Shown piece by piece: positions 1 to 63,957 of a DNA stretch of 63,957 bases; the first letter of the stretch is position 1, and each line of letters begins with the position of its first letter. The translations under genes and the position numbers were made by a program. The notes under the pieces are model-generated. The model did no database searches. It worked only from the letters and a program-made list of their open reading frames with translations, and had not been told where the DNA came from. The DNA comes from a virus (taxonomy: Duplodnaviria; Caudoviricetes). Location: positions 1 through 63,957 of IMG/VR virus record IMGVR_UViG_3300028025_006013. The stretch is one strand, 5' to 3'.

Positions 1-44
1 GTCAACATATGTATAACTGTAATAACTTTAAACAATTTACACAT

Positions 45-893
45 ATGGCAATTTTATCTTATGGTCAAGTTGGTTGGCGCTCAGCAGTAGCTGCACCCGT
101 ATCCGGGATAGACGCAGATGCTCAAGCATTCATCACCGCGGCTTCAATCACTGACAACACACAAAAATCCGCAATTAACACGTTGGTGACGCAACTGAAA
201 ACGTATGGAATTTGGACCAAACTTAAAGCGGTTTATCCGTTTGTAGGTGGTACTGCTAGTTCACATAAGTGGAACTTAAAAGACCCACGTGATTTAGATG
301 CGGCTTTCCGATTGAGGTTTGATGGTGGAGGTACTCATAGTTCAACTGGTTATCTACCTAATGGAATAAATAGTTCTGCCCTTACTTTTCTATCACCATC
401 GGCTAATCAAACATTAACATCTGCACATTTTTCTTTATATTCAAGAACATCTGGTAAATCATTATCTACATCCTATTACGCAGCTTCAGGATGTTATAAC
501 TCAGCGTCAAATGCTTCTTATATTATCACGAATAGATATATAGATAACACAATTGGAGGTCCGATGTGGTCTGAGTCAGGAGGGGGTGTAGTTGCAACTG
601 TGGCTTCAACACCTGATGGGCGTGGTTTCTGGATGACTTCAAGAACTGCTAATAATGCTTTGAACTTCTATAAGAATGGAACTTCCATTATTTCCAACAC
701 TACAACTCAATCATCTACATCACTTCCAACTTATGCGTATCGTTTAGGTTCTATCAATGGTACACCTACTGGTGAACACGATAATAAAGAACTGGCATTC
801 GCCTCATTAGGTGAAGGTTTATCTTCAACAGAATCAGCAAACTTCTACACAGCAGTACAAACATTCCAATCCACTTTAGGAAGAGCAGTTTAA
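45..893 (+). CDS. Virion-associated beta-rich (LamG/ConA-like) protein, cassette copy 1
   Basis: ORF 9..893, probable start at ATG 45 (MAILSYGQVGWRS) downstream of a late-type motif at 7-15; paralog of 42268..43098 with near-identical N- and C-termini; fold is inferred. Confidence 0.6.
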   Translation: MAILSYGQVGWRSAVAAPVSGIDADAQAFITAASITDNTQKSAINTLVTQLKTYGIWTKLKAVYPFVGGTASSHKWNLKDPRDLDAAFRLRFDGGGTHSSTGYLPNGINSSALTFLSPSANQTLTSAHFSLYSRTSGKSLSTSYYAASGCYNSASNASYIITNRYIDNTIGGPMWSESGGGVVATVASTPDGRGFWMTSRTANNALNFYKNGTSIISNTTTQSSTSLPTYAYRLGSINGTPTGEHDNKELAFASLGEGLSSTESANFYTAVQTFQSTLGRAV

Positions 894-914
894 CCCATTA
901 AACATATTTAAGCA

Positions 915-1133
915 ATGAAAGTAAGACAATTAACACAAGAACAAAAAGACGCGCTAGTTGGACAAACATACGACGGTGTGCAATTCTTTAATCCTACATT
1001 AGATGCAAACGGTGTATGGTTCATCTCAAATGAAGAGGTAAACAACTGCACACATGCAAACGGTGCATTCGAGTGGATTCACGAGTTACCAGAGATCGAC
1101 CACAATCCAGTGGTAAGCGAATTACCATTTTAA
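915..1133 (+). CDS. Small protein, partner of the cassette gene
   Basis: 72 aa, nearly identical to 43119..43334. Confidence 0.75.
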   Translation: MKVRQLTQEQKDALVGQTYDGVQFFNPTLDANGVWFISNEEVNNCTHANGAFEWIHELPEIDHNPVVSELPF

Positions 1134-1159
1134 TTTAAAGTTATCTACACAACACAATT

Positions 1160-1189
1160 ATAGCCACCCTCACAGGTGGCTATTTTTTT
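1160..1189 (+). terminator. Rho-independent terminator
   Basis: TAGCCACC-CTCACA-GGTGGCTA followed by a T-run; very similar to 34582-34611. Confidence 0.85.
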
Positions 1190-1217
1190 CTGCCATCCAC
1201 TCATATTTATACACGAT

Positions 1218-2126
1218 ATGGCAAAAACAAGAAAACCCAGACCCAAACCGCAGAAGCAGATTGCAAATGAGCTAATCGAACCATATGTTAACCCAGAGAA
1301 CGGGCAAACATTAGGTAACCCAAACGAGCCAACCTCATTTGAACCAATCACACCCGATGAACAATCCGGAACGGGATTTAACCGCTCAGAAAAACTTTCA
1401 TCTCGCGGCGATACACACAAACCGTTTACTGTTGGTATACAGGACATGGACGAGTCCATCATGTACTACTTCAACGAAATCATCAAACCCACAGTACAGC
1501 AAAACGGACAACGCATAGCGGTACCAATCATGTACGGTGCACCAGAACGCTGGAAATCGGCACAAAAGGACGGGTACTACAAAGACAAAAATGGCCGCAT
1601 CATGGCGCCCATCATCATGTTCAAGCGCGACAACATTGAAAAAAACCGTAGCTTGCCATACAAAATTGACGCCAATCAACCCCATTTGTATGTAACTTGG
1701 GCAACCGGATACAACGCAAAAAACACATATTCAAACTTTGACGTACTGAACAACCGTGTTCCCGTTAAAACATATCAACTTATTGTTGTACCCGACTATG
1801 TTTACTTAACATATAGCTGTACAATACAGACATACTACGTTGACCAATTGAATAAAATAATCGAGGCCATCAACTACGCATCCGATTCATATTGGGGTGA
1901 TCCAGAGCGCTTCAAATTCAAATCATCCATTGACTCATTCAGCACCACCACTGAATTAAACGATGGGCAAGATCGTATAGTGAAAGGCACATTCACACTT
2001 AAATTGTCGGGCTATATAGTTCCAGACAACATACAGAAAGAAATCGCCTCTATACGCAAAGTAAACAGCAAAGCGCAATTTGTGGTCACAACTGAAACAT
2101 TCATTTCAAATAAACCGAATAGTTAG
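1218..2126 (+). CDS. Tail completion/sheath stabilizer (T4 gp15-like)
   Basis: VPIMYGAPERW motif; position upstream of fibre and sheath genes; ATATTTATA at 1203. Confidence 0.6.
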   Translation: MAKTRKPRPKPQKQIANELIEPYVNPENGQTLGNPNEPTSFEPITPDEQSGTGFNRSEKLSSRGDTHKPFTVGIQDMDESIMYYFNEIIKPTVQQNGQRIAVPIMYGAPERWKSAQKDGYYKDKNGRIMAPIIMFKRDNIEKNRSLPYKIDANQPHLYVTWATGYNAKNTYSNFDVLNNRVPVKTYQLIVVPDYVYLTYSCTIQTYYVDQLNKIIEAINYASDSYWGDPERFKFKSSIDSFSTTTELNDGQDRIVKGTFTLKLSGYIVPDNIQKEIASIRKVNSKAQFVVTTETFISNKPNS

Positions 2127-2160
2127 TATATATTAACATATTTATAATCAAAAATATCAG

Positions 2161-5100
2161 ATGGCAAAAACACTATCGAACAATGGCATAGTTCTTAACC
2201 AAATCATATACCCTCAACAAGTATCCCAATCCATAGACGCATTAACTGGTGCAGACAACTACGATATAACCATATCGGGTTCATTTACCGTAACCGGTTC
2301 CACATCAATCGATGGTAATGTAACTGTGGATGGCGCTATTACCATGGAAGGTAATGTAGTTGCACCTAATTTAACCGATACAGCACAGTCCAATGTAGTA
2401 ACATATAACTCAATCAATGGGCAATTCTACTACACATCATCAAATGCTATATCCCCAGCTACCGCATCAAACTCTGTAAGCGCATCATATGCTGCTACCG
2501 CTTCGTATGTACAAAATGCACAAACAGCCTCGTATGTTGCTACCGCATCATGGGCATTTAACGCAGTGACTGCCTCGTATGTACAAAATGCACAAACAGC
2601 CTCGTATGTACTGAACGCTGTATCTGCTTCGTATGCAACTACAGCAAGCTATGTTGCAAATGCACAAACCGCTAGTTATGTTACACTAGCGCAAACCGCA
2701 TCATACGTTAACCAAGCTGTATCTGCTTCATATGCAACAACCGCTTCGTACGCTGTGAGTTCATCTGCCGCTGACAGCGCTATATCTGCGAGTTACTCAA
2801 CGACAGCATCGTTTGCACAGAACGCCACATCCGCTTCATACGCTGCAAGCGCTTCACACGCTGATTCAAGCAACACTGCCTCGTATGCATTAACCGCATC
2901 GTATTTAGAGGGATATATTTCACCATTTCCATACACTGGTTCGGCACAAATTACTGGCTCGTTGGGTGTAACTGGTAGCGCTACTGTAAACGGTGATTTA
3001 GTTGTAAACGGTACCGCATCATTCAATGTATTCCATACAATATACAATTCGTCATCAATCATTTACGCATCCGGTTCAACCAAATTCGGAGACACATCAG
3101 ACGATACGCACCAATTCACAGGTAGCTTGTACGTTAGTGGAAGTGTGACCGCAGATACATTTACCGGAACCGCATCATATGCTACCCAGGCCGCTACCGC
3201 ATCATTCGTTACGTTAGCTCAAACGGCTTCATTCGTTACATTAGCGCAAACCGCGTCATACGTTAACCAAGCGGTATCCGCTTCATATGCTGCTACTGCA
3301 TCGTTCGTTGCGAATGCACAAACCGCATCATACGTTACACTAGCACAAACTGCCTCGTATGTTGCTACAGCGTCATATTCAAACAATTCACTATCGTCAT
3401 CATACGCATTAACCGCATCTCATGTAACGGGAATTGTTGCCGCGTTCCCATACACAGGTTCGGCACAAATCACAGGTTCATTGGGTGTAACCGGTAGCGT
3501 AGACATATACAAATCTGGCTCAACTGTGTTGTCAGTCAATGGTTCAACTGGAGCATTAATTACTGTAACCGATTCAATTTCCGGCCCGCTATTAACAGTG
3601 GCAACTGGATCCACAAATATATTGGTGGTAGATTCATCGCTAGTTACCACAATCACAGGTAGCTTGAATGTACAAAACGGAGTTACCGCATCGCTATTTG
3701 GTACTGCATCGTGGGCACAAAACACCACAACGGCATCATTCGTTACACTGGCACAAACCGCATCGTATGTACTTAATGCTGTATCCGCATCGTTTGCCTC
3801 AACTGCATCGTATGTTAATCAGTTAAACCAAACCGTAAACATATCTGGTTCATTGAACGCAACAGGTAGTGTAAACATATACAAATCTGGTTCATCCCCA
3901 CTTGTAGTTAGTGGATCGCAAGGTCCGTTATTTGAAATTACCGATTCTGTATCCGGTTCATTGTGGACGATATATACTGGATCGTTACCTATATTTGATG
4001 TATCATCAGATCGCACCATGACTTTAAGCGGTTCTGCAACAATCACTGGCAGCTTAACCGTACAAAACGGAATTACCGGCTCATTATTCGGTACTGCATC
4101 ATGGGCACAAAACGCTACAACTGCATCATTCGTTACACTGGCACAAACCGCGTCATATGTGCTTAATGCTGTATCCGCATCATTTGCCTCTACCGCATCA
4201 TTCGTTAACCAACTTAACCAAACCGTAAGAATATCCGGCTCGTTATTTGCAACCGGTAGCGTAGACATATACAAATCGGGTTCAACCGTATTTGCCGTTA
4301 GTGGATCAAACGGACCGTTATTTGATGTAACAGATGTTGTATCTGGTTCGCTGTTTACAGTATGGACTGGATCTACACCAATACTACAAGTTAATTCGGG
4401 ATTGACCACAACAATCACCGGTAGCTTAGATGTACAAAATGGAATTACTGGATCGCTATTTGGTACTGCATCGTGGGCACAAAACGCTGTAACCGCATCA
4501 TATGCATTATCTGCACTATCATCATCATATGCTGGTACTGCATCGTTATCCGATAGAACGCTCCAAACAGATATACTCGCAATAAACCAAACCGGTTTCA
4601 CCATTGAAAAAGGGATGGTTGTACGCATCACGGGTTCAAACACCTCCAGCGATATACCACGTATCACCACTGCATCTTACGAAACAGATGGTGTATCAGC
4701 AAATACATTAGGTATTGCCACTCAACAAATCACAAACGGCTCGCAAGGGTTCGTTATCACCGAGGGTGTATTACTTGGAATTGACACAACCAACTACATT
4801 TCAGGTCAGTTGTTGTATTTAGGTGCAAGCGGTGCCATTACCGGTTCTGCTCCACAAGCACCATTGCATACAGTACGATTGGGTCAAGTTGTCCGTCAAC
4901 AATCAAACAATGGATCCATTCACGTTCGTGTTGACAATGGATACGAGTTGGGTGAATTGCACGATACACACGATACTACCACAACTGCATCATACGGTGA
5001 CTTGTTAGTTAAATCGGGTAGTTTGTGGACCAATTCAAAACAATTAACTGGCTCGTATGGGTTAACCGGTTCATTAACCGCTACATCATTCACTGGATCT

Positions 5101-5673
5101 TTAGAGGGTACCGCATCGTATGCAACACAAGCATTGTCAGCATCTTTTGCTTCCACTGCATCATTCGTTAACTCGTTAGTTCAGAAAGTAAACTTAACCG
5201 GTTCACTCCACATCACCTCATCACTAGCACAAACATCGTCATCCATTCAAATCACGTTGCCATCTGGCTCATCCAGACAAGACTACAGTGTGCCTGTAAC
5301 CAAATACAAACAATTCAGTTACTTAACCACAACACGACCAGTATACCAAGATGACTACATTAACTTAGGGTACGATTCATCTGGAAACGATTTTGAAATG
5401 GACATCAACACAGACCCAGCATCTGGTAGAGTTCAGGTACACGCATTCTGCACCACAGCAACATCAGTAACCGCTACATCGGATTTAATAGTGGCTAGTG
5501 TAACCACTGACATTTACCCGAATGGTATAAACACAGATAGCCGATTGGAAATAACAGTGCATGCTGGTTTGGATCCGAATTACCCATTCTACAAAATCAC
5601 CGCATATAGAAGCAATACCACGTATGGTGGAAACATTAGCGTATTGGTAGAGCGATTCTTCCCGAACAATTAA
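2161..5673 (+). CDS. Long tail-fibre-like protein with TASY/SASY and TGS repeats
   Basis: 1170 aa, Ser/Thr/Ala/Gly-rich, 6-9 aa periodic repeats and three longer internal block repeats; structural context. Confidence 0.7.
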   Translation: MAKTLSNNGIVLNQIIYPQQVSQSIDALTGADNYDITISGSFTVTGSTSIDGNVTVDGAITMEGNVVAPNLTDTAQSNVVTYNSINGQFYYTSSNAISPATASNSVSASYAATASYVQNAQTASYVATASWAFNAVTASYVQNAQTASYVLNAVSASYATTASYVANAQTASYVTLAQTASYVNQAVSASYATTASYAVSSSAADSAISASYSTTASFAQNATSASYAASASHADSSNTASYALTASYLEGYISPFPYTGSAQITGSLGVTGSATVNGDLVVNGTASFNVFHTIYNSSSIIYASGSTKFGDTSDDTHQFTGSLYVSGSVTADTFTGTASYATQAATASFVTLAQTASFVTLAQTASYVNQAVSASYAATASFVANAQTASYVTLAQTASYVATASYSNNSLSSSYALTASHVTGIVAAFPYTGSAQITGSLGVTGSVDIYKSGSTVLSVNGSTGALITVTDSISGPLLTVATGSTNILVVDSSLVTTITGSLNVQNGVTASLFGTASWAQNTTTASFVTLAQTASYVLNAVSASFASTASYVNQLNQTVNISGSLNATGSVNIYKSGSSPLVVSGSQGPLFEITDSVSGSLWTIYTGSLPIFDVSSDRTMTLSGSATITGSLTVQNGITGSLFGTASWAQNATTASFVTLAQTASYVLNAVSASFASTASFVNQLNQTVRISGSLFATGSVDIYKSGSTVFAVSGSNGPLFDVTDVVSGSLFTVWTGSTPILQVNSGLTTTITGSLDVQNGITGSLFGTASWAQNAVTASYALSALSSSYAGTASLSDRTLQTDILAINQTGFTIEKGMVVRITGSNTSSDIPRITTASYETDGVSANTLGIATQQITNGSQGFVITEGVLLGIDTTNYISGQLLYLGASGAITGSAPQAPLHTVRLGQVVRQQSNNGSIHVRVDNGYELGELHDTHDTTTTASYGDLLVKSGSLWTNSKQLTGSYGLTGSLTATSFTGSLEGTASYATQALSASFASTASFVNSLVQKVNLTGSLHITSSLAQTSSSIQITLPSGSSRQDYSVPVTKYKQFSYLTTTRPVYQDDYINLGYDSSGNDFEMDINTDPASGRVQVHAFCTTATSVTATSDLIVASVTTDIYPNGINTDSRLEITVHAGLDPNYPFYKITAYRSNTTYGGNISVLVERFFPNN

Positions 5674-5686
5674 ATAAACTAACCGT

Positions 5687-5890
5687 ATGTTATATATAGC
5701 AAACATTCAAAAAACAACCATCAACGCATCCACTCCGAACCAGCGCATATCAAATGCTGAAGTTCATATAGTGGATGCTATTGATCAAACCGAAGCAGAA
5801 TCAAAATTAACCCAACACTATGTGGATTTAAGCACGGTGGATACATCGTACGAAATATCGATATTAAGTTGCAACCAATTAATCAGTTAG
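5687..5890 (+). CDS. Hypothetical protein (possible fibre chaperone)
   Basis: 67-aa ORF between two fibre genes. Confidence 0.55.
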   Translation: MLYIANIQKTTINASTPNQRISNAEVHIVDAIDQTEAESKLTQHYVDLSTVDTSYEISILSCNQLIS

Positions 5891-5905
5891 TAATACAATA
5901 AATTT

Positions 5906-7783
5906 ATGGCAAAAAGATTAGACAAATCAGACATAGCATCGCTCAACACTATCCGCCCATACCATGTATCCCAATCAGTGGATGCATTTACAGGAGAGGT
6001 AGCATATGATATCAATGTATCTGGTTCATTCCAGGTTACGGGATCCACAGTATTGTCGGGCAGCACTTATGTTCGTACATTAACCCAAACCAACCAACCC
6101 AATGTTGTAACCATCAACACAGCAACTGGGCAATTATTCTACACAGCATCAACTGCATTTGGTGCACCATTAGATACTGGTTCATTTTTTAAACAAAATG
6201 GAAACTCATTCGGTGCCACAGCGGTATTAGGTACAAACGACAACTATGCGTTGCGTTTTGAAACAAACTCAACTACCAAAATGCACATTGGTACTGACGG
6301 AAACGTTGGTGTAAACACATTAAATCCTACATCTCATTTACACGTGAGCGGTACATTAGCAAACGGTAGAACAGTATCAGCCGTTGGCTTATTTTCACAC
6401 GCGGAAGGTAGGGAAACACTTGCATATGGTGCCCATTCACATGCCGAAGGTTACCTAACCACATCATCCGGTGATTATTCACACGCAGAAGGTAGAGAAA
6501 CATTTGCATCTGGTGCCTATTCACATGCCGAAGGCATCCAAACCCTATCCAGCGGTGCATATTCACACACCGAAGGTTACCTAACCACAGCATTCGGTGA
6601 TTATTCACACGCGGAAGGCAGGGAAACACTTACACTTGGTGCCGGTTCCCACACTGAAGGTTACCTAACCACAGCATCCGACTTTTATTCACACGCGGAA
6701 GGCAGTAAAACACTTGCATTTGGTATAGGTTCACATGCAGAAGGATCTGGAAGTGCAGCCATGGGTAACTTTTCACACGCAGAAGGTAAAGGAACATACG
6801 CAGAAGGTGTAGTATCACATGCAGAAGGATCAGGAAGTATATCATCCGGTGCCGGTTCCCATTCAGAAGGTTTTTTCACCAGAGCATCCGGTGATTATTC
6901 ACATGCAGAGGGAGTGGAAACCCTATCATCTGGTACAGGTTCCCACTCAGACGGTTATCTAACCACAGCATCCGGTGATTATTCACACGCGGAAGGTAGA
7001 GAAACATTTGCATTCGGTGATTATTCACACGCTGAAGGTTCATCAAGTATAGCGTGGGGATTTGCAGCAAATGCTACTGGAAGAGAAACACTTGCATATG
7101 GTTTGGGTTCCCACACTGAAGGTTACTTAACCACAGCATCCGGTGACTACTCACACACCGAAGGTAAAGAAACATTTGCCTTGGGTACAAATTCACACGC
7201 AGAAGGATCTGGAAGTAGAGCCATAGGTGATTATTCACATGCTGAAGGTTACCTCACTTCAGCTAGTGGGGTATCTTCACACGCGGAAGGCAGGGAAACA
7301 TTTGCACTTGGCGTAGGCTCACATGCAGAAGGATATTTAACCACAGCATCCGGTATTTATTCACACGCGGAAGGCAGGGAAACATTTGCATCTGGTGCAT
7401 ATTCACATGCCGAAGGTATAGAAAGTATAGCATACGGTTATGTATCAAAATCAACAGGTCGAGAGTCCCAAGCCCTCGGAGATTATTCATACGCTGGTGG
7501 TCGTTCCACGGTTGCATCTGGTTCATCGCAATATGTTGTAGGAAAATACAATACCCACAATGACGATACATCATTGTTTATTGTTGGGAATGGTACTTCA
7601 TTAGCAACAAAAGACGCATTCAAAGTAACCCACAGTAGCTCAATTGTTGTACCACCTCGAACATCAGCTCCATCATGGGTAGGCACAGATGGTGAAATGG
7701 TACCAGCAGTTGTAAGTGGCGCCTATTACATATACGTCTATTTCAGTGCAATCCCAGGTTGGAGAAGAACTGCACTTACATAA
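5906..7783 (+). CDS. Tail fibre/adhesin with YadA-head-like 14-aa (SHAEG) repeats
   Basis: More than 20 tandem 14-aa SHAEG repeats; N-terminus homologous to that of 2161..5673 (VSQSxDAxTG..YDI.xSGSF). Confidence 0.75.
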   Translation: MAKRLDKSDIASLNTIRPYHVSQSVDAFTGEVAYDINVSGSFQVTGSTVLSGSTYVRTLTQTNQPNVVTINTATGQLFYTASTAFGAPLDTGSFFKQNGNSFGATAVLGTNDNYALRFETNSTTKMHIGTDGNVGVNTLNPTSHLHVSGTLANGRTVSAVGLFSHAEGRETLAYGAHSHAEGYLTTSSGDYSHAEGRETFASGAYSHAEGIQTLSSGAYSHTEGYLTTAFGDYSHAEGRETLTLGAGSHTEGYLTTASDFYSHAEGSKTLAFGIGSHAEGSGSAAMGNFSHAEGKGTYAEGVVSHAEGSGSISSGAGSHSEGFFTRASGDYSHAEGVETLSSGTGSHSDGYLTTASGDYSHAEGRETFAFGDYSHAEGSSSIAWGFAANATGRETLAYGLGSHTEGYLTTASGDYSHTEGKETFALGTNSHAEGSGSRAIGDYSHAEGYLTSASGVSSHAEGRETFALGVGSHAEGYLTTASGIYSHAEGRETFASGAYSHAEGIESIAYGYVSKSTGRESQALGDYSYAGGRSTVASGSSQYVVGKYNTHNDDTSLFIVGNGTSLATKDAFKVTHSSSIVVPPRTSAPSWVGTDGEMVPAVVSGAYYIYVYFSAIPGWRRTALT

Positions 7784-7817
7784 TCCAGATATATATTTAT
7801 AGACAAAAATAAAAGTC

Positions 7818-8081
7818 ATGTCAATCATCACAGAAAAAAAATCCATCACCCCAGATGAACTAACCACACTACGTGGCATACAAGAAGAAACTCAAACCCT
7901 AGTGTTTACACTAGGGGAAATTGAGATCATGCGCCTCCAATTGAACGAACGTCACGATGAAGCAAAAAAGCAATTGCTTGACCTTACAAACCGTGAAAAC
8001 ACATTCAACGAGTTAGTATCCCAAAAATACGGCGACATTGACCTAGATCCATCAACTGGTGAATTTACCACATCCAACTAA
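7818..8081 (+). CDS. Small coiled-coil protein
   Basis: 87 aa, helical, ends KYGDIDLDPSTGEF; late motif at 7793. Confidence 0.6.
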   Translation: MSIITEKKSITPDELTTLRGIQEETQTLVFTLGEIEIMRLQLNERHDEAKKQLLDLTNRENTFNELVSQKYGDIDLDPSTGEFTTSN

Positions 8082-8098
8082 TGGTTTGTGATTTACGC

Positions 8099-8107
8099 AT
8101 ATTTATA
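8099..8107 (+). promoter_or_regulatory. Late-promoter-like motif ATATTTATA (representative copy)
   Basis: ATAT(T/G)TATA copies at 7, 1203, 2138, 7793, 8099, 9875, 11606, 12212, 13842, 16296, 16717, 19251, 27662, 41274, 42230, 45735, 51675, 55089, 57401, 60031 and 62694, nearly all a few tens of nt upstream of starts. Confidence 0.75.
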
Positions 8108-8132
8108 ATTAAATAAAACCATATATTAAACC

Positions 8133-9851
8133 ATGTCTGAAACTTTAATATCCCCGGGTGTACAAATAAACGAAAATGACCAGTCATTCATCACTCAGCA
8201 AGTACTGCAAGCTGGTGCAGCAATAATTGGCCCTACCGTTAAAGGACCCGTAAACATACCTACTGTAGTTACCACATATTCAGATTACAAAAATATTTTT
8301 GGTGAAACATTCACCAGTGGTTCCCAAACATACGAATATTTTACGTCCATATCAGCTCAAAACTATTTCGCTGCCGAGGGAGGTGGTTCATTGTTAGTTA
8401 CTCGCGTTGTAAGCGGCTCATTCACACCCGCTACCGCATCCATAAACATGTCTGGTTCATCATCACCAGCGTTCATCATTGAAACATTATCTGAGGGTGT
8501 AATCATGAACAATGATTACCCGCAAAATTTAAATGGTACATTACCTAGTGGATCGCTAGACAATATTCGATGGGGAATTGAAGCAGCAAATACTGCATCA
8601 GGTACATTTACATTACTTATCAGAAAAGGAAACGACAATACCAATGAAAAATCTGTACTTGAAACATTCAACAATTTATCGCTGGATCCATACTCAAACA
8701 ACTACATTGAGAAACGCATTGGTAACTCAACACAAAACATTGCAAGCGATAGTGGTGATTTCTATTTGTCATCAACTGGAAGTTTCGCAAATATATCCAG
8801 GTACATTCGAATCAGAGAAGTACTTGCCACTACACCAAACTATTTAGACAATTCAAGCCTACCTAAAGCAATATACACGGGAAGTTTACCATTTCCATCC
8901 AGTGGCTCATTTGGTGGTGCTCAAGGAAGTAACATCCCATCAACACCAGGTGAATATTACGGAAATATAACCGGCAACTTACCACAAGGTATACCAACAT
9001 CATCATACAATGATGTAATACAATTGTTAGCAAATAAAGAGGCATATTTATTCAAATACATTACCGCACCTGGATTAATATATTCAAACCACTTTCAGAC
9101 AGTTACATCGTTAATCAACATGGTGCAAGAGCGAAACGACACAATGGCGATAATCGATTCATCACCATATGGTATGGCATCTAATGTAGGTGGAGTTGTA
9201 TCAAACGTTCAATCACTCGATACATCATTTGCAGCTACTTATTGGCCATGGGTTCAATTAAACAATTCACAGAACACTCAAGTGTGGGTACCTGCATCCA
9301 CAATCATTCCAAACGTATATGCATTCAATGATCGTGTATCTAAACCATGGTTCGCACCAGCGGGTATAAACCGTGGAAGACTTACACAGGTATCTCAACT
9401 TGAGAGAGTTGTTACCCAATCAGTGCGCGATGATTTATACAAAGCAAACATCAACCCAGTTACATTATTCCCTGGATCTGGCGTAACCGTTTACGGTCAG
9501 AAAACGTTATCGAAAAAACCAAGCGCATTAGACAGAGTAAACGTAAGACGTTTGTTAATCGAATTGAAAAGCTTCATTGGCCAATTCGCAAACACATTAG
9601 TGTTCGAGCAAAACAACCAAGTCACACGTGACCGATTCTTGACCCAAGTTAACTCATACCTAAACCAGGTACAGTTGCAACAAGGTTTAGACGATTTTAA
9701 TGTAGTGATGGACGAAACAAACAACACACCTGATGTAATTGACAACAATCAATTAGTTGGACAGGTATACATTAAACCAACACGCTCTGCAGAGTTCATT
9801 TTACTTGAATTCAACATATTACCAAGCAGTGCCACACTAGATGGGCAATAA
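8133..9851 (+). CDS. Contractile tail sheath protein 1
   Basis: SPGV N-terminus, PWFAPAGINRG, ALDRVNVRRL and IKPTRSAEFI motifs. Confidence 0.93.
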   Translation: MSETLISPGVQINENDQSFITQQVLQAGAAIIGPTVKGPVNIPTVVTTYSDYKNIFGETFTSGSQTYEYFTSISAQNYFAAEGGGSLLVTRVVSGSFTPATASINMSGSSSPAFIIETLSEGVIMNNDYPQNLNGTLPSGSLDNIRWGIEAANTASGTFTLLIRKGNDNTNEKSVLETFNNLSLDPYSNNYIEKRIGNSTQNIASDSGDFYLSSTGSFANISRYIRIREVLATTPNYLDNSSLPKAIYTGSLPFPSSGSFGGAQGSNIPSTPGEYYGNITGNLPQGIPTSSYNDVIQLLANKEAYLFKYITAPGLIYSNHFQTVTSLINMVQERNDTMAIIDSSPYGMASNVGGVVSNVQSLDTSFAATYWPWVQLNNSQNTQVWVPASTIIPNVYAFNDRVSKPWFAPAGINRGRLTQVSQLERVVTQSVRDDLYKANINPVTLFPGSGVTVYGQKTLSKKPSALDRVNVRRLLIELKSFIGQFANTLVFEQNNQVTRDRFLTQVNSYLNQVQLQQGLDDFNVVMDETNNTPDVIDNNQLVGQVYIKPTRSAEFILLEFNILPSSATLDGQ

Positions 9852-9896
9852 TTTGACTTTACATAGACATATTAATATTTATAACTAAAAATAAAC

Positions 9897-11591
9897 ATGG
9901 GCAATTTCACAACTTCACCAGGAGTAACATTAAACGAGGTAGACAGAACATACCTTTCCGGCCAGCCAATCCAAGTTGGTGCAGCTATAATAGGACCTAC
10001 AGTTAAGGGTCCAGTCGAAATTCCAACTGTGGTTACATCATATTCAGAATACAAAAATATATTCGGAGATGTTTTGACAAGTGGAAGCGATGTATATTCA
10101 TACTTCACATCAATAGCAGCATATAATTATTTCAATTATGGCGGTGAATCATTATTAGTAGCTAGAGTAGCACATGGTTCATTCACATCAGCAACTTCAT
10201 CTATAATTGAAAACGACTCATTAGACGATGTATTTCAGCTTGAAACATTATCGCAAGGTGTAATCATGAATAATAATGTTACAGGTTCTGGAGGTGCATT
10301 AACTAACGGAACAGTAGACAACATCCGATGTGAAATTACTAAAACAAATGATGCAGCTGGTACATTTAACTTAGTAGTGCGTCAAGGTAATGATTTGACA
10401 AGTAAAAAAATAATACTTGAAACATTCAACAACTTAAGTTTAGATCCGAAAGCACCAACATATGTTGCTAGAGTAATCGGTGACCAAACATATAGCTACA
10501 ATTCATCAACTAACCAAATGGAAATTGAAGGTTCGTTCCCGAACCGTTCAAAATACATTCGTGTAGCTCAAGTAAACGTAACTACACCAGATTATTTAGA
10601 CGCAAACGGTCAGCCAAAAGCCATTTACGCAGATACAATACCTGTAGTTCAACAAATCGTTTTCGGTGGTGCAGCAGGAACAATAATGGGTGGTGCAAAT
10701 TTCTACCACAACATCAACTCAACAAATACACAAGGTTTAGTTGCATCTAACTACGACAATATGATTAATTTGTTGTCAAACAAAGACGAATACCGTTTTA
10801 ACTTACTTGTTGCCCCTGGATTAACTAGCGATTTATACACTACTGAAATCAATACAATCATCAGCAATACACAAGAGAGAGGCGACAGTTTATTTATTGT
10901 AGACTTAGCCGCCTATGATGCAACAGGATTTGACGCGGTTGATCAAGCACAATCAATTGACAATTCATACGCTGCAGCATATTGGCCATGGTTAAACATT
11001 GTGGATCCAGCTACAGGAAAATATGTTTGGGTTCCAGCATCAACATTGATACCAGGTGTATACGCATATAACGATAAAGTATCCGCTCCATGGTTTGCTC
11101 CAGCAGGTATAAACAGAGGTGGTTTATCAACTGTACTACGTGCTCAATATAAATTGACACAAAATCAAAAAGACGAGCTATACATAAACAACATCAACCC
11201 AATCAACACATTCCCAAAACAAGGTGTAGTTGTATTCGGTCAGAAAACATTGCAAAAAGGTAATTCTGCACTGGATAGAGTAAACGTAAGACGTTTATTG
11301 ATTGAGTTGAAAGGATATATTGGTCAATTAGCAGACAACATTGTATTTGAACAAAACACAGCACAAACTCGTTTTTCATTTACAAACAAAGTAGAGCCAT
11401 ATTTGCAAAGCATTCAACAACGTCAAGGTTTATATGCATATAAAATAATAATGGACGAAAGCAACAACGGACCTGATGTAATAGACAGAAACCAATTAGT
11501 AGGTCAAATTTACATTCAACCAACTAGAACAGCAGAATTTATTTCATTGGATTTCGTACTTTTACCAACTGGGGTAAATTTCCCGGAGTAA
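9897..11591 (+). CDS. Contractile tail sheath protein 2
   Basis: Same sheath motifs; paralog of 8133..9851. Confidence 0.93.
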   Translation: MGNFTTSPGVTLNEVDRTYLSGQPIQVGAAIIGPTVKGPVEIPTVVTSYSEYKNIFGDVLTSGSDVYSYFTSIAAYNYFNYGGESLLVARVAHGSFTSATSSIIENDSLDDVFQLETLSQGVIMNNNVTGSGGALTNGTVDNIRCEITKTNDAAGTFNLVVRQGNDLTSKKIILETFNNLSLDPKAPTYVARVIGDQTYSYNSSTNQMEIEGSFPNRSKYIRVAQVNVTTPDYLDANGQPKAIYADTIPVVQQIVFGGAAGTIMGGANFYHNINSTNTQGLVASNYDNMINLLSNKDEYRFNLLVAPGLTSDLYTTEINTIISNTQERGDSLFIVDLAAYDATGFDAVDQAQSIDNSYAAAYWPWLNIVDPATGKYVWVPASTLIPGVYAYNDKVSAPWFAPAGINRGGLSTVLRAQYKLTQNQKDELYINNINPINTFPKQGVVVFGQKTLQKGNSALDRVNVRRLLIELKGYIGQLADNIVFEQNTAQTRFSFTNKVEPYLQSIQQRQGLYAYKIIMDESNNGPDVIDRNQLVGQIYIQPTRTAEFISLDFVLLPTGVNFPE

Positions 11592-11635
11592 AATTAAATC
11601 CACACATATTTATAATTAAATAAAATTAGACAAAG

Positions 11636-12124
11636 ATGCCTATAATTGACTCAACACAAATACTTGGAACTCCATTCGAACCAATACAATCCAACCGATT
11701 CTTGTTGAAAGTAGATGGAATACCTTCATACCTAGTAAAAGGAGTATCCGCTATATCGCTTGACCAAACACCAGTAGAATTAAACCACATTAACGTTCAA
11801 CGTTTCGTTAAAGGTAAAACTAAATGGAACACAGTTGATTTGACTTTATTCAGCGCTATCTCACCATCCGGAGCACAAGCAGTAATGGAATGGATCCGTT
11901 TAGGTCACGAATCAGTAACCGGTAGAAATGGTTACTCGGATTTCTACAAAAAGAATTTAACATTGCAAGTACTTGGTCCCGTAGGAGACGTAGCATCGGA
12001 GTGGATACTTTACGGGTGTTTTCCAACCAACGTTAATTTCGGTGATTTTAGCTACGATGACGATGGTACTGCAGTTAATATTAAAATGACAGTCAGACCA
12101 GATTACGCAGTCTTGAACTACTAA
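11636..12124 (+). CDS. Tail tube protein (gp19-like)
   Basis: 162 aa following the sheaths; KGKTKW, QAVMEW, W.LYGCFP motifs. Confidence 0.85.
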   Translation: MPIIDSTQILGTPFEPIQSNRFLLKVDGIPSYLVKGVSAISLDQTPVELNHINVQRFVKGKTKWNTVDLTLFSAISPSGAQAVMEWIRLGHESVTGRNGYSDFYKKNLTLQVLGPVGDVASEWILYGCFPTNVNFGDFSYDDDGTAVNIKMTVRPDYAVLNY

Positions 12125-12151
12125 AATATCCAGTACATATATTTCCATTTT

Positions 12152-12179
12152 ACCCCACACCTCAAATGTGGGGTTTTTT
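12152..12179 (+). terminator. Rho-independent terminator
   Basis: ACCCCACA-CCTCAAA-TGTGGGGT followed by a T-run. Confidence 0.85.
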
Positions 12180-12237
12180 ATTTTCCCTTGCCCACCCCAC
12201 ATCCATTTAATATATTTATACACATATAATACATTAT

Positions 12238-12606
12238 ATGAAATCAGACATAAAACAACTCATACGCGAAGAAATCAAACGCATATTATCCGAGGAATAC
12301 CAAGACAAATACAAAATGTCAGGTGGACTAGTTACCAACCTTGAGGCACGCCCACAAAAAGAAATATTGTCGGATATACGCGCAATCACTGGAGTCACCA
12401 TAGTATCCGAAAAGGAGCTACTCCCATACAACGAACAAGACAAACGTAACTTCAAAGCGGTACTAACCGTAAAAGTAGACGGTTACCCATTCATCAAATC
12501 GGGTGGATTTGACCGCAAAAAAATGGAAGAAATAGCGGCACAAATCCGCAAAGTGGAAGGAGTTGTTGGATTTACCATGAATCCTGAGACTATCGAGACC
12601 ATTTAA
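12238..12606 (+). CDS. Hypothetical late protein
   Basis: N-terminal KQLIREEIKRILSEE leader; late motif at 12212. Confidence 0.6.
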   Translation: MKSDIKQLIREEIKRILSEEYQDKYKMSGGLVTNLEARPQKEILSDIRAITGVTIVSEKELLPYNEQDKRNFKAVLTVKVDGYPFIKSGGFDRKKMEEIAAQIRKVEGVVGFTMNPETIETI

Positions 12607-12653
12607 TATATGTATATAAGAACACACAACAAGTTATAATTAAATTCAAATCT

Positions 12654-13382
12654 ATGAGCGAATTCAAAGCACCAACCGAAACTATCGCGTTGCCATCCAG
12701 AGGTTTACTTTATTCACCAGACAGTCCATTATCAAAAGGCGAAGTGGAAGTAAAGTACATGGGAACAAAAGAAGAAGACATTCTTACCAACCAAGCATTC
12801 ATCAAAAACGGTACCGTTTTAGACAAACTATTGCAATCCGTAATTGTTACCCCAATCAACTACGATGATTTACTAATTGGAGACAAAAACGCAATCATGG
12901 TTGCGGCACGAGTATTGGGTTATGGAGGTGAATATTCATTTGAGTACAATGGTGAAACACACAAAATCGATTTAGCTCAAATAGACAGCAAACCATTGCA
13001 CGCTGAAATTGAAAAAAACAAACAAAACAATTTCACCTTCACCCTACCTCATTCAAAAAACACCGTCACATTCAAATTACTAACCCACAAAGACGAGCAG
13101 ACAATCCAGGGTGAATTGGATGGTTTGAAAAAAATCAACAAAGATGCAGCTCCTGAACTGTCAACCAGATTGAAATACATGATCACTTCGGTGGAAGGTA
13201 AAACGGATACTGCGTCAATCAGGGACTTCGTCGACAACTATTTGATCGCGCGAGATTCACGCGCGTTACGCGAATATATCAGAGAAGTACAACCAGATGT
13301 TGACTTAACTTTCTTCCCATCTAGTGGTAGTGACCGTATCAACATCCCAATTGGCATAAGTTTCTTTTGGCCAGACATTTAA
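12654..13382 (+). CDS. Baseplate hub assembly protein (gp26-like)
   Basis: LPSRG..Y, MGTKEEDIL and DLLIGD motifs; context. Confidence 0.75.
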   Translation: MSEFKAPTETIALPSRGLLYSPDSPLSKGEVEVKYMGTKEEDILTNQAFIKNGTVLDKLLQSVIVTPINYDDLLIGDKNAIMVAARVLGYGGEYSFEYNGETHKIDLAQIDSKPLHAEIEKNKQNNFTFTLPHSKNTVTFKLLTHKDEQTIQGELDGLKKINKDAAPELSTRLKYMITSVEGKTDTASIRDFVDNYLIARDSRALREYIREVQPDVDLTFFPSSGSDRINIPIGISFFWPDI

Positions 13383-13487
13383 TATGAACTAAAACATGGC
13401 TTCCCAAACATAGGAAGCCATTGTTTTCTGCAACATTTATTCACATTGAATAATTGAACGCAATACGCATTAAAAACAGTACATATC

Positions 13488-13826
13488 ATGGATGTCAGTG
13501 ACAAAGTTAGAAACCAATTAGCATTCTTCGGAATCACCCCCGAGAGCGCACCACAAATTAGAGAGGGCATATACACTCAAATACATGAGATTGTATTTCA
13601 TGGTAATGGTGGATACGATTGGAATACGGTATACAACATGCCAATTTATCTCCGCCGCTTTACATTCAACAAAATACAGGAATACTTCAACAAACAAAAC
13701 GAGCCAGCAAATCAACCATCAAACGGTACATCCACTACATTGATGGATCCCAGCGGTAACATTAACAAATCAGAGGCCGCCAAACTCAAACAAACACAAC
13801 CCACACCTAAAGTAAGCTACCAATAA
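13488..13826 (+). CDS. Baseplate/tail assembly protein
   Basis: YDWNTVYNMPIYLRRF motif, immediately before the tape measure gene. Confidence 0.6.
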   Translation: MDVSDKVRNQLAFFGITPESAPQIREGIYTQIHEIVFHGNGGYDWNTVYNMPIYLRRFTFNKIQEYFNKQNEPANQPSNGTSTTLMDPSGNINKSEAAKLKQTQPTPKVSYQ

Positions 13827-13868
13827 AGTTATATTTACCCAATATTTATAACGAAAAATATCCCATAG

Positions 13869-16289
13869 ATGGCCAACAATAATCAAAACTTAAAAGATAC
13901 CAATGATTTATTGCGTGAACAACTTGAGCTACTTAGACAAGTAAACGAACTTCAGCAAAGTTCATTCGATGTATCTTCAGCAGCTGTTGATTCCATTAAA
14001 GAGGCACTGGGTATTAATTCACGTAGATCTACATTTGATGATAATACATTAAAAGTCAACAAAGCCATTGCTCAATCCATCCTAGACCAAAAAACAGGAT
14101 TGCGCGATTTAGAATCCATCGGTAAACAAATAAGCAAAAACCAGGATTTAATCAACAAGGCGAAAATAATCGAGCAAGGTTTAAACACCAGATTAGCGGG
14201 GCAGAATTTAACCAAAGTAAAAGAATTTACCGAGCTGTATCAATCACAGCAAGAGTTAGTAGATAAACTTGAAAAATCAAATGATTTATCTGCGGATCAA
14301 ATACAAAAAACTATCAAGGAAATATCCTTAAATGATGTTAAACTTGACCAATTAACCCAGCAATTAAGCGCCCAACAACTCCAACTTGCATATACCCAAA
14401 TCAATACAAAGGAGCTGGAAAAACAGCAAGGACTCAGAGAAAACGAGGGAAACATCCAGGCACAGCTTGAAACACAGTTAGGGTTAGTTGGTAAAATTGC
14501 AAAAACACTTGGACATTTCAGGGGTATAGCCGATGATGTGCATAAAGCACTAGCAGATACTACCGCAGAGATGCAACGATTAGCTACCGAAAATAAGAAA
14601 GTACTCAACAGGTGGCAATCATTTGGTATGTTAATAGGTAAATTGGGTAGTAACTTAATGGCCCATTTATCCGATCCATTAACCACTATCACCACTATGG
14701 TGAAAGTGTTCAAAATGATGGTGGAGGCTGGTTTTGCTGCTGATACGCAAGTTACTAACTTATCCAAATCGCTAGCAACATCGAAAGATGAAGCAGATGC
14801 ACTACGTGACAGATATGTAGCTATTCAAAACTCTGGAGAGAGTATATTTGAAACCACCAAAAACTTAGTTGAAGCACAACTTCAATTAGCAGATGCATTT
14901 GGAACATCTCGTGGTTTCACCGAGCAACAAGTTCGCGACCAAGTAAAATTAACCAAACAAATCGGGCTGGAAGAAGAGGCAACCGCTGGTTTGCAACAAT
15001 TGATGTTGAAAAATGGGCAAACTGCTGACCAAGCAACCATGTCTATTATTAAACAAACAGCATCCCTCTCCAAACAAACTGGAATCCAGTTAAACAACAA
15101 AAAGATACTTTCGGATGTAGCTAAAGTAAATGGACAGTTACGTTTGCAATACGGCAACAATACTGACCAGTTAGCTAAAGCAGTAATCCAATCAAATAAA
15201 CTTGGGTTTAGCCTTGAACAATCCAAGAAGATAGCTGAATCGCTACTCAACTTTGAGTCATCAATCGAAGCTGAATTGTCAGCTGAGCTATTAACTGGAC
15301 GCGATCTCAACTTAGAACGAGCGCGTTTACTTGCGTTAAATGGTAAATCCGCGGAAGCGGTTAAAGAAATGGCCTCTGCAATGGGTAGCGCGGCGGATTT
15401 CACCAACATGAACGTACTCCAACAAGAAGCTTTAGCGAAAGCAGTTGGAATGAGCGCGGATGAATTAGCCAACACATTAGTATTCCAGGAAAACTTAAAC
15501 AAACTTGGTGATAATGCCCGTAAACAATTAGAGGATCAAGTAAATGCTAAAATGAAAGCTGGGCAAATCGACGAAGCAAATCGTTTGATGGCGGCCGCTG
15601 GTAATGAGAAAGAGGCACTGGAAGCACTGAAAAGAGTAGATGCACAGACACAATTCAACACTGCAGTAGAGCGACTTCAAGGTATAGTTGGTAGCTTTTT
15701 AGAAGGACCTGGAAAAGGATTTGTAAACTTATTAGCGTCTGCTGTCAGCCATGCCGAAGCATTGAAAAACATATTCATTGGTGTTGTTAGCTTGATGGCT
15801 GGTATGAAGGCCTATAAAGCTGTTGATTCATTAATGAATGCAAAAATCATTCGAGATGAATCTACAATACTTGGACTTAAAGTAGGTCAAGCAACCGCAT
15901 CTGCTATTATAAATCCATGGGCCGCCATAGCCGGAATAGCAGCTGCTGCTACTGTAGGTGGACTTATATATAGTTCCATGAAAGGAAACGACGTAGTATC
16001 TGCCGGAGAAGGCACTGGCTACGGTAAACGTACCCTACTAATGGATAAAAACGCAATCCAGCTCAACAACCAAGACACCGTAATAGCAGGCACCAATTTA
16101 TTTGGTGGTAAACAAAACCAATCCACAACCGTGGATAATTCATCGTTAATTGCCGAAATCAAAGCACTCCGCAATGAAATAAACAGCAGACCAGTTGTAG
16201 TACATAGCAAGGTCCAGTTACCAAACGGTGAAGTACTCGCTAGAGCAACCAATGAAGAAAATCGTAAAGGATGGCGTGAAATCCAATAA
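13869..16289 (+). CDS. Tape measure protein
   Basis: 806 aa, helical, Ala/Leu/Gln-rich with hydrophobic segments; tail module position. Confidence 0.75.
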   Translation: MANNNQNLKDTNDLLREQLELLRQVNELQQSSFDVSSAAVDSIKEALGINSRRSTFDDNTLKVNKAIAQSILDQKTGLRDLESIGKQISKNQDLINKAKIIEQGLNTRLAGQNLTKVKEFTELYQSQQELVDKLEKSNDLSADQIQKTIKEISLNDVKLDQLTQQLSAQQLQLAYTQINTKELEKQQGLRENEGNIQAQLETQLGLVGKIAKTLGHFRGIADDVHKALADTTAEMQRLATENKKVLNRWQSFGMLIGKLGSNLMAHLSDPLTTITTMVKVFKMMVEAGFAADTQVTNLSKSLATSKDEADALRDRYVAIQNSGESIFETTKNLVEAQLQLADAFGTSRGFTEQQVRDQVKLTKQIGLEEEATAGLQQLMLKNGQTADQATMSIIKQTASLSKQTGIQLNNKKILSDVAKVNGQLRLQYGNNTDQLAKAVIQSNKLGFSLEQSKKIAESLLNFESSIEAELSAELLTGRDLNLERARLLALNGKSAEAVKEMASAMGSAADFTNMNVLQQEALAKAVGMSADELANTLVFQENLNKLGDNARKQLEDQVNAKMKAGQIDEANRLMAAAGNEKEALEALKRVDAQTQFNTAVERLQGIVGSFLEGPGKGFVNLLASAVSHAEALKNIFIGVVSLMAGMKAYKAVDSLMNAKIIRDESTILGLKVGQATASAIINPWAAIAGIAAAATVGGLIYSSMKGNDVVSAGEGTGYGKRTLLMDKNAIQLNNQDTVIAGTNLFGGKQNQSTTVDNSSLIAEIKALRNEINSRPVVVHSKVQLPNGEVLARATNEENRKGWREIQ

Positions 16290-16321
16290 TTAAACATATT
16301 TATAATTAAACTTGGTGTATT

Positions 16322-16714
16322 ATGGGAATATTCGATAGATTAACAACTCCAGCTATAAACGAATTTAAAACATTCAGTCCAAACGGTTCAATATATGCAC
16401 CCAATTATGTTGTTAATAATTCTTTACCTTCATCATCATTAGCATCTCTACAATCCAATCTACATGCAATTGATGGTGATGGGGTTGCTGAACCTGGATA
16501 TTCAACTGGTGAAAACGGTGATGTAAATAGGGAGGTCTTTAAGCAAGCACAGCAATACGATGACGGACATTCAGATACATTACCCAATAAAAGTCAATTG
16601 TATTTACATAAACCAAGACCAACCCGATACACATCCCCAACCAAAGATTGGGTATATGTAAACTACAATAGTGAAAACACATATTTGAATTCATTTAAAC
16701 CTGGAAGTAAATAA
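16322..16714 (+). CDS. Hypothetical late protein
   Basis: Paralog of 16744..17139 (MGI.D, S.LHA, YDDG, LP); own late motif. Confidence 0.6.
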   Translation: MGIFDRLTTPAINEFKTFSPNGSIYAPNYVVNNSLPSSSLASLQSNLHAIDGDGVAEPGYSTGENGDVNREVFKQAQQYDDGHSDTLPNKSQLYLHKPRPTRYTSPTKDWVYVNYNSENTYLNSFKPGSK

Positions 16715-16743
16715 ACATATTTATAATTAAAAATTAACATATC

Positions 16744-17139
16744 ATGGGAATACTAGACAAATTTAAAACACCAAAAAGTACCGAATTGAAAAACGGATCG
16801 GAATTTGCACCAAAATACAATGCAAATGACGGGGCTGTACCTAAAACACTATTAGCTAGTGATAATTCACCACTACACGCTGACAAAGATGGAAAAGAGG
16901 GATTTTCATTAAACGGTAAAGACTTAAATGGAGTTACCAAATTATACAATGCATATGACGATGGGGCAGTTAATGCATTACCAACACCAACTGAACTTGA
17001 AGACTCAAACAGATATTCCAGTGAATTCACCCAAAAATACGATTCAAAAACAAAATACTCAAACCCAGAATCCACATCTACTGAGACAAATGGTAATCCA
17101 CTTTCAGGTGGTGGATTTGGCCCTGCCGTAGGTTCATAA
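16744..17139 (+). CDS. Hypothetical late protein
   Basis: Paralog of 16322..16714; own late motif. Confidence 0.6.
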   Translation: MGILDKFKTPKSTELKNGSEFAPKYNANDGAVPKTLLASDNSPLHADKDGKEGFSLNGKDLNGVTKLYNAYDDGAVNALPTPTELEDSNRYSSEFTQKYDSKTKYSNPESTSTETNGNPLSGGGFGPAVGS

Positions 17140-17170
17140 TACATTACAATACTAACAGTACACACATCAC

Positions 17171-19195
17171 ATGGGTTTATTCACTACATATAAGGGACTT
17201 GAAGATGAACAGAATGTAAAATACAAAAACATTCCATTCAACGAGGACAACTCGTTCAACTCCCAACCATTTATCCAAACGGCACCCCCGGGTGATGGTG
17301 GTGGATTTAAAGTAGCATCCAATGTGAAAGGGTTTATCCCTAAACTTACTAGTGGATTAACCGCGGGTGCACTTAATTTAACGGATGGACTTAGTAAAAC
17401 GGCTCCATCAATTGGATCTATAGCTAGAGGAGCATATCGTAGTGCAGCAGATGTAGTTAGGTTAACGAAATTCATGACCACACCAATTGGACTTGAATTT
17501 ATAGCTAAACAAGAACTACTGTCACGAATGGCAGTTCAAACTGAAACCAGTAATATATCAAATGGTAGTGTGTATAGTCCATTAACTACATTAGCTCAAG
17601 CTGGTGTTAGTTTTGCTGGAATCCATTTACCACCATATGAACCCCTTATAGGATATGGTGAAGTAGCATATTCTGCAGGACAGATTAACCCCAATTTATA
17701 CAGTAACAACAGGTTAGTTGGATTACATGATATCCATATTCTTAACCAATCCCCAGTTCCCAATATATTGCGTAGATATGATGGTGGGCCTGGTTCTATA
17801 TTCGGTGTAGGAGCTACCGACATTAAATTCGCCACTAACCCAGCAGGAGTTACTCCTGTTCGCACTATGGGGGCTAATTTTATATTCCTTGAAGGTACAC
17901 CAAAAAATCCACGACTATACCAAGCACAATATGATTCATCTCTTGTGCCAGAATATGAAGAGGGAAAAAATACTTTAGCGGAATACTACAATATGGGTAG
18001 ACCAGGTAGAGTATCGTATGGACCTGATGGTAACCGTACACCTAAATCAAAATCATTTCCATTAGATCGAGTAAATGCTCGTTTCATATACTCATCAGAT
18101 AGTGAACCTTTAAACGAACCGGAACAATACAAGGATTTAGTTACATTCAAAATAGGTATATTGGATGTAGGGAGTAAAAAAACCAACTACATGCAATTCC
18201 GATCCATCATAGATTCATTCTCGGACTCGTATAGTTCAGATTGGTCTTCACAAACATACATGGGTCGAGGTGAAAAGCTATACAAATACAATTCATTTGA
18301 CCGCTCCATTAACATGTCATTTACTGTGGTTGCACAATCCCAAGCTGAAATATTTGGTATGTACCAAAAACTAAACTATCTAGCCTCCACTGTTACCCCT
18401 CAATATACCGATTATGGCTATATGACAGGCAATATAGCTAAATTAACTGTTGGTAATTATGCCAAAGACCAACACGGTAAAATAGACAGTATATCGTTTG
18501 AAATCCCAGAAGAATCGCCATGGGTAACTGATGGGATTGACTTCCTTCAAACCCGAATGAATGAAATGCCATTCATTATTAAAGTACAAATGAGGTACAC
18601 AGTTATACATGATTTCAGACCTGAATTAGTAACTAATATATTAGATACAACCAAAAGTGGTGACATTATACCTAAGTTTGGTGACCAACGTTATATAACT
18701 AGTAAAATAGATAAAGATAATCCTGACTACCAGATTAATTTAACCAAAGAATTAGATGAAATAACAGCTACAGCACAATCTGTTAATAGAGGTAATGTGA
18801 TACCATCATTATATTATTCAAAACCAAAAGAAACCCCACCACCCGTATCCCCATCAATCCCACGAGATACCCAAGGTAATGTATTATTTTTTAACCCCAA
18901 TCAAACTGTAACCACTAACAAATACCAGCCCTCATCTACATCAATCCCACGAGATACTCAAGGTAACGTGTTATTTTTCAATCCCAATCAAACTGTAACC
19001 ACAAATAAATACCAACCAACACCTACATCCCCCGTAATTAACCAATCAATGTTATCCGTCAATAATTATTCCTCCTCATCTACCCCTTCTGCAAACAATC
19101 CATCTTCCTCCCCATATAAACCAATCAAAAAACAAAACATATTTCAAAAATTGAAAGGTTTATTTAAAAAAACAACAGTTGCTGTTAGTAAATAG
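17171..19195 (+). CDS. Baseplate/tail-tube initiator-like protein
   Basis: DSYSSDW..Y.GRGE..Y.Y..F.R motif; Pro/Ser-rich C-terminus. Confidence 0.55.
   Translation: MGLFTTYKGLEDEQNVKYKNIPFNEDNSFNSQPFIQTAPPGDGGGFKVASNVKGFIPKLTSGLTAGALNLTDGLSKTAPSIGSIARGAYRSAADVVRLTKFMTTPIGLEFIAKQELLSRMAVQTETSNISNGSVYSPLTTLAQAGVSFAGIHLPPYEPLIGYGEVAYSAGQINPNLYSNNRLVGLHDIHILNQSPVPNILRRYDGGPGSIFGVGATDIKFATNPAGVTPVRTMGANFIFLEGTPKNPRLYQAQYDSSLVPEYEEGKNTLAEYYNMGRPGRVSYGPDGNRTPKSKSFPLDRVNARFIYSSDSEPLNEPEQYKDLVTFKIGILDVGSKKTNYMQFRSIIDSFSDSYSSDWSSQTYMGRGEKLYKYNSFDRSINMSFTVVAQSQAEIFGMYQKLNYLASTVTPQYTDYGYMTGNIAKLTVGNYAKDQHGKIDSISFEIPEESPWVTDGIDFLQTRMNEMPFIIKVQMRYTVIHDFRPELVTNILDTTKSGDIIPKFGDQRYITSKIDKDNPDYQINLTKELDEITATAQSVNRGNVIPSLYYSKPKETPPPVSPSIPRDTQGNVLFFNPNQTVTTNKYQPSSTSIPRDTQGNVLFFNPNQTVTTNKYQPTPTSPVINQSMLSVNNYSSSSTPSANNPSSSPYKPIKKQNIFQKLKGLFKKTTVAVSK
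18853..19018 (+). repeat. 87-bp-period tandem duplication (SIPRDTQGNVLFFNPNQTVTTNKYQP x2)
   Basis: Direct repeat visible in both DNA and protein. Confidence 0.9.
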
Positions 19196-19273
19196 TCCCC
19201 AACACCCCCACAAAAAAAGCTTGGCCTAGCCAGGCTTTCATTGTATATTAATATTTATAATTAAAATATACAT

Positions 19274-19588
19274 ATGTCCCGTTATACATCAACACCCATA
19301 ATCACAACCCCGGATCAACCACAACGTAGATACATCAACGTTAAATATCCTGAAATAACCCGTGATTTTGCAGACATATACGTGTATGCATCTTTAGGTG
19401 ACCGCTATGATTTAATAGCCAATTCATATTACAATGATACTGAATTGTGGTGGGTAATTCTTAGAGCCAATCCAACACAACCAACCGACTCACTTTACCC
19501 AAACCCAGGCGATCAAATACGCATCCCTGCACCGTTTCGTATACCTACCATATTAGCGCAATATGATAGTTTAAACCAAAATATATAG
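19274..19588 (+). CDS. LysM-like baseplate wedge protein
   Basis: GDRYDLIANSYYNDTELWWVILRAN...G.QIRIP motif. Confidence 0.75.
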   Translation: MSRYTSTPIITTPDQPQRRYINVKYPEITRDFADIYVYASLGDRYDLIANSYYNDTELWWVILRANPTQPTDSLYPNPGDQIRIPAPFRIPTILAQYDSLNQNI

Positions 19589-19592
19589 TTTT

Positions 19593-22055
19593 ATGTCAAA
19601 AATAGTAGGAGAAGAAATTCCATCGTATGTAGCACAACAAATCAATAAGCGTCAAGCGACCCAAGGTAAAACATCCCGCAATGACAAGGATATGCTGTAC
19701 TTAAACGCTAGAACGTCATGGGTTAAATTAGCATCGGGTATTGTTAAAGATGATGAACCTAACATTGCCCAAAACAATATTTTATATAATGGTATATCTT
19801 CTGGTGGAGGATACGATGGCGCATTAAGACAAAAACACTCATTCGAATCCAAATATGGGTATGGCCCATCAAAATATGGCTCCCACATATCCGAATATGG
19901 CTACCAACCAATGCCAGGTATCGTTAGCGCTGACATTAGGTGTATGAACCGTGGTTCAATTAAAAAAGCAACCGTTCAAATCAAAGCATTCACCCCAGAA
20001 CAATTCCATATTCTCGATCAACTATATCTTCGTATAGGATATACCATGTTTTTGGAGTGGGGACATAGTATATATTTAGATGACAAAGGTGATGTTGTTA
20101 ACATGGGATACACGTTAATCGAAGCCGATCAAGGATTTTTCGCATCAACCGATTACTACCAAATGCTCGGTAAAATTGAATATTACCGTAAAAGTAAATT
20201 CGGTAACTACGATGGACTCATATGCAAAGTAGTAAACTTTAACTGGCATATAGCACAGGATGGTTCGTACGATATCACACTAGAGTTAATCAGTGTGGGT
20301 GATGTAGTGGAATCACTTAAAACAAACATATCACCAAACAAAGAACTAGCAGATGGTATTGACCAGGTGATGAGTTCATTGAAGAGTGAGGAAACGGATG
20401 CTCCATCACAAATATCCCCATCTTCAAATATCATTTCAGCATACTTATACTTCCAGCATCTGCTTAATAAGGATTCTGCCAATTATTCAAAGGAAAAAAT
20501 ATTTGCACATATTGTACAGAAAAACGACAAATTGAAGTTAGGTCATTTCATTAAACTTAACCATCTTCCTCCACTTTTCAAATCAAATCCTGAGGCAGGT
20601 AACTTTAAAACATCTACTAGTTTTTTATCGGAAGATGCCGCTAGAACATGGGCTGTGCAAACATATCCTACTGCAACAGAATCTAATTCATCATTGCCTG
20701 GCCCGCAATCATATACTATACAAAGTACTACCCAAACACTAGTACCGAACGTAAAGGGTTTACCTAGCACTAGTGGATTGTATTATGTGGTATATAATGA
20801 TGCTGAACCTCTTCAAAAATTCAAATTTGGTAAAGTAGGACAGGGTGAACGAAACGTAATGTTTATCAACTACGAAAACCCCAAAGAAAACAAAAACGAC
20901 TCATCCACTGGATACTACATGCGTTTTGGGCATTTACTAGATTTTTTAGACAAATATGTGGTACCCAGATCAAAAACTGACAGATCGATTAAAATGGTCA
21001 AAATATACTCTGAACAGTCACTAATGTACCGCCACCCATACCAGTACTCAGCAGATCCTAGAGTATGTGTGGTTGCCATACCTCAAAATGAACCAATAAA
21101 TTCCAAAATATTTTTAGTTGACGAGAAGGGTAGCGATTTTGATTCACGAGTTCAGTGGAAAATATCAAAAGGAGGATACTCGGCTAATTCAATGAACATA
21201 TACATTTCCCACACCCAAATCCTCCAATCACTTGAAGCTAATTTAGACGACAAGGGCAATTTATCGTTATTCAATTTCTTGAAAGACATATGCAATGCAT
21301 TGAACAGAGCATTGTGTGGGTTAAATAACCTAGAGCCAGTAATTGACGAAACCGACAACATATTATATATAATTGATTCCAGCTACCATGTTAAAAAATC
21401 AAAAACATATGAATTGGAATTATATGGTTACAATAACGATTGGAACACATCCAATTTCGTTCGTAACTTCAACTTGAAAACCGAAATCACCCCAGAATTC
21501 GCAACCATGGCCTCCATCGGTGCTACCGCAGCTGGATATGTTAAGGGAACTGAAAACACCATGTTTTCACGCTTCAACAAGGGTTTAATTGACCGCTTCC
21601 AAGACGAGTGGCATGCACCAACATCAGACACTGCTAAAGAAGCAAGAGAAGACGTACTCGACTTGTACCGAAATAAAATATGGTGGGGAATGTGGAACGC
21701 ATTTGGTATGATTAAAAAAGGCACAAAACCACAACTACAAATCAACATCATTGATCGTAATGTATCAATAATGACCGAATTCTTCAAGTACATACAATCT
21801 GAACAGCGCAACAAAAAAGAAAAGTATGCATCAACCCAAAACGGTTTTATCCCAATCAGCTTGGGTGTAACCATGGATGGTATATCAGGCATTAAAATAT
21901 ACAATTCATTAAATGTATCCACTCGATTTTTACCAGCTAATTACCCAGAAAATCTGGTGTTTATCATCAAAGGCGTAAACCACAAATTATCAAACAGTGA
22001 CTGGGAAACCACACTGGAAACCGTAGTTGTATCCAAAGTTGACACAAGCAAATAG
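19593..22055 (+). CDS. Baseplate hub/tail protein
   Basis: 820 aa; PMPGI..., LEWG, FIIKGVNH...W.T.LE C-terminus typical of hub proteins. Confidence 0.6.
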   Translation: MSKIVGEEIPSYVAQQINKRQATQGKTSRNDKDMLYLNARTSWVKLASGIVKDDEPNIAQNNILYNGISSGGGYDGALRQKHSFESKYGYGPSKYGSHISEYGYQPMPGIVSADIRCMNRGSIKKATVQIKAFTPEQFHILDQLYLRIGYTMFLEWGHSIYLDDKGDVVNMGYTLIEADQGFFASTDYYQMLGKIEYYRKSKFGNYDGLICKVVNFNWHIAQDGSYDITLELISVGDVVESLKTNISPNKELADGIDQVMSSLKSEETDAPSQISPSSNIISAYLYFQHLLNKDSANYSKEKIFAHIVQKNDKLKLGHFIKLNHLPPLFKSNPEAGNFKTSTSFLSEDAARTWAVQTYPTATESNSSLPGPQSYTIQSTTQTLVPNVKGLPSTSGLYYVVYNDAEPLQKFKFGKVGQGERNVMFINYENPKENKNDSSTGYYMRFGHLLDFLDKYVVPRSKTDRSIKMVKIYSEQSLMYRHPYQYSADPRVCVVAIPQNEPINSKIFLVDEKGSDFDSRVQWKISKGGYSANSMNIYISHTQILQSLEANLDDKGNLSLFNFLKDICNALNRALCGLNNLEPVIDETDNILYIIDSSYHVKKSKTYELELYGYNNDWNTSNFVRNFNLKTEITPEFATMASIGATAAGYVKGTENTMFSRFNKGLIDRFQDEWHAPTSDTAKEAREDVLDLYRNKIWWGMWNAFGMIKKGTKPQLQINIIDRNVSIMTEFFKYIQSEQRNKKEKYASTQNGFIPISLGVTMDGISGIKIYNSLNVSTRFLPANYPENLVFIIKGVNHKLSNSDWETTLETVVVSKVDTSK

Positions 22056-22057
22056 TT

Positions 22058-22648
22058 ATGGAAAACGAAACAGACTACATCGAATATCAAAAAATTGTAC
22101 TTGACATAATTGGGTTATCCTCACCAAAACAAAATGTTTCCGCACCTGGAGCAAACCGGTTAGTTAAAAGTTCCAAACGGGCAACATCCGATGAAACCAA
22201 ATTATTCTACCAAAAGCTATTCACCTACCTAGGCATACCAGAGACACAAGGTAATTTGCTATTTGTTCGCGCATGGGCTCAAATTGAGGGATCTGAAAGA
22301 ACCGGCTCTCGACCAACATACAATCCATTGAGTACAACCCTTTCTAGCGGTGCTACATCATCATTCAATTCAATTGGTGTACGAAATTACCCAACATTGA
22401 ATGTAGGTGTTATTGCAACTGCAAATACCATTAAAGGTAAATTGTATTCTAAAATATACACAGAACTAAAAAAAGGCATACCAGATAAAGCAACCGCTAT
22501 TTCATTATCCAAAAAATGGGAGAAAAAATATGGTCCGCTTTGGACGTGGGTAAATGGATCAGACATTACAAAGAGTGATCTTCCACCATACATTTCGGGT
22601 GTATTAGCTGGAAATGTATCCTCTGGAACAATACACATACCTAATTAA
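22058..22648 (+). CDS. Putative tail-associated lysozyme-like protein
   Basis: AW.Q.EG...NPL.TT....GVRNY motif; sits between hub and M23 peptidase genes. Confidence 0.4.
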   Translation: MENETDYIEYQKIVLDIIGLSSPKQNVSAPGANRLVKSSKRATSDETKLFYQKLFTYLGIPETQGNLLFVRAWAQIEGSERTGSRPTYNPLSTTLSSGATSSFNSIGVRNYPTLNVGVIATANTIKGKLYSKIYTELKKGIPDKATAISLSKKWEKKYGPLWTWVNGSDITKSDLPPYISGVLAGNVSSGTIHIPN

Positions 22649-22661
22649 TACATAATACACT

Positions 22662-23210
22662 ATGGACGAAGAAGACTTCTATGAAACGATGCGAGCAATA
22701 GTATTCAAAATTGTGGATGGAGATGCACCCAAAATCTCAAAAAACTACCCAGCGGCATCCCCATTCATAGGCAAAAAATACACCACTGGTGGATTACCGA
22801 TTACCTCTCATTTTGGTCCTAGGTGGGGTAAATTCCACTACGGAATGGATATTGCTGGACTTACCCAAGGCGGGGTACAGGTAAAAGAGGGTACCCCCAT
22901 GTACTACAACGGAGACTCAGGTACCGTAACATCAACCGTAACTAAGGGTTATGGTAATGGGTATGGTCTTAAGGTCATTATAAAAAATCAAGATGGTTCA
23001 ATCATAATATGCGCCCACCTTAGTAAAGTTAGTGTCAAAAATGGACAAACCGTAACCAGTGGTACATTATTAGGTAATATAGGAAATACAGGACATTCAT
23101 TTGGTGCCCATCTCCATTTCGAATACAAACCTTTGGGGGCTCCATCAACATCTAATGGTTCCATAGACCCATACCCATACATAGACAAATACATAAAATT
23201 CAAACAATAA
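22662..23210 (+). CDS. M23 family peptidase (tail-associated)
   Basis: HYGMD, AHL and GNTG.S.G.HLHFE motifs. Confidence 0.9.
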   Translation: MDEEDFYETMRAIVFKIVDGDAPKISKNYPAASPFIGKKYTTGGLPITSHFGPRWGKFHYGMDIAGLTQGGVQVKEGTPMYYNGDSGTVTSTVTKGYGNGYGLKVIIKNQDGSIIICAHLSKVSVKNGQTVTSGTLLGNIGNTGHSFGAHLHFEYKPLGAPSTSNGSIDPYPYIDKYIKFKQ

Positions 23211-23212
23211 AC

Positions 23213-23803
23213 ATGTACTTCCCAAAATCACAATACACCGGAAACCTATACACTGATGGAACCAGGTATGCTGTTGCCACTAACGGTAACCCGTACACTG
23301 GATACTACTTCAAAACATTTGCCAATGAATTGTATACCGGGAAAACACCAGAAGATGGCCCAACCCAATTATTGGTTGAAATCCAGCAACCCATGTTGGA
23401 TGACATTACCCCCGCTACTCAACCATTGTATGTATATCCTATCTCCACTACAGCATACAACAATAAAGAACCAGAAATCCGTTACCTTCCACAACCCAAC
23501 GTAACATTACCCACACCGGATGACTATAAACAGGGTGTATTCACCCGCTATTTTTGCAAGAAAACAAACGAGTTAAAATATATCGAAATCGATCAAAAAA
23601 CACATTCCAAACTTGCATCCCAATCCAGTGAAGTAGCGTGGGATCTATATATACCTCAATCAATTGATTGGTATATAACGGGAAACATGGAAAACATATA
23701 CAACTTAAACAAGTCAATTGTGAACATGGTTGAAACGGAGGAGAAATGGTACGGTTTCTCGCAATACTTTAAACAAAACTTTGCAAAATACTTTGCTACT
23801 TAA
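23213..23803 (+). CDS. Hypothetical structural protein
   Basis: 196-aa ORF ending the tail module. Confidence 0.55.
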   Translation: MYFPKSQYTGNLYTDGTRYAVATNGNPYTGYYFKTFANELYTGKTPEDGPTQLLVEIQQPMLDDITPATQPLYVYPISTTAYNNKEPEIRYLPQPNVTLPTPDDYKQGVFTRYFCKKTNELKYIEIDQKTHSKLASQSSEVAWDLYIPQSIDWYITGNMENIYNLNKSIVNMVETEEKWYGFSQYFKQNFAKYFAT

Positions 23804-23826
23804 CATATCCTTCATATATTTAACCT

Positions 23827-25074
23827 ATGTTTTGGTTAATAGAAGATGTCAGTAAAGTAGAAACGCTATGTAGAATACGCCACAAAAACGTATACGTAGA
23901 TATACTACCGGTATCCCACACTCACCACGCACAGGAAAACGAAATATGCGCCATATACCTTAAACCCACACAAAACGACAAAGGGTATATATTACCCGTA
24001 AACCACAACGACACACTCAATTTACCAATTGATTTAATCCAGAGCGTGTTGGACAGCATTGAAACCATACACGTTCACGACAAAAAGGAATTCCTGCACT
24101 ATTTCACACACAAAAACATTGCGTGCCCGGTTCCAGGCATTCACACACAATTACCAACACATACATCAACACACGAGCACTTTTACCGTTTGTATCCAAA
24201 CCGAGCAGATGTTAACACAATCATACCAATTGTAAAACACTACGAGTGGTTTGAGCAACGGTTTGCTGCTTTACCCGAAACAAACACCACACACTTCTAC
24301 AACAAAGCATCCATCGTATACAACATGCTGGAGAGCAGTGGAATATCAGTTAATACAAGCGATTATATGCGATATTTCCAACGAGACGATGTACAACGTG
24401 TCTACACACACTACAATTTAAATACCACAACAACTAGACCATCGAATACATTCGGTGGTATTAGCTTTAACACATTAAACAAAGACAATGGAGAACGAGA
24501 GTGTTTTATTCCGAGCAACGATATATTCATTGAGTTGGATGTCAGTGCTTATCATGTTATTCTTTTATGCCATCTGGTGGACCATGATTTCGGCGGTGAA
24601 GATATTCATCAAAGTTTTGCTACTTTGTATGGGGTGGATTACCAGAGAGCAAAAGAAATAACCTTTCAGCAGCTGTATGGAGGAATTTGGAAACAATACG
24701 AAAATTTAGTATATTTCCGCAAAGTAAAAGAATACACTGACCAATTGTGGAACCAATTCACCACCCAGGGATACATTGAATGTCCCGTATCGCAATACAG
24801 ATTTGAGCGTGATAAGCTGGATGAAATGAACCCACAAAAACTACTCAACTACGTGTTGCAAAATTTTGAAACAGCAACCAATGTTAAACTGATGTGGAAG
24901 ATATTTAGAGTATTGCGTGGTAAAAACACCAAACTCATATTAACTGTGTACGATTCATTTTTATTTGACGTTGATGAATCCGAAACAGAGGTCATGCCAC
25001 AAATAGTAGAAATATTTAAACAACACCGCTTGAATGTGAAGACCAAAGTGGGCAACACATATAATTTCAAATAA
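23827..25074 (+). CDS. Family A DNA polymerase-like protein (compact)
   Basis: TTRPS, ELDVSAYH (motif A), AKEITFQQLYG (motif B), NYVLQ, LTVYDSFLFD (motif C). Confidence 0.8.
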   Translation: MFWLIEDVSKVETLCRIRHKNVYVDILPVSHTHHAQENEICAIYLKPTQNDKGYILPVNHNDTLNLPIDLIQSVLDSIETIHVHDKKEFLHYFTHKNIACPVPGIHTQLPTHTSTHEHFYRLYPNRADVNTIIPIVKHYEWFEQRFAALPETNTTHFYNKASIVYNMLESSGISVNTSDYMRYFQRDDVQRVYTHYNLNTTTTRPSNTFGGISFNTLNKDNGERECFIPSNDIFIELDVSAYHVILLCHLVDHDFGGEDIHQSFATLYGVDYQRAKEITFQQLYGGIWKQYENLVYFRKVKEYTDQLWNQFTTQGYIECPVSQYRFERDKLDEMNPQKLLNYVLQNFETATNVKLMWKIFRVLRGKNTKLILTVYDSFLFDVDESETEVMPQIVEIFKQHRLNVKTKVGNTYNFK

Positions 25075-25082
25075 AACCAGTT

Positions 25083-25556
25083 ATGTATCCGAATTTCGAA
25101 GAAGCTCTGTATATGTATGATACGAGTCATAGCTATGACTATGACCATTTCATGAACACAGAACTTATGATCAACAACAGACTACTATGTACTTTCACAA
25201 CCCTTGACACACTCGACGAGTTAATTTCAGGTTTGACACAAAAGTACTCCATACTATACAATAAAATGTTTGTATTGCACGTTAAATCAAACAACGAATA
25301 CGTGGTAACATACAACATAGACCAAGGCAATACATCCGAGATACCTGAAAATACCATTTTGGTGCACCGCAAAAAGGAACACAATGTGCTATACACAATC
25401 AATTCATTGAATGAGTTAATTAAGCGATTGAATGGTGGTGTAGTTGATCCAAAATTCCCAATTAACTGGCAACACTACAGAAACAGCATATTGCTAACAC
25501 AAAATTCCGATTTGAAGCAATTGAACACCAAAATATATAAAATAATTGAATTGTAA
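25083..25556 (+). CDS. Conserved hypothetical phage protein
   Basis: ORF with HRKKE.N.LYTIN motif, between polA-like and SSB genes. Confidence 0.6.
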   Translation: MYPNFEEALYMYDTSHSYDYDHFMNTELMINNRLLCTFTTLDTLDELISGLTQKYSILYNKMFVLHVKSNNEYVVTYNIDQGNTSEIPENTILVHRKKEHNVLYTINSLNELIKRLNGGVVDPKFPINWQHYRNSILLTQNSDLKQLNTKIYKIIEL

Positions 25557-25653
25557 TCCAGCCAACAAAATGGCTGGTTACTTGGCAAAAACATTTGCCT
25601 ACCAAATAAAGGTTACGTATATTCAAGTTGTAAACAAATAAAATAAGTTATAT

Positions 25654-26484
25654 ATGAACATTGATGCAATCAAACGCAAATTAGAGGCAATGCAAGCGCC
25701 TAAGTCATCATCAAAAGGTGGTGAAAAAAACTACCCGGAAAAATTCAAACCAACCATCGGTAAACAATCGATTCGTGTAGTACCATTCAAATTCAACAAA
25801 GAAAATCCATTCACTGAGTTGAAATTCTATTACAACATCGGCAGTAAAAAAGTAATCGCATCACCATTAAACTGGGGCGAAAAAGACCCTATCGCTGAAT
25901 TCGCAAAACAATTGAGAGGCACAAACGACAAAGAAAACTGGCGTTTAGCGAAAAAACTTGACCCGAAAGTTCGCATCCAAGTTCCAATCGTGGTACGCGG
26001 TGCAGAGGAAGAGGGAGTGAAAATGTGGGAATTCGGTAAAGAAATCTACGAAGCGTTCTTGCAATTAGCAGCAGACGAGGAAGTAGGTGATTTCACAGAC
26101 ATCATGGTAGGTAGAGATATCAAACTGAACACAGTAGGACCAGACGTAACTGGAACAGCATACAACAAAACAACTATTTCAGTTGCAATCAAAACATCGC
26201 CATTGTACGATGACGAGGCTGTAATTGAGCGTATATTGGAAGAACAGAAAAATCCATTAGACACGTACAAATCACTCCCATTTGACGAAATCAAAGCAGC
26301 ATTACAAGAATGGTTAGCGCCAGTGGGTGAAGAAGACGAAGACAGCATCACATTCACAACTGAAACAAAAGCTGAACCAAAATCAAACTACAGCATTTCA
26401 ACAAAACCTGCAGCAAAAACCACCAAATCAGACAAATTCGACGAATTGTTTGGCGATGATGAAGACGACGATATGCCGTTCTAA
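25654..26484 (+). CDS. Single-stranded DNA-binding protein (gp32-like)
   Basis: OB-fold-like core; acidic C-terminus DDEDDDMPF. Confidence 0.8.
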   Translation: MNIDAIKRKLEAMQAPKSSSKGGEKNYPEKFKPTIGKQSIRVVPFKFNKENPFTELKFYYNIGSKKVIASPLNWGEKDPIAEFAKQLRGTNDKENWRLAKKLDPKVRIQVPIVVRGAEEEGVKMWEFGKEIYEAFLQLAADEEVGDFTDIMVGRDIKLNTVGPDVTGTAYNKTTISVAIKTSPLYDDEAVIERILEEQKNPLDTYKSLPFDEIKAALQEWLAPVGEEDEDSITFTTETKAEPKSNYSISTKPAAKTTKSDKFDELFGDDEDDDMPF

Positions 26485-26521
26485 TTCACACACAAAATTA
26501 TTTACTACTTAAAATAAAGTT

Positions 26522-27622
26522 ATGGCTAAAGGAAGAAAATCATTGTCAGCAGCCGCTGACGAAGCAATCAAATCAAGTTTTAGTTTAGACAAATTTAAGC
26601 AAAGTAAAGGATTGGCATCCAACGTAAAGTTCAAGGAACAACGTTGGATTCCTTTTTCTCCCGCTTTGCAAGACGCATTGTCTATTCCTGGGTGTCCTAT
26701 GGGGCACCTAGTTATCGCTCGGGGACGATCTGACTCGGGTAAAACCACATTAATGATCGAGCTTGCCATTGAGGCACAAAAGATGAAAGTATTGCCTGTA
26801 TTCATCATTACTGAGATGAAATGGGACTTTTTGCATGCCGAGAAGATGGGCTTTCAGTTAACCAAAAACATCGACCCAGAAGACCCAGACAACATAGACT
26901 ACGAAGGGTTTTTCATTTACGTTGACCGCAGTACATTAAACACAATTGAGGATGTATCCGCGTTCATAGCAGACATACTTCAGTCACAAAAGAAAGGTGA
27001 TTTACCATTCGATCTATTGTTCCTGTGGGATTCAGTTGGTTCCATCCCATGTGAAATGTCAGTAAGCGCAAATAAAAATAACCCACAGTGGAATGCTGGA
27101 GCAATGGCTACACAATTTGGTAATTTCATCAACCAGAAATTTCCTATGTCTCGCAAAGTGAGTTACCCGTACACCAATACATTATTCGTAATCAATAAAG
27201 TGGGTGTTCAACCTGCAGCAACACCAATGTCTCAACCGAAAATGACAAACAAAGGAGGCGACGCTATGTACTGGGATGCATCATTAGTAATTACATTTGG
27301 TAATGTAACCAACAGCGGTACATCGAAAATCAAGGCCATCAAAAACAAGAAAAACGTCGAATTCGCTAAACGAACCAAAATCGCAATCGACAAAATCCAC
27401 TTAAGCGATGGAGTTTGCACCCAATCAACAGTAATAGTTACCCCACACGGTTTTATTCCAGATACTGATACTGCAATAAAAAACTACAAAGCAACATACT
27501 CAAACGAATGGTTCCAGGATGCGTCAGGTGAAATTGACATAATTGAGGACAATTCGGAATGGAGCGAAAAACCAGATATATCCGATGTCATAGACATGAT
27601 TAGCCGGGAAGATGTTGTGTAG
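26522..27622 (+). CDS. uvsX: RecA/UvsX-like recombinase
   Basis: GRSDSGKTT Walker A, WDSVGS Walker B, GG.A motif. Confidence 0.85.
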   Translation: MAKGRKSLSAAADEAIKSSFSLDKFKQSKGLASNVKFKEQRWIPFSPALQDALSIPGCPMGHLVIARGRSDSGKTTLMIELAIEAQKMKVLPVFIITEMKWDFLHAEKMGFQLTKNIDPEDPDNIDYEGFFIYVDRSTLNTIEDVSAFIADILQSQKKGDLPFDLLFLWDSVGSIPCEMSVSANKNNPQWNAGAMATQFGNFINQKFPMSRKVSYPYTNTLFVINKVGVQPAATPMSQPKMTNKGGDAMYWDASLVITFGNVTNSGTSKIKAIKNKKNVEFAKRTKIAIDKIHLSDGVCTQSTVIVTPHGFIPDTDTAIKNYKATYSNEWFQDASGEIDIIEDNSEWSEKPDISDVIDMISREDVV

Positions 27623-27688
27623 TTAACTGATCATCCTCCGTTCATCTCCTTGAATTGCACCATATTTATAATAAAACACAAATTTATT

Positions 27689-28342
27689 ATGAAAAAATGC
27701 AATTCATGTTTGGGGGAGTACCCATTCGATATGTTCCATGTAAAAAGAGCATCAGATGACGGTTACAACAATGTGTGTAAGCCATGTAAAAAAATCAAAA
27801 ACGAGTTATTTTATGCAAATAACCGTGAGTCAAAATTGGTATACCAAAAAGAATACCGGGAGAAAAACAAGGAAGTAGTTGACGCGTACAAAAAAGCATA
27901 CAATAAAACATATTTACCTGAATACTACAAGAAAAACAAAGAAAAACGACTAGCATATAGTTACGAATACAACAAGGAACGTAAGAAAACAGACGAAAAT
28001 TTCCGTTTAGCGTCCCTGCTACGATCTCGTTTCCATCATGCATTGAAAAATGGATTCAAAATGAAATCGGTAATCGAGTTAGTAGGATGTACTATTGAAG
28101 AATTCAAGTTGTATGTTGAATCTTTATTTTATCCGGAAATGACTTGGGAAAACCACGGGGATATCTGGGAAATAGACCATATATTACCATGTGCCTCATT
28201 TGATTTAACATTGTTGGAGGAGCAGAAAAAATGTTTCCATTTTTCGAACCATCAACCATTATTTAAAACAACAGCTATTGCCCAATCGTTGGGATACAAT
28301 GATATAGTTGGGAACAGAAACAAGTTACATAAAATAATTTAA
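27689..28342 (+). CDS. Free-standing HNH-type homing endonuclease
   Basis: N-terminal CxxC..CxxC; WEIDHILPCASFDL...FHFSNHQPL; own late motif at 27662. Confidence 0.75.
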   Translation: MKKCNSCLGEYPFDMFHVKRASDDGYNNVCKPCKKIKNELFYANNRESKLVYQKEYREKNKEVVDAYKKAYNKTYLPEYYKKNKEKRLAYSYEYNKERKKTDENFRLASLLRSRFHHALKNGFKMKSVIELVGCTIEEFKLYVESLFYPEMTWENHGDIWEIDHILPCASFDLTLLEEQKKCFHFSNHQPLFKTTAIAQSLGYNDIVGNRNKLHKII

Positions 28343-28346
28343 ACCC

Positions 28347-29372
28347 ATGAAGAAAGACCTATTCAACCTACTAGACAACATCCAGGAAAACCAGGAAACA
28401 CCAACCGGTGAACGTTACCTAATCTGCGACGGACTTAACTTGTTCTTTAGAAACTTCTCCGCCATCAACGCAGTTAATTCAAACGGGGCCCACATTGGTG
28501 GTTTGGGTGGGTTCTTTCGCTCATTGGGTGCATTAATTCGCCAAATCCAACCTACACAAGTAATCATGGTGTTTGATGGAATTGGCTCATCCACATCACG
28601 TAAAAACATCATCCCCGAATACAAATCGGGGAGAAATGTTACCCGTGTAACCAAACATGAACTGTTTGACAATATAGACGACGAGGACGAATCCAAAATT
28701 GGACAAATCGTTCGCATCATTCAATACTTGAAAACGTTGCCCGTGAAAACAATCACCTTGGGTAATGTAGAAGCGGACGATGTCATAGCATATTTAGCAA
28801 GTACCTTGCCTGTAAACGAGAACGATCGTGTATTCATAGTATCTAGCGACAAAGACTATTTACAGTTGATTACGCGCCAAGTAATCGTTTATCGACCAGT
28901 TGAACGTGAATTCTATACTGAAGAAACAGTACGTGAAAAATTCAACCTGGATCCGCACAATTTCATATTGTACAAAACACTATTGGGTGATGCTTCAGAT
29001 GCATTGCCTGGCATTAAAGGATTGGGCGCTGGTAAACTATTCAAGTTATTTCCAGAGTTATCCACACAACCACTCACATTCGAGGACATACTCGATATTT
29101 CAGAGAAAAACATGAGCAAACATGTAATTTACGCTAGAGTGTTACATGACATAGAATTGCTTGAAAACAAATACAAAATCATGGATTTATCCAACCCCAT
29201 GATGAGCGACCAAGACAAACTAGACGTTGACCATTTAATCAAACATACCCCACTTGAATACCATCCAGAGGCATTCGTGGAGTTATACAACGAGGACCAG
29301 TTGGGTGGTTTAATCAGAAACGTAGAATATTGGATTCGCGATACCTTCAAAGATTTGTTGGTAACCCAATAG
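28347..29372 (+). CDS. 5'-3' exonuclease/flap endonuclease (RNase H-like)
   Basis: DGLN, VFDG, YKSGR, EADD, SSDKD, GD.SD.LPGIKG motifs. Confidence 0.92.
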   Translation: MKKDLFNLLDNIQENQETPTGERYLICDGLNLFFRNFSAINAVNSNGAHIGGLGGFFRSLGALIRQIQPTQVIMVFDGIGSSTSRKNIIPEYKSGRNVTRVTKHELFDNIDDEDESKIGQIVRIIQYLKTLPVKTITLGNVEADDVIAYLASTLPVNENDRVFIVSSDKDYLQLITRQVIVYRPVEREFYTEETVREKFNLDPHNFILYKTLLGDASDALPGIKGLGAGKLFKLFPELSTQPLTFEDILDISEKNMSKHVIYARVLHDIELLENKYKIMDLSNPMMSDQDKLDVDHLIKHTPLEYHPEAFVELYNEDQLGGLIRNVEYWIRDTFKDLLVTQ

Positions 29373-29410
29373 ATAATTCATACATTTAATACAAATAAAA
29401 GTTATAAAAT

Positions 29411-30775
29411 ATGGCAGCACTCCAATCAATGGAAGAGTATGGTGTACCTTTTCAAATGAAGGTAATCTCATCGCTACTCAACCACAAAGAATTCTTGCAA
29501 AACATTCACGATGTGCTCACCGAAGAACACTTCAGCAACCCTTCACACAAGTGGATAATTGGCGAAATATTAAAGTACTACAGTCGATTCCACACAACCA
29601 TATCAATGGATATGTTGAAGGTGGAAATGAAAAAACTCGACAACGAGGTGCTCAAGGTAGCCATCAAAGAACAATTGCGTGAAGCGTACAAAACAGATGT
29701 ATCTGATTTACCTTACGTGCAAGAGGAATTCAGCACATTCTGCAAAAACCAGCAACTTAAAAAAGCGCTTCTATCCAGCGTTGATTTACTTAAAGCGGGC
29801 GACTACGAGTCAATCAAATACATGATTGAATCAGCCATGAAAGCGGGACAAGACAAGAACATTGGCCACGAGTACAAACGCGACACTGAGTCGAGATACC
29901 GTGAAGACCATAGAAAAACCGTACCTACACCATGGGAACAAATCAACGAGTTGATTCAAGGTGGTATTGGCAATGGCGATTTGGGACTGATATTTGGTGG
30001 TCCTGGTGGTGGTAAATCATGGTCACTAGTTGCCATGGGAGGATTAGCGGTGAAAATGGGATACAACGTTATCCACTACACACTGGAATTAAGCGAGGCA
30101 TACACTGGTAGACGATACGATGCGTTTTTCACCGGTGTTGACGTTGACCAACTAGACAAACACAAAGAACAGGTGGAGGAAGTTACCTCGCAATTACCTG
30201 GCGAATTAATCATTCGCGAATTTGCAATGGGTAAAACAACCATATCCACACTTGAATCGCACATCAATAAAGTGAGAGAAATGGGAATCGAGCCCGATTT
30301 AATCATTATCGATTATTTAGATTTATTATCCAGTAAAAAACGAAACACGGATACTAAAGGCGAAATAGACGATATTTATACTAGCGCGAAGGGCCTTGCA
30401 CGCCAACTTAACCTACCAATTTGGTCGGTTTCGCAGGTAAACAGAGCCGGAGCAAAAGATAGCGTTATTGAAGGAGACAAAGCAGCAGGAAGTTATGCGA
30501 AAATGGCCGTAGCCGATTTATGTATGTCATTATCCAGAAAAAAAGAAGACAAAGTAAACGGTACCGGACGATTGCACATCATGAAAAACAGATATGGTGG
30601 TGATGGTATGACTTACGAAGTGGATATAAACACTAAAACCGGTAACATAGTAATCGGAGACGCATACGATGAAGAAGCAGATACCGTACCCGCTAGACAA
30701 AGTCGCAAATTTGAAGACTTCGATAACCTAGACAAGCAATTATTGAAAGAAAAATTTTTCGAATTAAACACGTAA
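29411..30775 (+). CDS. DnaB-like replicative helicase (gp41-like)
   Basis: GGPGGGKS, TLELSE, IIDYLDL, SQVNR, KNRYG motifs. Confidence 0.9.
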   Translation: MAALQSMEEYGVPFQMKVISSLLNHKEFLQNIHDVLTEEHFSNPSHKWIIGEILKYYSRFHTTISMDMLKVEMKKLDNEVLKVAIKEQLREAYKTDVSDLPYVQEEFSTFCKNQQLKKALLSSVDLLKAGDYESIKYMIESAMKAGQDKNIGHEYKRDTESRYREDHRKTVPTPWEQINELIQGGIGNGDLGLIFGGPGGGKSWSLVAMGGLAVKMGYNVIHYTLELSEAYTGRRYDAFFTGVDVDQLDKHKEQVEEVTSQLPGELIIREFAMGKTTISTLESHINKVREMGIEPDLIIIDYLDLLSSKKRNTDTKGEIDDIYTSAKGLARQLNLPIWSVSQVNRAGAKDSVIEGDKAAGSYAKMAVADLCMSLSRKKEDKVNGTGRLHIMKNRYGGDGMTYEVDINTKTGNIVIGDAYDEEADTVPARQSRKFEDFDNLDKQLLKEKFFELNT

Positions 30776-30779
30776 AACT

Positions 30780-31733
30780 ATGGCATTAACAGAACCACGC
30801 TTACATTACAAACCATTTGAATATCCACAGGCATTTGAATTCTACAAAGACCAGCATCGTGTGCATTGGCTTGCAGATGAGATTCCTTTAGCATCCGATT
30901 TATCTGACTGGAAGGGCAAATTAACCGAAAGTGAGAAAAATTTAGTGGGCAACATATTGAAATCGTTCGCTCAAACCGAAGTACACGTGAATGACTACTG
31001 GTCAACTAAAGTGTCAGCATGGTTCCCGAAGCCAGAAATTCAAGCAGCGGCTCGCGCATGTGCTGATTTCGAGTCGATACACGCTGAGAGCTACTTTCGC
31101 TTAAACGAGGAACTTGGCCTTGACAATATTGTTGAATTCATGGAGGACCCAGCTATATCAAGTAAACTTGAGCGACTAATTGAAACACCTGGAGATACAT
31201 TAGAGGAACGCGCGTTATCATTAGCTATATTTTCAGCATTCACTGAGGGTGTAAATTTATTCTCATCATTCGCTATATTGATGTCATTCCAGTTGCGTAA
31301 CTTAATGAAAGGAACTGGACAAATAGTGGAATATTCAGTACGTGACGAATCGTTACACTCCAGATTTGGGTGTTGGTTATTCAGAATATTGATCGATGAA
31401 AACCCAGAACTTGGCACACCAAAATTCACACAAGCTATATATGAAGCATGTGATATGTCTGTACAGTTGGAATTCAATTTCATCGACAAAGCATTTGAAA
31501 TGGGTGATATTGAGGGGCTATCCAAAGCACAATTGAAAAATTTCATCAAAGAACGCGCCAACCAAAAACTAATTGAGCTTGGATATAACCGTTTATACAA
31601 TGACATTGATCCAAACATGTTAAAACAAATGGAATGGTTCGGACATTTAACCAATGGTAAAAGTCACACCGATTTCTTCAGCACACGCGTTACCGACTAC
31701 TCCAAATCTACCGCAGACTGGAGCGACTTATAA
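30780..31733 (+). CDS. nrdB: Ribonucleotide reductase class I beta subunit
   Basis: ESIHAESY, TEGVNLFSSF and RDESLH iron-ligand and radical Tyr motifs. Confidence 0.95.
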   Translation: MALTEPRLHYKPFEYPQAFEFYKDQHRVHWLADEIPLASDLSDWKGKLTESEKNLVGNILKSFAQTEVHVNDYWSTKVSAWFPKPEIQAAARACADFESIHAESYFRLNEELGLDNIVEFMEDPAISSKLERLIETPGDTLEERALSLAIFSAFTEGVNLFSSFAILMSFQLRNLMKGTGQIVEYSVRDESLHSRFGCWLFRILIDENPELGTPKFTQAIYEACDMSVQLEFNFIDKAFEMGDIEGLSKAQLKNFIKERANQKLIELGYNRLYNDIDPNMLKQMEWFGHLTNGKSHTDFFSTRVTDYSKSTADWSDL

Positions 31734-31756
31734 TCAAATAAACAAAACAAACATAT

Positions 31757-33484
31757 ATGAGCAAAATAAACGTAGATACATCAAACTGGGTAAAAAATCG
31801 TGACTACCCAGCATGGCTCGACCAAATAGGTATGGCCACTATCTCACAAGGTTACCTGTTACCACACGAAAACGTATTCAAAGCATTCACACGCGTATCT
31901 AAAGCAGCGGCTCGCCGCCTTAAACGCAAAGATTTGCAACAATACTTTTACGAGGCGATGGAGAAAAATTGGCTGTGCTTAGCATCACCTGTGCTTTCAA
32001 ACATGGGTACAGAGCGCGGTATGCCTATTTCATGTTTCGGCATTGATACACACGATTCCATTGATGGTATTGCATATTCAAATGCAGAGTTAATGCGATT
32101 GGGTGCCTCCGGTGGTGGAGTTGGAATTGGTGTATCCCGCATCAGAGGACGTGGCAAAGAAATATCCGGCAACGGTGTGAGCGAGGGTGTTGTTCCATGG
32201 TGCAAAATTTACGATTCAACCATCCTAGCAACAAACCAGGGTTCCGTTAGACGTGGTGCTGCATCAGTTAACCTATCCATTAACCACCCAGATATCGAGG
32301 AATTTTTGGGTATCAGACGACCAAAAGGAGACGTAAACAGACAGTGCTTGAACTTGCACCAGTGTGTTGTAATTGACGATTCATTCATGAACCGAGTGGA
32401 GGAAAGAGATCCGCACGCAATTAAATTGTGGGGTGAAATATTGAAAACACGTTTGGAAACAGGTGAACCGTATATCATGTTCGAAGACAATGTGAACAAT
32501 GCAAACCCGGAAGCATACAAGAACTTCAACTTGAACGTGTCAATGACCAATATATGCTCTGAAATCACATTGTATACCGATGAACTTCACTCATTCATTT
32601 GCTGTTTATCGTCATTGAATTTAGCAAAATGGGACGAATGGTCAACGTATAAATTCGCAAACGGAATGGATTTACCTGAACTTGCATGTTGGTTTTTGGA
32701 GGGTGTATTGCAGGAATTCATCGACCGTTCAAAAAACGTGAAATTGCTAGAAAACACATACCGCTCCGCGGTAAAAGGTAGAGCAATTGGTATTGGCGTG
32801 TTGGGATGGCATACATTTTTGCAAGAACACAACATTCCATTTGCTGGATTGCAAGCAAATTCATACACACGTTTGATGTTCGATTTCATCGAAAAAGGTG
32901 CATTGCGCGCATCAAAAGAGCAAGCCACACTGTATGGCGAACCTGAATGGTGTAAAGGAACAGGGTTGCGCCACACGCACCATTGTGCTATAGCACCAAC
33001 TGTATCGAATGCAAACATTTCAGGTGGTGTATCGGCATCAATTGAACCAATCCCAGCAAACATATTCAATTTGAAAACAGCAAAGGGCACATTCATCAAG
33101 AAAAACCCGGTACTCGAGCGCGTGTTGGAGGCAAAAGGCTACAACATTGACAGTGTTTGGAAGCAAATCCAGGAAGACAAAGGAAGCGTACTTAACTTAC
33201 CCGACTATATATTGTCGGCGGAAGAAAAGGAGGTGTTCTTGACATTCAAAGAAATCAACCCATTCGAGATAGTTAGACAGAACGGAATCCGTCAAAAATA
33301 CGTAGATCAAGCAATATCGCTTAACCTTATGTTTGACCCAAACACACCACCAAAAGTAATTAGCGATGTGCATAAATTAGCGTGGCGTGAGGGAATCAAA
33401 TGTTTGTACTACATGCGAAGTGAGAGCTCGTTGCGTGGTGATAGTATCGCTACAGACAATGAATGTATCAGCTGTCACGCGTAG
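31757..33484 (+). CDS. nrdA: Ribonucleotide reductase class I alpha subunit (no ATP cone)
   Basis: PISCF, TNICSEI, CCLSSLN, APT, LYY and C-terminal CxxC. Confidence 0.95.
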   Translation: MSKINVDTSNWVKNRDYPAWLDQIGMATISQGYLLPHENVFKAFTRVSKAAARRLKRKDLQQYFYEAMEKNWLCLASPVLSNMGTERGMPISCFGIDTHDSIDGIAYSNAELMRLGASGGGVGIGVSRIRGRGKEISGNGVSEGVVPWCKIYDSTILATNQGSVRRGAASVNLSINHPDIEEFLGIRRPKGDVNRQCLNLHQCVVIDDSFMNRVEERDPHAIKLWGEILKTRLETGEPYIMFEDNVNNANPEAYKNFNLNVSMTNICSEITLYTDELHSFICCLSSLNLAKWDEWSTYKFANGMDLPELACWFLEGVLQEFIDRSKNVKLLENTYRSAVKGRAIGIGVLGWHTFLQEHNIPFAGLQANSYTRLMFDFIEKGALRASKEQATLYGEPEWCKGTGLRHTHHCAIAPTVSNANISGGVSASIEPIPANIFNLKTAKGTFIKKNPVLERVLEAKGYNIDSVWKQIQEDKGSVLNLPDYILSAEEKEVFLTFKEINPFEIVRQNGIRQKYVDQAISLNLMFDPNTPPKVISDVHKLAWREGIKCLYYMRSESSLRGDSIATDNECISCHA

Positions 33485-33507
33485 ACAATATGTAATGTAA
33501 AATAATT

Positions 33508-33539
33508 TAGCTATCTGGAAAACAGGTAGCTATTTTTTT
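33508..33539 (+). terminator. Rho-independent terminator
   Basis: TAGCTATCTG-GAAAA-CAGGTAGCTA followed by a T-run. Confidence 0.85.
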
Positions 33540-33587
33540 ACCTTTGCGACATATGTATTATAGTAATAACTTTAAACATTTTAACTT

Positions 33588-34307
33588 ATGAACATTTATG
33601 GACGAGTTGGTTGGAGAGCAGCTAGTAATGCACCTGCACCAGAAATCATAACCAGCGGACTTATACTTAACCTAGATGCTGGTAACGCATCATCGTATCC
33701 TGGAACGGGTACAACATGGAACGATTTATCGGGGAATGGTAGAAATGCAACATTAGCAAATGGTGTTGGATATTCATCATCAAATGGGGGGGTATTAACA
33801 TTTGACGGTATTAATGATTATGGTCAAGTACCTACATTTACATATCCTAATTCATATAGTGTTGCGGTTTGGGTTAGAATTAACTATACTAATTCAACAA
33901 ATTATGCTAGAATACTTGAAAAAGGACTTAATAATGAATTCGCATTAACAATTAATAAACCTGCACGACCAGATAGTTATGTATATCAATTGGGTGATTC
34001 TTCCGCCGCCCTTCGTTCAAATAGTGCGGTTCTTTCAAATTATACGCTATTAACAACAACTGTTGAAAATACATCAAGTAGTAATTATACTATTAAATTT
34101 TACATTAATAGTACTCTCGATAATACTACAACTTATACTATATCATTCACTAAAACAAATCCATTATACTTTGGAGGTAACCCAGCAGCATTAAACCTTA
34201 CTGCTATGTTTGGAGAAATAGGTCAAATATTCATGTACGATAAAATATTATCTCAGAGCGAAATTACACAAAACTACAACGCAGCTAAAACTAGATTCGG
34301 TCTATAA
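33588..34307 (+). CDS. LamG/concanavalin-like virion protein, cassette copy 2
   Basis: GLILNLDAGN..SYPGTGTTW.DLSG, FDG.NDY, Y.K.LS..EI.QNY motifs; shares the G.VGWR N-terminus and 5' leader with 45.. and 42268.. Confidence 0.75.
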   Translation: MNIYGRVGWRAASNAPAPEIITSGLILNLDAGNASSYPGTGTTWNDLSGNGRNATLANGVGYSSSNGGVLTFDGINDYGQVPTFTYPNSYSVAVWVRINYTNSTNYARILEKGLNNEFALTINKPARPDSYVYQLGDSSAALRSNSAVLSNYTLLTTTVENTSSSNYTIKFYINSTLDNTTTYTISFTKTNPLYFGGNPAALNLTAMFGEIGQIFMYDKILSQSEITQNYNAAKTRFGL

Positions 34308-34327
34308 CCCACTAAACTATACACATT

Positions 34328-34552
34328 ATGGAATACAATAATAACACATATATCACTATCGCCCACACAACTTGTGAAGCGTTAGGTTTGGGTGAAACAC
34401 ATCGCATGAACAAGGAACAAACAATTTGTATATTGGAGTTTGGACAAGGTGAACCAATTCCTGCAGAAATAGCAGAACATGTAATTGATACCTACACACA
34501 CCAAGAAGCACTTGAACTTGTTGCTGGTGCTGAGTGGGTATCAGAATGGTAA
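34328..34552 (+). CDS. Small partner protein of cassette copy 2
   Basis: 74 aa; same relative position as 915.. and 43119.. Confidence 0.6.
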   Translation: MEYNNNTYITIAHTTCEALGLGETHRMNKEQTICILEFGQGEPIPAEIAEHVIDTYTHQEALELVAGAEWVSEW

Positions 34553-34581
34553 TTCTAACCCAATCCCACAATTACCACAAA

Positions 34582-34611
34582 CTAGCCACCCCTCAAAAGG
34601 TGGCTTTTTTT
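34582..34611 (+). terminator. Rho-independent terminator
   Basis: AGCCACC-CCTCAAAA-GGTGGCT followed by a T-run. Confidence 0.85.
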
Positions 34612-34639
34612 CTGCATATTTATCCCCAAACCATTAACC

Positions 34640-34849
34640 ATGAAACAATTAATGAAAAACTACTGGTCACCAACACCAAAAAAATGGCGTAAACTAGGCG
34701 ATGCACTACTAGGGGCTAGCACAACCATCACTGGATTTGCCATAGCAAACGACAACCACTACATTGCGTATACAGCACTTATATGCGGTGTGTTAGGTAA
34801 AGTAATCACTAATTTATTCACTGAAACAGAACAAACCGAAAACATATGA
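34640..34849 (+). CDS. Putative holin
   Basis: 69 aa with two hydrophobic segments; ATGA overlap with the endolysin gene. Confidence 0.55.
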   Translation: MKQLMKNYWSPTPKKWRKLGDALLGASTTITGFAIANDNHYIAYTALICGVLGKVITNLFTETEQTENI

Positions 34850-35475
34850 GCCTTAAAGCACTGCAAGCAAAAATAGGCGTGTTGGCCGACGGTAATTTTG
34901 GCCCGAAAACACTTAAAGCCGCAGCCGCATACTTCAAATTCACACCTGAACGTGCCGCACATTTCTTCGGGCAAGTTGCAACTGAAACAGGCAACTTTGC
35001 AGCATTCAGCGAGAACTTAAACTATTCAGCAGATGGACTGCAACGCATATTTGGCAAATATTTCCCAGGCGACCTAGAGCAACAATACGCTAGACAACCA
35101 GAGAAAATAGCCAATCGTGTATACGGTAGCAGAATGGGCAACGGTTCGGAGGCAAGCGGGGATGGTTGGAAATACCGTGGCAGAGGTGCCATACAATTGA
35201 CAGGTAAATCAAACTACCAAACATTTGCAACGTACTTGAAAAACGCGGAAATCATGGCCAATCCAGATTTGGTTGCCACCACATACGCATTTGAATCAGC
35301 TATATTTTTCTTTGAGCGAAACAAATTGTGGCAATACACAGTGAAAGTAGACCATCCATCTATACTTAAACTATCGCGCGCAATCAATTTAGGCAACGCT
35401 AACTCAACCGCTACCCCACATGGGCTAGAGGGTCGCATCAAATTCACAGAACAATTTTATTCTTGGGTAAAATAA
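34846..35475 (+). CDS. Endolysin, glycoside hydrolase family 19
   Basis: DG.FGP.T N-terminus; AHF.GQ..ET, ENLNYS, DGWKYRGRG.IQLTGK.NY motifs. Confidence 0.9.
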   Translation: MSLKALQAKIGVLADGNFGPKTLKAAAAYFKFTPERAAHFFGQVATETGNFAAFSENLNYSADGLQRIFGKYFPGDLEQQYARQPEKIANRVYGSRMGNGSEASGDGWKYRGRGAIQLTGKSNYQTFATYLKNAEIMANPDLVATTYAFESAIFFFERNKLWQYTVKVDHPSILKLSRAINLGNANSTATPHGLEGRIKFTEQFYSWVK

Positions 35476-35482
35476 CACAACC

Positions 35483-35950
35483 ATGCAACTAAGTAAACAT
35501 CTATCATTGGCTGAAGTAACTCGCAGCGATTCAGCAAAACGCAAAGGTATATCAAACATGCCTACACCAGCGCATATTGAAAACTTCAAACTATTGGCCG
35601 AAAAGGTATTTGAACCAATGCGCGAATATTTTGGCAAACCAATCCACATTTCATCTGGCTACCGCTCAGATGCACTAAACAAAGTAGTGGGTGGCTCCAA
35701 AACATCGCAACATTGTTCAGGCGAGGCAATCGACATTGACATGGACAGTAGCGCAAGCGGTATCACCAACAAAATGATATTCGACTATATCAAAGACAAT
35801 TTAAACTTTGACCAGCTAATCTGGGAATTCGGAACAGCATCCAATCCAGACTGGGTGCATGTATCGTACGAATCAACTGGAAAACAACGCAAGCAAATAT
35901 TGCGCGCGGTGAAAAAAGGAGGAGCTACCACATACGTGCCATTTAAGTAG
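35483..35950 (+). CDS. Peptidase M15A (endolysin-like)
   Basis: ISSGYRS, SQH..GEAID, WVHVS motifs. Confidence 0.88.
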   Translation: MQLSKHLSLAEVTRSDSAKRKGISNMPTPAHIENFKLLAEKVFEPMREYFGKPIHISSGYRSDALNKVVGGSKTSQHCSGEAIDIDMDSSASGITNKMIFDYIKDNLNFDQLIWEFGTASNPDWVHVSYESTGKQRKQILRAVKKGGATTYVPFK

Positions 35951-35994
35951 AAAATAATTTGGATCTCCGCAAGGAGATCCATATATTTACACTC

Positions 35995-36990
35995 ATGAAA
36001 CAAACATACTTACCTTATCTTTTGCTGTTTTGCGCACTTGGATTGTCCGCAACAGCAGCATACTACAGTGTAGTTGGACTAGCGGTGATATTCTCCAGCG
36101 TAGCCATACCAGTTGTAATCATGGGCACATTTTTGGAAATATCCAAAATATCCATTGCCACTTACCTGCACAATTCATGGAGTAAAATATACACAGCAAT
36201 GAAAGTATATTTGGTTGTTGCTGTGGTAGTGTTATCATTCATCACCTCACTGGGTATCTATGGTTTATTGAGTGGTGGTTTCCACCAAAATATATCCAAA
36301 CTAGAGGTGGGCGAGCGTGTAATTCAAAGCGTGGAGGTGAAAAAGCAACGCTATGAGCAAATCAAGCAGGAATACCTGCAGGAAAAACACACGCTAGACA
36401 GAGACATATCTGCGCTTAGAGGCGCATTGTCAAACAAAACCACATTGTCCCATGTAGACAAAAAGACCGGCGCTGTTATCAACACAGAAAGCGCAGGTAA
36501 CCGTAAAGCATACGAGGCACAACTCAAAGAAACATCCACACAACGCGAGCAATTGTCCCGCAAAATCGAGTCACTGAACGATTCAATTACCGCACTTGAC
36601 ATGCATGTACTGGATTTGGAAAACACCGAAAATACATCGGGTGAATTGGGTGTAATCAAATACGTACATGAGTTAACCGGGTGGAGTATGAACGGGATAG
36701 CCAACACATTCATATTGCTACTCATATTTGTGTTCGATCCATTAGCAATCATGCTTGTGATTGCAACCAACCAAGCATTTGAATCCAGTAAACCAAAATA
36801 CAACATATACGGTGAGGTAAAGTCACGTGAAACATCATTTGACGAGAGCGATGAACCCGTAGCGCCCATGCCCATATACAATGTAGAGGACGTTATATAT
36901 CCCATAGCGGAAGAAAAACCGGCACGTGATGTCACTAGCGAATTGAGAAAACAGTTGTTTGGCAATGACGATACTTCCAAAACCTACTAG
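35995..36990 (+). CDS. Membrane protein with a central coiled coil
   Basis: Three N-terminal TM segments, a coiled coil, then a C-terminal TM (VFDPLA). Confidence 0.7.
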   Translation: MKQTYLPYLLLFCALGLSATAAYYSVVGLAVIFSSVAIPVVIMGTFLEISKISIATYLHNSWSKIYTAMKVYLVVAVVVLSFITSLGIYGLLSGGFHQNISKLEVGERVIQSVEVKKQRYEQIKQEYLQEKHTLDRDISALRGALSNKTTLSHVDKKTGAVINTESAGNRKAYEAQLKETSTQREQLSRKIESLNDSITALDMHVLDLENTENTSGELGVIKYVHELTGWSMNGIANTFILLLIFVFDPLAIMLVIATNQAFESSKPKYNIYGEVKSRETSFDESDEPVAPMPIYNVEDVIYPIAEEKPARDVTSELRKQLFGNDDTSKTY

Positions 36991-37074
36991 AGTTGTTGCA
37001 TACGTATAAACATAACCACACAGAGAAAAAGTGGAACGTTTTGTTTATGTAAAATGCATTAACACTATATTTAA

Positions 37075-37794
37075 ATGGAGAAAATATTTAACGCACTTGT
37101 AAACAAATTAAGCAATTTATCGCCACTATTAACATTTATTGTCATTGTTTTAGCAACAGCCATGTACTTATTCAAGGATGTAATATCCAAGAAAATACAA
37201 GACTATAAGCTACGCAAAAACTGTGACTCGACAACAGAAGACGGGCAGTACGATTTCGAAGATTTATCCTACCATGACCTGTTTAGCGTCATATTTGAGG
37301 TAAAATCCGCAATCAAACGCTACCATTTCGCAGAAGAGGATGGAGGCGAAACCAAAACACGCATCTTCCACGATTTCCTCAACATCATGTTAAACGAGAT
37401 ATTCGAAAACATGAAGCAACTAATTCAAACCATTTCGGCACAACACAAAGCAGGAGATGTATCGCGCGATGAGCTGAAACAAACCATCCGCAAATCACTA
37501 AACGTTATCGTAGACAATTATTGCATGAAAGGCGAGCACCATTTAATCGACAAAGGACTCACCAAAGCAGATGCAACATACGTTGTAGAACTATTTGAAA
37601 ATTGGAGAAGCGAAACGCGCGCATCCATTAATTCCAGAATTGACGCAATGTTTGCCAGTTCATTCCACACTACCAATTTTCAACGAACCCTAGCTGTATA
37701 CGAGTTAATCAGCGTATCGGTATCATTAATACCGAAAGACGGAATCCGCTCATTCAAGGAAATGAACGGCAAATTCAAAACCATCCAATACTAG
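37075..37794 (+). CDS. Hypothetical membrane-anchored protein
   Basis: N-terminal TM helix. Confidence 0.6.
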   Translation: MEKIFNALVNKLSNLSPLLTFIVIVLATAMYLFKDVISKKIQDYKLRKNCDSTTEDGQYDFEDLSYHDLFSVIFEVKSAIKRYHFAEEDGGETKTRIFHDFLNIMLNEIFENMKQLIQTISAQHKAGDVSRDELKQTIRKSLNVIVDNYCMKGEHHLIDKGLTKADATYVVELFENWRSETRASINSRIDAMFASSFHTTNFQRTLAVYELISVSVSLIPKDGIRSFKEMNGKFKTIQY

Positions 37795-37912
37795 TAGGGG
37801 GTATATTTAAAGTTATTTACAGCATATTTGGCTCCCTTGTGGAGCCATTTGTGTATAAAATACTTGGCTACCTCAATATTTATTCGTATATTGCGCCATA
37901 TTAATAAAGGTT

Positions 37913-38419
37913 ATGCTATACTCAACACACACCCCCGAACTAATCGACAAACACATCTCGCGTTTGCAACCACTCAACTACAACCAGTTCAGATGGTGGA
38001 GACGATTCGACACAAAATACAAACCACTACCAAAAGGCGCATCATTTTACCAGCGTATACGCAACGGTGAATTTGAATTCAGCCACTACTTTTGGCAAGC
38101 ACACCACTGCGAACACGAAATTAACCAAAAATACCTCGAGTGCCGCTCAGATATGCAAAAAATGCTGGAAAAATACGCAGTTGATTTTGCTCGCCGCAAA
38201 CGATTGTGGGAAGATTTCCACACACATGAAGCGGATATGCTGGATTCAATATGCAAAAACTTCATGCGTGAATTTGGGTTAACCAAAGAACAGTATATGC
38301 TTGAAGTAGAAACATTTGACGGTACACTAGAGGAACTGTACATTCACATCCAGAGAAAACACCCCACACTCACAACCAAAGTAGAGCGTCGCGGTAGACC
38401 AAAAAAACAAACCATATGA
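37913..38419 (+). CDS. Hypothetical protein
   Basis: ORF after a TTG-N20-TATATT promoter; C-terminal RRGRPKK (AT-hook-like). Confidence 0.6.
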   Translation: MLYSTHTPELIDKHISRLQPLNYNQFRWWRRFDTKYKPLPKGASFYQRIRNGEFEFSHYFWQAHHCEHEINQKYLECRSDMQKMLEKYAVDFARRKRLWEDFHTHEADMLDSICKNFMREFGLTKEQYMLEVETFDGTLEELYIHIQRKHPTLTTKVERRGRPKKQTI

Positions 38420-38649
38420 AATACACAACATGCCTATTGCTAGCGTTGCTCGCTAGTTGCAACTACAAACCCAAACCACGTGAAACGGTGAAGTGCGTAA
38501 TTGATTCAATCTCGTGCGATATACAGCATTCACCCATATACGCTGAACCATCATTCACGTTACATACAGATTGTAACGTAAACATTCATGTAAATCGTCA
38601 CCACACTTACAGTGTGGGCGACACTATAGTATATATTAAAACCAAGTAA
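38416..38649 (+). CDS. Putative lipoprotein
   Basis: MKYTTCLLLALLAS-C lipobox. Confidence 0.55.
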   Translation: MKYTTCLLLALLASCNYKPKPRETVKCVIDSISCDIQHSPIYAEPSFTLHTDCNVNIHVNRHHTYSVGDTIVYIKTK

Positions 38650-38651
38650 AT

Positions 38652-39170
38652 ATGAGACAATTTATTCAAGGTGTACGCAATTTAATCAAATGGTTTCCCA
38701 TCGTGTGGGCAGATCGTGACTGGGACTATTCATTTACATACCGTGCACTCCAATTCAAAATGGAGCAACAAGCAAACCACTTGAGCGAGAACACCGTATT
38801 TGTAAACTCACAAGCATATGCGGACCATGCTCGCACCATGGCTAAATTAATCGAGCATAATCTCGACAATTACTATGGAATGGAATATTTCGACTACCAC
38901 GAAGCAGATTGGGAATTCACCCCAGTAGAGGACAAACCAGGATGCACCACTTTGGATATACGCGTTATATCTGAAGATTTCGACTCGTATTTCGCAAAGT
39001 ATCCTCGCGTATACAAGCAAATACTTGCGGGTAAAATTAATACCGGGTGGGAAGTGGACATACTCGACAAAGCAAACATTGCATTCGCTATATCGCAGTA
39101 CAATGAACAACGTTGCAAACGCATATTGTATGCTATGTTGGAGAAAGACTTGGAGAAACTATGGACTTAA
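38652..39170 (+). CDS. Hypothetical phage protein
   Basis: W.P.VW.DRDWDY motif. Confidence 0.6.
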   Translation: MRQFIQGVRNLIKWFPIVWADRDWDYSFTYRALQFKMEQQANHLSENTVFVNSQAYADHARTMAKLIEHNLDNYYGMEYFDYHEADWEFTPVEDKPGCTTLDIRVISEDFDSYFAKYPRVYKQILAGKINTGWEVDILDKANIAFAISQYNEQRCKRILYAMLEKDLEKLWT

Positions 39171-39183
39171 CATATATTTAAAC

Positions 39184-39900
39184 ATGCTCAAACTTACACT
39201 AATTTCAGACACTCACGCAAAACATCACCAGTTAAACGGTGATTTACCTGGTGGCGATATACTTTTACATGCGGGCGATTTCATGACAGATGGTTATAGC
39301 CAAACCGAAGCGTGTCAATTTTTCGAATGGTTCAACAACATCAACACATACGAGCACAAAATATTCATCGCTGGTAACCATGATCGCATCATGCAAAATC
39401 ATCCACAAACCATGCGCGGTGTATTAACCGAATACAAAACCATCGACTATCTTGAAGACGAGGAGTGCGTGTTGTATTTAGATGGAGTGAATGGTGATGA
39501 GCCAGAGCAAAACATTCGCATTTACGGATCGCCATGGCAACCTGAATTCTATTCGTGGGCTTTCAACCTACCACGCAATGGTCCCGGACTAGCAAGCAAG
39601 TGGGAAGCCATACCAGCAAACACGGATATACTCATCACACACGGACCAGCGTGGGGATACAACGATACAACACAATACAGACGTGACACGCATTTGGGTT
39701 GTGAGCTATTGCGCGAGCGAATTGATGTAATCCGACCGAAAATACACTTGAGCGGTCACATTCATAGTGGAAATGGCTACTACTACGATGGACATACACA
39801 CCACTTTAACGCATCGGTTTTAAACGAGCGATACAATTACGCAAATTTGCCATTCACATTCAACTGGAACCCAATCACAAACGAAATCATTTGGATATGA
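39184..39900 (+). CDS. Calcineurin-like metallophosphoesterase
   Basis: SDTH, HAGD, AGNHD, THGP, GHIH motifs. Confidence 0.9.
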   Translation: MLKLTLISDTHAKHHQLNGDLPGGDILLHAGDFMTDGYSQTEACQFFEWFNNINTYEHKIFIAGNHDRIMQNHPQTMRGVLTEYKTIDYLEDEECVLYLDGVNGDEPEQNIRIYGSPWQPEFYSWAFNLPRNGPGLASKWEAIPANTDILITHGPAWGYNDTTQYRRDTHLGCELLRERIDVIRPKIHLSGHIHSGNGYYYDGHTHHFNASVLNERYNYANLPFTFNWNPITNEIIWI

Positions 39901-40148
39901 CCTTGGAGGAATTCAACACAAAATGGAAAAAGAACATAGTTCGGCGATTTCCGGGGCTGCAAATCGATGATCCTAGCGTAATTGAATACTGCGATAAGCG
40001 ATTTGAGCAATTGAAACAAACGTACCCTGGCTTCAAATGTTCATCCATACACAATCGGTATGGCATTGTTCGATGCAATTTCTCGAGTGCAGAGGAGGAC
40101 ATTGACTTGGAGATGAGCAACGAAATTAGCAAACTACTAAACGAATGA
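39897..40148 (+). CDS. Hypothetical protein
   Basis: ORF with ATGA overlaps on both sides. Confidence 0.55.
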   Translation: MTLEEFNTKWKKNIVRRFPGLQIDDPSVIEYCDKRFEQLKQTYPGFKCSSIHNRYGIVRCNFSSAEEDIDLEMSNEISKLLNE

Positions 40149-41080
40149 AAAAATATCTACTTTACCTATTTTTGCTCTTGCCCATCCCATGTTGGAGCCA
40201 AACCACCATTGCAACCCAGCAATTCTCATCGGTTGCACCATCTGGATGGTCATCCACCACCTCATCGTGGAATTTTGCATACAATGCAGCATCAACTGGC
40301 AATTCATTATCCGGTACATATTCAGCAAGATTGTCATCCGCATCCACGGGCAATGGCAAGTACATTTACATTCCAGTTGCAGTAATCACCGGAAACACAT
40401 ACAGAGTGAAATTCTACACAAAGCGGGCATGTGGTGTTACCGTTAACCTAAACGAGACAGCAAATCAAACCACACTCATAGCCACATCATCCGCAACCAA
40501 TGCCTCGTGTTCATCCAATTTTGGTTCGTGGTATATGTGGGAGGTGGATTTGTTTTCAACATATAGCGGAACCGCATATATTCAAATACTAATTGGCACT
40601 GTATATGGTGGGCCTACATCCGTGTATTTAGATGATGTAACCATCACATACACAGAACCCATATCGCTCCCAATTGAGCTACTGTATTTCAAAGCATATG
40701 GTAATCCAAAATTCAACCGAATCAAATGGTGTAGCGCAACCGAGACCATGAACTGGTATTTCACTGTGTACCGCAGTGAAGATGGAATGGTGTGGTTACC
40801 TATAGCAAAACAACCTGGTGCTGGAACTACATCCAATCAAACGTGCTATCAGCATGTAGATTATCGTGTATCGGATACAATTGTATACTACAAGTTAACC
40901 CAAACCGATTTCGATGGTAGCGAACACGAATGTGAAATAGTTTCACTATTTAACCCAATTTCCCCCAAACATATATCCTATGTAATTGACATTGAAGGGA
41001 GATACGTTGGCGAGGAATATGTGGGGTGGGTTATTGTTATTTATTCTGATTCATCTACTCATTTGATGTACCAAGAGTGA
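40145..41080 (+). CDS. Secreted protein resembling Bacteroidota T9SS cargo
   Basis: Signal peptide ending before Gln; LPIELLYF..W.SATE..N..F.V.RS.DG..W domain; CTD-like end (DIEGR...YSD). Confidence 0.6.
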   Translation: MKKYLLYLFLLLPIPCWSQTTIATQQFSSVAPSGWSSTTSSWNFAYNAASTGNSLSGTYSARLSSASTGNGKYIYIPVAVITGNTYRVKFYTKRACGVTVNLNETANQTTLIATSSATNASCSSNFGSWYMWEVDLFSTYSGTAYIQILIGTVYGGPTSVYLDDVTITYTEPISLPIELLYFKAYGNPKFNRIKWCSATETMNWYFTVYRSEDGMVWLPIAKQPGAGTTSNQTCYQHVDYRVSDTIVYYKLTQTDFDGSEHECEIVSLFNPISPKHISYVIDIEGRYVGEEYVGWVIVIYSDSSTHLMYQE

Positions 41081-41137
41081 AATATTTTTGCATGGTATGC
41101 GACTTTGATGGAATCCAGTAATATGTATGGGTGTAAT

Positions 41138-41210
41138 GGGGGTATAGCTCAGTTGGTAGAGCACTACACTTGCAATGTAGAAGTCGTGGATTCGAATTCC
41201 TCTACCTCCA
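41138..41210 (+). tRNA. tRNA-Ala(UGC)
   Basis: Cloverleaf GGGGGTA/TACCTCC-A with G3:U70; anticodon loop CT-TGC-AA; TTCGAAT T-loop; CCA not encoded. Confidence 0.93.
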
Positions 41211-41222
41211 CTCCATTTTGCG

Positions 41223-41268
41223 CAGAAGGTTTGAATTCTTTTCGGAGGGTTCGAACCTTTCTGTTTTT
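41223..41268 (+). terminator. Long hairpin/terminator after tRNA-Ala
   Basis: CAGAAGGTTTGAATTCT...AGGGTTCGAACCTTTCTG followed by a T-run. Confidence 0.7.
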
Positions 41269-41294
41269 CCACCATATTTATAATAAAACGCAAA

Positions 41295-41753
41295 ATGGAA
41301 ACAAAACATTGCCCTAAATGTGGCGAAACAAAAACAATCGATTTATTTCGCAACAACAAGAAACAACCAGACGGGTTGTATCGAATATGCAAAGCTTGCT
41401 GCAAGGCATACGAACAAAAAGCATACCGCAATAATCCCAAACGATATATCGAAAGGAGTGTAAAACGCATTCAATCCAACCGGGAATGGATAAACCAATA
41501 CAAACAAAATGCATCTTGTACCAGATGCAAAGAAGATAGGTGGTGGATCATTGATTTCCACCATATAAATCCAGCTGAAAAAGAATACACTATCAGTGAC
41601 ATAGCAGGGAGATTTCCATATGATATAATCATGAAAGAAATTGAGAAATGCATAACCCTATGCCGTAATTGTCATTACGAATTTCATCATTTGGAACGCA
41701 CGGAAAATATCAGTTTAGACGAATACTTAAACAACCAACAACATGGAAACTAA
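41295..41753 (+). CDS. Zn-finger HNH endonuclease 1
   Basis: CPKC..CKAC, CTRC, DFHH, LCRNCH motifs. Confidence 0.8.
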   Translation: METKHCPKCGETKTIDLFRNNKKQPDGLYRICKACCKAYEQKAYRNNPKRYIERSVKRIQSNREWINQYKQNASCTRCKEDRWWIIDFHHINPAEKEYTISDIAGRFPYDIIMKEIEKCITLCRNCHYEFHHLERTENISLDEYLNNQQHGN

Positions 41754-42201
41754 AACATGTCCCAAATGCAAGGAAACCAAACAGGTTGAATTGTTTTCCC
41801 GCAATAGACACAAAGAGGATGGCCTGCAACGAACATGTAAACAATGTATCCGAGAAGCCGGTATCAAATCATACAACAAAAACAAAAAATCCTATTTGTC
41901 ACGCGTATCAAAACACAATAAATCTATATTAGACAATGTGAACCAATACAAAGCTAACCAGACATGCCAAAAATGCGGAAACGACAAATACTATTTACTC
42001 GATTTCCACCATATTGACCCATCCATAAAAGATGATAATGTCAACACTATAGCCAGGACTAGAGGAAAGCAAGCACTATCGGACGAAATAGCAAAATGTA
42101 CCATACTATGCAAAAATTGCCACTCCGATTTCCACCACCTCGAACGTACATCCAGTATTACCATATTCGATTATTTACCTAATTTACCTCGAACTGTTTG
42201 A
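41743..42201 (+). CDS. Zn-finger HNH endonuclease 2
   Basis: Tandem paralog of 41295..41753; same length (152 aa) and motifs. Confidence 0.8.
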   Translation: METKTCPKCKETKQVELFSRNRHKEDGLQRTCKQCIREAGIKSYNKNKKSYLSRVSKHNKSILDNVNQYKANQTCQKCGNDKYYLLDFHHIDPSIKDDNVNTIARTRGKQALSDEIAKCTILCKNCHSDFHHLERTSSITIFDYLPNLPRTV

Positions 42202-42267
42202 TTCAGTTTGAACCTTTCCTTTTTTCACCATATTTATACTTGTAATAACTTTAAACAATTTAAAAAA

Positions 42268-43098
42268 ATGGGAATACTCATAAACGGACAAGTTGGATGG
42301 CGTAGCGCTACTGTGGTAGGAGCACCATCTGGGGGATGTGGTTATGCAGATACTGATGTATGTAATTTCATCACGGCTGCATCAATCACTGACACAACAC
42401 AAAAAAACGCAATTAATACCCTGGTAGCACAATTAAAAACATATGGTATATGGACGAAACTAAAAGCGGTTTATCCATTTGTAGGTGGGACTGCTTCAAG
42501 TCACAAATTTAACTTGAAAGACCCACGTGATTTGGATGCAGCGTATAGATTGACATTTAATGGTGGATGGACACATTCAAGCACTGGTGCTAAACCAAAT
42601 GGTACTACAGGATATGCAAATCCATATTACACAAATGTTACGGATAATTCGTCTATGTGGTATTATTCAAGAACTAATAATACAACTAATGGTCTTGAGA
42701 TGGGTGTATATAATAACCCATACTCAGACACTGCATTGATTGTATATTGGAATGGTGGCTCTAGCGGATATATTAGGGCATTATCCAATGGTTATTCTGG
42801 GTTAGACTGGGCTGCAACAACATCCCAAGGTTTTTATGGCGCAAATAGAACTTCATCTACATTAGCCAATTCTTGGCATAATGGTCTTAAAAAAGGTACG
42901 AATACAAATACATCATCACAAGACGCATTTACTAAAACATTATTTATTGGCGCATATAATAGTAATGCTGGTGCTACGTATTTTTCAAATAAAGAATCGG
43001 CATTTGCATCAATCGGAGATGGTTTAACTGACACTGACGCAGCTAACTTCTACACAGCAGTTCAAACATTCCAAACCACACTAGGCAGAGCAGTATAA
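42268..43098 (+). CDS. Virion-associated beta-rich protein, cassette copy 3
   Basis: Paralog of 45..893; start MGILINGQVGWRS. Confidence 0.65.
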   Translation: MGILINGQVGWRSATVVGAPSGGCGYADTDVCNFITAASITDTTQKNAINTLVAQLKTYGIWTKLKAVYPFVGGTASSHKFNLKDPRDLDAAYRLTFNGGWTHSSTGAKPNGTTGYANPYYTNVTDNSSMWYYSRTNNTTNGLEMGVYNNPYSDTALIVYWNGGSSGYIRALSNGYSGLDWAATTSQGFYGANRTSSTLANSWHNGLKKGTNTNTSSQDAFTKTLFIGAYNSNAGATYFSNKESAFASIGDGLTDTDAANFYTAVQTFQTTLGRAV

Positions 43099-43118
43099 CC
43101 CACTAAACATACACAACA

Positions 43119-43334
43119 ATGAAAGTAAGACAATTAACCGAAGAACAAAAAAATCAATTAGTTGGCCAAACATACGATGGTGTACAATTTTTCAACCCAA
43201 CACTTGACGCGAACGGTGTATGGTTCATTTCAAACGAGGAAGTAAACAACTGTACACATCAAGGCGTTACCGAATGGATACATGACCTACCTGAAATCGA
43301 CTACAACCCAGTAGTAAGCGAATTACCATTCTAA
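43119..43334 (+). CDS. Small partner protein, cassette copy 3
   Basis: Near-identical to 915..1133. Confidence 0.75.
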   Translation: MKVRQLTEEQKNQLVGQTYDGVQFFNPTLDANGVWFISNEEVNNCTHQGVTEWIHDLPEIDYNPVVSELPF

Positions 43335-43358
43335 CCCACACTACATTTCAAAAAAACA

Positions 43359-43390
43359 TTTGGCTCCGCAAGGAGCCATTTGTATGTTTA
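43359..43390 (+). promoter_or_regulatory. Hairpin-containing TTG-N20-TAnnTTT promoter/terminator element
   Basis: TTTGGCTCC-GCAA-GGAGCCATTTGTATGTTT; near-identical copy at 52165. Confidence 0.75.
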
Positions 43391-43414
43391 CACATAATTT
43401 AAAATAAAACATTT

Positions 43415-43561
43415 ATGTCAAAATCAACAACAAGACAACGAGTAGAAACATTGCAAGGATGGTTAGCATTCATCACCCGCAACACACCTAAAAAAACAAC
43501 CCGCGTATCACACGAGAGTAAACCATCGCTAGATCAAATCATGCGCGAACACAACAAGTAA
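43415..43561 (+). CDS. Small hypothetical protein (48 aa)
   Basis: Translated by eye (MSKSTTRQRVETLQGW...); fills the gap between the promoter and the AlaRS gene. Confidence 0.55.
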   Translation: MSKSTTRQRVETLQGWLAFITRNTPKKTTRVSHESKPSLDQIMREHNK

Positions 43562-43567
43562 ACCACA

Positions 43568-44410
43568 ATGAAAGACATCCGCACACTATACCAACAGTAC
43601 TGCGAATCCCATTCAATCCCATTCAGACACGACAACAAAGTAAATCCATACGATGATACTACATTGTTTTGCCCAGCGGGAATGCAACAATTCAAACCGA
43701 AATTCAAAAACCCAGACAACACAACCATAGCAAACATACAATCGTGTATACGTTTGCAGGACATTGCGGAAATTGGAGACGGTACACATTTGTTGCATTT
43801 CAACATGCTTGGCTTGTTTTCATTCGGTGAAATGAACATGCAACAAGCGGTTGACTTTTGGATGGAATTCATTGAACGTGTACTCGAAATCAAAGTAGAC
43901 ACAATCACCATTCACCCCCACAAACTGGATGAGTGGAGACACATGTACGATGCGTATCCACACCTCAACATCACCACAGACGAGGAATGTATCTGGTCAG
44001 ATGGTGAGATGGGTGGCTACTGTACCGAATTTTATGTAAACGGGGTGGAAATAGGCAACATAGTTAACACGTTAGATCAATTCATAGATGTTGGATTCGG
44101 CATGGAGCGACTTGAGCTCATGGCAAATGGCGAACAAGTAAAGTCAGCGCTGGATACGCTGCGAGAAACAATCGAGCGCATCATCGACTCGGGCTACAAA
44201 CCTGGACCACAAAAGCAAGGGTACATTTTACGCAAATTGCTTCGTGAACTGTATGTACAGGGCGGAGAAATGGAGCACCCATTTTTCACCCAAGAGGTGG
44301 AACGTCAAGCGAAAGCAAAAGCGCGCTATGAGCGATTGGTAGTTAAACATCCAGGTATGCCAAAAGAGTGGTGGTTCGATACACATGGAGTAGATTTAGA
44401 TCTCTTGTAA
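43568..44410 (+). CDS. alaS: Minimal alanyl-tRNA synthetase (aminoacylation and acceptor-recognition domains only)
   Basis: DDTTLFCPAGMQQFK, QSCIR..D..EIG...H..F.MLG.FSFG, EIGNIV, DVGFGMER, G..P....GYILRKLLR and FDTHG match AlaRS signatures; no editing or C-Ala domain. Confidence 0.88.
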   Translation: MKDIRTLYQQYCESHSIPFRHDNKVNPYDDTTLFCPAGMQQFKPKFKNPDNTTIANIQSCIRLQDIAEIGDGTHLLHFNMLGLFSFGEMNMQQAVDFWMEFIERVLEIKVDTITIHPHKLDEWRHMYDAYPHLNITTDEECIWSDGEMGGYCTEFYVNGVEIGNIVNTLDQFIDVGFGMERLELMANGEQVKSALDTLRETIERIIDSGYKPGPQKQGYILRKLLRELYVQGGEMEHPFFTQEVERQAKAKARYERLVVKHPGMPKEWWFDTHGVDLDLL

Positions 44411-44624
44411 AAAAACGTGATTGCCACATATGTATGTCGTATATTGGTTGAAAACGCATTTAAAACATTAGCCCGAAGTACAAGGGAACGTAAGCAGCGC
44501 AAGGCGGTCATTTAGGTGAGTAAAACGAAATTGAGGTATCCTCATTCACCGCACACTCGGCTCCAAAACGTATGTTGGCACAAGTTTGTATGTTTTAGTG
44601 GTGCTCTCAGCAAAACATACACAT

Positions 44625-44696
44625 GCTCCGTTAGTGAAGCGGTTAACACGCTGCCCTTTCACGGCAGAAGCGCGGATTCGAATTCCGCACGGAGTA
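44625..44696 (+). tRNA. tRNA-Glu(UUC)
   Basis: GCTCCGT/ACGGAGT-A acceptor; CTGCC-CTTTCAC-GGCAG anticodon arm; GCGGA-TTCGAAT-TCCGC T-arm. Confidence 0.92.
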
Positions 44697-44700
44697 CAAA

Positions 44701-44935
44701 TAGTTCGTTGATTTATATTGGAAAACATGTAAGACCCAGGTTCGACTCCTGGCACGTCCACCACAAACCGACAATACATCACACATGGGCGTGTACTTGG
44801 ATTTGATTGCATGCGACGTACGGTATATTGAGAATTGTTTAACGCTTTAAACGGCAACCAAAACCATATGAGCATTGCTGCCTAGTAGGTAGTTTTACTC
44901 AAAGCATTTTACCCATTTGGCTTAGTTAAATGGGA
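44701..44935 (+). ncRNA. ssrA: Circularly permuted (two-piece) tmRNA
   Basis: Acceptor piece 44701-44763 (GAC-CCAGG-TTCGACT-CCTGG-CACGTCC-ACCA) precedes the coding piece starting at 44787 (GGGCGTG-TACTTGGATTTGA); G3:U70; tag GNQNHMSIAA* at 44853-44885. Confidence 0.88.
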
Positions 44936-44938
44936 ACT

Positions 44939-45025
44939 GGAAGGGTGGGTGAGTGGTTTAAACCAGAGCACTTGAAATGCTCCGAACTTGAGAAAGTTCC
45001 GCGGGTTCGAAACCCGCCCCTTCCT
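44939..45025 (+). tRNA. tRNA-Ser(UGA)
   Basis: GGAAGGG/CCCTTCC acceptor; GAGCA-CTTGAAA-TGCTC anticodon arm; long variable arm. Confidence 0.92.
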
Positions 45026-45031
45026 CTGAAC

Positions 45032-45245
45032 TATATAGTGTCTCGGTACGCTCTGATGTTATTTATTCATCAACGACGAGGTCCCGGTAGGCAGAACGCG
45101 TCTGATCCTACCCAAATTTATCCCCCCTGTCAATTCCATTTGGCAGGTTTAGATCCTGTGGTCACACCATCAGAACTGCTCACTGGACTTTCTCGTTGCA
45201 TGGGAAAGCAATGCGTCGCTCGAGCAACCATTGTATAACCGGCAC
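45032..45245 (+). ncRNA. Unidentified structured RNA (~210 nt)
   Basis: GC-elevated intergenic region with nested helices, closed by a long-range stem and followed by a terminator. Confidence 0.55.
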
Positions 45246-45248
45246 CGC

Positions 45249-45293
45249 CCCCAACCATACCCACAGACGTGCGGGTTTTTGGTTGGGGTTTTT
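45249..45293 (+). terminator. Terminator of the RNA operon
   Basis: CCCCAACCA...TGGTTGGGG-TTTTT. Confidence 0.8.
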
Positions 45294-45308
45294 AATTTAA
45301 TTCAATTT

Positions 45309-45407
45309 ATGGTATTGCTAATTTATTTCGGGTTTGTTGGTTTAGTGGTGGTGTTAGCCGCGCTAGTGAAAGAACTCATCGAACGAATCAAAAAACGCTT
45401 GTTTTAG
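45309..45407 (+). CDS. Small membrane peptide (32 aa)
   Basis: MVLLIYFGFVGLVVVLAALVKELIERIKKRLF translated by eye. Confidence 0.4.
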   Translation: MVLLIYFGFVGLVVVLAALVKELIERIKKRLF

Positions 45408-45448
45408 CAGATATCCATTCGTATATTGTGGTTATAATTTAAAACAAA

Positions 45449-45733
45449 ATGGTTATGAAACGAAACACACTCACCTATTTCTTGCTGTTTTTGCGCAGAA
45501 ATGGTTTCCTTTGCCGCATCCCACGCCGCAAACCATCCAAACTACTCATTTCCCACACTGTATACCCAGATGTGCAATTGTCTTCAATTGACACTGAAGT
45601 ACACATTTACCTGCAAAACAAGAAGTCATCCGCAAAAAATTGCGTATTCAACGTAATGACACGCTCTTGTGTGTGTGGTATATCACTGGACAAATTTGGA
45701 GAAAAAGGTTGCCCCAACAAAGCAAACAAGTAG
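45449..45733 (+). CDS. Hypothetical protein
   Basis: ORF after a CGTATATT promoter box and a GGTTATG start context. Confidence 0.45.
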   Translation: MVMKRNTLTYFLLFLRRNGFLCRIPRRKPSKLLISHTVYPDVQLSSIDTEVHIYLQNKKSSAKNCVFNVMTRSCVCGISLDKFGEKGCPNKANK

Positions 45734-45832
45734 AATATTTATACGTAAACATTTAGCTATATGGAGGCAACACAAATGGTACTAGCCGAATATTTGTTGA
45801 GCTATATAGCCAGACACCCAAACTAAACACGC

Positions 45833-46213
45833 ATGAAGGACAAAATACTACTTATCGACATTGACGGAACAATATGCTGCGATATACGCAACGAAGATTC
45901 GCATTTATTTCCAGAAGCCAAACCATACGATGGTGCAGTAGAGCACATTAACCGATGGTTTGAAAATGGCAACACAATCATATTCTTCACCGCACGTGAA
46001 GAAAAAGACCGCACCGTTACAATCCAGTGGCTGAACGACCATAATTTCAAATTCCATAATTTAATCATGGACAAGCCACGATGCAAAGACGGACAGGAAT
46101 ATGTGTGGATAGACAACAGACCTGTACGCGCGGTAACATACAAGGGCATGTGGGGCGAATTTGTACCACAAACGCACATGATCATGACCTTTGGGAACAT
46201 ATCAAGTAACTAA
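45833..46213 (+). CDS. HAD-superfamily phosphatase (PNK-phosphatase-like)
   Basis: DIDGT, FFTAR, MDKP, WIDN motifs. Confidence 0.85.
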   Translation: MKDKILLIDIDGTICCDIRNEDSHLFPEAKPYDGAVEHINRWFENGNTIIFFTAREEKDRTVTIQWLNDHNFKFHNLIMDKPRCKDGQEYVWIDNRPVRAVTYKGMWGEFVPQTHMIMTFGNISSN

Positions 46214-46228
46214 TAAACCCAACATAAT

Positions 46229-46564
46229 ATGAAATCAGTTTTGAACAAGGAAAACGTTGTATCAACGTTAAACAAGGTAAAGCAATATGTCATTATTGCC
46301 GTTGCATTAACAATTGGATTTTTCGTGGGTAATTACACTCACAAAATCGAATTAAACACCAAGATGTCAAAAGACATATACCGCGATAACCCATATCGCA
46401 ATATGCGTTCTACAAAGGATATTTCCATTGCTGTAGATGAACACAACGAATTGTTGTTAATCAATAAGCAAACCGGCAAATATCAAGTGTACTCAGACTC
46501 AATTGGAATGTGTATATTCAGGATGTACTCGTACCGAATTTACCAAAAAGCAACACAACAATGA
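46229..46564 (+). CDS. Hypothetical membrane-anchored protein
   Basis: One TM segment. Confidence 0.6.
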   Translation: MKSVLNKENVVSTLNKVKQYVIIAVALTIGFFVGNYTHKIELNTKMSKDIYRDNPYRNMRSTKDISIAVDEHNELLLINKQTGKYQVYSDSIGMCIFRMYSYRIYQKATQQ

Positions 46565-47085
46565 AACCAATCAAATTTTTACTAGTGGCCACCATAGTTA
46601 TGGTGGTACTGGTAGCATTCAGGAAACCCCATCCGGCGGATTCAACCCAAACCACCCCACCACCATCCAGTAAACCACAAACACACAAAGATCCACCGTG
46701 CCTTCAAATGTACTACCATATTGAACGATACGCTGATTCATTCAGAATACCGAAGCGATTCGCATACGGTATTGCATATAGTGAAACACGATACGAGGGT
46801 CCATTCCACTGGGAATACAACCATGCAAAATCATCCGGTTCGGGTGCATATGGTCCCATGCAAATATTGCTCTCAACAGCATATAGTGTAAACCGGGAGA
46901 GGGTAACCGTACATAAACTACGCAACGACATTGGATACAATGTGATGACCTCAATGAAATTGTTGCGCAAATTGCACAACAAGTACGGAGACTGGAAAAC
47001 CACATTTGGTGCATACAATTGTGGCTATCCTTGTGTAAATGGATATGCAGTTAAAATATACAATCACAGAATACAATGGAAGTAA
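46561..47085 (+). CDS. Lytic transglycosylase (SLT-like)
   Basis: Signal anchor; IAYSET (catalytic Glu), GAYGPMQI, AYN.G motifs. Confidence 0.8.
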   Translation: MKPIKFLLVATIVMVVLVAFRKPHPADSTQTTPPPSSKPQTHKDPPCLQMYYHIERYADSFRIPKRFAYGIAYSETRYEGPFHWEYNHAKSSGSGAYGPMQILLSTAYSVNRERVTVHKLRNDIGYNVMTSMKLLRKLHNKYGDWKTTFGAYNCGYPCVNGYAVKIYNHRIQWK

Positions 47086-47330
47086 AAAAAGTAATATGCG
47101 TAGATGACAGTAATCTACCAGAGGGAGCGTACCTCATGTTTGACATGGAATACGAAGTGGAACACGAATACGTGAACGCGTTAGATCAGCGAGTATACAT
47201 TATTAAAGGCGCAGTAAACGAGGGAACCACCAAGTGGGGCATGCGCTGGATAGGCTATCGAGCAGATCGCTTCAGATGCGTTGAATACGATTACGCGGAA
47301 AGTTACGAACACAATTACGCATTAAATTAA
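47076..47330 (+). CDS. Hypothetical protein
   Basis: 84-aa ORF (KVICVDD...Y.V...Y.ADRF). Confidence 0.55.
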   Translation: MEVKKVICVDDSNLPEGAYLMFDMEYEVEHEYVNALDQRVYIIKGAVNEGTTKWGMRWIGYRADRFRCVEYDYAESYEHNYALN

Positions 47331-47385
47331 AAAACCTAGGCTCCGTTACGGAGCCTTTGTATATTCAATTAAAAATCAAAGTTAT

Positions 47386-48048
47386 ATGAAACGAATTGCA
47401 CTTGCGATAACCCTCCTCACCCAACCCATACGCGGGCAGGACACGCTAGAGCAAACCCTATCCAATTCAATTGGTGGTAGTGCAGCTAGTCATACAAAAC
47501 AAATCAACTTTACAGCCAACGGAGACAATTCACACAAATACAAATCGTACGCGTTATCCAACCAAACCAATTATTCGGTTTCGTGGGTGGATAGGAAGGT
47601 AGCAGAGGAAATATCCCACAAATCCAATTTGACCCGAGGTAAATGGTTTTGCCTCTACATGTTCACCCATTCGTTAACCCGTAAAATAGACTACGACAAT
47701 TCAATTGGTGTGGGGTATGTACATTGGTGGGAAAATATATCACTTTCATATGGTGTGATGTATGGACGAACTATTTATACAACCTTACCCAATGTAAACG
47801 TGCTTAGACACTCAATACGAGCTAAAGCAACACACAAATGGGTAACCATAGAATACTACATTCAACCAAATATCAACATGCTGAGCGATCTCATAGTCAC
47901 TGGATACACTAAACTTAATTTATTCCAGGGTAAAATAGTTGGTCTTTCCGTGGTAGATGTCGTAAATTTCCGCAGTAACAGTAATACCAAATTAATTCAC
48001 ACAACCAGTTTAACCATAAATTTAAACATAAAATACAAAGTTATATGA
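47386..48048 (+). CDS. Putative outer-membrane beta-barrel protein
   Basis: Signal peptide followed by alternating hydrophobic beta-strand pattern. Confidence 0.45.
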   Translation: MKRIALAITLLTQPIRGQDTLEQTLSNSIGGSAASHTKQINFTANGDNSHKYKSYALSNQTNYSVSWVDRKVAEEISHKSNLTRGKWFCLYMFTHSLTRKIDYDNSIGVGYVHWWENISLSYGVMYGRTIYTTLPNVNVLRHSIRAKATHKWVTIEYYIQPNINMLSDLIVTGYTKLNLFQGKIVGLSVVDVVNFRSNSNTKLIHTTSLTINLNIKYKVI

Positions 48049-48839
48049 AAAAAATCAAAGTATCCCACGAAACTCCATTTTCACTACTTGAAAAAAGCCT
48101 CGAATTCAATGACATGCAATATGCTTTGCCGCATTTGCTAGAGGACAACAAGAAATACCGTGAATTTTTCTTCAAATGTCAAAAGAACGGTGTCGAAATA
48201 TACCTCGACAATTCATTGCATGAACTTTCATATGCGATGCCCGATAATACATTAGTTAAATGGACAAACATACTAATGCCATCTACATTTTTCGTTCCGG
48301 ACGTGTGGGAAGACTACGATGCATCAGTTGTAAACGCGAGAAGATGGGCACAATTGCCGGTTCCAATTAAAACCACAAAATGTGCCGTAGTTCAAGCAAA
48401 ATCATTGCACGAGGCAATGCTGTGTGTGCAAGCGTACCGTGATTTAGGATACACTAAATTCGCATTCTCATATGGTGCATCGTACTACAATGAGCTATGC
48501 CCACACACAAACAAAGACTTCGGTAAAGCAATCGGGCGATTCACAGCCATATCCAGAATGCGAGAAGAGGGAATATTGCGCGATTCAGATCGTGTACATT
48601 TACTAGGCACTGCATTTCCATACGAATTTGGACTATACAAAGACATGCCATTCATCGAATCAATCGATACATCAAATCCAGTTATGGCCACACTTGAGGG
48701 TTCCATTTACACTGACATGGGCTTAACCAAAAAACCAGTGGCAAACATGAACAATTTTCAAGACATACACATTGATGATGTAAACCTGGATTTACTCGAG
48801 TACAATGTGCGTAGATTTCGCGAGATAAACGGGCTCTAA
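48045..48839 (+). CDS. TGT-fold protein, putative 7-deazaguanine DNA transglycosylase (DpdA-like)
   Basis: YLDNS, VPD, VVQ, VHLLG and SIDTS motifs of the TGT/DpdA barrel; adjacent to queC/queD. Confidence 0.6.
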   Translation: MKKIKVSHETPFSLLEKSLEFNDMQYALPHLLEDNKKYREFFFKCQKNGVEIYLDNSLHELSYAMPDNTLVKWTNILMPSTFFVPDVWEDYDASVVNARRWAQLPVPIKTTKCAVVQAKSLHEAMLCVQAYRDLGYTKFAFSYGASYYNELCPHTNKDFGKAIGRFTAISRMREEGILRDSDRVHLLGTAFPYEFGLYKDMPFIESIDTSNPVMATLEGSIYTDMGLTKKPVANMNNFQDIHIDDVNLDLLEYNVRRFREINGL

Positions 48840-48926
48840 TTTGGAGCCCATATTTTTATTTCGTATATTCAATATAAAGCAAGTAAAACGAAATGGTTTT
48901 ACTTTAAATTTAAAACAATATAGGTT

Positions 48927-49181
48927 ATGGAATCAAGAGAAACATTTTTGTCGTTGTACGACTATTTAGGTAAAGCAGCTGGACCTGAACTTGGAAAAAA
49001 AGTAGCGGCAGCAGCTAGAAAATCGCGTTTGAACTTAAAAACACGCGCTGTATCTAACCCAACATACGCTGGATTCGTGTATTTGTACCCGAAAGATTTC
49101 CTGGACGCATTCTTTGGAGATACACACCCAGATGATGCACCATCAGTAGGTGATATGCAAGACTATGATTTACCATTTTAA
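48927..49181 (+). CDS. Hypothetical protein
   Basis: 84-aa ORF after a TTG-N20-TATATT promoter. Confidence 0.55.
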   Translation: MESRETFLSLYDYLGKAAGPELGKKVAAAARKSRLNLKTRAVSNPTYAGFVYLYPKDFLDAFFGDTHPDDAPSVGDMQDYDLPF

Positions 49182-49183
49182 AC

Positions 49184-49621
49184 ATGTATAAACTGTTGGA
49201 CATACTGATGGAAACACGTATATTTGAGTTAGCATATCATCGCAAAAATGCTATGGACAAAGTACGCGACATCAGCCTCAACACAAGCATGGAATTGCTC
49301 AAAATACTAATGTACAAAGACTCCCGCAACCAAAACCATTGGCGCGGTAAATTTGATGGGTGGATGGCTGGAATCAAACGTTATTCCAAAGGTACCCTAA
49401 AAGTACATGACCTGTTCAATTTGCTATGGGTGGAGCCATTGGGTGAAATAGACCAATTGGAAGATTTGATTAGCATGGTTGAAGCCGATTACTATACACC
49501 ATCATACCATATCGACTACAATGATTTACCCGCATTGCACAACCAAATGAAAAATATATTTGCGGATATATCCAGGGATATAGTAAACAATAAACGCATA
49601 ACTATAAACAATTACATATGA
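49184..49621 (+). CDS. Hypothetical protein
   Basis: 145 aa; KLLDILME leader. Confidence 0.55.
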   Translation: MYKLLDILMETRIFELAYHRKNAMDKVRDISLNTSMELLKILMYKDSRNQNHWRGKFDGWMAGIKRYSKGTLKVHDLFNLLWVEPLGEIDQLEDLISMVEADYYTPSYHIDYNDLPALHNQMKNIFADISRDIVNNKRITINNYI

Positions 49622-50424
49622 AACAAGAAAAAAAACACGCCGTAGTTTCACTGAGTGGGGGAATGGATTCAAGCACATTACTGCTACGTTGCTTAAAAGA
49701 ATTCGATACTGTAACCGCTATTTCATTTGACTATGGTCAAAAACATAGAGTAGAATTGGAACGCGCTCAATCGTTGGTAAACTATTTAAACTCAAAAGAA
49801 GACATATACATTAACTATCGCGTAATCAAATTAGACGGTTTAGTTGATTTACTTAACTCTACATTAGTGGAAGGTGGTGCAGATGTGCCTGAAGGTCACT
49901 ACGCTGAGGAAAACATGAAAGCAACTGTAGTTCCAAACCGCAACAAGATATTTGCTTCCATCACTCAAGCAATCGCTTTATCCGTAGCAGACAAAACAGG
50001 CGAAACATGTGACATTGCGTTAGGTATCCATAGCGGTGACCACTCTGTTTATCCTGATACTACTGAAGAATTTAGACAAGCAGATACACATGCATTCAGA
50101 ATAGGCAATTGGGGCTCAGAAAACGTTGGTTTCTTTACACCATACATGGAGGGAGACAAATTTACTATTCTACAAGACGGAGAAACGTTATGCCGTGAGT
50201 TAGGACTGGAATTTAATGAAGTATATAAACGCACAAATACTTCATACAAACCATACCCATCTGGTAATTCAGACTACAAATCAGCATCTTCAGTTGAACG
50301 TATTGAAGCATTCATCAAATTAGGTAAACCCGATCCAGTACAATACGAAGACGAAACTGGTGAAGTAAGTTGGGAGGTAGCCCGAGCACATGCAGAACAT
50401 GTATTAGCTTCACACAATTCGTAA
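49618..50424 (+). CDS. queC: 7-cyano-7-deazaguanine synthase
   Basis: SLSGGMDSST, FDYGQKH, VVPNRN, YPD motifs. Confidence 0.93.
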   Translation: MKQEKKHAVVSLSGGMDSSTLLLRCLKEFDTVTAISFDYGQKHRVELERAQSLVNYLNSKEDIYINYRVIKLDGLVDLLNSTLVEGGADVPEGHYAEENMKATVVPNRNKIFASITQAIALSVADKTGETCDIALGIHSGDHSVYPDTTEEFRQADTHAFRIGNWGSENVGFFTPYMEGDKFTILQDGETLCRELGLEFNEVYKRTNTSYKPYPSGNSDYKSASSVERIEAFIKLGKPDPVQYEDETGEVSWEVARAHAEHVLASHNS

Positions 50425-50446
50425 TCATTACTAAACATACAAAAAC

Positions 50447-50602
50447 ATGAACCAACCAGATCCAAAAATGCACCAAATCGTTAGCTTCGTGAAATCCGGA
50501 GCACGTATAGTCGGATACGTGTTGATATTAATAGACATTAACATGGCCGTATCTACATTAGTATTATCCGAGGTAATCGGTATTGTAGAAGAACTTGTAT
50601 AG
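50447..50602 (+). CDS. Small hydrophobic protein (51 aa)
   Basis: MNQPDPKMHQIVSFVKSGARI...IGIVEELV translated by eye, between queC and queD. Confidence 0.55.
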   Translation: MNQPDPKMHQIVSFVKSGARIVGYVLILIDINMAVSTLVLSEVIGIVEELV

Positions 50603-50638
50603 CTCAAAACAAATTTGTATATTAAAACAAAAAACAAT

Positions 50639-51103
50639 ATGTCAACATTTACATCATCAAAATTATACGATGGGTATTCTACATGCTTCAGACAATGGGG
50701 AGCAGATGGTACTCATTGCAAATTCCTCCATGGATATGCGGTTTCGTTTCGCGTATGGTTCGAAGGCGAACTAGATCACCGCAATTGGGTGATGGACTTT
50801 GGTGCAGCAAAACGCGCAAAACATACAATTGAGGGCATGAACCCAAAAGACTATTTCGCGTACTTGCTAGACCACACTACCATCATCGCAGAAGACGATC
50901 CGTATTTAGAGCATTTCAAGCAAATGGATGCAGACGGAATCATCCAACTACGCATACTACCTATGGTAGGATGTGAGCGTTTCGCTGAACATTTATACAA
51001 TGTAATTAACAACTGGACACAAGCTGAAACAGACGGGCGTGTTAGAGTATCTAAAGTAGAAGTATATGAACATGAACGAAACTCAGCATCGTATGAGGGG
51101 TAG
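50639..51103 (+). CDS. queD: 6-carboxytetrahydropterin synthase
   Basis: HCKFLHGY, WVMDFG, LDH, E.YE..RN motifs. Confidence 0.9.
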   Translation: MSTFTSSKLYDGYSTCFRQWGADGTHCKFLHGYAVSFRVWFEGELDHRNWVMDFGAAKRAKHTIEGMNPKDYFAYLLDHTTIIAEDDPYLEHFKQMDADGIIQLRILPMVGCERFAEHLYNVINNWTQAETDGRVRVSKVEVYEHERNSASYEG

Positions 51104-51263
51104 TAAGCCCCCATACACTAACACTACGGACAATCTATATACATTTCTGTTAATAGCTATGTCCCTGGAAGCACATCTAAACATCAACATAACAGATGAT
51201 GAATGGGGTGAAATTTCAGACATAGACGATATTATTGAATTAGTAAACGAAAAATTAAGTTAA
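51093..51263 (+). CDS. Truncated acyl-carrier-protein-like ORF
   Basis: DNL....IAMSLEAHLNINITDDEWGEI..IDDIIELV resembles the C-terminal half of ACP. Confidence 0.4.
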   Translation: MRGSKPPYTNTTDNLYTFLLIAMSLEAHLNINITDDEWGEISDIDDIIELVNEKLS

Positions 51264-51376
51264 CATATGGATGGTCAAACAGTTAGACAGTACGGAAATG
51301 TTCAATTAGCTTGGACGACCACAACCACATGGGATATTTATTTCCCTCAACCACTGATAGTAAAATACATCATCAC

Positions 51377-51619
51377 ATGAAACAACTAATTTACTTTTAC
51401 GGCACATTTTGCAATCCTTGCAAATCGTTCCGCCCCACCATTGACACAATAAGCAGGGAATACCCAGTGCGATACGTTGATGTCGATCAAGAACCACAAC
51501 TTGTAACAGAGTATGGAATTCGTTCAGTACCCACAATTGTGGTAGTGGAAAATGGACGCCCAGTTGGAAAACAATCGGGCGTGCTGACAGAAGGTCAGTT
51601 GCGTGGTATGTTAAATTAA
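51377..51619 (+). CDS. Thioredoxin
   Basis: FCNPCK active site; YGIRSVPT. Confidence 0.88.
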   Translation: MKQLIYFYGTFCNPCKSFRPTIDTISREYPVRYVDVDQEPQLVTEYGIRSVPTIVVVENGRPVGKQSGVLTEGQLRGMLN

Positions 51620-51621
51620 TA

Positions 51622-51647
51622 GATGACCCCAATTTGGGGTCATTTTT
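51622..51647 (+). terminator. Rho-independent terminator
   Basis: ATGACCCCAA-T-TTGGGGTCAT followed by TTTT. Confidence 0.75.
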
Positions 51648-51697
51648 ATCCATATACTTTCCATATCATTCACCATATGTATAACTAAAATTAAAAC

Positions 51698-52138
51698 ATG
51701 GGAAATTTAACCTTGCGTTCCGTTAAAGGATCTGCACTTACACATACAGAATTAGACAATAACTTCAGATATTTCACTGGTTCACACGCCATTACTGGCT
51801 CACTTACCGCATCTGATGGTTTTGTAGGAAATGTAGTTGGTACAGCTTCATATGCTACATTAGCTGTAACTGCATCATACGCTATTAGCGCGTCATATGC
51901 TACAACCTCATCATATGTTAAAAATGCACAAACAGCAAGCTACGTTGCAAACGCGGTATCCGCTTCATACTCCACAACATCCAGCTACGTTGAACTTGCA
52001 TCCAGAATCCCAACTGTTGCATATGTCCCTACATCATCAGCAGATGAAGGAACCATAGTTGGTTCATGGGCTGGATCAGCATATTCACTATATGTTTACA
52101 TTGGTGGAGGTTGGAGAAAATTTGAATCAACCCCATAA
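51698..52138 (+). CDS. Short fibre-like protein with TASY repeats
   Basis: Repeats as in 2161..5673; C-terminal YVYIGGGWR similar to the end of 5906..7783; late motif at 51675. Confidence 0.65.
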   Translation: MGNLTLRSVKGSALTHTELDNNFRYFTGSHAITGSLTASDGFVGNVVGTASYATLAVTASYAISASYATTSSYVKNAQTASYVANAVSASYSTTSSYVELASRIPTVAYVPTSSADEGTIVGSWAGSAYSLYVYIGGGWRKFESTP

Positions 52139-52211
52139 TTTAAAACAAACACATTCAAAAAATATTTGGCTCCGCAAGGAGCCATTTGTATCTTTAATCA
52201 AAAACAGTTAT

Positions 52212-52997
52212 ATGAGTGAAAAGAAACTAGGTCGCGTTAGCGACTACAATAAAGTACTACCGGTACTAGAGTTATATCGAGCAGTTCAATCCGAAGGATC
52301 GCGATTTGGTCGCCCCACAATCATTGTTCGTACCACTGGATGCACGCACAGGTGTTGGTTTAACGGGGGTGGATGGTGTGATTCATGGCAAACTTCCATA
52401 CACCCAGAGAAAGGGCAATACACATTCAACGATATCGTTAAAATGTACGAGGACAATCCACAGATACATGAAATGATGATCACTGGTGGTTCCCCTACAA
52501 TGCATGGTGATTTAGTGAATGAATTAATGTATTTTGCTCGCGAGCACAATATATTTGTTACCATTGAAACTGAAGGATCCCATTTTTTACCTACGGATCA
52601 TCCAATTGATCTAATTTCATTGTCACCTAAATTTTCAAACAGTGTACCTAAAATAGGTGTGCCTACACCACAAGGTAAACCAACCGATCAGAAAATGATC
52701 GACCAGCACAACAAATTTAGACTAAACGTGAGCGCTATTAAACAAACCCTGGCATACCACAAAGACTACCACTACAAGCCAGTGTGGGATGGAACCGATA
52801 CCAATTTAATTGAAATTGAGGCATTCAGGGTACAATTAAACATCCCACGAGACAAAACATTCGTCATGCCCGCAGGAGATACCCGAGAGGAACTCATTCG
52901 CATGTACCCTATTGTATTTGAGATGTGTGCTGAAAAAGGATACAACATGACAGGACGCGATCACATAATCGCATACAACAAAGAACGCTATGTCTGA
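52212..52997 (+). CDS. queE: 7-carboxy-7-deazaguanine synthase (radical SAM)
   Basis: VQSEG, RTTGCTHRC...WCDS, ITGG.P, IETEG, SLSPK motifs. Confidence 0.9.
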   Translation: MSEKKLGRVSDYNKVLPVLELYRAVQSEGSRFGRPTIIVRTTGCTHRCWFNGGGWCDSWQTSIHPEKGQYTFNDIVKMYEDNPQIHEMMITGGSPTMHGDLVNELMYFAREHNIFVTIETEGSHFLPTDHPIDLISLSPKFSNSVPKIGVPTPQGKPTDQKMIDQHNKFRLNVSAIKQTLAYHKDYHYKPVWDGTDTNLIEIEAFRVQLNIPRDKTFVMPAGDTREELIRMYPIVFEMCAEKGYNMTGRDHIIAYNKERYV

Positions 52998-53018
52998 CCC
53001 ACAAAACACAATTTAGTT

Positions 53019-53519
53019 ATGAACGAATTAATAAGCAAAGCATCCCTCAACCACCACGTGCGAAAAATAGGTGCCACCATCACCAAAAAACACCAACCAG
53101 ACATGAACAATGTAGTGATGGTATGTTTATTGAACGGCGCATTTGTATTTTTCGCCGATTTAGTTAGACAAACTCACTTAAATATCCAGTGCGATTTCAT
53201 GCGCGTTAAATCATACGATGGGCAGGAACAATCCGAGATACAAATACTCAAAGACGTGGAAACGGATTTGACTGGAAAACACGTGTATATCGTTGATGAC
53301 TTTTTCGACACGGGCAATACTATGAACGCTGTTTATTCCCACTTACAATCGCATAATCCTGCGTCGTTAACGGCGGTTACTTTACTTAAACGCTACCGTT
53401 GTAAACGTCCAACCTACCCATTCATATATGGCATTGAAATCAAAAAAGACTGGGTGTTTGGTTACGGGTTAGACAATATTGGATACTGTCGAAATTTATC
53501 ATCCATTTTCAAAGTTTAG
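53019..53519 (+). CDS. hpt: Hypoxanthine/guanine phosphoribosyltransferase
   Basis: LNGAFVF.ADL, KSY, IVDDFFDTGNT, GYGLD motifs. Confidence 0.88.
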   Translation: MNELISKASLNHHVRKIGATITKKHQPDMNNVVMVCLLNGAFVFFADLVRQTHLNIQCDFMRVKSYDGQEQSEIQILKDVETDLTGKHVYIVDDFFDTGNTMNAVYSHLQSHNPASLTAVTLLKRYRCKRPTYPFIYGIEIKKDWVFGYGLDNIGYCRNLSSIFKV

Positions 53520-53568
53520 CTTGGATACCGCAATTCAATTTAGTATATTTACATAAAAACAAGAACAT

Positions 53569-54279
53569 ATGAGTAGAAACGAAAAGACAGTACGAGTGGA
53601 AGACCTCGAAATTGCAACACCTGGATTTGCAAACGGTATTTCCACACAATTGAAAGCATTGCTAGACTCTGGTGAGCACCGTTCACTAAACGATGAAGAA
53701 AAAAGCGCCATCATCGAAGATGCAACAGTACATTTCGGTAATTTTTTAACAGCATTGGGTTGCAATTGGCAAGAAGACCCGAATTCATCAAACACTCCGC
53801 GTCGTGTCGCTAAAGCATACGTAAACGATTTATGGGCTGGTCGATATAACATCATGTCACCAGTTACATCGTTCCCACACGACGGATACCAGGGTATCGT
53901 GCTAGAAAAAAACATAGCATTAACCAGCCAGTGCTCGCACCACCACCAAACAATCAAAGGTGTTGTGCACATTGCATATATCCCAGGCAAGGATGGGAAA
54001 GTGATAGGTTTATCCAAACTTAACAGAACAGTTGAGTTGTATGGTCGCCGCGGTGCTATACAAGAGCAATTAACCGTTGCCATCCACAACGCTATCAACA
54101 AGATATGCGAAGGTAATATTGGCGTTATGGTAGTAATTGACTCTGCACATAATTGTGTCTCGTGTAGGGGGGTGAAGCATCAAGGTGCATCCATGGTTAC
54201 ATCTGAGGTATCTGGTGTATTTGCTAACCACGACAAAACAGCAAAGCAAGAAGTAATGGAAATGATTAAATTAAAATAG
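53569..54279 (+). CDS. folE: GTP cyclohydrolase I
   Basis: TPRRVAK, SQCSHH, GLSKLNR, IQEQLT, HNCVSCRG motifs. Confidence 0.95.
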   Translation: MSRNEKTVRVEDLEIATPGFANGISTQLKALLDSGEHRSLNDEEKSAIIEDATVHFGNFLTALGCNWQEDPNSSNTPRRVAKAYVNDLWAGRYNIMSPVTSFPHDGYQGIVLEKNIALTSQCSHHHQTIKGVVHIAYIPGKDGKVIGLSKLNRTVELYGRRGAIQEQLTVAIHNAINKICEGNIGVMVVIDSAHNCVSCRGVKHQGASMVTSEVSGVFANHDKTAKQEVMEMIKLK

Positions 54280-54281
54280 AC

Positions 54282-54833
54282 ATGAAGAAAATATTTCAGC
54301 AATTAGCAGATTTCAGTGTTGGCTTGCACAAGTCAAACTATGTACCATTCATTTCGGAAGTGGAAGAATTCAATACGTTAATGGGAAAAGAATGGCAGAA
54401 CAGAACCACCCCAACCATTAACCCAGATGACGCAAAGTTTGTAGTTGATTTTATCCAGGAAGAACTTGATGAATTGAAAGAATCCATTGCGGACAATGAT
54501 ATAGTGGGGATATTCGATGCATTGTTAGACATCACATACGTTTGCACTGGAAATGGTGCATTGGTATTCGGTTTGAAAGATAGATTTTTGGAAGGATATG
54601 CAGAGGTGCAAGCCTCTAATTTATCCAAAATATGTATGACCGAAGAGGATGCCATAGAAACGGTTAAAGTACGCTCTGAGCAACAAGGTCGCCCATGCCA
54701 CTTCGAGAAAGTAGGAGACGGATATGTTGTATATCGCGATGATATGAAAGTCATGAAAAACGTAAAATACTTCAGCCCGAACTTAACGCAATTCTTCACA
54801 CAAGACGAAATTAACAATTGTAAATTAAAATAA
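54282..54833 (+). CDS. MazG-like NTP pyrophosphohydrolase
   Basis: IQEELDEL, DALLDITYV, EVQASNLSK motifs. Confidence 0.8.
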   Translation: MKKIFQQLADFSVGLHKSNYVPFISEVEEFNTLMGKEWQNRTTPTINPDDAKFVVDFIQEELDELKESIADNDIVGIFDALLDITYVCTGNGALVFGLKDRFLEGYAEVQASNLSKICMTEEDAIETVKVRSEQQGRPCHFEKVGDGYVVYRDDMKVMKNVKYFSPNLTQFFTQDEINNCKLK

Positions 54834-54844
54834 ACCAAACATAC

Positions 54845-55087
54845 ATGAGAACAACACAACAAATTTTAGCAGATTTGAAACACACCACTGAATGGTCCCA
54901 ACCAAATATCAAATACGGTGAAACAATGGCACTAATCAATGAACTAGAAGCGGTATTGAACGAAGTTAAAACCACAATCGACAAAGCATCTAAACCAGCC
55001 AAAGCTGAACCAGTTGCTGAAGTAGCAGAGGTAGTAGAAAAAACAGTAGCTACACCTAAAGCAAAAGCAACACCTGCGAAAAAGTAA
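54845..55087 (+). CDS. Hypothetical protein with an Ala/Lys-rich tail
   Basis: 80-aa ORF. Confidence 0.55.
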   Translation: MRTTQQILADLKHTTEWSQPNIKYGETMALINELEAVLNEVKTTIDKASKPAKAEPVAEVAEVVEKTVATPKAKATPAKK

Positions 55088-55112
55088 CATATTTATATCT
55101 AAACACACAATC

Positions 55113-55469
55113 ATGAACAAAGAAACACTAAGAATGCAAATGTTGGCGGGTGTAATCACTGAAAGCCAGTATAAACAAAAATTGAATGAAGAGTATGTTG
55201 TATCTGTAGCTGATCATCTAAATTCAAATAAGGATGAATTTTTGGAGAAACTATCACATAAAGGTGAACTTTATGGAATTGATTATAGCTCTTTCTTCCC
55301 ATTTGAACAAACTTCAGATAAAATAGCAACATCAACTGGAGGAGATGGGGTTATCCATGCCGCGTATACAACAGATGACCTATTCAACTCCCACCCAGAA
55401 GATGAAGGGATGGATGTTAAATTAGATGGAAAAAATATCGTCTTTGGAACCCCTGATGGTTTGTGGTAA
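55113..55469 (+). CDS. Hypothetical late protein (LRMQMLAGVITE motif)
   Basis: Late motif at 55089; motif shared with 62722..63771. Confidence 0.6.
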   Translation: MNKETLRMQMLAGVITESQYKQKLNEEYVVSVADHLNSNKDEFLEKLSHKGELYGIDYSSFFPFEQTSDKIATSTGGDGVIHAAYTTDDLFNSHPEDEGMDVKLDGKNIVFGTPDGLW

Positions 55470-55547
55470 TCAATAATCTTCATACAATTTAATTCAAAAG
55501 CTTGGCTCCGCCAGGCTTTTTTTGTATATTCCAATAAAATTCAAGTT

Positions 55548-57389
55548 ATGTTTCAAAGTGTATATTTTTCACGCAACGGAGAAGACGCATACCACTACTT
55601 TCTCCGCGATGACAAGGGTGGTATAAACAAATTCCAGTACCGTCCAACCGTATACAAGTTAGACGAATATGGTGAGCATACAACCCTATTTGGAGACAAG
55701 TGTTCCCCTATTTCCGGCAAATACGATTGGAAGGACCCCACCATATTGGAAAAAGACATAGACAAAGAACTCGTTTTGTTGCGCGATTTATACTACGAGA
55801 CAGACGATATGCCATCCTACCACAATTTGGTATACCTGGATATCGAAATTGAAATCATTGGCGCACTTAACCCAACCACCATTCGTGAAGCAAATGCGGA
55901 AATAACCGCAATTGCATTAATTGATGCAACCACAAAGGAAAAGACATGTTTCATTTTGGACAAGCAAAATCAAATCCAGGAAGTATCTGCGGACGGTAAA
56001 TCGGTTGTACCATGTATCGATGAAAATACGTTGCTACGTAAATTCCTAAACAAGTGGGAACAAATGGATCCAACCATATGCGTTGGCTTCAACTCGGACT
56101 ATTTCGATATGCCATATTTGTACTATCGCATTAAAAAACGTTTGGGTGATGATGTATATCGCTTATCCCCAATTGGTAAAATTGACGAGAATCCAAACAA
56201 TCCGAATTCACCAATTCGCATTGGTTTAATCAATTGTCTGGATTTCATGTTGTTACTTAAAAAGTACATCATGAAAGAAGAACCGTCGTACAAGTTGGGA
56301 GACATTGGCGAAAAATACGCCAAGTTAGGCAAAATTGAATACAATGGTAACCTGGATGCATTATTTCGGGAAGACCCAAACAAATACATAGACTACAACA
56401 TTCGCGATGTTGAGATATTGGAAGCGTTGGAAGACAAATTGAAATTCATCGAGTTAACCATATTGATTTCACATTTGTGTCACACTCCATATGAATCGAT
56501 ATATTTCAACACCATACTGAACGAGGGAGCCATATTAACTTACCTAAAGCGAAAAGGAATTGTTTCACCTAACAAACCTACCACTACAAATCCTAGCATA
56601 CGTGAGATTGAGGTGGGTGATTTAGTGGTACATCAGCGTGGTACCCCCACGATTGAAGGGCATATCCACAGCATAGAAGGGCATAGCGTTATAGTTAAAA
56701 CAATTTCAGGCTCATTCATGCAACGTAAACTTCATACTGTTAGAAAGAAAGAAGGATATGCTGGGGGGTATTTGCTTCCACCTATGGTTGGGCTTCATAG
56801 TTGGCTTATAAATGCGGATTACGCATCACTGTATCCTTCCATAATTCGTTCACTCAATTTAGGTATCGAAACAATCAAGGGTAGAATTGTAATTGAAAAT
56901 CCAAACTACAATTGCTGGTGCAGTTACGAAGAGTTGAAAGAAGAAGATCCCGATAAGGTATTAACCATAGAAAAAATTAACCGGAAAAACTATACCCTCA
57001 AACAAGGGAAAATATCTGCGAAGGATCTAATCGAACTCATACACAAAAACAACTGGACTATATCAGCCAACGGGGTTATATTCTCAACCGATAAACCCAG
57101 TATTGTATCTGAACTTTTAGCTGACTGGTTTAGACTCAGACAAGAATACAAGAAAGTAATGAAAGATGCATATAATTCAGGTGATTTTGAAAAAGGTAAA
57201 CTGTATAACCAAAAACAACACTCAATCAAAATCTTACTGAACAGTGTATATGGGTGCTTTAGTATCAATTCATGGCGCTATACGGATGGATATAAAATGT
57301 GCTCATCAGCCATAACCACATTCGGGCAACGCTCCATCCAGGAAACCATAAGATATGCGAACAAACTTATCGAAAGTGAATACTTGTAG
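55548..57389 (+). CDS. Family B DNA polymerase, N-terminal part (exonuclease, motifs A and B)
   Basis: DIEIE, GFNSDYFD, YNIRDV, DYASLYPSII, KILLNSVYG; stops before motif C. Confidence 0.92.
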   Translation: MFQSVYFSRNGEDAYHYFLRDDKGGINKFQYRPTVYKLDEYGEHTTLFGDKCSPISGKYDWKDPTILEKDIDKELVLLRDLYYETDDMPSYHNLVYLDIEIEIIGALNPTTIREANAEITAIALIDATTKEKTCFILDKQNQIQEVSADGKSVVPCIDENTLLRKFLNKWEQMDPTICVGFNSDYFDMPYLYYRIKKRLGDDVYRLSPIGKIDENPNNPNSPIRIGLINCLDFMLLLKKYIMKEEPSYKLGDIGEKYAKLGKIEYNGNLDALFREDPNKYIDYNIRDVEILEALEDKLKFIELTILISHLCHTPYESIYFNTILNEGAILTYLKRKGIVSPNKPTTTNPSIREIEVGDLVVHQRGTPTIEGHIHSIEGHSVIVKTISGSFMQRKLHTVRKKEGYAGGYLLPPMVGLHSWLINADYASLYPSIIRSLNLGIETIKGRIVIENPNYNCWCSYEELKEEDPDKVLTIEKINRKNYTLKQGKISAKDLIELIHKNNWTISANGVIFSTDKPSIVSELLADWFRLRQEYKKVMKDAYNSGDFEKGKLYNQKQHSIKILLNSVYGCFSINSWRYTDGYKMCSSAITTFGQRSIQETIRYANKLIESEYL

Positions 57390-57437
57390 CATATTTTACC
57401 ATATGTATAACCGTACGAGACATTAAAAACGCAACAT

Positions 57438-58352
57438 ATGGGAAAACGACTTACATTGGATGAAGCTATTCAAAAATCAATAAACGTTCATGGAAACAAA
57501 TACGATTATTCGTTAATTACTGAATACAAGGGAGTAATGGAAAAATATCCCATAGTATGTCCCACTCATGGGATGTGGGAGGTGTCATTAGATAACCATA
57601 TTACTAAAAAATCAAAGTGCCCCAAATGTGTTGGAAAATACCATACATTTACAGAAAAAATAGAAACCGCAACTAAAATACATAAACATATATATGATTA
57701 TTCATTGATTACTTCGGATTTTCAAACTATGGACAAAGTTCCCATCACCTGCAAAAAACATGGTGTATTTGAGATGCTTTGGACTAACCATGTACACGGT
57801 AAACAAGGATGTCCTAAATGTAAACCCCATAGAAAACCTATTTCACTCGACGTTCTTAAACAAAGAACTGTTGAGTTGGATTTAGGTTACACATACGACT
57901 GGGATTCATATACTGGATATTTTGACAATACATTTAGGATTGAATGCTCTCAACATGGGTGGTTCAATCAACAACTTTCAAACCATCTGCAAGGGCAGAG
58001 ATGCCCCAAATGTAGCTGGAGTAAAGGAGAGGAATCTATAGAGTTATTTTTACAAGCAAAAAATATTCCGTATATTACTCAGAAAACATTTGATGGTTGT
58101 AGGAATCCAAACACCAACAGTATTTTGCGATTTGATTTCTTCATCCCCCATTTGAATTTATGTATTGAATTTGATGGTGAATTACATTATAAACCAGTTA
58201 AATTTTTTGGGGGGCAAGAATCATTTGAAAAAGCCCAATTTTTAGACCAAGTGAAAAATGATTTTTGTACCCAAAACAAAATCAATTTACTTCGAATATC
58301 CTACATGCAGTTTAATGATATAGACAAAATACTAGAAAATATAGTTATATGA
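57438..58352 (+). CDS. Homing endonuclease-like protein (Zn-finger repeats plus PD-(D/E)xK/Vsr-like domain)
   Basis: Three C..HG...H..G..CPKC repeats; SKGE, RFDF, IEFDGELH, LLRISY; own late motif at 57401. Confidence 0.8.
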   Translation: MGKRLTLDEAIQKSINVHGNKYDYSLITEYKGVMEKYPIVCPTHGMWEVSLDNHITKKSKCPKCVGKYHTFTEKIETATKIHKHIYDYSLITSDFQTMDKVPITCKKHGVFEMLWTNHVHGKQGCPKCKPHRKPISLDVLKQRTVELDLGYTYDWDSYTGYFDNTFRIECSQHGWFNQQLSNHLQGQRCPKCSWSKGEESIELFLQAKNIPYITQKTFDGCRNPNTNSILRFDFFIPHLNLCIEFDGELHYKPVKFFGGQESFEKAQFLDQVKNDFCTQNKINLLRISYMQFNDIDKILENIVI

Positions 58353-59251
58353 AATTTAACGTAGAAGAATTGAATTCCCATGTGCGTGGAAGCGACACCG
58401 ACTCATTAATTATAGGACTCGAATCCATTTTGAGACGCCGAATCCCGGACTACGAAAACACATCAGACGATACCATAATTGAAGAAGTAAAGAAACTCCA
58501 ATCATCCATAGGCGATAAACTAAACGACTTCCAAAACGACATAGCATCCAGGTGTTTTAATTCCACCCAACACTATTTGGATCTTAAACCAGAATATATC
58601 ATCAAACGAGTATACTGGTCGGGTAAACGCAGGTATGCACAATATATAATAGACAAAGAGGGCGTTAAGGTAGAGGAGTTGGACACTAAAGGTTTGGATT
58701 TGATCAAATCAAACTTCCCTCCTCTATTCCGCAACTTCGGCGAGAAGGTAATCAAGGACATACTATTTGGTAAATCAAAAGCAGACATAGACCAAGACGT
58801 ACTCGCATTTAAATCATCACTCAACACGATAGACTGGAAGCATTTACTCAAACCAACCGGACTTAAAAAACTAGGCGAGTACATTGAACGCGCACCCATG
58901 CCCGGTGAGTTATTCTCGACACTCAAGAAAAAATGCCCTGTCAACACTAAAGCCGCCATCATCACGAATGATTTCATTCGCTTCAAAAAACAATCCGCAA
59001 AATACCCGGAATTTTCACTTGGAGACAAAATGTACTACGCGCAACTCAAACCAAACCCATACAAGATTGATGTAATTGGATTCAATGGCTACAATGATAT
59101 GCCAGAAATAACCGAAATCATAAACAAATACATCGACCGTGAAGGACTATTCGATTCAATCATGCGCAATAAACTTGAAACACTATATTCAGATATAGGT
59201 TGGGAGTTACGCATGAACACATTCGTGGACGATTTCTTCAATTTTGGCTAG
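58349..59251 (+). CDS. Family B DNA polymerase, C-terminal part (motif C and thumb)
   Basis: SDTDS, KRRYA, KGLDLIKS motifs. Confidence 0.92.
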   Translation: MKFNVEELNSHVRGSDTDSLIIGLESILRRRIPDYENTSDDTIIEEVKKLQSSIGDKLNDFQNDIASRCFNSTQHYLDLKPEYIIKRVYWSGKRRYAQYIIDKEGVKVEELDTKGLDLIKSNFPPLFRNFGEKVIKDILFGKSKADIDQDVLAFKSSLNTIDWKHLLKPTGLKKLGEYIERAPMPGELFSTLKKKCPVNTKAAIITNDFIRFKKQSAKYPEFSLGDKMYYAQLKPNPYKIDVIGFNGYNDMPEITEIINKYIDREGLFDSIMRNKLETLYSDIGWELRMNTFVDDFFNFG

Positions 59252-59296
59252 GATACCCAGCTTTCCATTCGTATATTATATTCAAAAATAAGTTAT

Positions 59297-60031
59297 ATGG
59301 TTAATAAATTAATTTTCAAATCAGTTATAGACAAATATCATTTGGGCGAGAACGAATCCGTTAAATGGATCACTCGCAACAAGCAACTCACAGTTGACTT
59401 CATGTCACTAAGTAAAGAGGTAATTGGCCGTGTAGTACATGATGAATTTGATCTAGAGGACAGTGATTTAGCCATATTTGACACGAAAAAACTACTTAAC
59501 TTAATTAGCATCACCTCAGGTGATTTACTTCTCACCCTTGAGAAAACAAAATCAACCTTCACCAAACTCCATTTAGCCGATAATGCTTTCAACTTGACGT
59601 ATGCATTAGCAGATCCCCTCCTCATAGGCAAAGTCGGCACAGTAAATTCACCTGAATGGGATGCTACAGCAACAATACAACCAGAGGACATAGCTAATCT
59701 AGTGAAAGCAAAAGGTGCACTAGGTGATGTAAACAACATGCTCATTTCCACTGGAGCCGATTCAAACGGCGACGATATTATCCTATTTACATTTGGCGAT
59801 GAGAACGGCCACAACAACAAAATCACATACCAGGTATACGCTGAAATAAGCCCATCGGATGTTTCCATCCCATTCAACTCAGATGCGTTCCGTAACATAT
59901 TGCACGTGAATAGGGACATGACTGATGGTAAAATGTACTTGAGCTACAAGGGTTTGATGAAACTCGAATTCAAATCACCCACTACATCCAGCGAATACTA
60001 TTTAATTCGCAAAGAAAAAACTACATTTTAA
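59297..60031 (+). CDS. Sliding clamp (gp45-like)
   Basis: 244 aa after the polymerase; AIFD...L, YALAD, GLMKLEF....YYL pattern. Confidence 0.65.
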   Translation: MVNKLIFKSVIDKYHLGENESVKWITRNKQLTVDFMSLSKEVIGRVVHDEFDLEDSDLAIFDTKKLLNLISITSGDLLLTLEKTKSTFTKLHLADNAFNLTYALADPLLIGKVGTVNSPEWDATATIQPEDIANLVKAKGALGDVNNMLISTGADSNGDDIILFTFGDENGHNNKITYQVYAEISPSDVSIPFNSDAFRNILHVNRDMTDGKMYLSYKGLMKLEFKSPTTSSEYYLIRKEKTTF

Positions 60032-60050
60032 TATGTATAATCAAATAAAT

Positions 60051-60080
60051 TTGGCTCATCCAATCAGTTTTCGTATATTC
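60051..60080 (+). promoter_or_regulatory. Bacteroidota-type sigma70 promoter TTG-N20-TAnnTT (representative copy)
   Basis: 20-nt spacer counted at 19221, 25595, 29358, 37864, 43360, 48841, 52166, 53521, 55502 and 60051; TAG variants at 47337 and 59249. Confidence 0.75.
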
Positions 60081-60102
60081 AGTTATAATTTAAAATATAG
60101 TT

Positions 60103-60471
60103 ATGGTAGAAACAACAACTAAACGCAAGGGCCGTCCGGCTCGTGACACAAACAACGTAGACACTCAATCAAACGTGTGCATCATCACGGATCCTGCAAT
60201 GGAACCATTTTACATTTCAAAAGACAATTCAAATTTCACCGTAATCGAAAAAACCACAGTTAAACGTGGATTCAGAGGTGCTGTTGCATCTGGGAAAGAC
60301 ACTGAAAATGTAATTGGATACTATAGTAGCTTCAAAAATGCATTAAATGCAATCGCAAAACAAAAATTCTATGTAAACAAAGGACACTATTCCTCCATCC
60401 AGGAATACATCGGTACATGGAATGAAGTAAAAGACGGAATCAATAATTTATTAAACAAAGTAGAAATATGA
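60103..60471 (+). CDS. Hypothetical protein
   Basis: RKGRP N-terminus; GYYSS...ALNAI. Confidence 0.6.
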   Translation: MVETTTKRKGRPARDTNNVDTQSNVCIITDPAMEPFYISKDNSNFTVIEKTTVKRGFRGAVASGKDTENVIGYYSSFKNALNAIAKQKFYVNKGHYSSIQEYIGTWNEVKDGINNLLNKVEI

Positions 60472-60767
60472 GCAGTGAAATGATTTTCGAACCTCTATTT
60501 GACGCAGTTATCGTTAAACCATTAGAGACAGAAGAAACAATGTATGGCTCTATCGTAATACCAGACGCTGGTAAAGATAGAAACCCAAAAGGAACAGTAG
60601 TAGCAGTTGGACCAGGTTCACACACCGTAACTGGAACATTCATCGAAACGGTACTAAAAGTAGGCGATGTGGTGGTTTTACCAACACAGGGCTTCACTAA
60701 AATCGAGCACGATGGAGTAGAGTATTTTGTAGGTAATGAGAAAACAGTTCTATCTAAAATTAAATAA
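60468..60767 (+). CDS. groES: Co-chaperonin GroES
   Basis: PLFDAVIVK, G.IVIPD, GTVVAVGPG, LKVGD motifs. Confidence 0.93.
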   Translation: MSSEMIFEPLFDAVIVKPLETEETMYGSIVIPDAGKDRNPKGTVVAVGPGSHTVTGTFIETVLKVGDVVVLPTQGFTKIEHDGVEYFVGNEKTVLSKIK

Positions 60768-60773
60768 AGTTAT

Positions 60774-62408
60774 ATGAGTAAACAAATCAAACTTGGTGCT
60801 GAAGCACGTAAAAAATTAGCAAACGGAATCGATACATTAGCAGACGCTGTGGTATCCAGTTTAGGCCCGCAAGGTAGAAACACAGTATACTTCAATGACG
60901 GTGTTGCTGTATCAACAAAAGACGGTGTATCTATCGCGAAACACATTTCGGAATTGGAAGATCCAATCGAAAACTTGGGCGCGCAAATGATCAAGCAAGC
61001 CGCAATCAAAACAGCAGACAATGCGGGTGACGGTACAACTACATCCACATTATTAGCTCGTGAAATCGTTAAGCAAGGTTTGCAACGTTTAAACGAGGGT
61101 GGAAACGCAGTTGAAATCAAACGCGGTATCGACGATGCAGTAAAGCAAGTAATCGAATCACTTAAACAAAACTCGGAAAAAATCACTTCGGAAGAGCAAC
61201 TTGAGCAAATCGCTTCCATATCTGCAAACAATGACCCAGAAACTGGTAAATTGATTGCTCGCGCAATGGAGAAAGTAGGCCGTGAAGGTGTGGTACACAT
61301 CGAGGAATCTCGCACTGGCGAAACATACCTGGAGGTAGTTGAAGGTATGCAATTTGACCGTGGCTACAAGTCACCATATTTCGTTACCAACAACAACAAT
61401 ATGTCAGCTGTATTAACTGACGCGTTAGTGTTGATCGCTGACCATAGATTCACACAAGTGAAAGAATTGCTACCTATTTTAGATGGTGTAGCTCGCACTG
61501 GAAAATCGTTACTTATCATCGCGGAGGACATTGACGGTGAAGCGCTAGCAACACTAATTGTAAACAAAATGCGTGGTACATTAAAAGTGGTAGCTGTTAA
61601 AGCACCTGACTTTGGCGACCGTAGAAAGTTGATCTTGGAAGATATCGCTGTATTGACTGGCGGTACCGTATTCGACAAAGACAAGGGTATGAAATTGGAC
61701 AAATTCCAGGACGAGTGGTTCGGTAAAGCGCGTACAATCACTGTAACCAAAGAACAAACCACAATCGTGGATGGTCAAGGTGCAGAGGAAACAATCACTA
61801 AACGTGTGGAAGAGTTGGAAGCACAAATCGATAAATCAACCACTCCATTTGAAACTGAAAAATTGCAGGAACGTTTGGCAAAATTCATTGGTGGTGTTGC
61901 TTTAGTGCACGTAGGTGGAAACACTGAAACCGAAATGAAAGAAAAGAAAGACCGTGTAGACGATGCATTGCACGCAACTAAATGTGCTTTGGAAGACGGT
62001 ATTGTTCCTGGTGGTGGTACAGCATTATTATATGCTAGAGAAAACATCAAATTCACTGAGGACGCAAGTAGTGATTTCGTTTACGGTCAAAACATCGTAT
62101 ACAAATCTTGCGGTAAACCGTTTGAGCAAATCTTAACCAACGCTGGATATGATCAAGTTGATTCAATCATTTTATCGCGCCAATTACGCGATGGAGACGC
62201 GAAATGGAGCGGATACAACATCAAAACAAAATCCATCGTAGACATGAAAGAAGCAGGCATACTTGACCCAACCAAAGTAACCCGCAACGCATTATTGAAT
62301 GGATCCAGTATCGCAGGTACTATTTTATTAACCGAGTGTGTTATCGTAGACAAGCCAGAAGACAAGAAAGAAGACGGTGGCTACGATCCATCTCAAATGA
62401 TGATGTAA
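60774..62408 (+). CDS. groEL: Chaperonin GroEL
   Basis: LGPQGRN, TKDGV, AGDGTTT, EGMQFDRGY, APDFGDRRK motifs. Confidence 0.97.
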   Translation: MSKQIKLGAEARKKLANGIDTLADAVVSSLGPQGRNTVYFNDGVAVSTKDGVSIAKHISELEDPIENLGAQMIKQAAIKTADNAGDGTTTSTLLAREIVKQGLQRLNEGGNAVEIKRGIDDAVKQVIESLKQNSEKITSEEQLEQIASISANNDPETGKLIARAMEKVGREGVVHIEESRTGETYLEVVEGMQFDRGYKSPYFVTNNNNMSAVLTDALVLIADHRFTQVKELLPILDGVARTGKSLLIIAEDIDGEALATLIVNKMRGTLKVVAVKAPDFGDRRKLILEDIAVLTGGTVFDKDKGMKLDKFQDEWFGKARTITVTKEQTTIVDGQGAEETITKRVEELEAQIDKSTTPFETEKLQERLAKFIGGVALVHVGGNTETEMKEKKDRVDDALHATKCALEDGIVPGGGTALLYARENIKFTEDASSDFVYGQNIVYKSCGKPFEQILTNAGYDQVDSIILSRQLRDGDAKWSGYNIKTKSIVDMKEAGILDPTKVTRNALLNGSSIAGTILLTECVIVDKPEDKKEDGGYDPSQMMM

Positions 62409-62409
62409 T

Positions 62410-62676
62410 ATGGAAACACAGGTAGTAGAAACGTTGGAGTTGTTAGCAAATCGCGTTAAAGGCAAAGGTGATTCTTGGATCTTGGTAGGCGACACTAAAA
62501 AAGTGGTACACCCATCACTAACCGATACACTTGAGGCATGGTTTGACAAGAATCAAGAACAAGTTGAATTTCGTTTAGCTCCACTCGACAGTAAGCTATA
62601 TGTCATTCGAACTGAGGAAAAAGCAATCGAACCTGAACCTGTAAAAAGATACAATTTATACGGTGACGCTATTTAA
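62410..62676 (+). CDS. Hypothetical protein
   Basis: 88-aa ORF followed by the hairpin GGTGACGCT...AGCGTCACC-TTTT. Confidence 0.6.
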   Translation: METQVVETLELLANRVKGKGDSWILVGDTKKVVHPSLTDTLEAWFDKNQEQVEFRLAPLDSKLYVIRTEEKAIEPEPVKRYNLYGDAI

Positions 62677-62721
62677 CAGCGTCACCTTTTTGTATATTTA
62701 TACATAAACACACATACAAAT

Positions 62722-63771
62722 ATGAAACTATTCGATATAATCCGTGAAATGGATGGAGAAGAAGATGGAATGAAAGGCCTTGGCCGCAACAGTTACGACT
62801 TAACTATCCAATCAACAGAGACACAAGCAGCCATAGACGCATTAAACAACATAGACAACTATGGTCCATATGCACAAAGTTTACGTGACCCGGAAGCCAT
62901 TAAGAAAGTATTTGGCCCATCAAATGACAATGAAAAATTAGGGGCATTATTAAAACAATGGGGTGGGCTAGATAAAGAAAAAAAAGAAGAAAAAATACTA
63001 GATATAGCAAGACGCCACCCAGAAGCATTCGACAAATCAAAAGAAGAGTGGGAAACTGCTGGTGGTGAAGGTGATTTTATTGAATATTTAATTTCTACCG
63101 AAGACCCATTACCTAAGACATTGAGAGGTCCTAAAGGGAAACACTATTTCCCATTGAAAACACCTGCAAACCTGAAAAAATACAGTGGTAAAATGGAGGA
63201 AGGCGTTCACTACATTGTAAACGGAGACGAGATCACATTCCCACAAAAAGACAGCCCGTTTGCAACTAAAGCATACCTTGAGAAAGTAGTCAAAACAATC
63301 ATGGACAATGCTGGAGTGAAATATACGGTATTGAAAGTTGAACCAAAAGACACTGAAACTGTACCTGGCGCAACCAAAGCAGCACCATCTGAGGCAACCG
63401 TTTCATTTAAAGTTACATTGGACCCAGCTAAAATCAAAGGTAAACGTGCCGAAATCAACAGCATCATCCAGCGTTTAAAAAACACATACGACAAAAACTT
63501 CGAATATTCAAATAACGTAATCACCATAAACAAAGTGAAAAACCAGCAGGTGAAATTGGATTTGATCAAATTGTTTGCTCCGTATGCACTTAAGGCTACA
63601 CCAACTGTAAACGAGGAATTCTTGCGCATGCAAAAATTGGCTGGTGTTATTACTGAAGCGGAATATAATGAATCAGTACATTTGTCAACCATTCAAGATT
63701 TTTCTGAGCGAATATCATCCGGTGTATCTAAAATCAAACAAATGTTAAAAGATGAAGGATTTAAAATTTAA
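62722..63771 (+). CDS. Hypothetical late protein
   Basis: MKLFDIIRE leader; LRMQKLAGVITE motif; late motif at 62694. Confidence 0.65.
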   Translation: MKLFDIIREMDGEEDGMKGLGRNSYDLTIQSTETQAAIDALNNIDNYGPYAQSLRDPEAIKKVFGPSNDNEKLGALLKQWGGLDKEKKEEKILDIARRHPEAFDKSKEEWETAGGEGDFIEYLISTEDPLPKTLRGPKGKHYFPLKTPANLKKYSGKMEEGVHYIVNGDEITFPQKDSPFATKAYLEKVVKTIMDNAGVKYTVLKVEPKDTETVPGATKAAPSEATVSFKVTLDPAKIKGKRAEINSIIQRLKNTYDKNFEYSNNVITINKVKNQQVKLDLIKLFAPYALKATPTVNEEFLRMQKLAGVITEAEYNESVHLSTIQDFSERISSGVSKIKQMLKDEGFKI

Positions 63772-63957
63772 TTTAACCGAGGATATCAAGGAAGTGGATG
63801 GTGCTATCCATTATTTAGAGAGTATAATAAAACAATTAAAAGCAGAAAACAAACTACCTATTAATATCTTGCGTGAAATTGAAGTATTTTATTCTGGTAC
63901 TATTATTCCATATATGGAATATTACTATATAACTGGAAAAGAAATAGATGACCATTA
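63752..63957 (+). CDS. Partial ORF running off the window end
   Basis: Frame MKDLKFNLTEDIKEVDG... is open to the end. Confidence 0.35.
   Translation, partial: MKDLKFNLTEDIKEVDGAIHYLESIIKQLKAENKLPINILREIEVFYSGTIIPYMEYYYITGKEIDDH

Follow-up and report, generated by a model that had tools for sequence, protein, structure and literature searches.

A conserved putative miniature alanyl-tRNA synthetase in a phage tRNA island that also carries an alanine tRNA and a two-piece tmRNA

A 280-aa open reading frame (ORF) in a freshwater phage encodes what is, judged from sequence, a conserved derivative of alanyl-tRNA synthetase (AlaRS) with an intact alanine/ATP site. We lean toward reading this protein, mini-AlaRS, as a minimal enzyme that recognizes only the acceptor stem and sits in a plastic tRNA island, with the tmRNA encoded nearby as a plausible but incidental substrate. 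The window, by which we mean the entire 63,957-nt stretch analyzed (IMGVR_UViG_3300028025_006013), comes from an ordinary-sized myophage of ∼170 kb, as calculated from a CheckV completeness estimate of 37%. The original prediction placed a tRNA-Ala, an AlaRS-like ORF, and a two-piece tmRNA within ∼4 kb, which ARAGORN, Rfam, and Pfam confirm (Table 1), and proposed that the phage carries its own enzyme to charge both RNAs. The conserved AlaRS derivative and the identity pairs in the RNAs bear out part of that proposal; the idea of a dedicated, conserved module is not supported.

Table 1. Features of the island, with positions counted from the first letter of the window
Feature	Position	Strand	Evidence
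tRNA-Ala (anticodon UGC)	41138-41211	+	ARAGORN; Rfam RF00005, 71.6 bits; acceptor ends from sequence
Two tandem 152-aa HNH-endonuclease ORFs	41295-41753, 41743-42201	+	PHROGs (first), likeness (second)
296-aa ORF, phrog_17104 (function not assigned), and 71-aa ORF	42208-43334	+	ORF map, PHROGs
Terminator-like hairpin, 3' of 71-aa ORF	43361-43378		Terminator scan
280-aa mini-AlaRS-like ORF	43568-44410	+	Pfam PF01411, PDB profile search, hhalign, family conservation
Intergenic spacer, 214 nt	44411-44624	+	Alignment, terminator scan, fold
tRNA-Glu (UUC)	44625-44697	+	ARAGORN, Rfam
tmRNA acceptor (3') piece	44711-44763	+	Rfam RF04321 alignment, sequence
Segment between both tmRNA pieces, 23 nt	44764-44786	+	Rfam alignment, sequence
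tmRNA coding (5') piece	44787-44935	+	ARAGORN, Rfam, sequence; 3' end only bounded, before tRNA-Ser
tRNA-Ser (UGA)	44939-45026	+	ARAGORN, Rfam
Possibly structured RNA stretch	45027-45293	+	Fold, partial conservation in L003

The ORF is assigned to AlaRS by several comparisons. It matches the AlaRS class II core in Pfam (PF01411) with 80.2 bits against a cut-off of 30.3 (E 1.6e-22), and the family profile retrieves only AlaRS chains from the PDB (all 15 distinct sequences), matching them in three collinear pieces, among them the "PSNegRGYVLRR" helix. With hhalign, residues 1-280 align end to end with residues 5-409 of E. coli AlaRS, with internal deletions (probability 99.2%), and the comparison with a profile of 10 full-length AlaRS gives E 8e-61 in forced global mode. 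Neither an editing domain nor a C-Ala domain is present. No separate editing-domain gene (PF07973) was found in the five records searched, namely, the window and four others, three of them complete, and no neighboring gene is conserved across 154 loci; together these results argue against its being one half of a split enzyme.

The protein could in principle be no enzyme at all, serving as a decoy or regulator that binds host factors or the acceptor stems of tRNA-Ala or tmRNA, or being a decaying AlaRS remnant. Its extreme shortening would fit, as would its score against the curated alaS model (NCBIfam TIGR00344), where 80.2 bits falls far below the cut-off of 457.05. We consider this reading very improbable given the conservation of the family. 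Residues R62, W143, E154, E161, V166, D174, G176, G178, and R181 are invariant in all 72 aligned members and N164 is kept in 71, the active-site residues aligning with R70, W171, N213, V215, D236, and G238 of E. coli AlaRS (Met1-inclusive numbering). Length stays constant at ∼280 aa across hundreds of sequences, and between the window and its relative L014, synonymous codon differences (80) well outnumber nonsynonymous ones (19), so that the gene is evidently under purifying selection. The family is monophyletic, large, and strongly conserved, and it has persisted in phages and bacteria.

What is left for recognizing RNA is small. An E. coli AlaRS fragment that ends near residue 368 makes the adenylate and is not known to charge tRNA, and alanine transfer by so short a protein as mini-AlaRS is thus not assured. 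The tRNA-recognition domain has been cut to about 90 residues, and the protein is ∼180 residues shorter than the smallest forms reported active in PMC10036535, the 461-aa Tupanvirus enzyme and the E. coli N461 fragment. In E. coli AlaRS, the G3:U70 pair is read by N303 and D400 (PMC10036535). The position of N303 is occupied by N in 31 and by P in 30 of the 72 members, with P214 in the window. D271, the equivalent of D400, is conserved as Asp in 59 of the 72 and replaced by Glu in 7, in a C-terminal alignment of low confidence; the protein ends nine residues beyond D271, and hhalign gives low per-column confidence for the match of these last 15 residues to the D400 motif. The elements that read G3:U70 appear to persist as remnants.

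Both RNAs of the window carry the pair that such elements would read. The tRNA-Ala has the acceptor stem GGGGGUA/UACCUCC followed by A73, with G3:U70. ARAGORN calls a permuted tmRNA on the + strand at 44671-44976, with ends that are over-extended because they overlap both neighboring tRNAs; the Rfam model tmRNA_permuted (RF04321) matches 44711-44885 across model positions 1-213 of 213, with 64.2 bits against a gathering threshold of 47 (E 4.4e-10). The 3' acceptor strand CACGUCC (44753-44759) is followed by an encoded ACCA (44760-44763) and shares its piece with the T-arm, while the 5' strand GGGCGUG (44787-44793) opens the other piece. The resulting pairs are G1:C, G2:C, G3:U, C4:G, G5:C, U6:A, and G7:C. 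All parts of the tRNA-like domain are found (7-bp acceptor stem, T-arm, discriminator A, and CCA), the minimum free energy fold recovers the T-arm and the acceptor helix, and both RNAs have A73 along with the originally predicted G3:U70. The tag frame GNQNHMSIAA (44853-44882), closed by two UAG stops (44883-44888), is identical in the relative L004, from which the T-stem differs by two compensatory changes. By analogy with known two-piece tmRNAs, the 23-nt segment between the pieces would be removed in processing.

The island itself seems plastic. The tRNA-Ala lies 2.36 kb upstream of the mini-AlaRS ORF, with the two HNH ORFs and two other ORFs in between. The first HNH ORF matches phrog_2255 (HNH endonuclease, E 5.9e-32), and the second is assigned through its likeness to the first alone, outside the PHROGs scan; since both are missing from the equivalent position on the ORF map of L014, we regard them as mobile insertions. 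The RNA cluster does begin directly downstream of the AlaRS-like gene, 214 nt after its stop. This spacer is well kept in relatives L003 and L004, has no terminator-like site called within it, and shows no significant fold (z -0.51). Rfam scores for the tRNAs are 71.6 (tRNA-Ala), 66.5, and 54.5 bits (cut-off 29). The stretch past tRNA-Ser folds with a z-score of -3.47 (1 of 200 shuffles equally stable) and has no Rfam match at E<=1; the hairpin at ∼45248-45288 and the U-run that close it look like a terminator of the RNA cluster. The three parts would be functionally compatible and are probably coexpressed.

This proximity on one strand, together with the shared identity elements, is what one would expect of a dedicated module in which mini-AlaRS serves the phage tRNA-Ala and tmRNA when host AlaRS, tRNA, or tmRNA is attacked, so that translation and ribosome rescue, or tagging directed by the phage, would go on. 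The arrangement recurs in the relative L004/L014 (L004 protein 93% identical). In L085, which represents an independent lineage (43% identity), the mini-AlaRS gene and a one-piece tmRNA are separated by 1.9 kb. Three mid-sized contigs (G012, G015, and G020) have both genes 12-21 kb apart, and two huge phages hold mini-AlaRS, tRNA-Ala, tmRNA, and SmpB together, with smpB 2.2 kb from mini-AlaRS in one phage of 482 kb. In the window, smpB is missing as predicted (PF01668 not found), in a record that covers only ∼37% of a genome according to CheckV. We nevertheless consider a dedicated module unlikely. In L003, whose enzyme is 95% identical, tRNA-Glu and tRNA-Ser lie 10 nt apart and the tmRNA is cleanly missing. 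The co-occurrence and synteny check suggested with the original prediction came out against it in a census of 76 related viral loci with a 10 kb neighborhood: a tmRNA is found at only 2 and a tRNA-Ala at 15. Short contigs pull the observed tmRNA distances downward, and by a rough estimate of chance adjacency, fewer than one lineage would be expected where two were seen, which is not significant. Among the enzyme-carrying records of at least 100 kb, 14 of 22 have no tmRNA above Rfam cut-offs, including 4 of the 8 rated at least 88% complete by CheckV; one of these records (G003, 88% complete) has seven tRNAs, none of them Ala, and no tmRNA. Cultured phages are reported to carry tmRNAs (PMC4131195, PMC9004378), and among 50,697 deposited phage records mini-AlaRS has only 4 matches, one of them close, so phage tmRNAs evidently work without this enzyme. 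These absences and the lack of any constant neighbor speak against a conserved, co-inherited module.

The family is widespread, unstudied, and usually found without a tmRNA. It is spread over large phages and Rhizobiales genomes, and its neighborhoods point in two directions. Some tRNA gene lies within 10 kb at 28 of the 76 viral loci; no nearby tRNA-Ala was recorded at 48 of the 76 and at all 77 cellular loci. At 11 of the 19 loci with tRNA arrays, one of the three closest tRNAs is tRNA-Ala (7.1 expected, p 0.012, relatedness ignored), and at 5 of 19 it is the closest of all (2.8 expected, p 0.11); of the 12 loci with a tRNA-Ala within 2 kb, 3 depend on an 88-nt ARAGORN call that reads as U3:A70. 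Other aminoacyl-tRNA synthetase (aaRS) genes adjoin mini-AlaRS at 4 of the 13 huge-phage loci scanned for neighbors: GlyRS-like genes of 246 and 266 aa lie directly beside it in L001 and L028, the latter also with a TyrRS-type gene, L043 has AspRS and SmpB, and L078 has an ArgRS-like gene. That huge-phage copies sit in tRNA islands beside aaRS genes supports a real role in aminoacylation.

The remaining loci invite a different use, outside ribosomal translation, in which Ala-AMP or Ala-tRNA would supply alanine to a small molecule, a protein, a lipid, a cell-wall precursor, or a phage DNA modification that depends on aminoacyl-tRNA. The 77 cellular loci, mostly Rhizobiales, have no Ala-accepting RNA gene near mini-AlaRS; rhizobial copies are solitary at a conserved chromid position in hosts that already own a full AlaRS, which also speaks against the module. 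The gene likewise lies away from any tRNA in many T4-like contigs of marine or freshwater origin, and the protein is without editing and the main tRNA-binding domain. Other paralogues of the class II aaRS catalytic core act on non-tRNA acceptors. The Mom system of phage Mu, which hypermodifies DNA by means of Gly-tRNA-Gly (PMC13219725), offers a precedent that recalls the GlyRS-like mini enzymes in two huge phages. We hold a nontranslational use to be quite improbable, however, because both motifs by which AlaRS reads the acceptor stem appear to be kept, the gene is embedded in islands of tRNA and aaRS genes, and no acceptor or transferase partner gene is conserved in the 154 loci.

The most likely reading remains a minimal AlaRS that reads the acceptor stem. 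The aminoacylation domain of an AlaRS would have shrunk through several internal deletions to give mini-AlaRS, whose intact active site would make alanyl-adenylate and pass alanine to RNAs with G3:U70 in the acceptor helix, reading that stem only and without editing. Host and phage tRNA-Ala would be its substrates, and so would any tmRNA, since the acceptor helix it offers is the same. In this island with homing-endonuclease genes, the tRNA-Ala would be an old neighbor of mini-AlaRS, and the two-piece tmRNA would have been inserted recently, as an accessory, between tRNA-Glu and tRNA-Ser, which argues against a dedicated, co-inherited module.

Set beside known systems, mini-AlaRS shares with bacterial AlaRS, including E. 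coli N461, the active-site residues, the "GYVLRR" helix, and the "DT(Y/H)G" motif. It differs from the E. coli enzyme by deletions within the catalytic domain, from motif 3 to the Asn helix, and from the Asn helix to the Asp motif, and it stops at the equivalent of residue ∼409, without the editing, C-Ala, and oligomerization parts. As in the split AlaRS of Nanoarchaeum equitans (PMC10036535), the catalytic part stands on a polypeptide of its own; unlike for that enzyme, no partner was found, PF07973 being missing from all five records searched and no neighbor being conserved. Melnitz-like myophages, which are marine and aquatic, carry a permuted ssrA that is common but not group-defining (PMC9004378), a patchiness also seen here. 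Their ssrA precedes a transcription coactivator and itself bears a glutamine riboswitch, unlike the window tmRNA, which has tRNA genes on both sides and follows mini-AlaRS, and the main text of that paper describes no AlaRS, with no occurrence of "alanyl" or "alanine" (PMC9004378). Huge phages encode tRNAs, up to 15 tRNA synthetases, tmRNA, and SmpB, proposed to charge phage tRNA variants and redirect host translation (PMC7162821); "alanyl" does not occur in the main text of that report, which does not single out an AlaRS, miniaturized or not, and the phage of the window is of ordinary size. The closest parallel is the 461-aa TuAlaRS of Tupanvirus (PMC10036535), likewise virus-encoded, without editing and C-Ala domains, and with motifs 1-3 kept. 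TuAlaRS is akin to the AlaRS of its eukaryotic host and has lost the conserved Asp (T416) (PMC10036535), whereas the mini-AlaRS family forms a clade of its own, made up of phages and Alphaproteobacteria, and appears to keep that Asp. In both, a Pro replaces the conserved Asn (P321 in TuAlaRS, P214 in the window). The specificity of TuAlaRS was established experimentally and that of the phage family is predicted here from sequence; despite its Pro, TuAlaRS recognizes the acceptor stem only and stays specific for G3:U70 (PMC10036535).

The 280-aa ORF of the window matches the AlaRS core, and the family to which it belongs, mini-AlaRS, is large. At E<=0.001, a word-indexed search returned 950 proteins with lengths of 154-490 aa; the top 120 are 259-330 aa long with identities of 54-96%. 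The ESM Atlas, which contains the sequence, returned the same family only. When 50%-identity representatives were searched exhaustively with HMMER, 44 clusters passed E<=1e-30, with a longest member of 403 aa and no long fusion among these 44 representatives; full-size AlaRS (800-900 aa) appears among the matches only from about E 1e-17. Judged by these homologues, the ORF is neither a fragment nor a one-off. Searched against the PDB, a 49-member profile drew hits from AlaRS chains alone (15 of 15 distinct sequences), among them the A. fulgidus entry 3wqy, an AlaRS-tRNA complex. The match falls into three collinear segments: the N-terminal catalytic part, motif 3, and a helix, SGYKPGnkkQGYVLRKLLR, which aligns with dGvlPSNegRGYVLRRivRR of AlaRS. 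In local mode, hhalign places residues 1-280 of mini-AlaRS on residues 5-409 of E. coli AlaRS (probability 99.2%), with deletions in the catalytic domain and on both sides of the Asn helix (toward motif 3 and toward the YDTYGFP motif).

Two E. coli residues, N303 and D400, are said in the available text of PMC10036535 to hydrogen-bond G3:U70; in the E. coli translation they lie within MPSNENRGYVLRR and RLYDTYGFPVDL, respectively. Of 72 aligned members of the family, 59 have D and 7 have E at the position of D400; at that of N303, 31 have N and 30 have P, and the window and its clade are among those with P (P214). All 72 share the residues R62, W143, E154, E161, V166, D174, G176, G178, and R181 of the pocket and motifs, and 71 keep N164. 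The alignments show an intact AlaRS-type active site, together with stubs of the elements that read the acceptor stem. The window gene and that of its 93%-identical relative differ by 80 synonymous and 19 nonsynonymous codons; the window mini-AlaRS is under purifying selection. We note that the protein scores far below the NCBIfam alaS cutoff and that it has neither an editing domain nor a C-Ala domain. It is an AlaRS derivative that falls outside full-length membership tests and most likely works like the aminoacylation domain; that it is not an enzyme at all we regard as highly improbable. A split enzyme was ruled out as well, as neither the window nor any of four other records searched (three of the four complete) has a gene for the editing domain (PF07973) and no conserved protein-coding neighbor of mini-AlaRS was found across 154 loci.

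On balance, we think it probable that mini-AlaRS is a minimal acceptor-stem AlaRS residing in a plastic tRNA island. The enzyme would activate alanine and transfer it, with no editing, to G3:U70 helices, serving the tRNA-Ala of both phage and host. A tmRNA would be charged as well, because AlaRS recognizes tmRNA by the same acceptor features as tRNA-Ala. The available text of PMC4131195 refers to AlaRS discrimination features in the tRNA-like domain.

The four RNA genes of the window, all on the + strand, are called concordantly by ARAGORN and by Rfam at gathering thresholds (see table). The tmRNA has a T-arm and a 23-nt intervening segment between its two pieces, and acceptor pair 3 is G:U in both the tmRNA and the tRNA-Ala. 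Its outer limits from ARAGORN are over-extended, since they overlap both flanking tRNAs. The tmRNA and tRNAs are ordinary examples of known RNA types, and phage tmRNAs, two-piece ones included, are already described in the available portions of PMC4131195 and PMC9004378. ARAGORN, Rfam, and PF01411 bear out the three parts named in the original prediction, namely, a tRNA-Ala with G3:U70, an AlaRS-like ORF of 280 aa, and a two-piece tmRNA with G3:U70. The window itself, an entire IMG/VR virus record of 63,957 bp or ∼37% of a genome by the CheckV estimate, is a piece of a large myophage genome, because it encodes two adjacent tail-sheath paralogues, a ribonucleotide reductase, a DNA polymerase, and a GroEL homologue. 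It also encodes a QueC homologue, suggestive of a 7-deazaguanine pathway in the phage.

Features of the window and of other loci or records
Feature	Record	Position	Strand	Support
Tail-sheath paralogue, first	window	8133-9851		phrog_23, E 5.9e-70
Tail-sheath paralogue, second	window	9897-11591		phrog_23, E 1.8e-73
tRNA-Ala(UGC)	window	41138-41211	+	ARAGORN, Rfam
Terminator-like hairpin	window	43361-43378		
Mini-AlaRS ORF	window	43568-44410	+	PF01411, E 1.6e-22
Stretch with tRNA-Glu, replaced in L004	window	44624-44719		
tRNA-Glu(UUC)	window	44625-44697	+	ARAGORN, Rfam
Permuted tmRNA	window	44711-44885	+	RF04321, 64.2 bits vs cutoff 47; ARAGORN
tmRNA 3' acceptor strand CACGUCC, then encoded ACCA	window	44753-44763	+	
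tmRNA 5' acceptor strand GGGCGUG	window	44787-44793	+	
tmRNA tag frame GNQNHMSIAA and two UAG stops	window	44853-44888	+	
tRNA-Ser(UGA)	window	44939-45026	+	ARAGORN, Rfam
Structured stretch 3' of tRNA-Ser	window	45027-45293		fold z -3.47
Depth peak	window	45086-45146		one lake metagenome
Terminator-like hairpin	window	about 45248-45288		
QueC homologue	window	49618-50424		PF06508, E 2.3e-37
GroEL homologue	window	60774-62408		
GlyRS-like class II core, 246 aa	L001	7748-8485		PF00587
Thg1-like tRNA-His guanylyltransferase homologue	L001	9928-10764		PF04446, E 3.1e-29
GlyRS-like class II core, 266 aa	L028	9146-9943		PF00587
88-nt 'tRNA-Ala(agc)'	L066	8555-8642		ARAGORN
88-nt 'tRNA-Ala(agc)'	L067	9338-9425		ARAGORN
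88-nt 'tRNA-Ala(agc)'	L082	9326-9413		ARAGORN
Mini-AlaRS gene, R. leguminosarum	L165 (NZ_CP030763.1)	7908-8818		
Two 'tRNA-Pyl (cta)' calls and a tRNA called with a 4-base anticodon	L204	7665-7865		ARAGORN
Distant AlaRS-like match	MT835476.1	53599-54516		25% identity

Terminator-like hairpins bracket the mini-AlaRS ORF, three RNA genes, and a structured stretch, and this arrangement would fit a single transcription unit. The idea that the 214-nt spacer between the ORF and tRNA-Glu holds a structured leader or other RNA was rejected (fold z -0.51), and a sigma-70 promoter scan was uninformative (11 sites vs 13.6 expected). In metatranscriptome run X16, parts of the AlaRS gene are covered by three contigs and the RNA cluster by none, the uncovered parts carrying no meaning, and library X15, whose RNA origin is a guess, gave low-depth contigs of 90-95% likeness over both; contigs of this kind are unable to show transcription, ends, or processing. 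The structured stretch folds more stably than its shuffles and ends in a hairpin and U-run; Rfam gives no match, and part of it is conserved in L003, a locus whose protein is 95% identical. Within it, a sharp depth peak in one lake metagenome suggests a widely shared element.

Close relatives differ in the makeup of the island. In L004/L014 (protein 93% identical), the tRNA-Ala lies 875 nt upstream of the enzyme gene, and a tmRNA with an identical tag is followed by a tRNA-Ser, an HNH gene, and a tRNA-Thr. In L003/L013, tRNA-Glu and tRNA-Ser are separated by 10 nt and the tmRNA is absent; this contig stops short of the expected tRNA-Ala site. Between tRNA-Ala and the ORF, the window has two HNH genes and ORFs of 296 and 71 aa vs a single 203-aa ORF in L014, and so the tRNA island is plastic. 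The tRNA-Glu of the window gives way in L004 to unrelated sequence, with no tRNA by ARAGORN or Rfam and the tmRNA retained, and the same replacement is seen in one contig of the best-matching metagenome (X1). Two compensatory pair changes in the T-stem between the window and L004 argue that the tmRNA would be functional where present.

Some linkage to tRNA genes extends beyond these relatives. Any tRNA lies within ±10 kb of 28 of the 76 viral loci and a tRNA-Ala call within that distance of 15, 12 of them within 2 kb; by our own reading, 3 of these 12 rest on an 88-nt 'Ala(agc)' call with a U3:A70 acceptor pair. Having U3:A70 and not G3:U70, these calls, which come from three related phage contigs, may represent a long-arm tRNA with another identity that reads an alanine codon. 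When isotype labels were shuffled within the 19 loci having at least three tRNAs (two duplicate loci left out), the nearest tRNA was Ala in 5 loci vs 2.8 expected (p 0.11), and Ala was among the three nearest in 11 vs 7.1 expected (p 0.012, with loci treated as unrelated). A subset shows real linkage to tRNA genes generally and, to a modest degree, to tRNA-Ala.

Linkage to tmRNA is sporadic. The co-occurrence and synteny expected across relatives did not materialize: a tmRNA lies within ±10 kb of 2 of the 76 viral loci (L014 and L085; L085 belongs to an independent lineage, and its tmRNA is one-piece and 1.9 kb from mini-AlaRS), and it is missing in L003 and, at the Rfam cutoff, in 14 of the 22 records of at least 100 kb, all of which carry the enzyme. 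The remaining eight (G005, G006, G007, G009, G012, G015, G017, and G020) have one above the cutoff. At CheckV completeness of at least 88% (n = 8), four records have a tmRNA and four (G003, G008, G019, and G022) do not; whole-record ARAGORN of G003 gives seven tRNAs, no Ala among them, and no tmRNA. Where both are present, the enzyme gene lies 12-21 kb from the tmRNA in mid-sized partial contigs and 60-360 kb from it in huge genomes, long distances being invisible in partial contigs. In a reverse test, a tmRNA acceptor-arm pattern in viral contigs recovered a tmRNA in 4 of 18 short stretches (one of them the L004 contig) and mini-AlaRS in none of the 18; the pattern is too unspecific and the result too small to count. 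The proposal that the phage owns the charging of both RNAs is partly supported: the AlaRS-type active site and the G3:U70 pairs in both RNAs stand, and the dedicated module is unsupported. An alanylation/trans-translation set of that sort is unlikely, and the idea is tempered by the distribution of the enzyme, which shows that the selective value of mini-AlaRS is independent of a phage tmRNA. The main interest is the enzyme family, not the module.

That distribution is broad. Several of the 76 viral loci are in contigs of 200-600 kb with CheckV completeness of 95-100%, and 77 cellular loci were found in one-genome-per-species contigs, most from Rhizobium, Neorhizobium, Inquilinus, Phyllobacterium, and Caulobacteraceae; matches also came from 121 plasmid records, Rhizobium accounting for 90. 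Deposited phage genomes match in 4 of 50,697 records, closely in one only, the uncultured 634-kb phage LR745206.1 (54% identity). Distant matches of ∼300 aa, 25% identical across about 80% of the query, occur in MT835476.1 and two other gut 'Bacteriophage sp.' records and may represent a further short AlaRS-like lineage of gut phages. Contigs near-identical to a stretch of the window come from runs of many studies, and those with shares of at least 0.30 are mostly labeled lake or fresh water; two of the DNA runs (X1 and X2) were aligned to the window. In a single FastTree run (136 rows reduced to 121 after dropping lengths outside 240-420 aa and identical last 260 residues), mini-AlaRS forms one clade against full-length AlaRS, with viral sequences basal and a rhizobial clade nested inside. 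We tentatively read the cellular clade as nested within viral diversity; four cellular rows on a very long branch are probably mis-called ORFs.

Rhizobial mini-AlaRS persists alongside a normal AlaRS, and in R. leguminosarum ATCC 14479 the gene stands alone, annotated 'alanine--tRNA ligase-related protein', beside a RES/Xre pair and ABC transporters. The R. leguminosarum gene (L165) adjoins a RES-family NAD+ phosphorylase/Xre antitoxin pair, and such neighbors are common to 14 of the 77 cellular loci. Alanyl transfer outside translation has to be weighed here; we hold it to be quite unlikely, and the translation-island context of huge phages supports an aminoacylation role. In LR745206.1 (L001), the order is tRNA-Gly, a 246-aa GlyRS-like core, mini-AlaRS, tRNA-Gly, tRNA-Ala, and a Thg1-like enzyme; in L028, a 266-aa GlyRS-like core, mini-AlaRS, and a TyrRS-type enzyme. 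In the complete 482-kb genome of L043, a YggL-like protein and seven tRNAs precede mini-AlaRS, tRNA-Ala, and tRNA-Glu, followed by a full AspRS (415.9 bits vs cutoff 353) and by SmpB, 2.2 kb downstream of mini-AlaRS. L078 has an ArgRS-like protein upstream.

Mini-AlaRS, tRNA-Ala, tmRNA, and SmpB occur together, not contiguously, in two huge phages (G005 and G006). A bolder version of the minimal-enzyme reading, rather unlikely in our estimation, would make mini-AlaRS the smallest natural AlaRS, self-sufficient and reading the G3:U70 acceptor helix only, that gives phage tRNA-Ala and tmRNA a private, editing-free alanylation and allows rescue or tagging without host AlaRS, with phage SmpB in some huge phages. 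Both GlyRS-like cores lie directly upstream of mini-AlaRS, beside tRNA-Gly genes, in two huge phages; their best NCBIfam match is glycine--tRNA ligase, far under the cutoff. They are possibly a second family of miniaturized synthetases and hint at a wider set of phage enzymes that read the acceptor stem. The Thg1-like gene of LR745206.1 comes just after tRNA-Ala, and L204, a 455-kb phage contig with a permuted tmRNA, has two amber-suppressor-like tRNA calls.

In the textbook example, AlaRS, one acceptor-stem base pair determines tRNA identity, and how little protein is needed to read G3:U70 is a long-standing question. To our knowledge, work on it so far has used engineered fragments and a single giant-virus enzyme of 461 aa. 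A natural, abundant, highly conserved form of 280 aa would set a new lower bound, and mini-AlaRS is readily testable, being small and soluble-looking with hundreds of homologues. Phage sets of aaRS, tRNA, tmRNA, and SmpB are already described in the available text of PMC7162821. Our literature search found no 280-aa AlaRS family and no phage AlaRS-tmRNA link, though the supplementary tables of PMC7162821 may list such genes, and for 'mini-AlaRS' it returned only the Tupanvirus paper and one preprint citing it. By this comparison, the 280-aa family appears to be new, as an AlaRS derivative of a known enzyme type. At ∼180 residues shorter than any AlaRS form we found reported active, the window mini-AlaRS has its size counting against the proposed mechanism. 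The Tupanvirus AlaRS, which lacks C-Ala and has P at the Asn position, is still G3:U70-specific and supports growth, according to the available text of PMC10036535; the window mini-AlaRS likewise lacks C-Ala and has P214 at that position.

Follow-up and report, generated by a model that had tools for sequence, protein, structure and literature searches.

Two conserved RNA modules, M1 and M3, side by side in the tRNA/tmRNA operon of an uncultured phage

The tRNA cluster of phage T4 contains two small stable RNAs, species 1 and species 2 (rnaC and rnaD), the function of which is unexplained. The current view of phage tRNA arrays is that they serve as weapons against host defenses that target tRNA; the non-tRNA RNAs embedded in them are still unexplained, the T4 species 1 and 2 first among them. 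Theta ribozymes, which are minimal HDV-like ribozymes, lie beside phage tRNAs, and a role in tRNA maturation has been proposed for them (PMC10879173). The phage RNAs GOLLD, ROOL and manA are often found near tRNA genes (PMC12286853, PMC2864571), and GOLLD and ROOL are reported to form homo-oligomers. Finally, a catalogue derived from IMG/VR contains 8,495 candidate structured RNAs (PMC10690425).

The locus described here lies in a linear viral contig of 63,957 bases (CheckV completeness, 37%), the whole of which was analyzed and is referred to as the window; related contigs are designated by L numbers. Its non-coding block at 45032-45245 comprises the modules M1 and M3, which, together with a third, M2, of related phages, are independent conserved RNA modules. 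M1 and M3 are new relative to Rfam, and M1 is widespread in uncultured phages, where it adjoins tRNA genes. Literature searches and passages of PMC10879173 and PMC10690425 yielded no account of M1, M2, M3 or a motif resembling hairpin X, although the supplementary candidate lists may include them; in particular, M1, which is present in dozens of IMG/VR contigs, may be one of the unnamed 'DNAVirus_X' candidates of the IMG/VR catalogue (PMC10690425).

The operon and its non-coding block

The block lies on the plus strand between tRNA-Ser(UGA) (44939-45026, +; found by ARAGORN, and by the Rfam tRNA model at 54.5 bits) and a strong intrinsic terminator that ends the operon (45249-45293, +; stem 45249-45288, U run 45289-45293; -24.6 kcal/mol, z -3.36), as the original prediction had it; this terminator is kept in the relatives L002, L003 and L516. 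The G+C content is indeed elevated, being 0.48-0.505 over 44900-45299 versus mostly 0.33-0.44 in the flanks, and the block was rightly called non-coding, since it has no credible ORF and the sole long frame (44930-45238) passes through the tRNA. It had also not been matched to RNase P, SRP, 6S or hammerhead cores, and in a cmscan of 44400-45400 against Rfam 15, both at the gathering thresholds and at E<=10, it fell into no family, among them manA, GOLLD, ROOL, 6S, SRP, RNase P and the self-cleaving ribozymes. The scan picked up the tRNAs, the tmRNA and chance matches elsewhere; the sole overlap with the block was a chance match of sX4 (15.8 bits, E 1.1), located mainly on tRNA-Ser and ending at 45051. 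Six related loci scanned at E<=0.1 gave nothing on M1, M2 or M3, and BLAST against 50,697 phage records matched the tRNA-Glu part and nothing else.

Upstream of tRNA-Ser are tRNA-Glu (44625-44697, +) and a permuted, two-piece tmRNA (about 44711-44888, +; RF04321, 64.2 bits). The tmRNA tag, GNQNHMSIAA, sits in the 3' tail beyond the closing helices, the RF04321 match closing before it. The tmRNA gene is kept in L003 and missing from L002 and L516, where tRNA-Glu stands directly before tRNA-Ser and both M1 and M3 are retained. The block is thus independent of the tmRNA, and the possibility that it forms the 3' domain of the two-piece tmRNA was ruled out.

Further upstream, an ORF of 280 amino acids (43568-44410, +) resembles the N-terminal part of alanyl-tRNA synthetase (AlaRS), its match to the profile of the class II AlaRS catalytic domain (PF01411, E 1.6e-22) being confined to profile positions 2-139. 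A search of viral contigs with this protein retrieved nine relatives (64-95% identity); two of these nine loci, L002 (95% protein identity) and L003 (93%), hold the block. The ORF could encode a truncated synthetase-like protein; a tRNA-Ala is found at 41138. Adjoining this tRNA-Ala are two tandem paralogous Cys-rich ORFs of 152 amino acids (41295-41753 and 41743-42201, +), and a similar ORF in L003 (about 5500-5900) is inserted between tRNA-Ser and M1. These ORFs look HNH-like by eye, with only weak zinc-finger matches in Pfam, and may encode homing endonucleases that reshuffle the array. A Bacteroidota host was considered from promoter-like TAnnTTTG motifs seen by eye in related loci, and was set aside; Pfam gave it no support, and the 311-residue ORF at 40145 had no match.

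Between the AlaRS-like ORF and tRNA-Glu there is also a non-coding leader (44454-44582, +) that is conserved in L002, L003 and L516; in contigs of three RNA libraries, no other part of the locus is covered as well (depth up to 105). It starts with a small hairpin, CCC-GAAGUACAA-GGG, and the same hairpin opens the RNAs of L568, L584 and L664 that carry hairpin X, an element described below; the leader has no Rfam match, and its folding z-score is +1.07.

Assembled contigs of four metatranscriptome runs, which show no ends, strand or transcription as such, may contain DNA and are uninformative for uncovered parts such as 45231-45400, include one that spans the tmRNA tag, tRNA-Ser and M1, and another of 176 nt that bridges the direct M1-M3 junction (45071-45230; nine differences, one gap); the M1 of other phages is present in RNA-library contigs at a depth of 21-38. 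The original prediction of a functional non-coding RNA in an operon of translation RNAs is therefore reasonable, the block being conserved, structured, non-coding, co-oriented with the tRNA/tmRNA genes and represented in such contigs; that it is a single RNA is not supported.

The junction between M1 and M3 (45117-45121, +) is an insertion point: L002, L003 and L557 have about 125 nt here, consisting of tRNA-Thr(UGU) and the hairpin M2, L173 has M2 alone with no tRNA, and L516 has the direct junction, as in the window. L557 is more diverged in the second half of the block. By profile search, M3 was found in only five of the M1 loci (L002, L003, L516, L557, L173), and also in six loci without M1 (L643, L583, L606, L621, L625, L609; E about 1e-11). 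In complete phage records the two are found apart: a 173-kb record (100% complete) has one M1 and lacks the core pattern of M3's hairpin X, which is absent from five M1 records, and a 128.8-kb record (100% complete) has M3 and no M1. These separate distributions, together with the inserted tRNA, make the block two modules, M1 plus M3, and not one RNA.

The original reading was of one multi-helix RNA of ~210 nt, with its two ends paired to each other and with helices and pseudoknots in between. In its favor, the minimum free energy (MFE) structure of the whole block does use long-range pairs (z -3.47), the window, L002 and L516 retain the complete TATATAGTG/CATTGTATA closure, and, as described, an RNA-library contig bridges the junction. 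The z-score, however, owes much to the terminator, and the same MFE structure gives up helices P1 and P2 of M1 arm A, which belong to the family consensus. Moreover, the four nested long-range pairings of the original model showed no compensatory change in the six loci that have both halves, and degrade in L002, L003, L557 and L173; the two pseudoknot pairings fared no better, with no compensatory change in the six loci and pairs lost in relatives. Two of the strands involved, CTCGG and TCTGATG, already form part of helices P1 and P2 within M1. No pair of the outer 9-bp helix is lost in the window, L002 or L516, but seven remain in L557, seven in L003 and three in L173. In four of the six loci, the 5' flank of M1 can pair with the tail of M3 over 7-9 bp, and some interaction may take place in the window's clade. 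With a tRNA gene splitting the halves in three relatives and no covariation in the closing helices, the single-RNA model is largely refuted, and we give it hardly any credence.

M1: fold, apical loop and genomic context

M1 (45034-45120, +) is an RNA module of ~80 nt with two arms, and is the single match of its covariance model, R1, in the whole window (92.5 bits, E 3e-21). Arm A consists, in this order, of P1 (45038-45045/45077-45085), a 3x1 internal loop, the 2-bp P1b (45049-45050/45074-45075), a second 3x1 loop, and the P2 hairpin (45054-45058/45068-45072), which is of variable length and often has a GAAA loop. Arm B follows directly, and consists of P3 (45086-45091/45107-45112), a 2-nt bulge and P3b (45092-45095/45101-45104), all on the plus strand. 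The RNAalifold consensus of the family and the MFE structure of M1 alone are the same fold.

Homologs were collected by exact scans, which retrieved 74 stretches of viral contigs with a 16-base M1 core and at least 119 metagenome loci with a 17-base pattern from the other core. Among the loci listed, the M1 profile found full-length matches in 42 of 72 from the viral scan and 93 of 119 from the metagenome scan. The family numbers over 130 loci and, with the window, 82 distinct sequences. About 36 nt of M1 form a near-invariant core; it is to be noted that part of this invariance is by construction, since the two sets were fetched by exact patterns in the two conserved cores. In a cross-check of each core in the set fetched with the other, the viral set kept the 5' core except in L147 and L183, and the metagenome set had scattered single changes in the 3' core. 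P3 is followed by an unpaired CAAA tail (45113-45116, +), in which, over the 82 sequences, the C does not vary and the first A is conserved to at least 90%; sequence 3' of this tail showed no conservation in the M1 alignment.

In the same alignment, 98.7% of the cells are standard pairs, and 12 of the 24 pairs have changed on both sides. None of 500 shuffles reached any of five covariation measures, and shifting the partners cut the pairing to 31-47%. Support is concentrated in arm B, where nine of the ten P3/P3b pairs have changed on both sides, with further support at the base of P2; P1 and P1b are invariant, and covariation thus neither supports nor contradicts them. Collecting homologs and checking them for covariation, as had been suggested at the outset, thus gave strong covariation in one arm, and the hairpin GGTAGG-CAGA..TCTG-AT-CCTACC that had been picked out from the window alone turned out to be P3/P3b. 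Neither M1 (z -0.87) nor M3 (z -1.16), taken alone, folds better than shuffled sequence; with such unremarkable z-scores, the evidence for structure is comparative and not thermodynamic.

The tip of P3b is a self-complementary hexamer, ACGCGU in the window (45096-45101, +). In the 82-sequence alignment, a perfect palindromic hexamer occurs in 74 sequences and in five different versions; the other six loop variants are non-palindromic and found in 1-3 sequences each. Columns 90/93 are CG in 49 sequences and GC in 31, and the adjacent columns 91/92 are GC in 69, UA in five and AU in one. Since the adjacent bases 91 and 92 cannot pair inside one hairpin, loop-loop pairing of two M1 copies is the simplest reading at the RNA level. 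Retroviral dimerization sites are likewise kissing-loop hairpins with a self-complementary apical loop, and the M1 loop behaves as would be expected of such a homodimer, in that its six nucleotides vary by lineage and yet stay self-complementary through the change. It differs in that the loop is 5-7 nt, the end bases of which may belong to the stem, and that the putative dimer is deduced from sequence. M1 would thus dimerize loop to loop between two copies, the alternative being a double-stranded DNA site.

This alternative belongs to a broader one, in which the elements would influence transcription, by put/nut-like antitermination or by attenuation, or would function as DNA (a palindromic protein site, a target of homing endonucleases or a recombination joint). 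The hexamer is palindromic as DNA too, the operon is untranslated and M3 precedes a terminator, HNH-like ORFs occur in or beside the arrays, one of them just before M1 in L003, and the modules are shuffled between phages. Against it, compensatory changes keep the RNA helices, and orientation is strictly that of the tRNAs: all 719 predicted tRNAs in 98 distinct M1 contexts share the strand of M1. M1 also has no fixed place in the arrays and may even directly precede the last tRNA or a terminator, and read-through seems unneeded in L643, where a promoter-like motif was seen by eye after the M3 terminator. Overall, we consider a transcription or DNA-level role highly improbable.

In 61 of the 98 contexts, the next tRNA lies 4-7 nt downstream of P3, and in 45 of these 61 it is a tRNA-Gly (UCC 34, GCC 9, ACC 2). 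An upstream tRNA ends within 15 nt of M1 (2-14 nt) in 21 of the 98; in the window this gap is about 12 nt. Model R1 found one M1 copy in each of three whole records (97, 173 and 207 kb); two further records, brought in by chance or through the AlaRS-like gene, gave no match. Among the 120 stretches of prokaryotic genome contigs listed by the 3' core scan there was no full-length M1 and one partial match of 27 nt. Single copy, strand and spacing together indicate that M1 behaves as a single-copy gene in a tRNA-like slot, usually as the 5' neighbor of tRNA-Gly. M1 lacks an adjacent tRNA in the window, L173, L194 and L197, and in the last two a terminator-like hairpin with a T run lies directly 3' of it. 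The window arrangement, in which no tRNA follows M1, is therefore the unusual one, and is explained most simply by deletion of tRNA-Thr and M2. As a separate observation, a T-arm-like sequence followed by a T run lies just upstream of M1 in L196 (about 7200-7258, +), as well as in L182 and L195; it is about 250 nt past the last predicted tRNA, and may be another non-tRNA RNA of the array.

Such constant, tight spacing to the downstream tRNA would also suit a small self-cleaving ribozyme, making a tRNA end without a protein enzyme in the style of the HDV-like theta ribozymes, and there is precedent for this in phages (PMC10879173). The near-invariant unpaired nucleotides and the invariant C directly after the second hairpin point the same way. 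Nevertheless, no Rfam ribozyme family matched at E<=10, and the upstream tRNA is 2-14 nt away in only the 21 contexts mentioned; M1 thus does not have the placement of a theta ribozyme, which cuts no more than 5 nt to either side of a tRNA 3' end. An HDV-type fold needs a conserved L3/P1.1 and a P2 with its 3' strand after J4/2, whereas the would-be L3 loop of M1 is hypervariable in length and sequence, its 3' flank is unconserved, and the features of the nested double pseudoknot are missing. A hammerhead has CUGANGA and GAAA as unpaired core strands around three stems; it was rejected since the UGA of CUCUGA and a UCA together make up the base of P2, with an innermost pair (23-46) that covaries, so that this CUGA-like stretch is base-paired and forms no core. 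Compared by eye with their general patterns, M1 fits none of the HDV-like, hammerhead and hairpin ribozymes, group II domain V, K-turn, SRP, RNase P P4 and tRNA cloverleaf. A ribozyme thus appears very unlikely.

M3, M2 and the hairpin-X loop

M3 (45122-45245, +; to 45293 with the terminator) was delineated by profile matches, folds and pair counts, and consists of three hairpins and a tail: H1 (45126-45133/45140-45147), H2 (45154-45164/45177-45187), H3 (45188-45196/45200-45208) and the tail (45209-45245), which is less conserved and leads into the terminator. H1, which had been foreseen as the hairpin CCTGTCAA..TTGGCAGG, is 100% paired in ten sequences, with three of its eight pairs changed on both sides. 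The outer helix of H2 differs between clades in sequence and even in register; it has one compensatory change from G-C to A-U, and one U.U mismatch that is U-A in L557 and A-U in L003. The hairpin CTTTCTC..GGGAAAG is H3, and this part of the original prediction held in part: it does fold in the window's clade, but comparative support for it is weak.

The apical loop of H2, termed hairpin X (45165-45183, +), is conserved; it has a 12-nt loop with ACCAUCAGAAC, followed by UGCUCAC. Its ACCAU.AGAAC core and eight more columns are invariant in the ten M3 sequences. When the 11-base motif is held unpaired, all ten fold as H1 plus H2, which is the unconstrained optimum for five of them. Two M3-derived patterns, ACCATCAGAACTGC and TGCATGGGAAAGCA, fetched mostly chance matches; M1 was present in two of 121 loci with the former, both of them contigs already known, and in none of 119 with the latter. 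Away from M1, M3 lies between two terminators in L625 and behind tRNA-Asn in L643.

M2 presents the hairpin-X loop on a different outer helix, and so do intergenic RNAs, otherwise unrelated, from further viral contigs; none of these gave a match in Rfam. M2 is a double hairpin of roughly 50 nt immediately behind a tRNA, and its 12-nt loop, ACCCAU..GAAC, resembles that of M3 H2. Copies were located in L002 (3687-3745), L003 (6068-6126), L557 (about 6689-6640, -), L173 (5871-5810, -) and L146 (6885-6821, -), and M2 lies 1.2-2.7 kb downstream of M1 in L146, L158 and L178. Elsewhere, some hairpin-X copies are directly behind tRNAs and some between ORFs (L568, L596); L002, L557 and L173 have two copies in tandem. 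Complementarity of the hairpin-X loop to segments of M1 is not conserved. This recurrence suggests, from sequence comparison, that hairpin X may be a reusable recognition element.

Several other elements of these loci were noted. The terminators behind distant copies of M3 have the loop CUGAUCAAGAAUUAC in common and differ in their stems (L173, about 5690-5640, -; L643, 4290-4342, +; and four loci alike L625), and conservation of a terminator loop in this way is unusual. The L173 array also contains a 120-nt tRNA match (6106-6225, -; 44.6 bits), probably an intron-containing tRNA, and L568 has a group I intron (6011-6342, -; 91 bits).

The recurrence of hairpin X bears on the main rival explanation, namely that both modules are cis-acting punctuation of the operon and not RNAs in their own right. 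As structured signals, they would be read by an RNase or RNA-binding protein, from the host or the phage, that cuts or protects the neighboring tRNAs and messages or sets the order in which these mature. The short distance of 4-7 nt from M1 to the next tRNA, mostly tRNA-Gly, in 61 of the 98 contexts speaks for it, as do the tandem hairpin-X copies and the M2 and hairpin-X copies that start a few nucleotides after tRNAs (M2 in L002, L003, L557 and L146, and hairpin X in L584) or lie between ORFs. Indeed, with hairpin X between the protein genes of L568 and L596, a cis-acting signal fits at least as well as a trans-acting RNA. M1, on the other hand, is single-copy per record despite arrays of up to 21 tRNAs, where a general signal would be expected at many; it also occurs with no adjacent tRNA in the window, L173, L194 and L197, and its near-invariant core of ~36 nt exceeds the needs of the RNase sites known to us. 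We regard cis-acting punctuation as a possible though tentative explanation, and the ribozyme, transcription-element and DNA-level roles as less likely than it.

Proposed roles and comparison with known systems

The reading that we favor, with some confidence, is that the block consists of two independent phage RNA genes or modules, placed side by side in a tRNA/tmRNA operon and processed and acting as outlined here; M1 and M3 are most likely separate small RNAs that would be released by tRNA processing. The modularity, conservation, helices, single copy, strand and spacing are observed, and the processing, stability, dimerization, trans action and any target or partner are inferred. M1 would fill a 'tRNA slot', its ends being made by the enzymes that mature its neighbors: on the 3' side, RNase P acting at the tRNA that normally lies 4-7 nt downstream, and on the 5' side, the 3'-end processing of the upstream tRNA. 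Its release would yield a stable RNA of ~80 nt with two side-by-side arms, in which the invariant internal loops and linker may form a specific binding surface, and the palindromic apical loop would let two copies pair loop to loop. M3 would be an RNA of its own, about 125-175 nt long and extending as far as the terminator, with its function probably residing in the invariant 12-nt loop of H2, a presumed recognition element reused by other phage RNAs. In the window phage and in L516, deletion of tRNA-Thr and M2 would have joined M1 to M3.

A more ambitious version is conceivable, although we hold it to be doubtful. Here, M1 would represent a new functional class of two-arm, self-dimerizing RNA of ~80 nt with a near-invariant core, which either catalyzes or directs maturation of the next tRNA (mostly tRNA-Gly) or binds a conserved host component of translation or RNA processing; a phage RNA-processing system would use hairpin X as its recognition tag, and the two together would constitute an RNA-level 'punctuation code' for phage tRNA operons.

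Whichever of these applies, M1 is compact and easily synthesized, and has a clear secondary structure, a probable dimerization loop and a preferred partner tRNA, which make the role of such RNAs testable. Long 'multi-helix' spacers in operons of this kind should be read as strings of shuffled modules and not as single large RNAs.

Among known systems, species 1 and 2 of T4 resemble M1 and M3 in being non-tRNA RNAs of a phage tRNA operon, encoded on the tRNA strand and presumably released by tRNA enzymes. M1 is encoded in the same manner, i.e., it lies within tRNA arrays, is non-coding and is not a tRNA, and all 719 of the 719 tRNAs around it are co-oriented. The differences are that M1 and M3 come from uncultured phages, and that M1 has a palindromic loop and prefers the position before tRNA-Gly. 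The comparison is one of description; we presume no relation in sequence or structure between the T4 RNAs and M1 or M3. GOLLD, ROOL and manA are, like M1 and M3, structured phage non-coding RNAs of unknown function tied to tRNA genes, but M1 and M3 are far smaller and gave no match to their Rfam models, whether in the window (E<=10) or in six relatives (E<=0.1). Theta ribozymes share with M1 that they are small conserved RNAs adjoining tRNA genes of uncultured phages, but they cleave within +/-5 nt of the tRNA 3' end and have an HDV-like double pseudoknot (PMC10879173), whereas M1 is usually 5' of the tRNA, has neither the conserved L3 nor the P2, and gives no HDV-type match in Rfam. Overall, the small RNAs of the T4 tRNA cluster are the closest known relatives in kind, and the theta ribozymes are close by context only.
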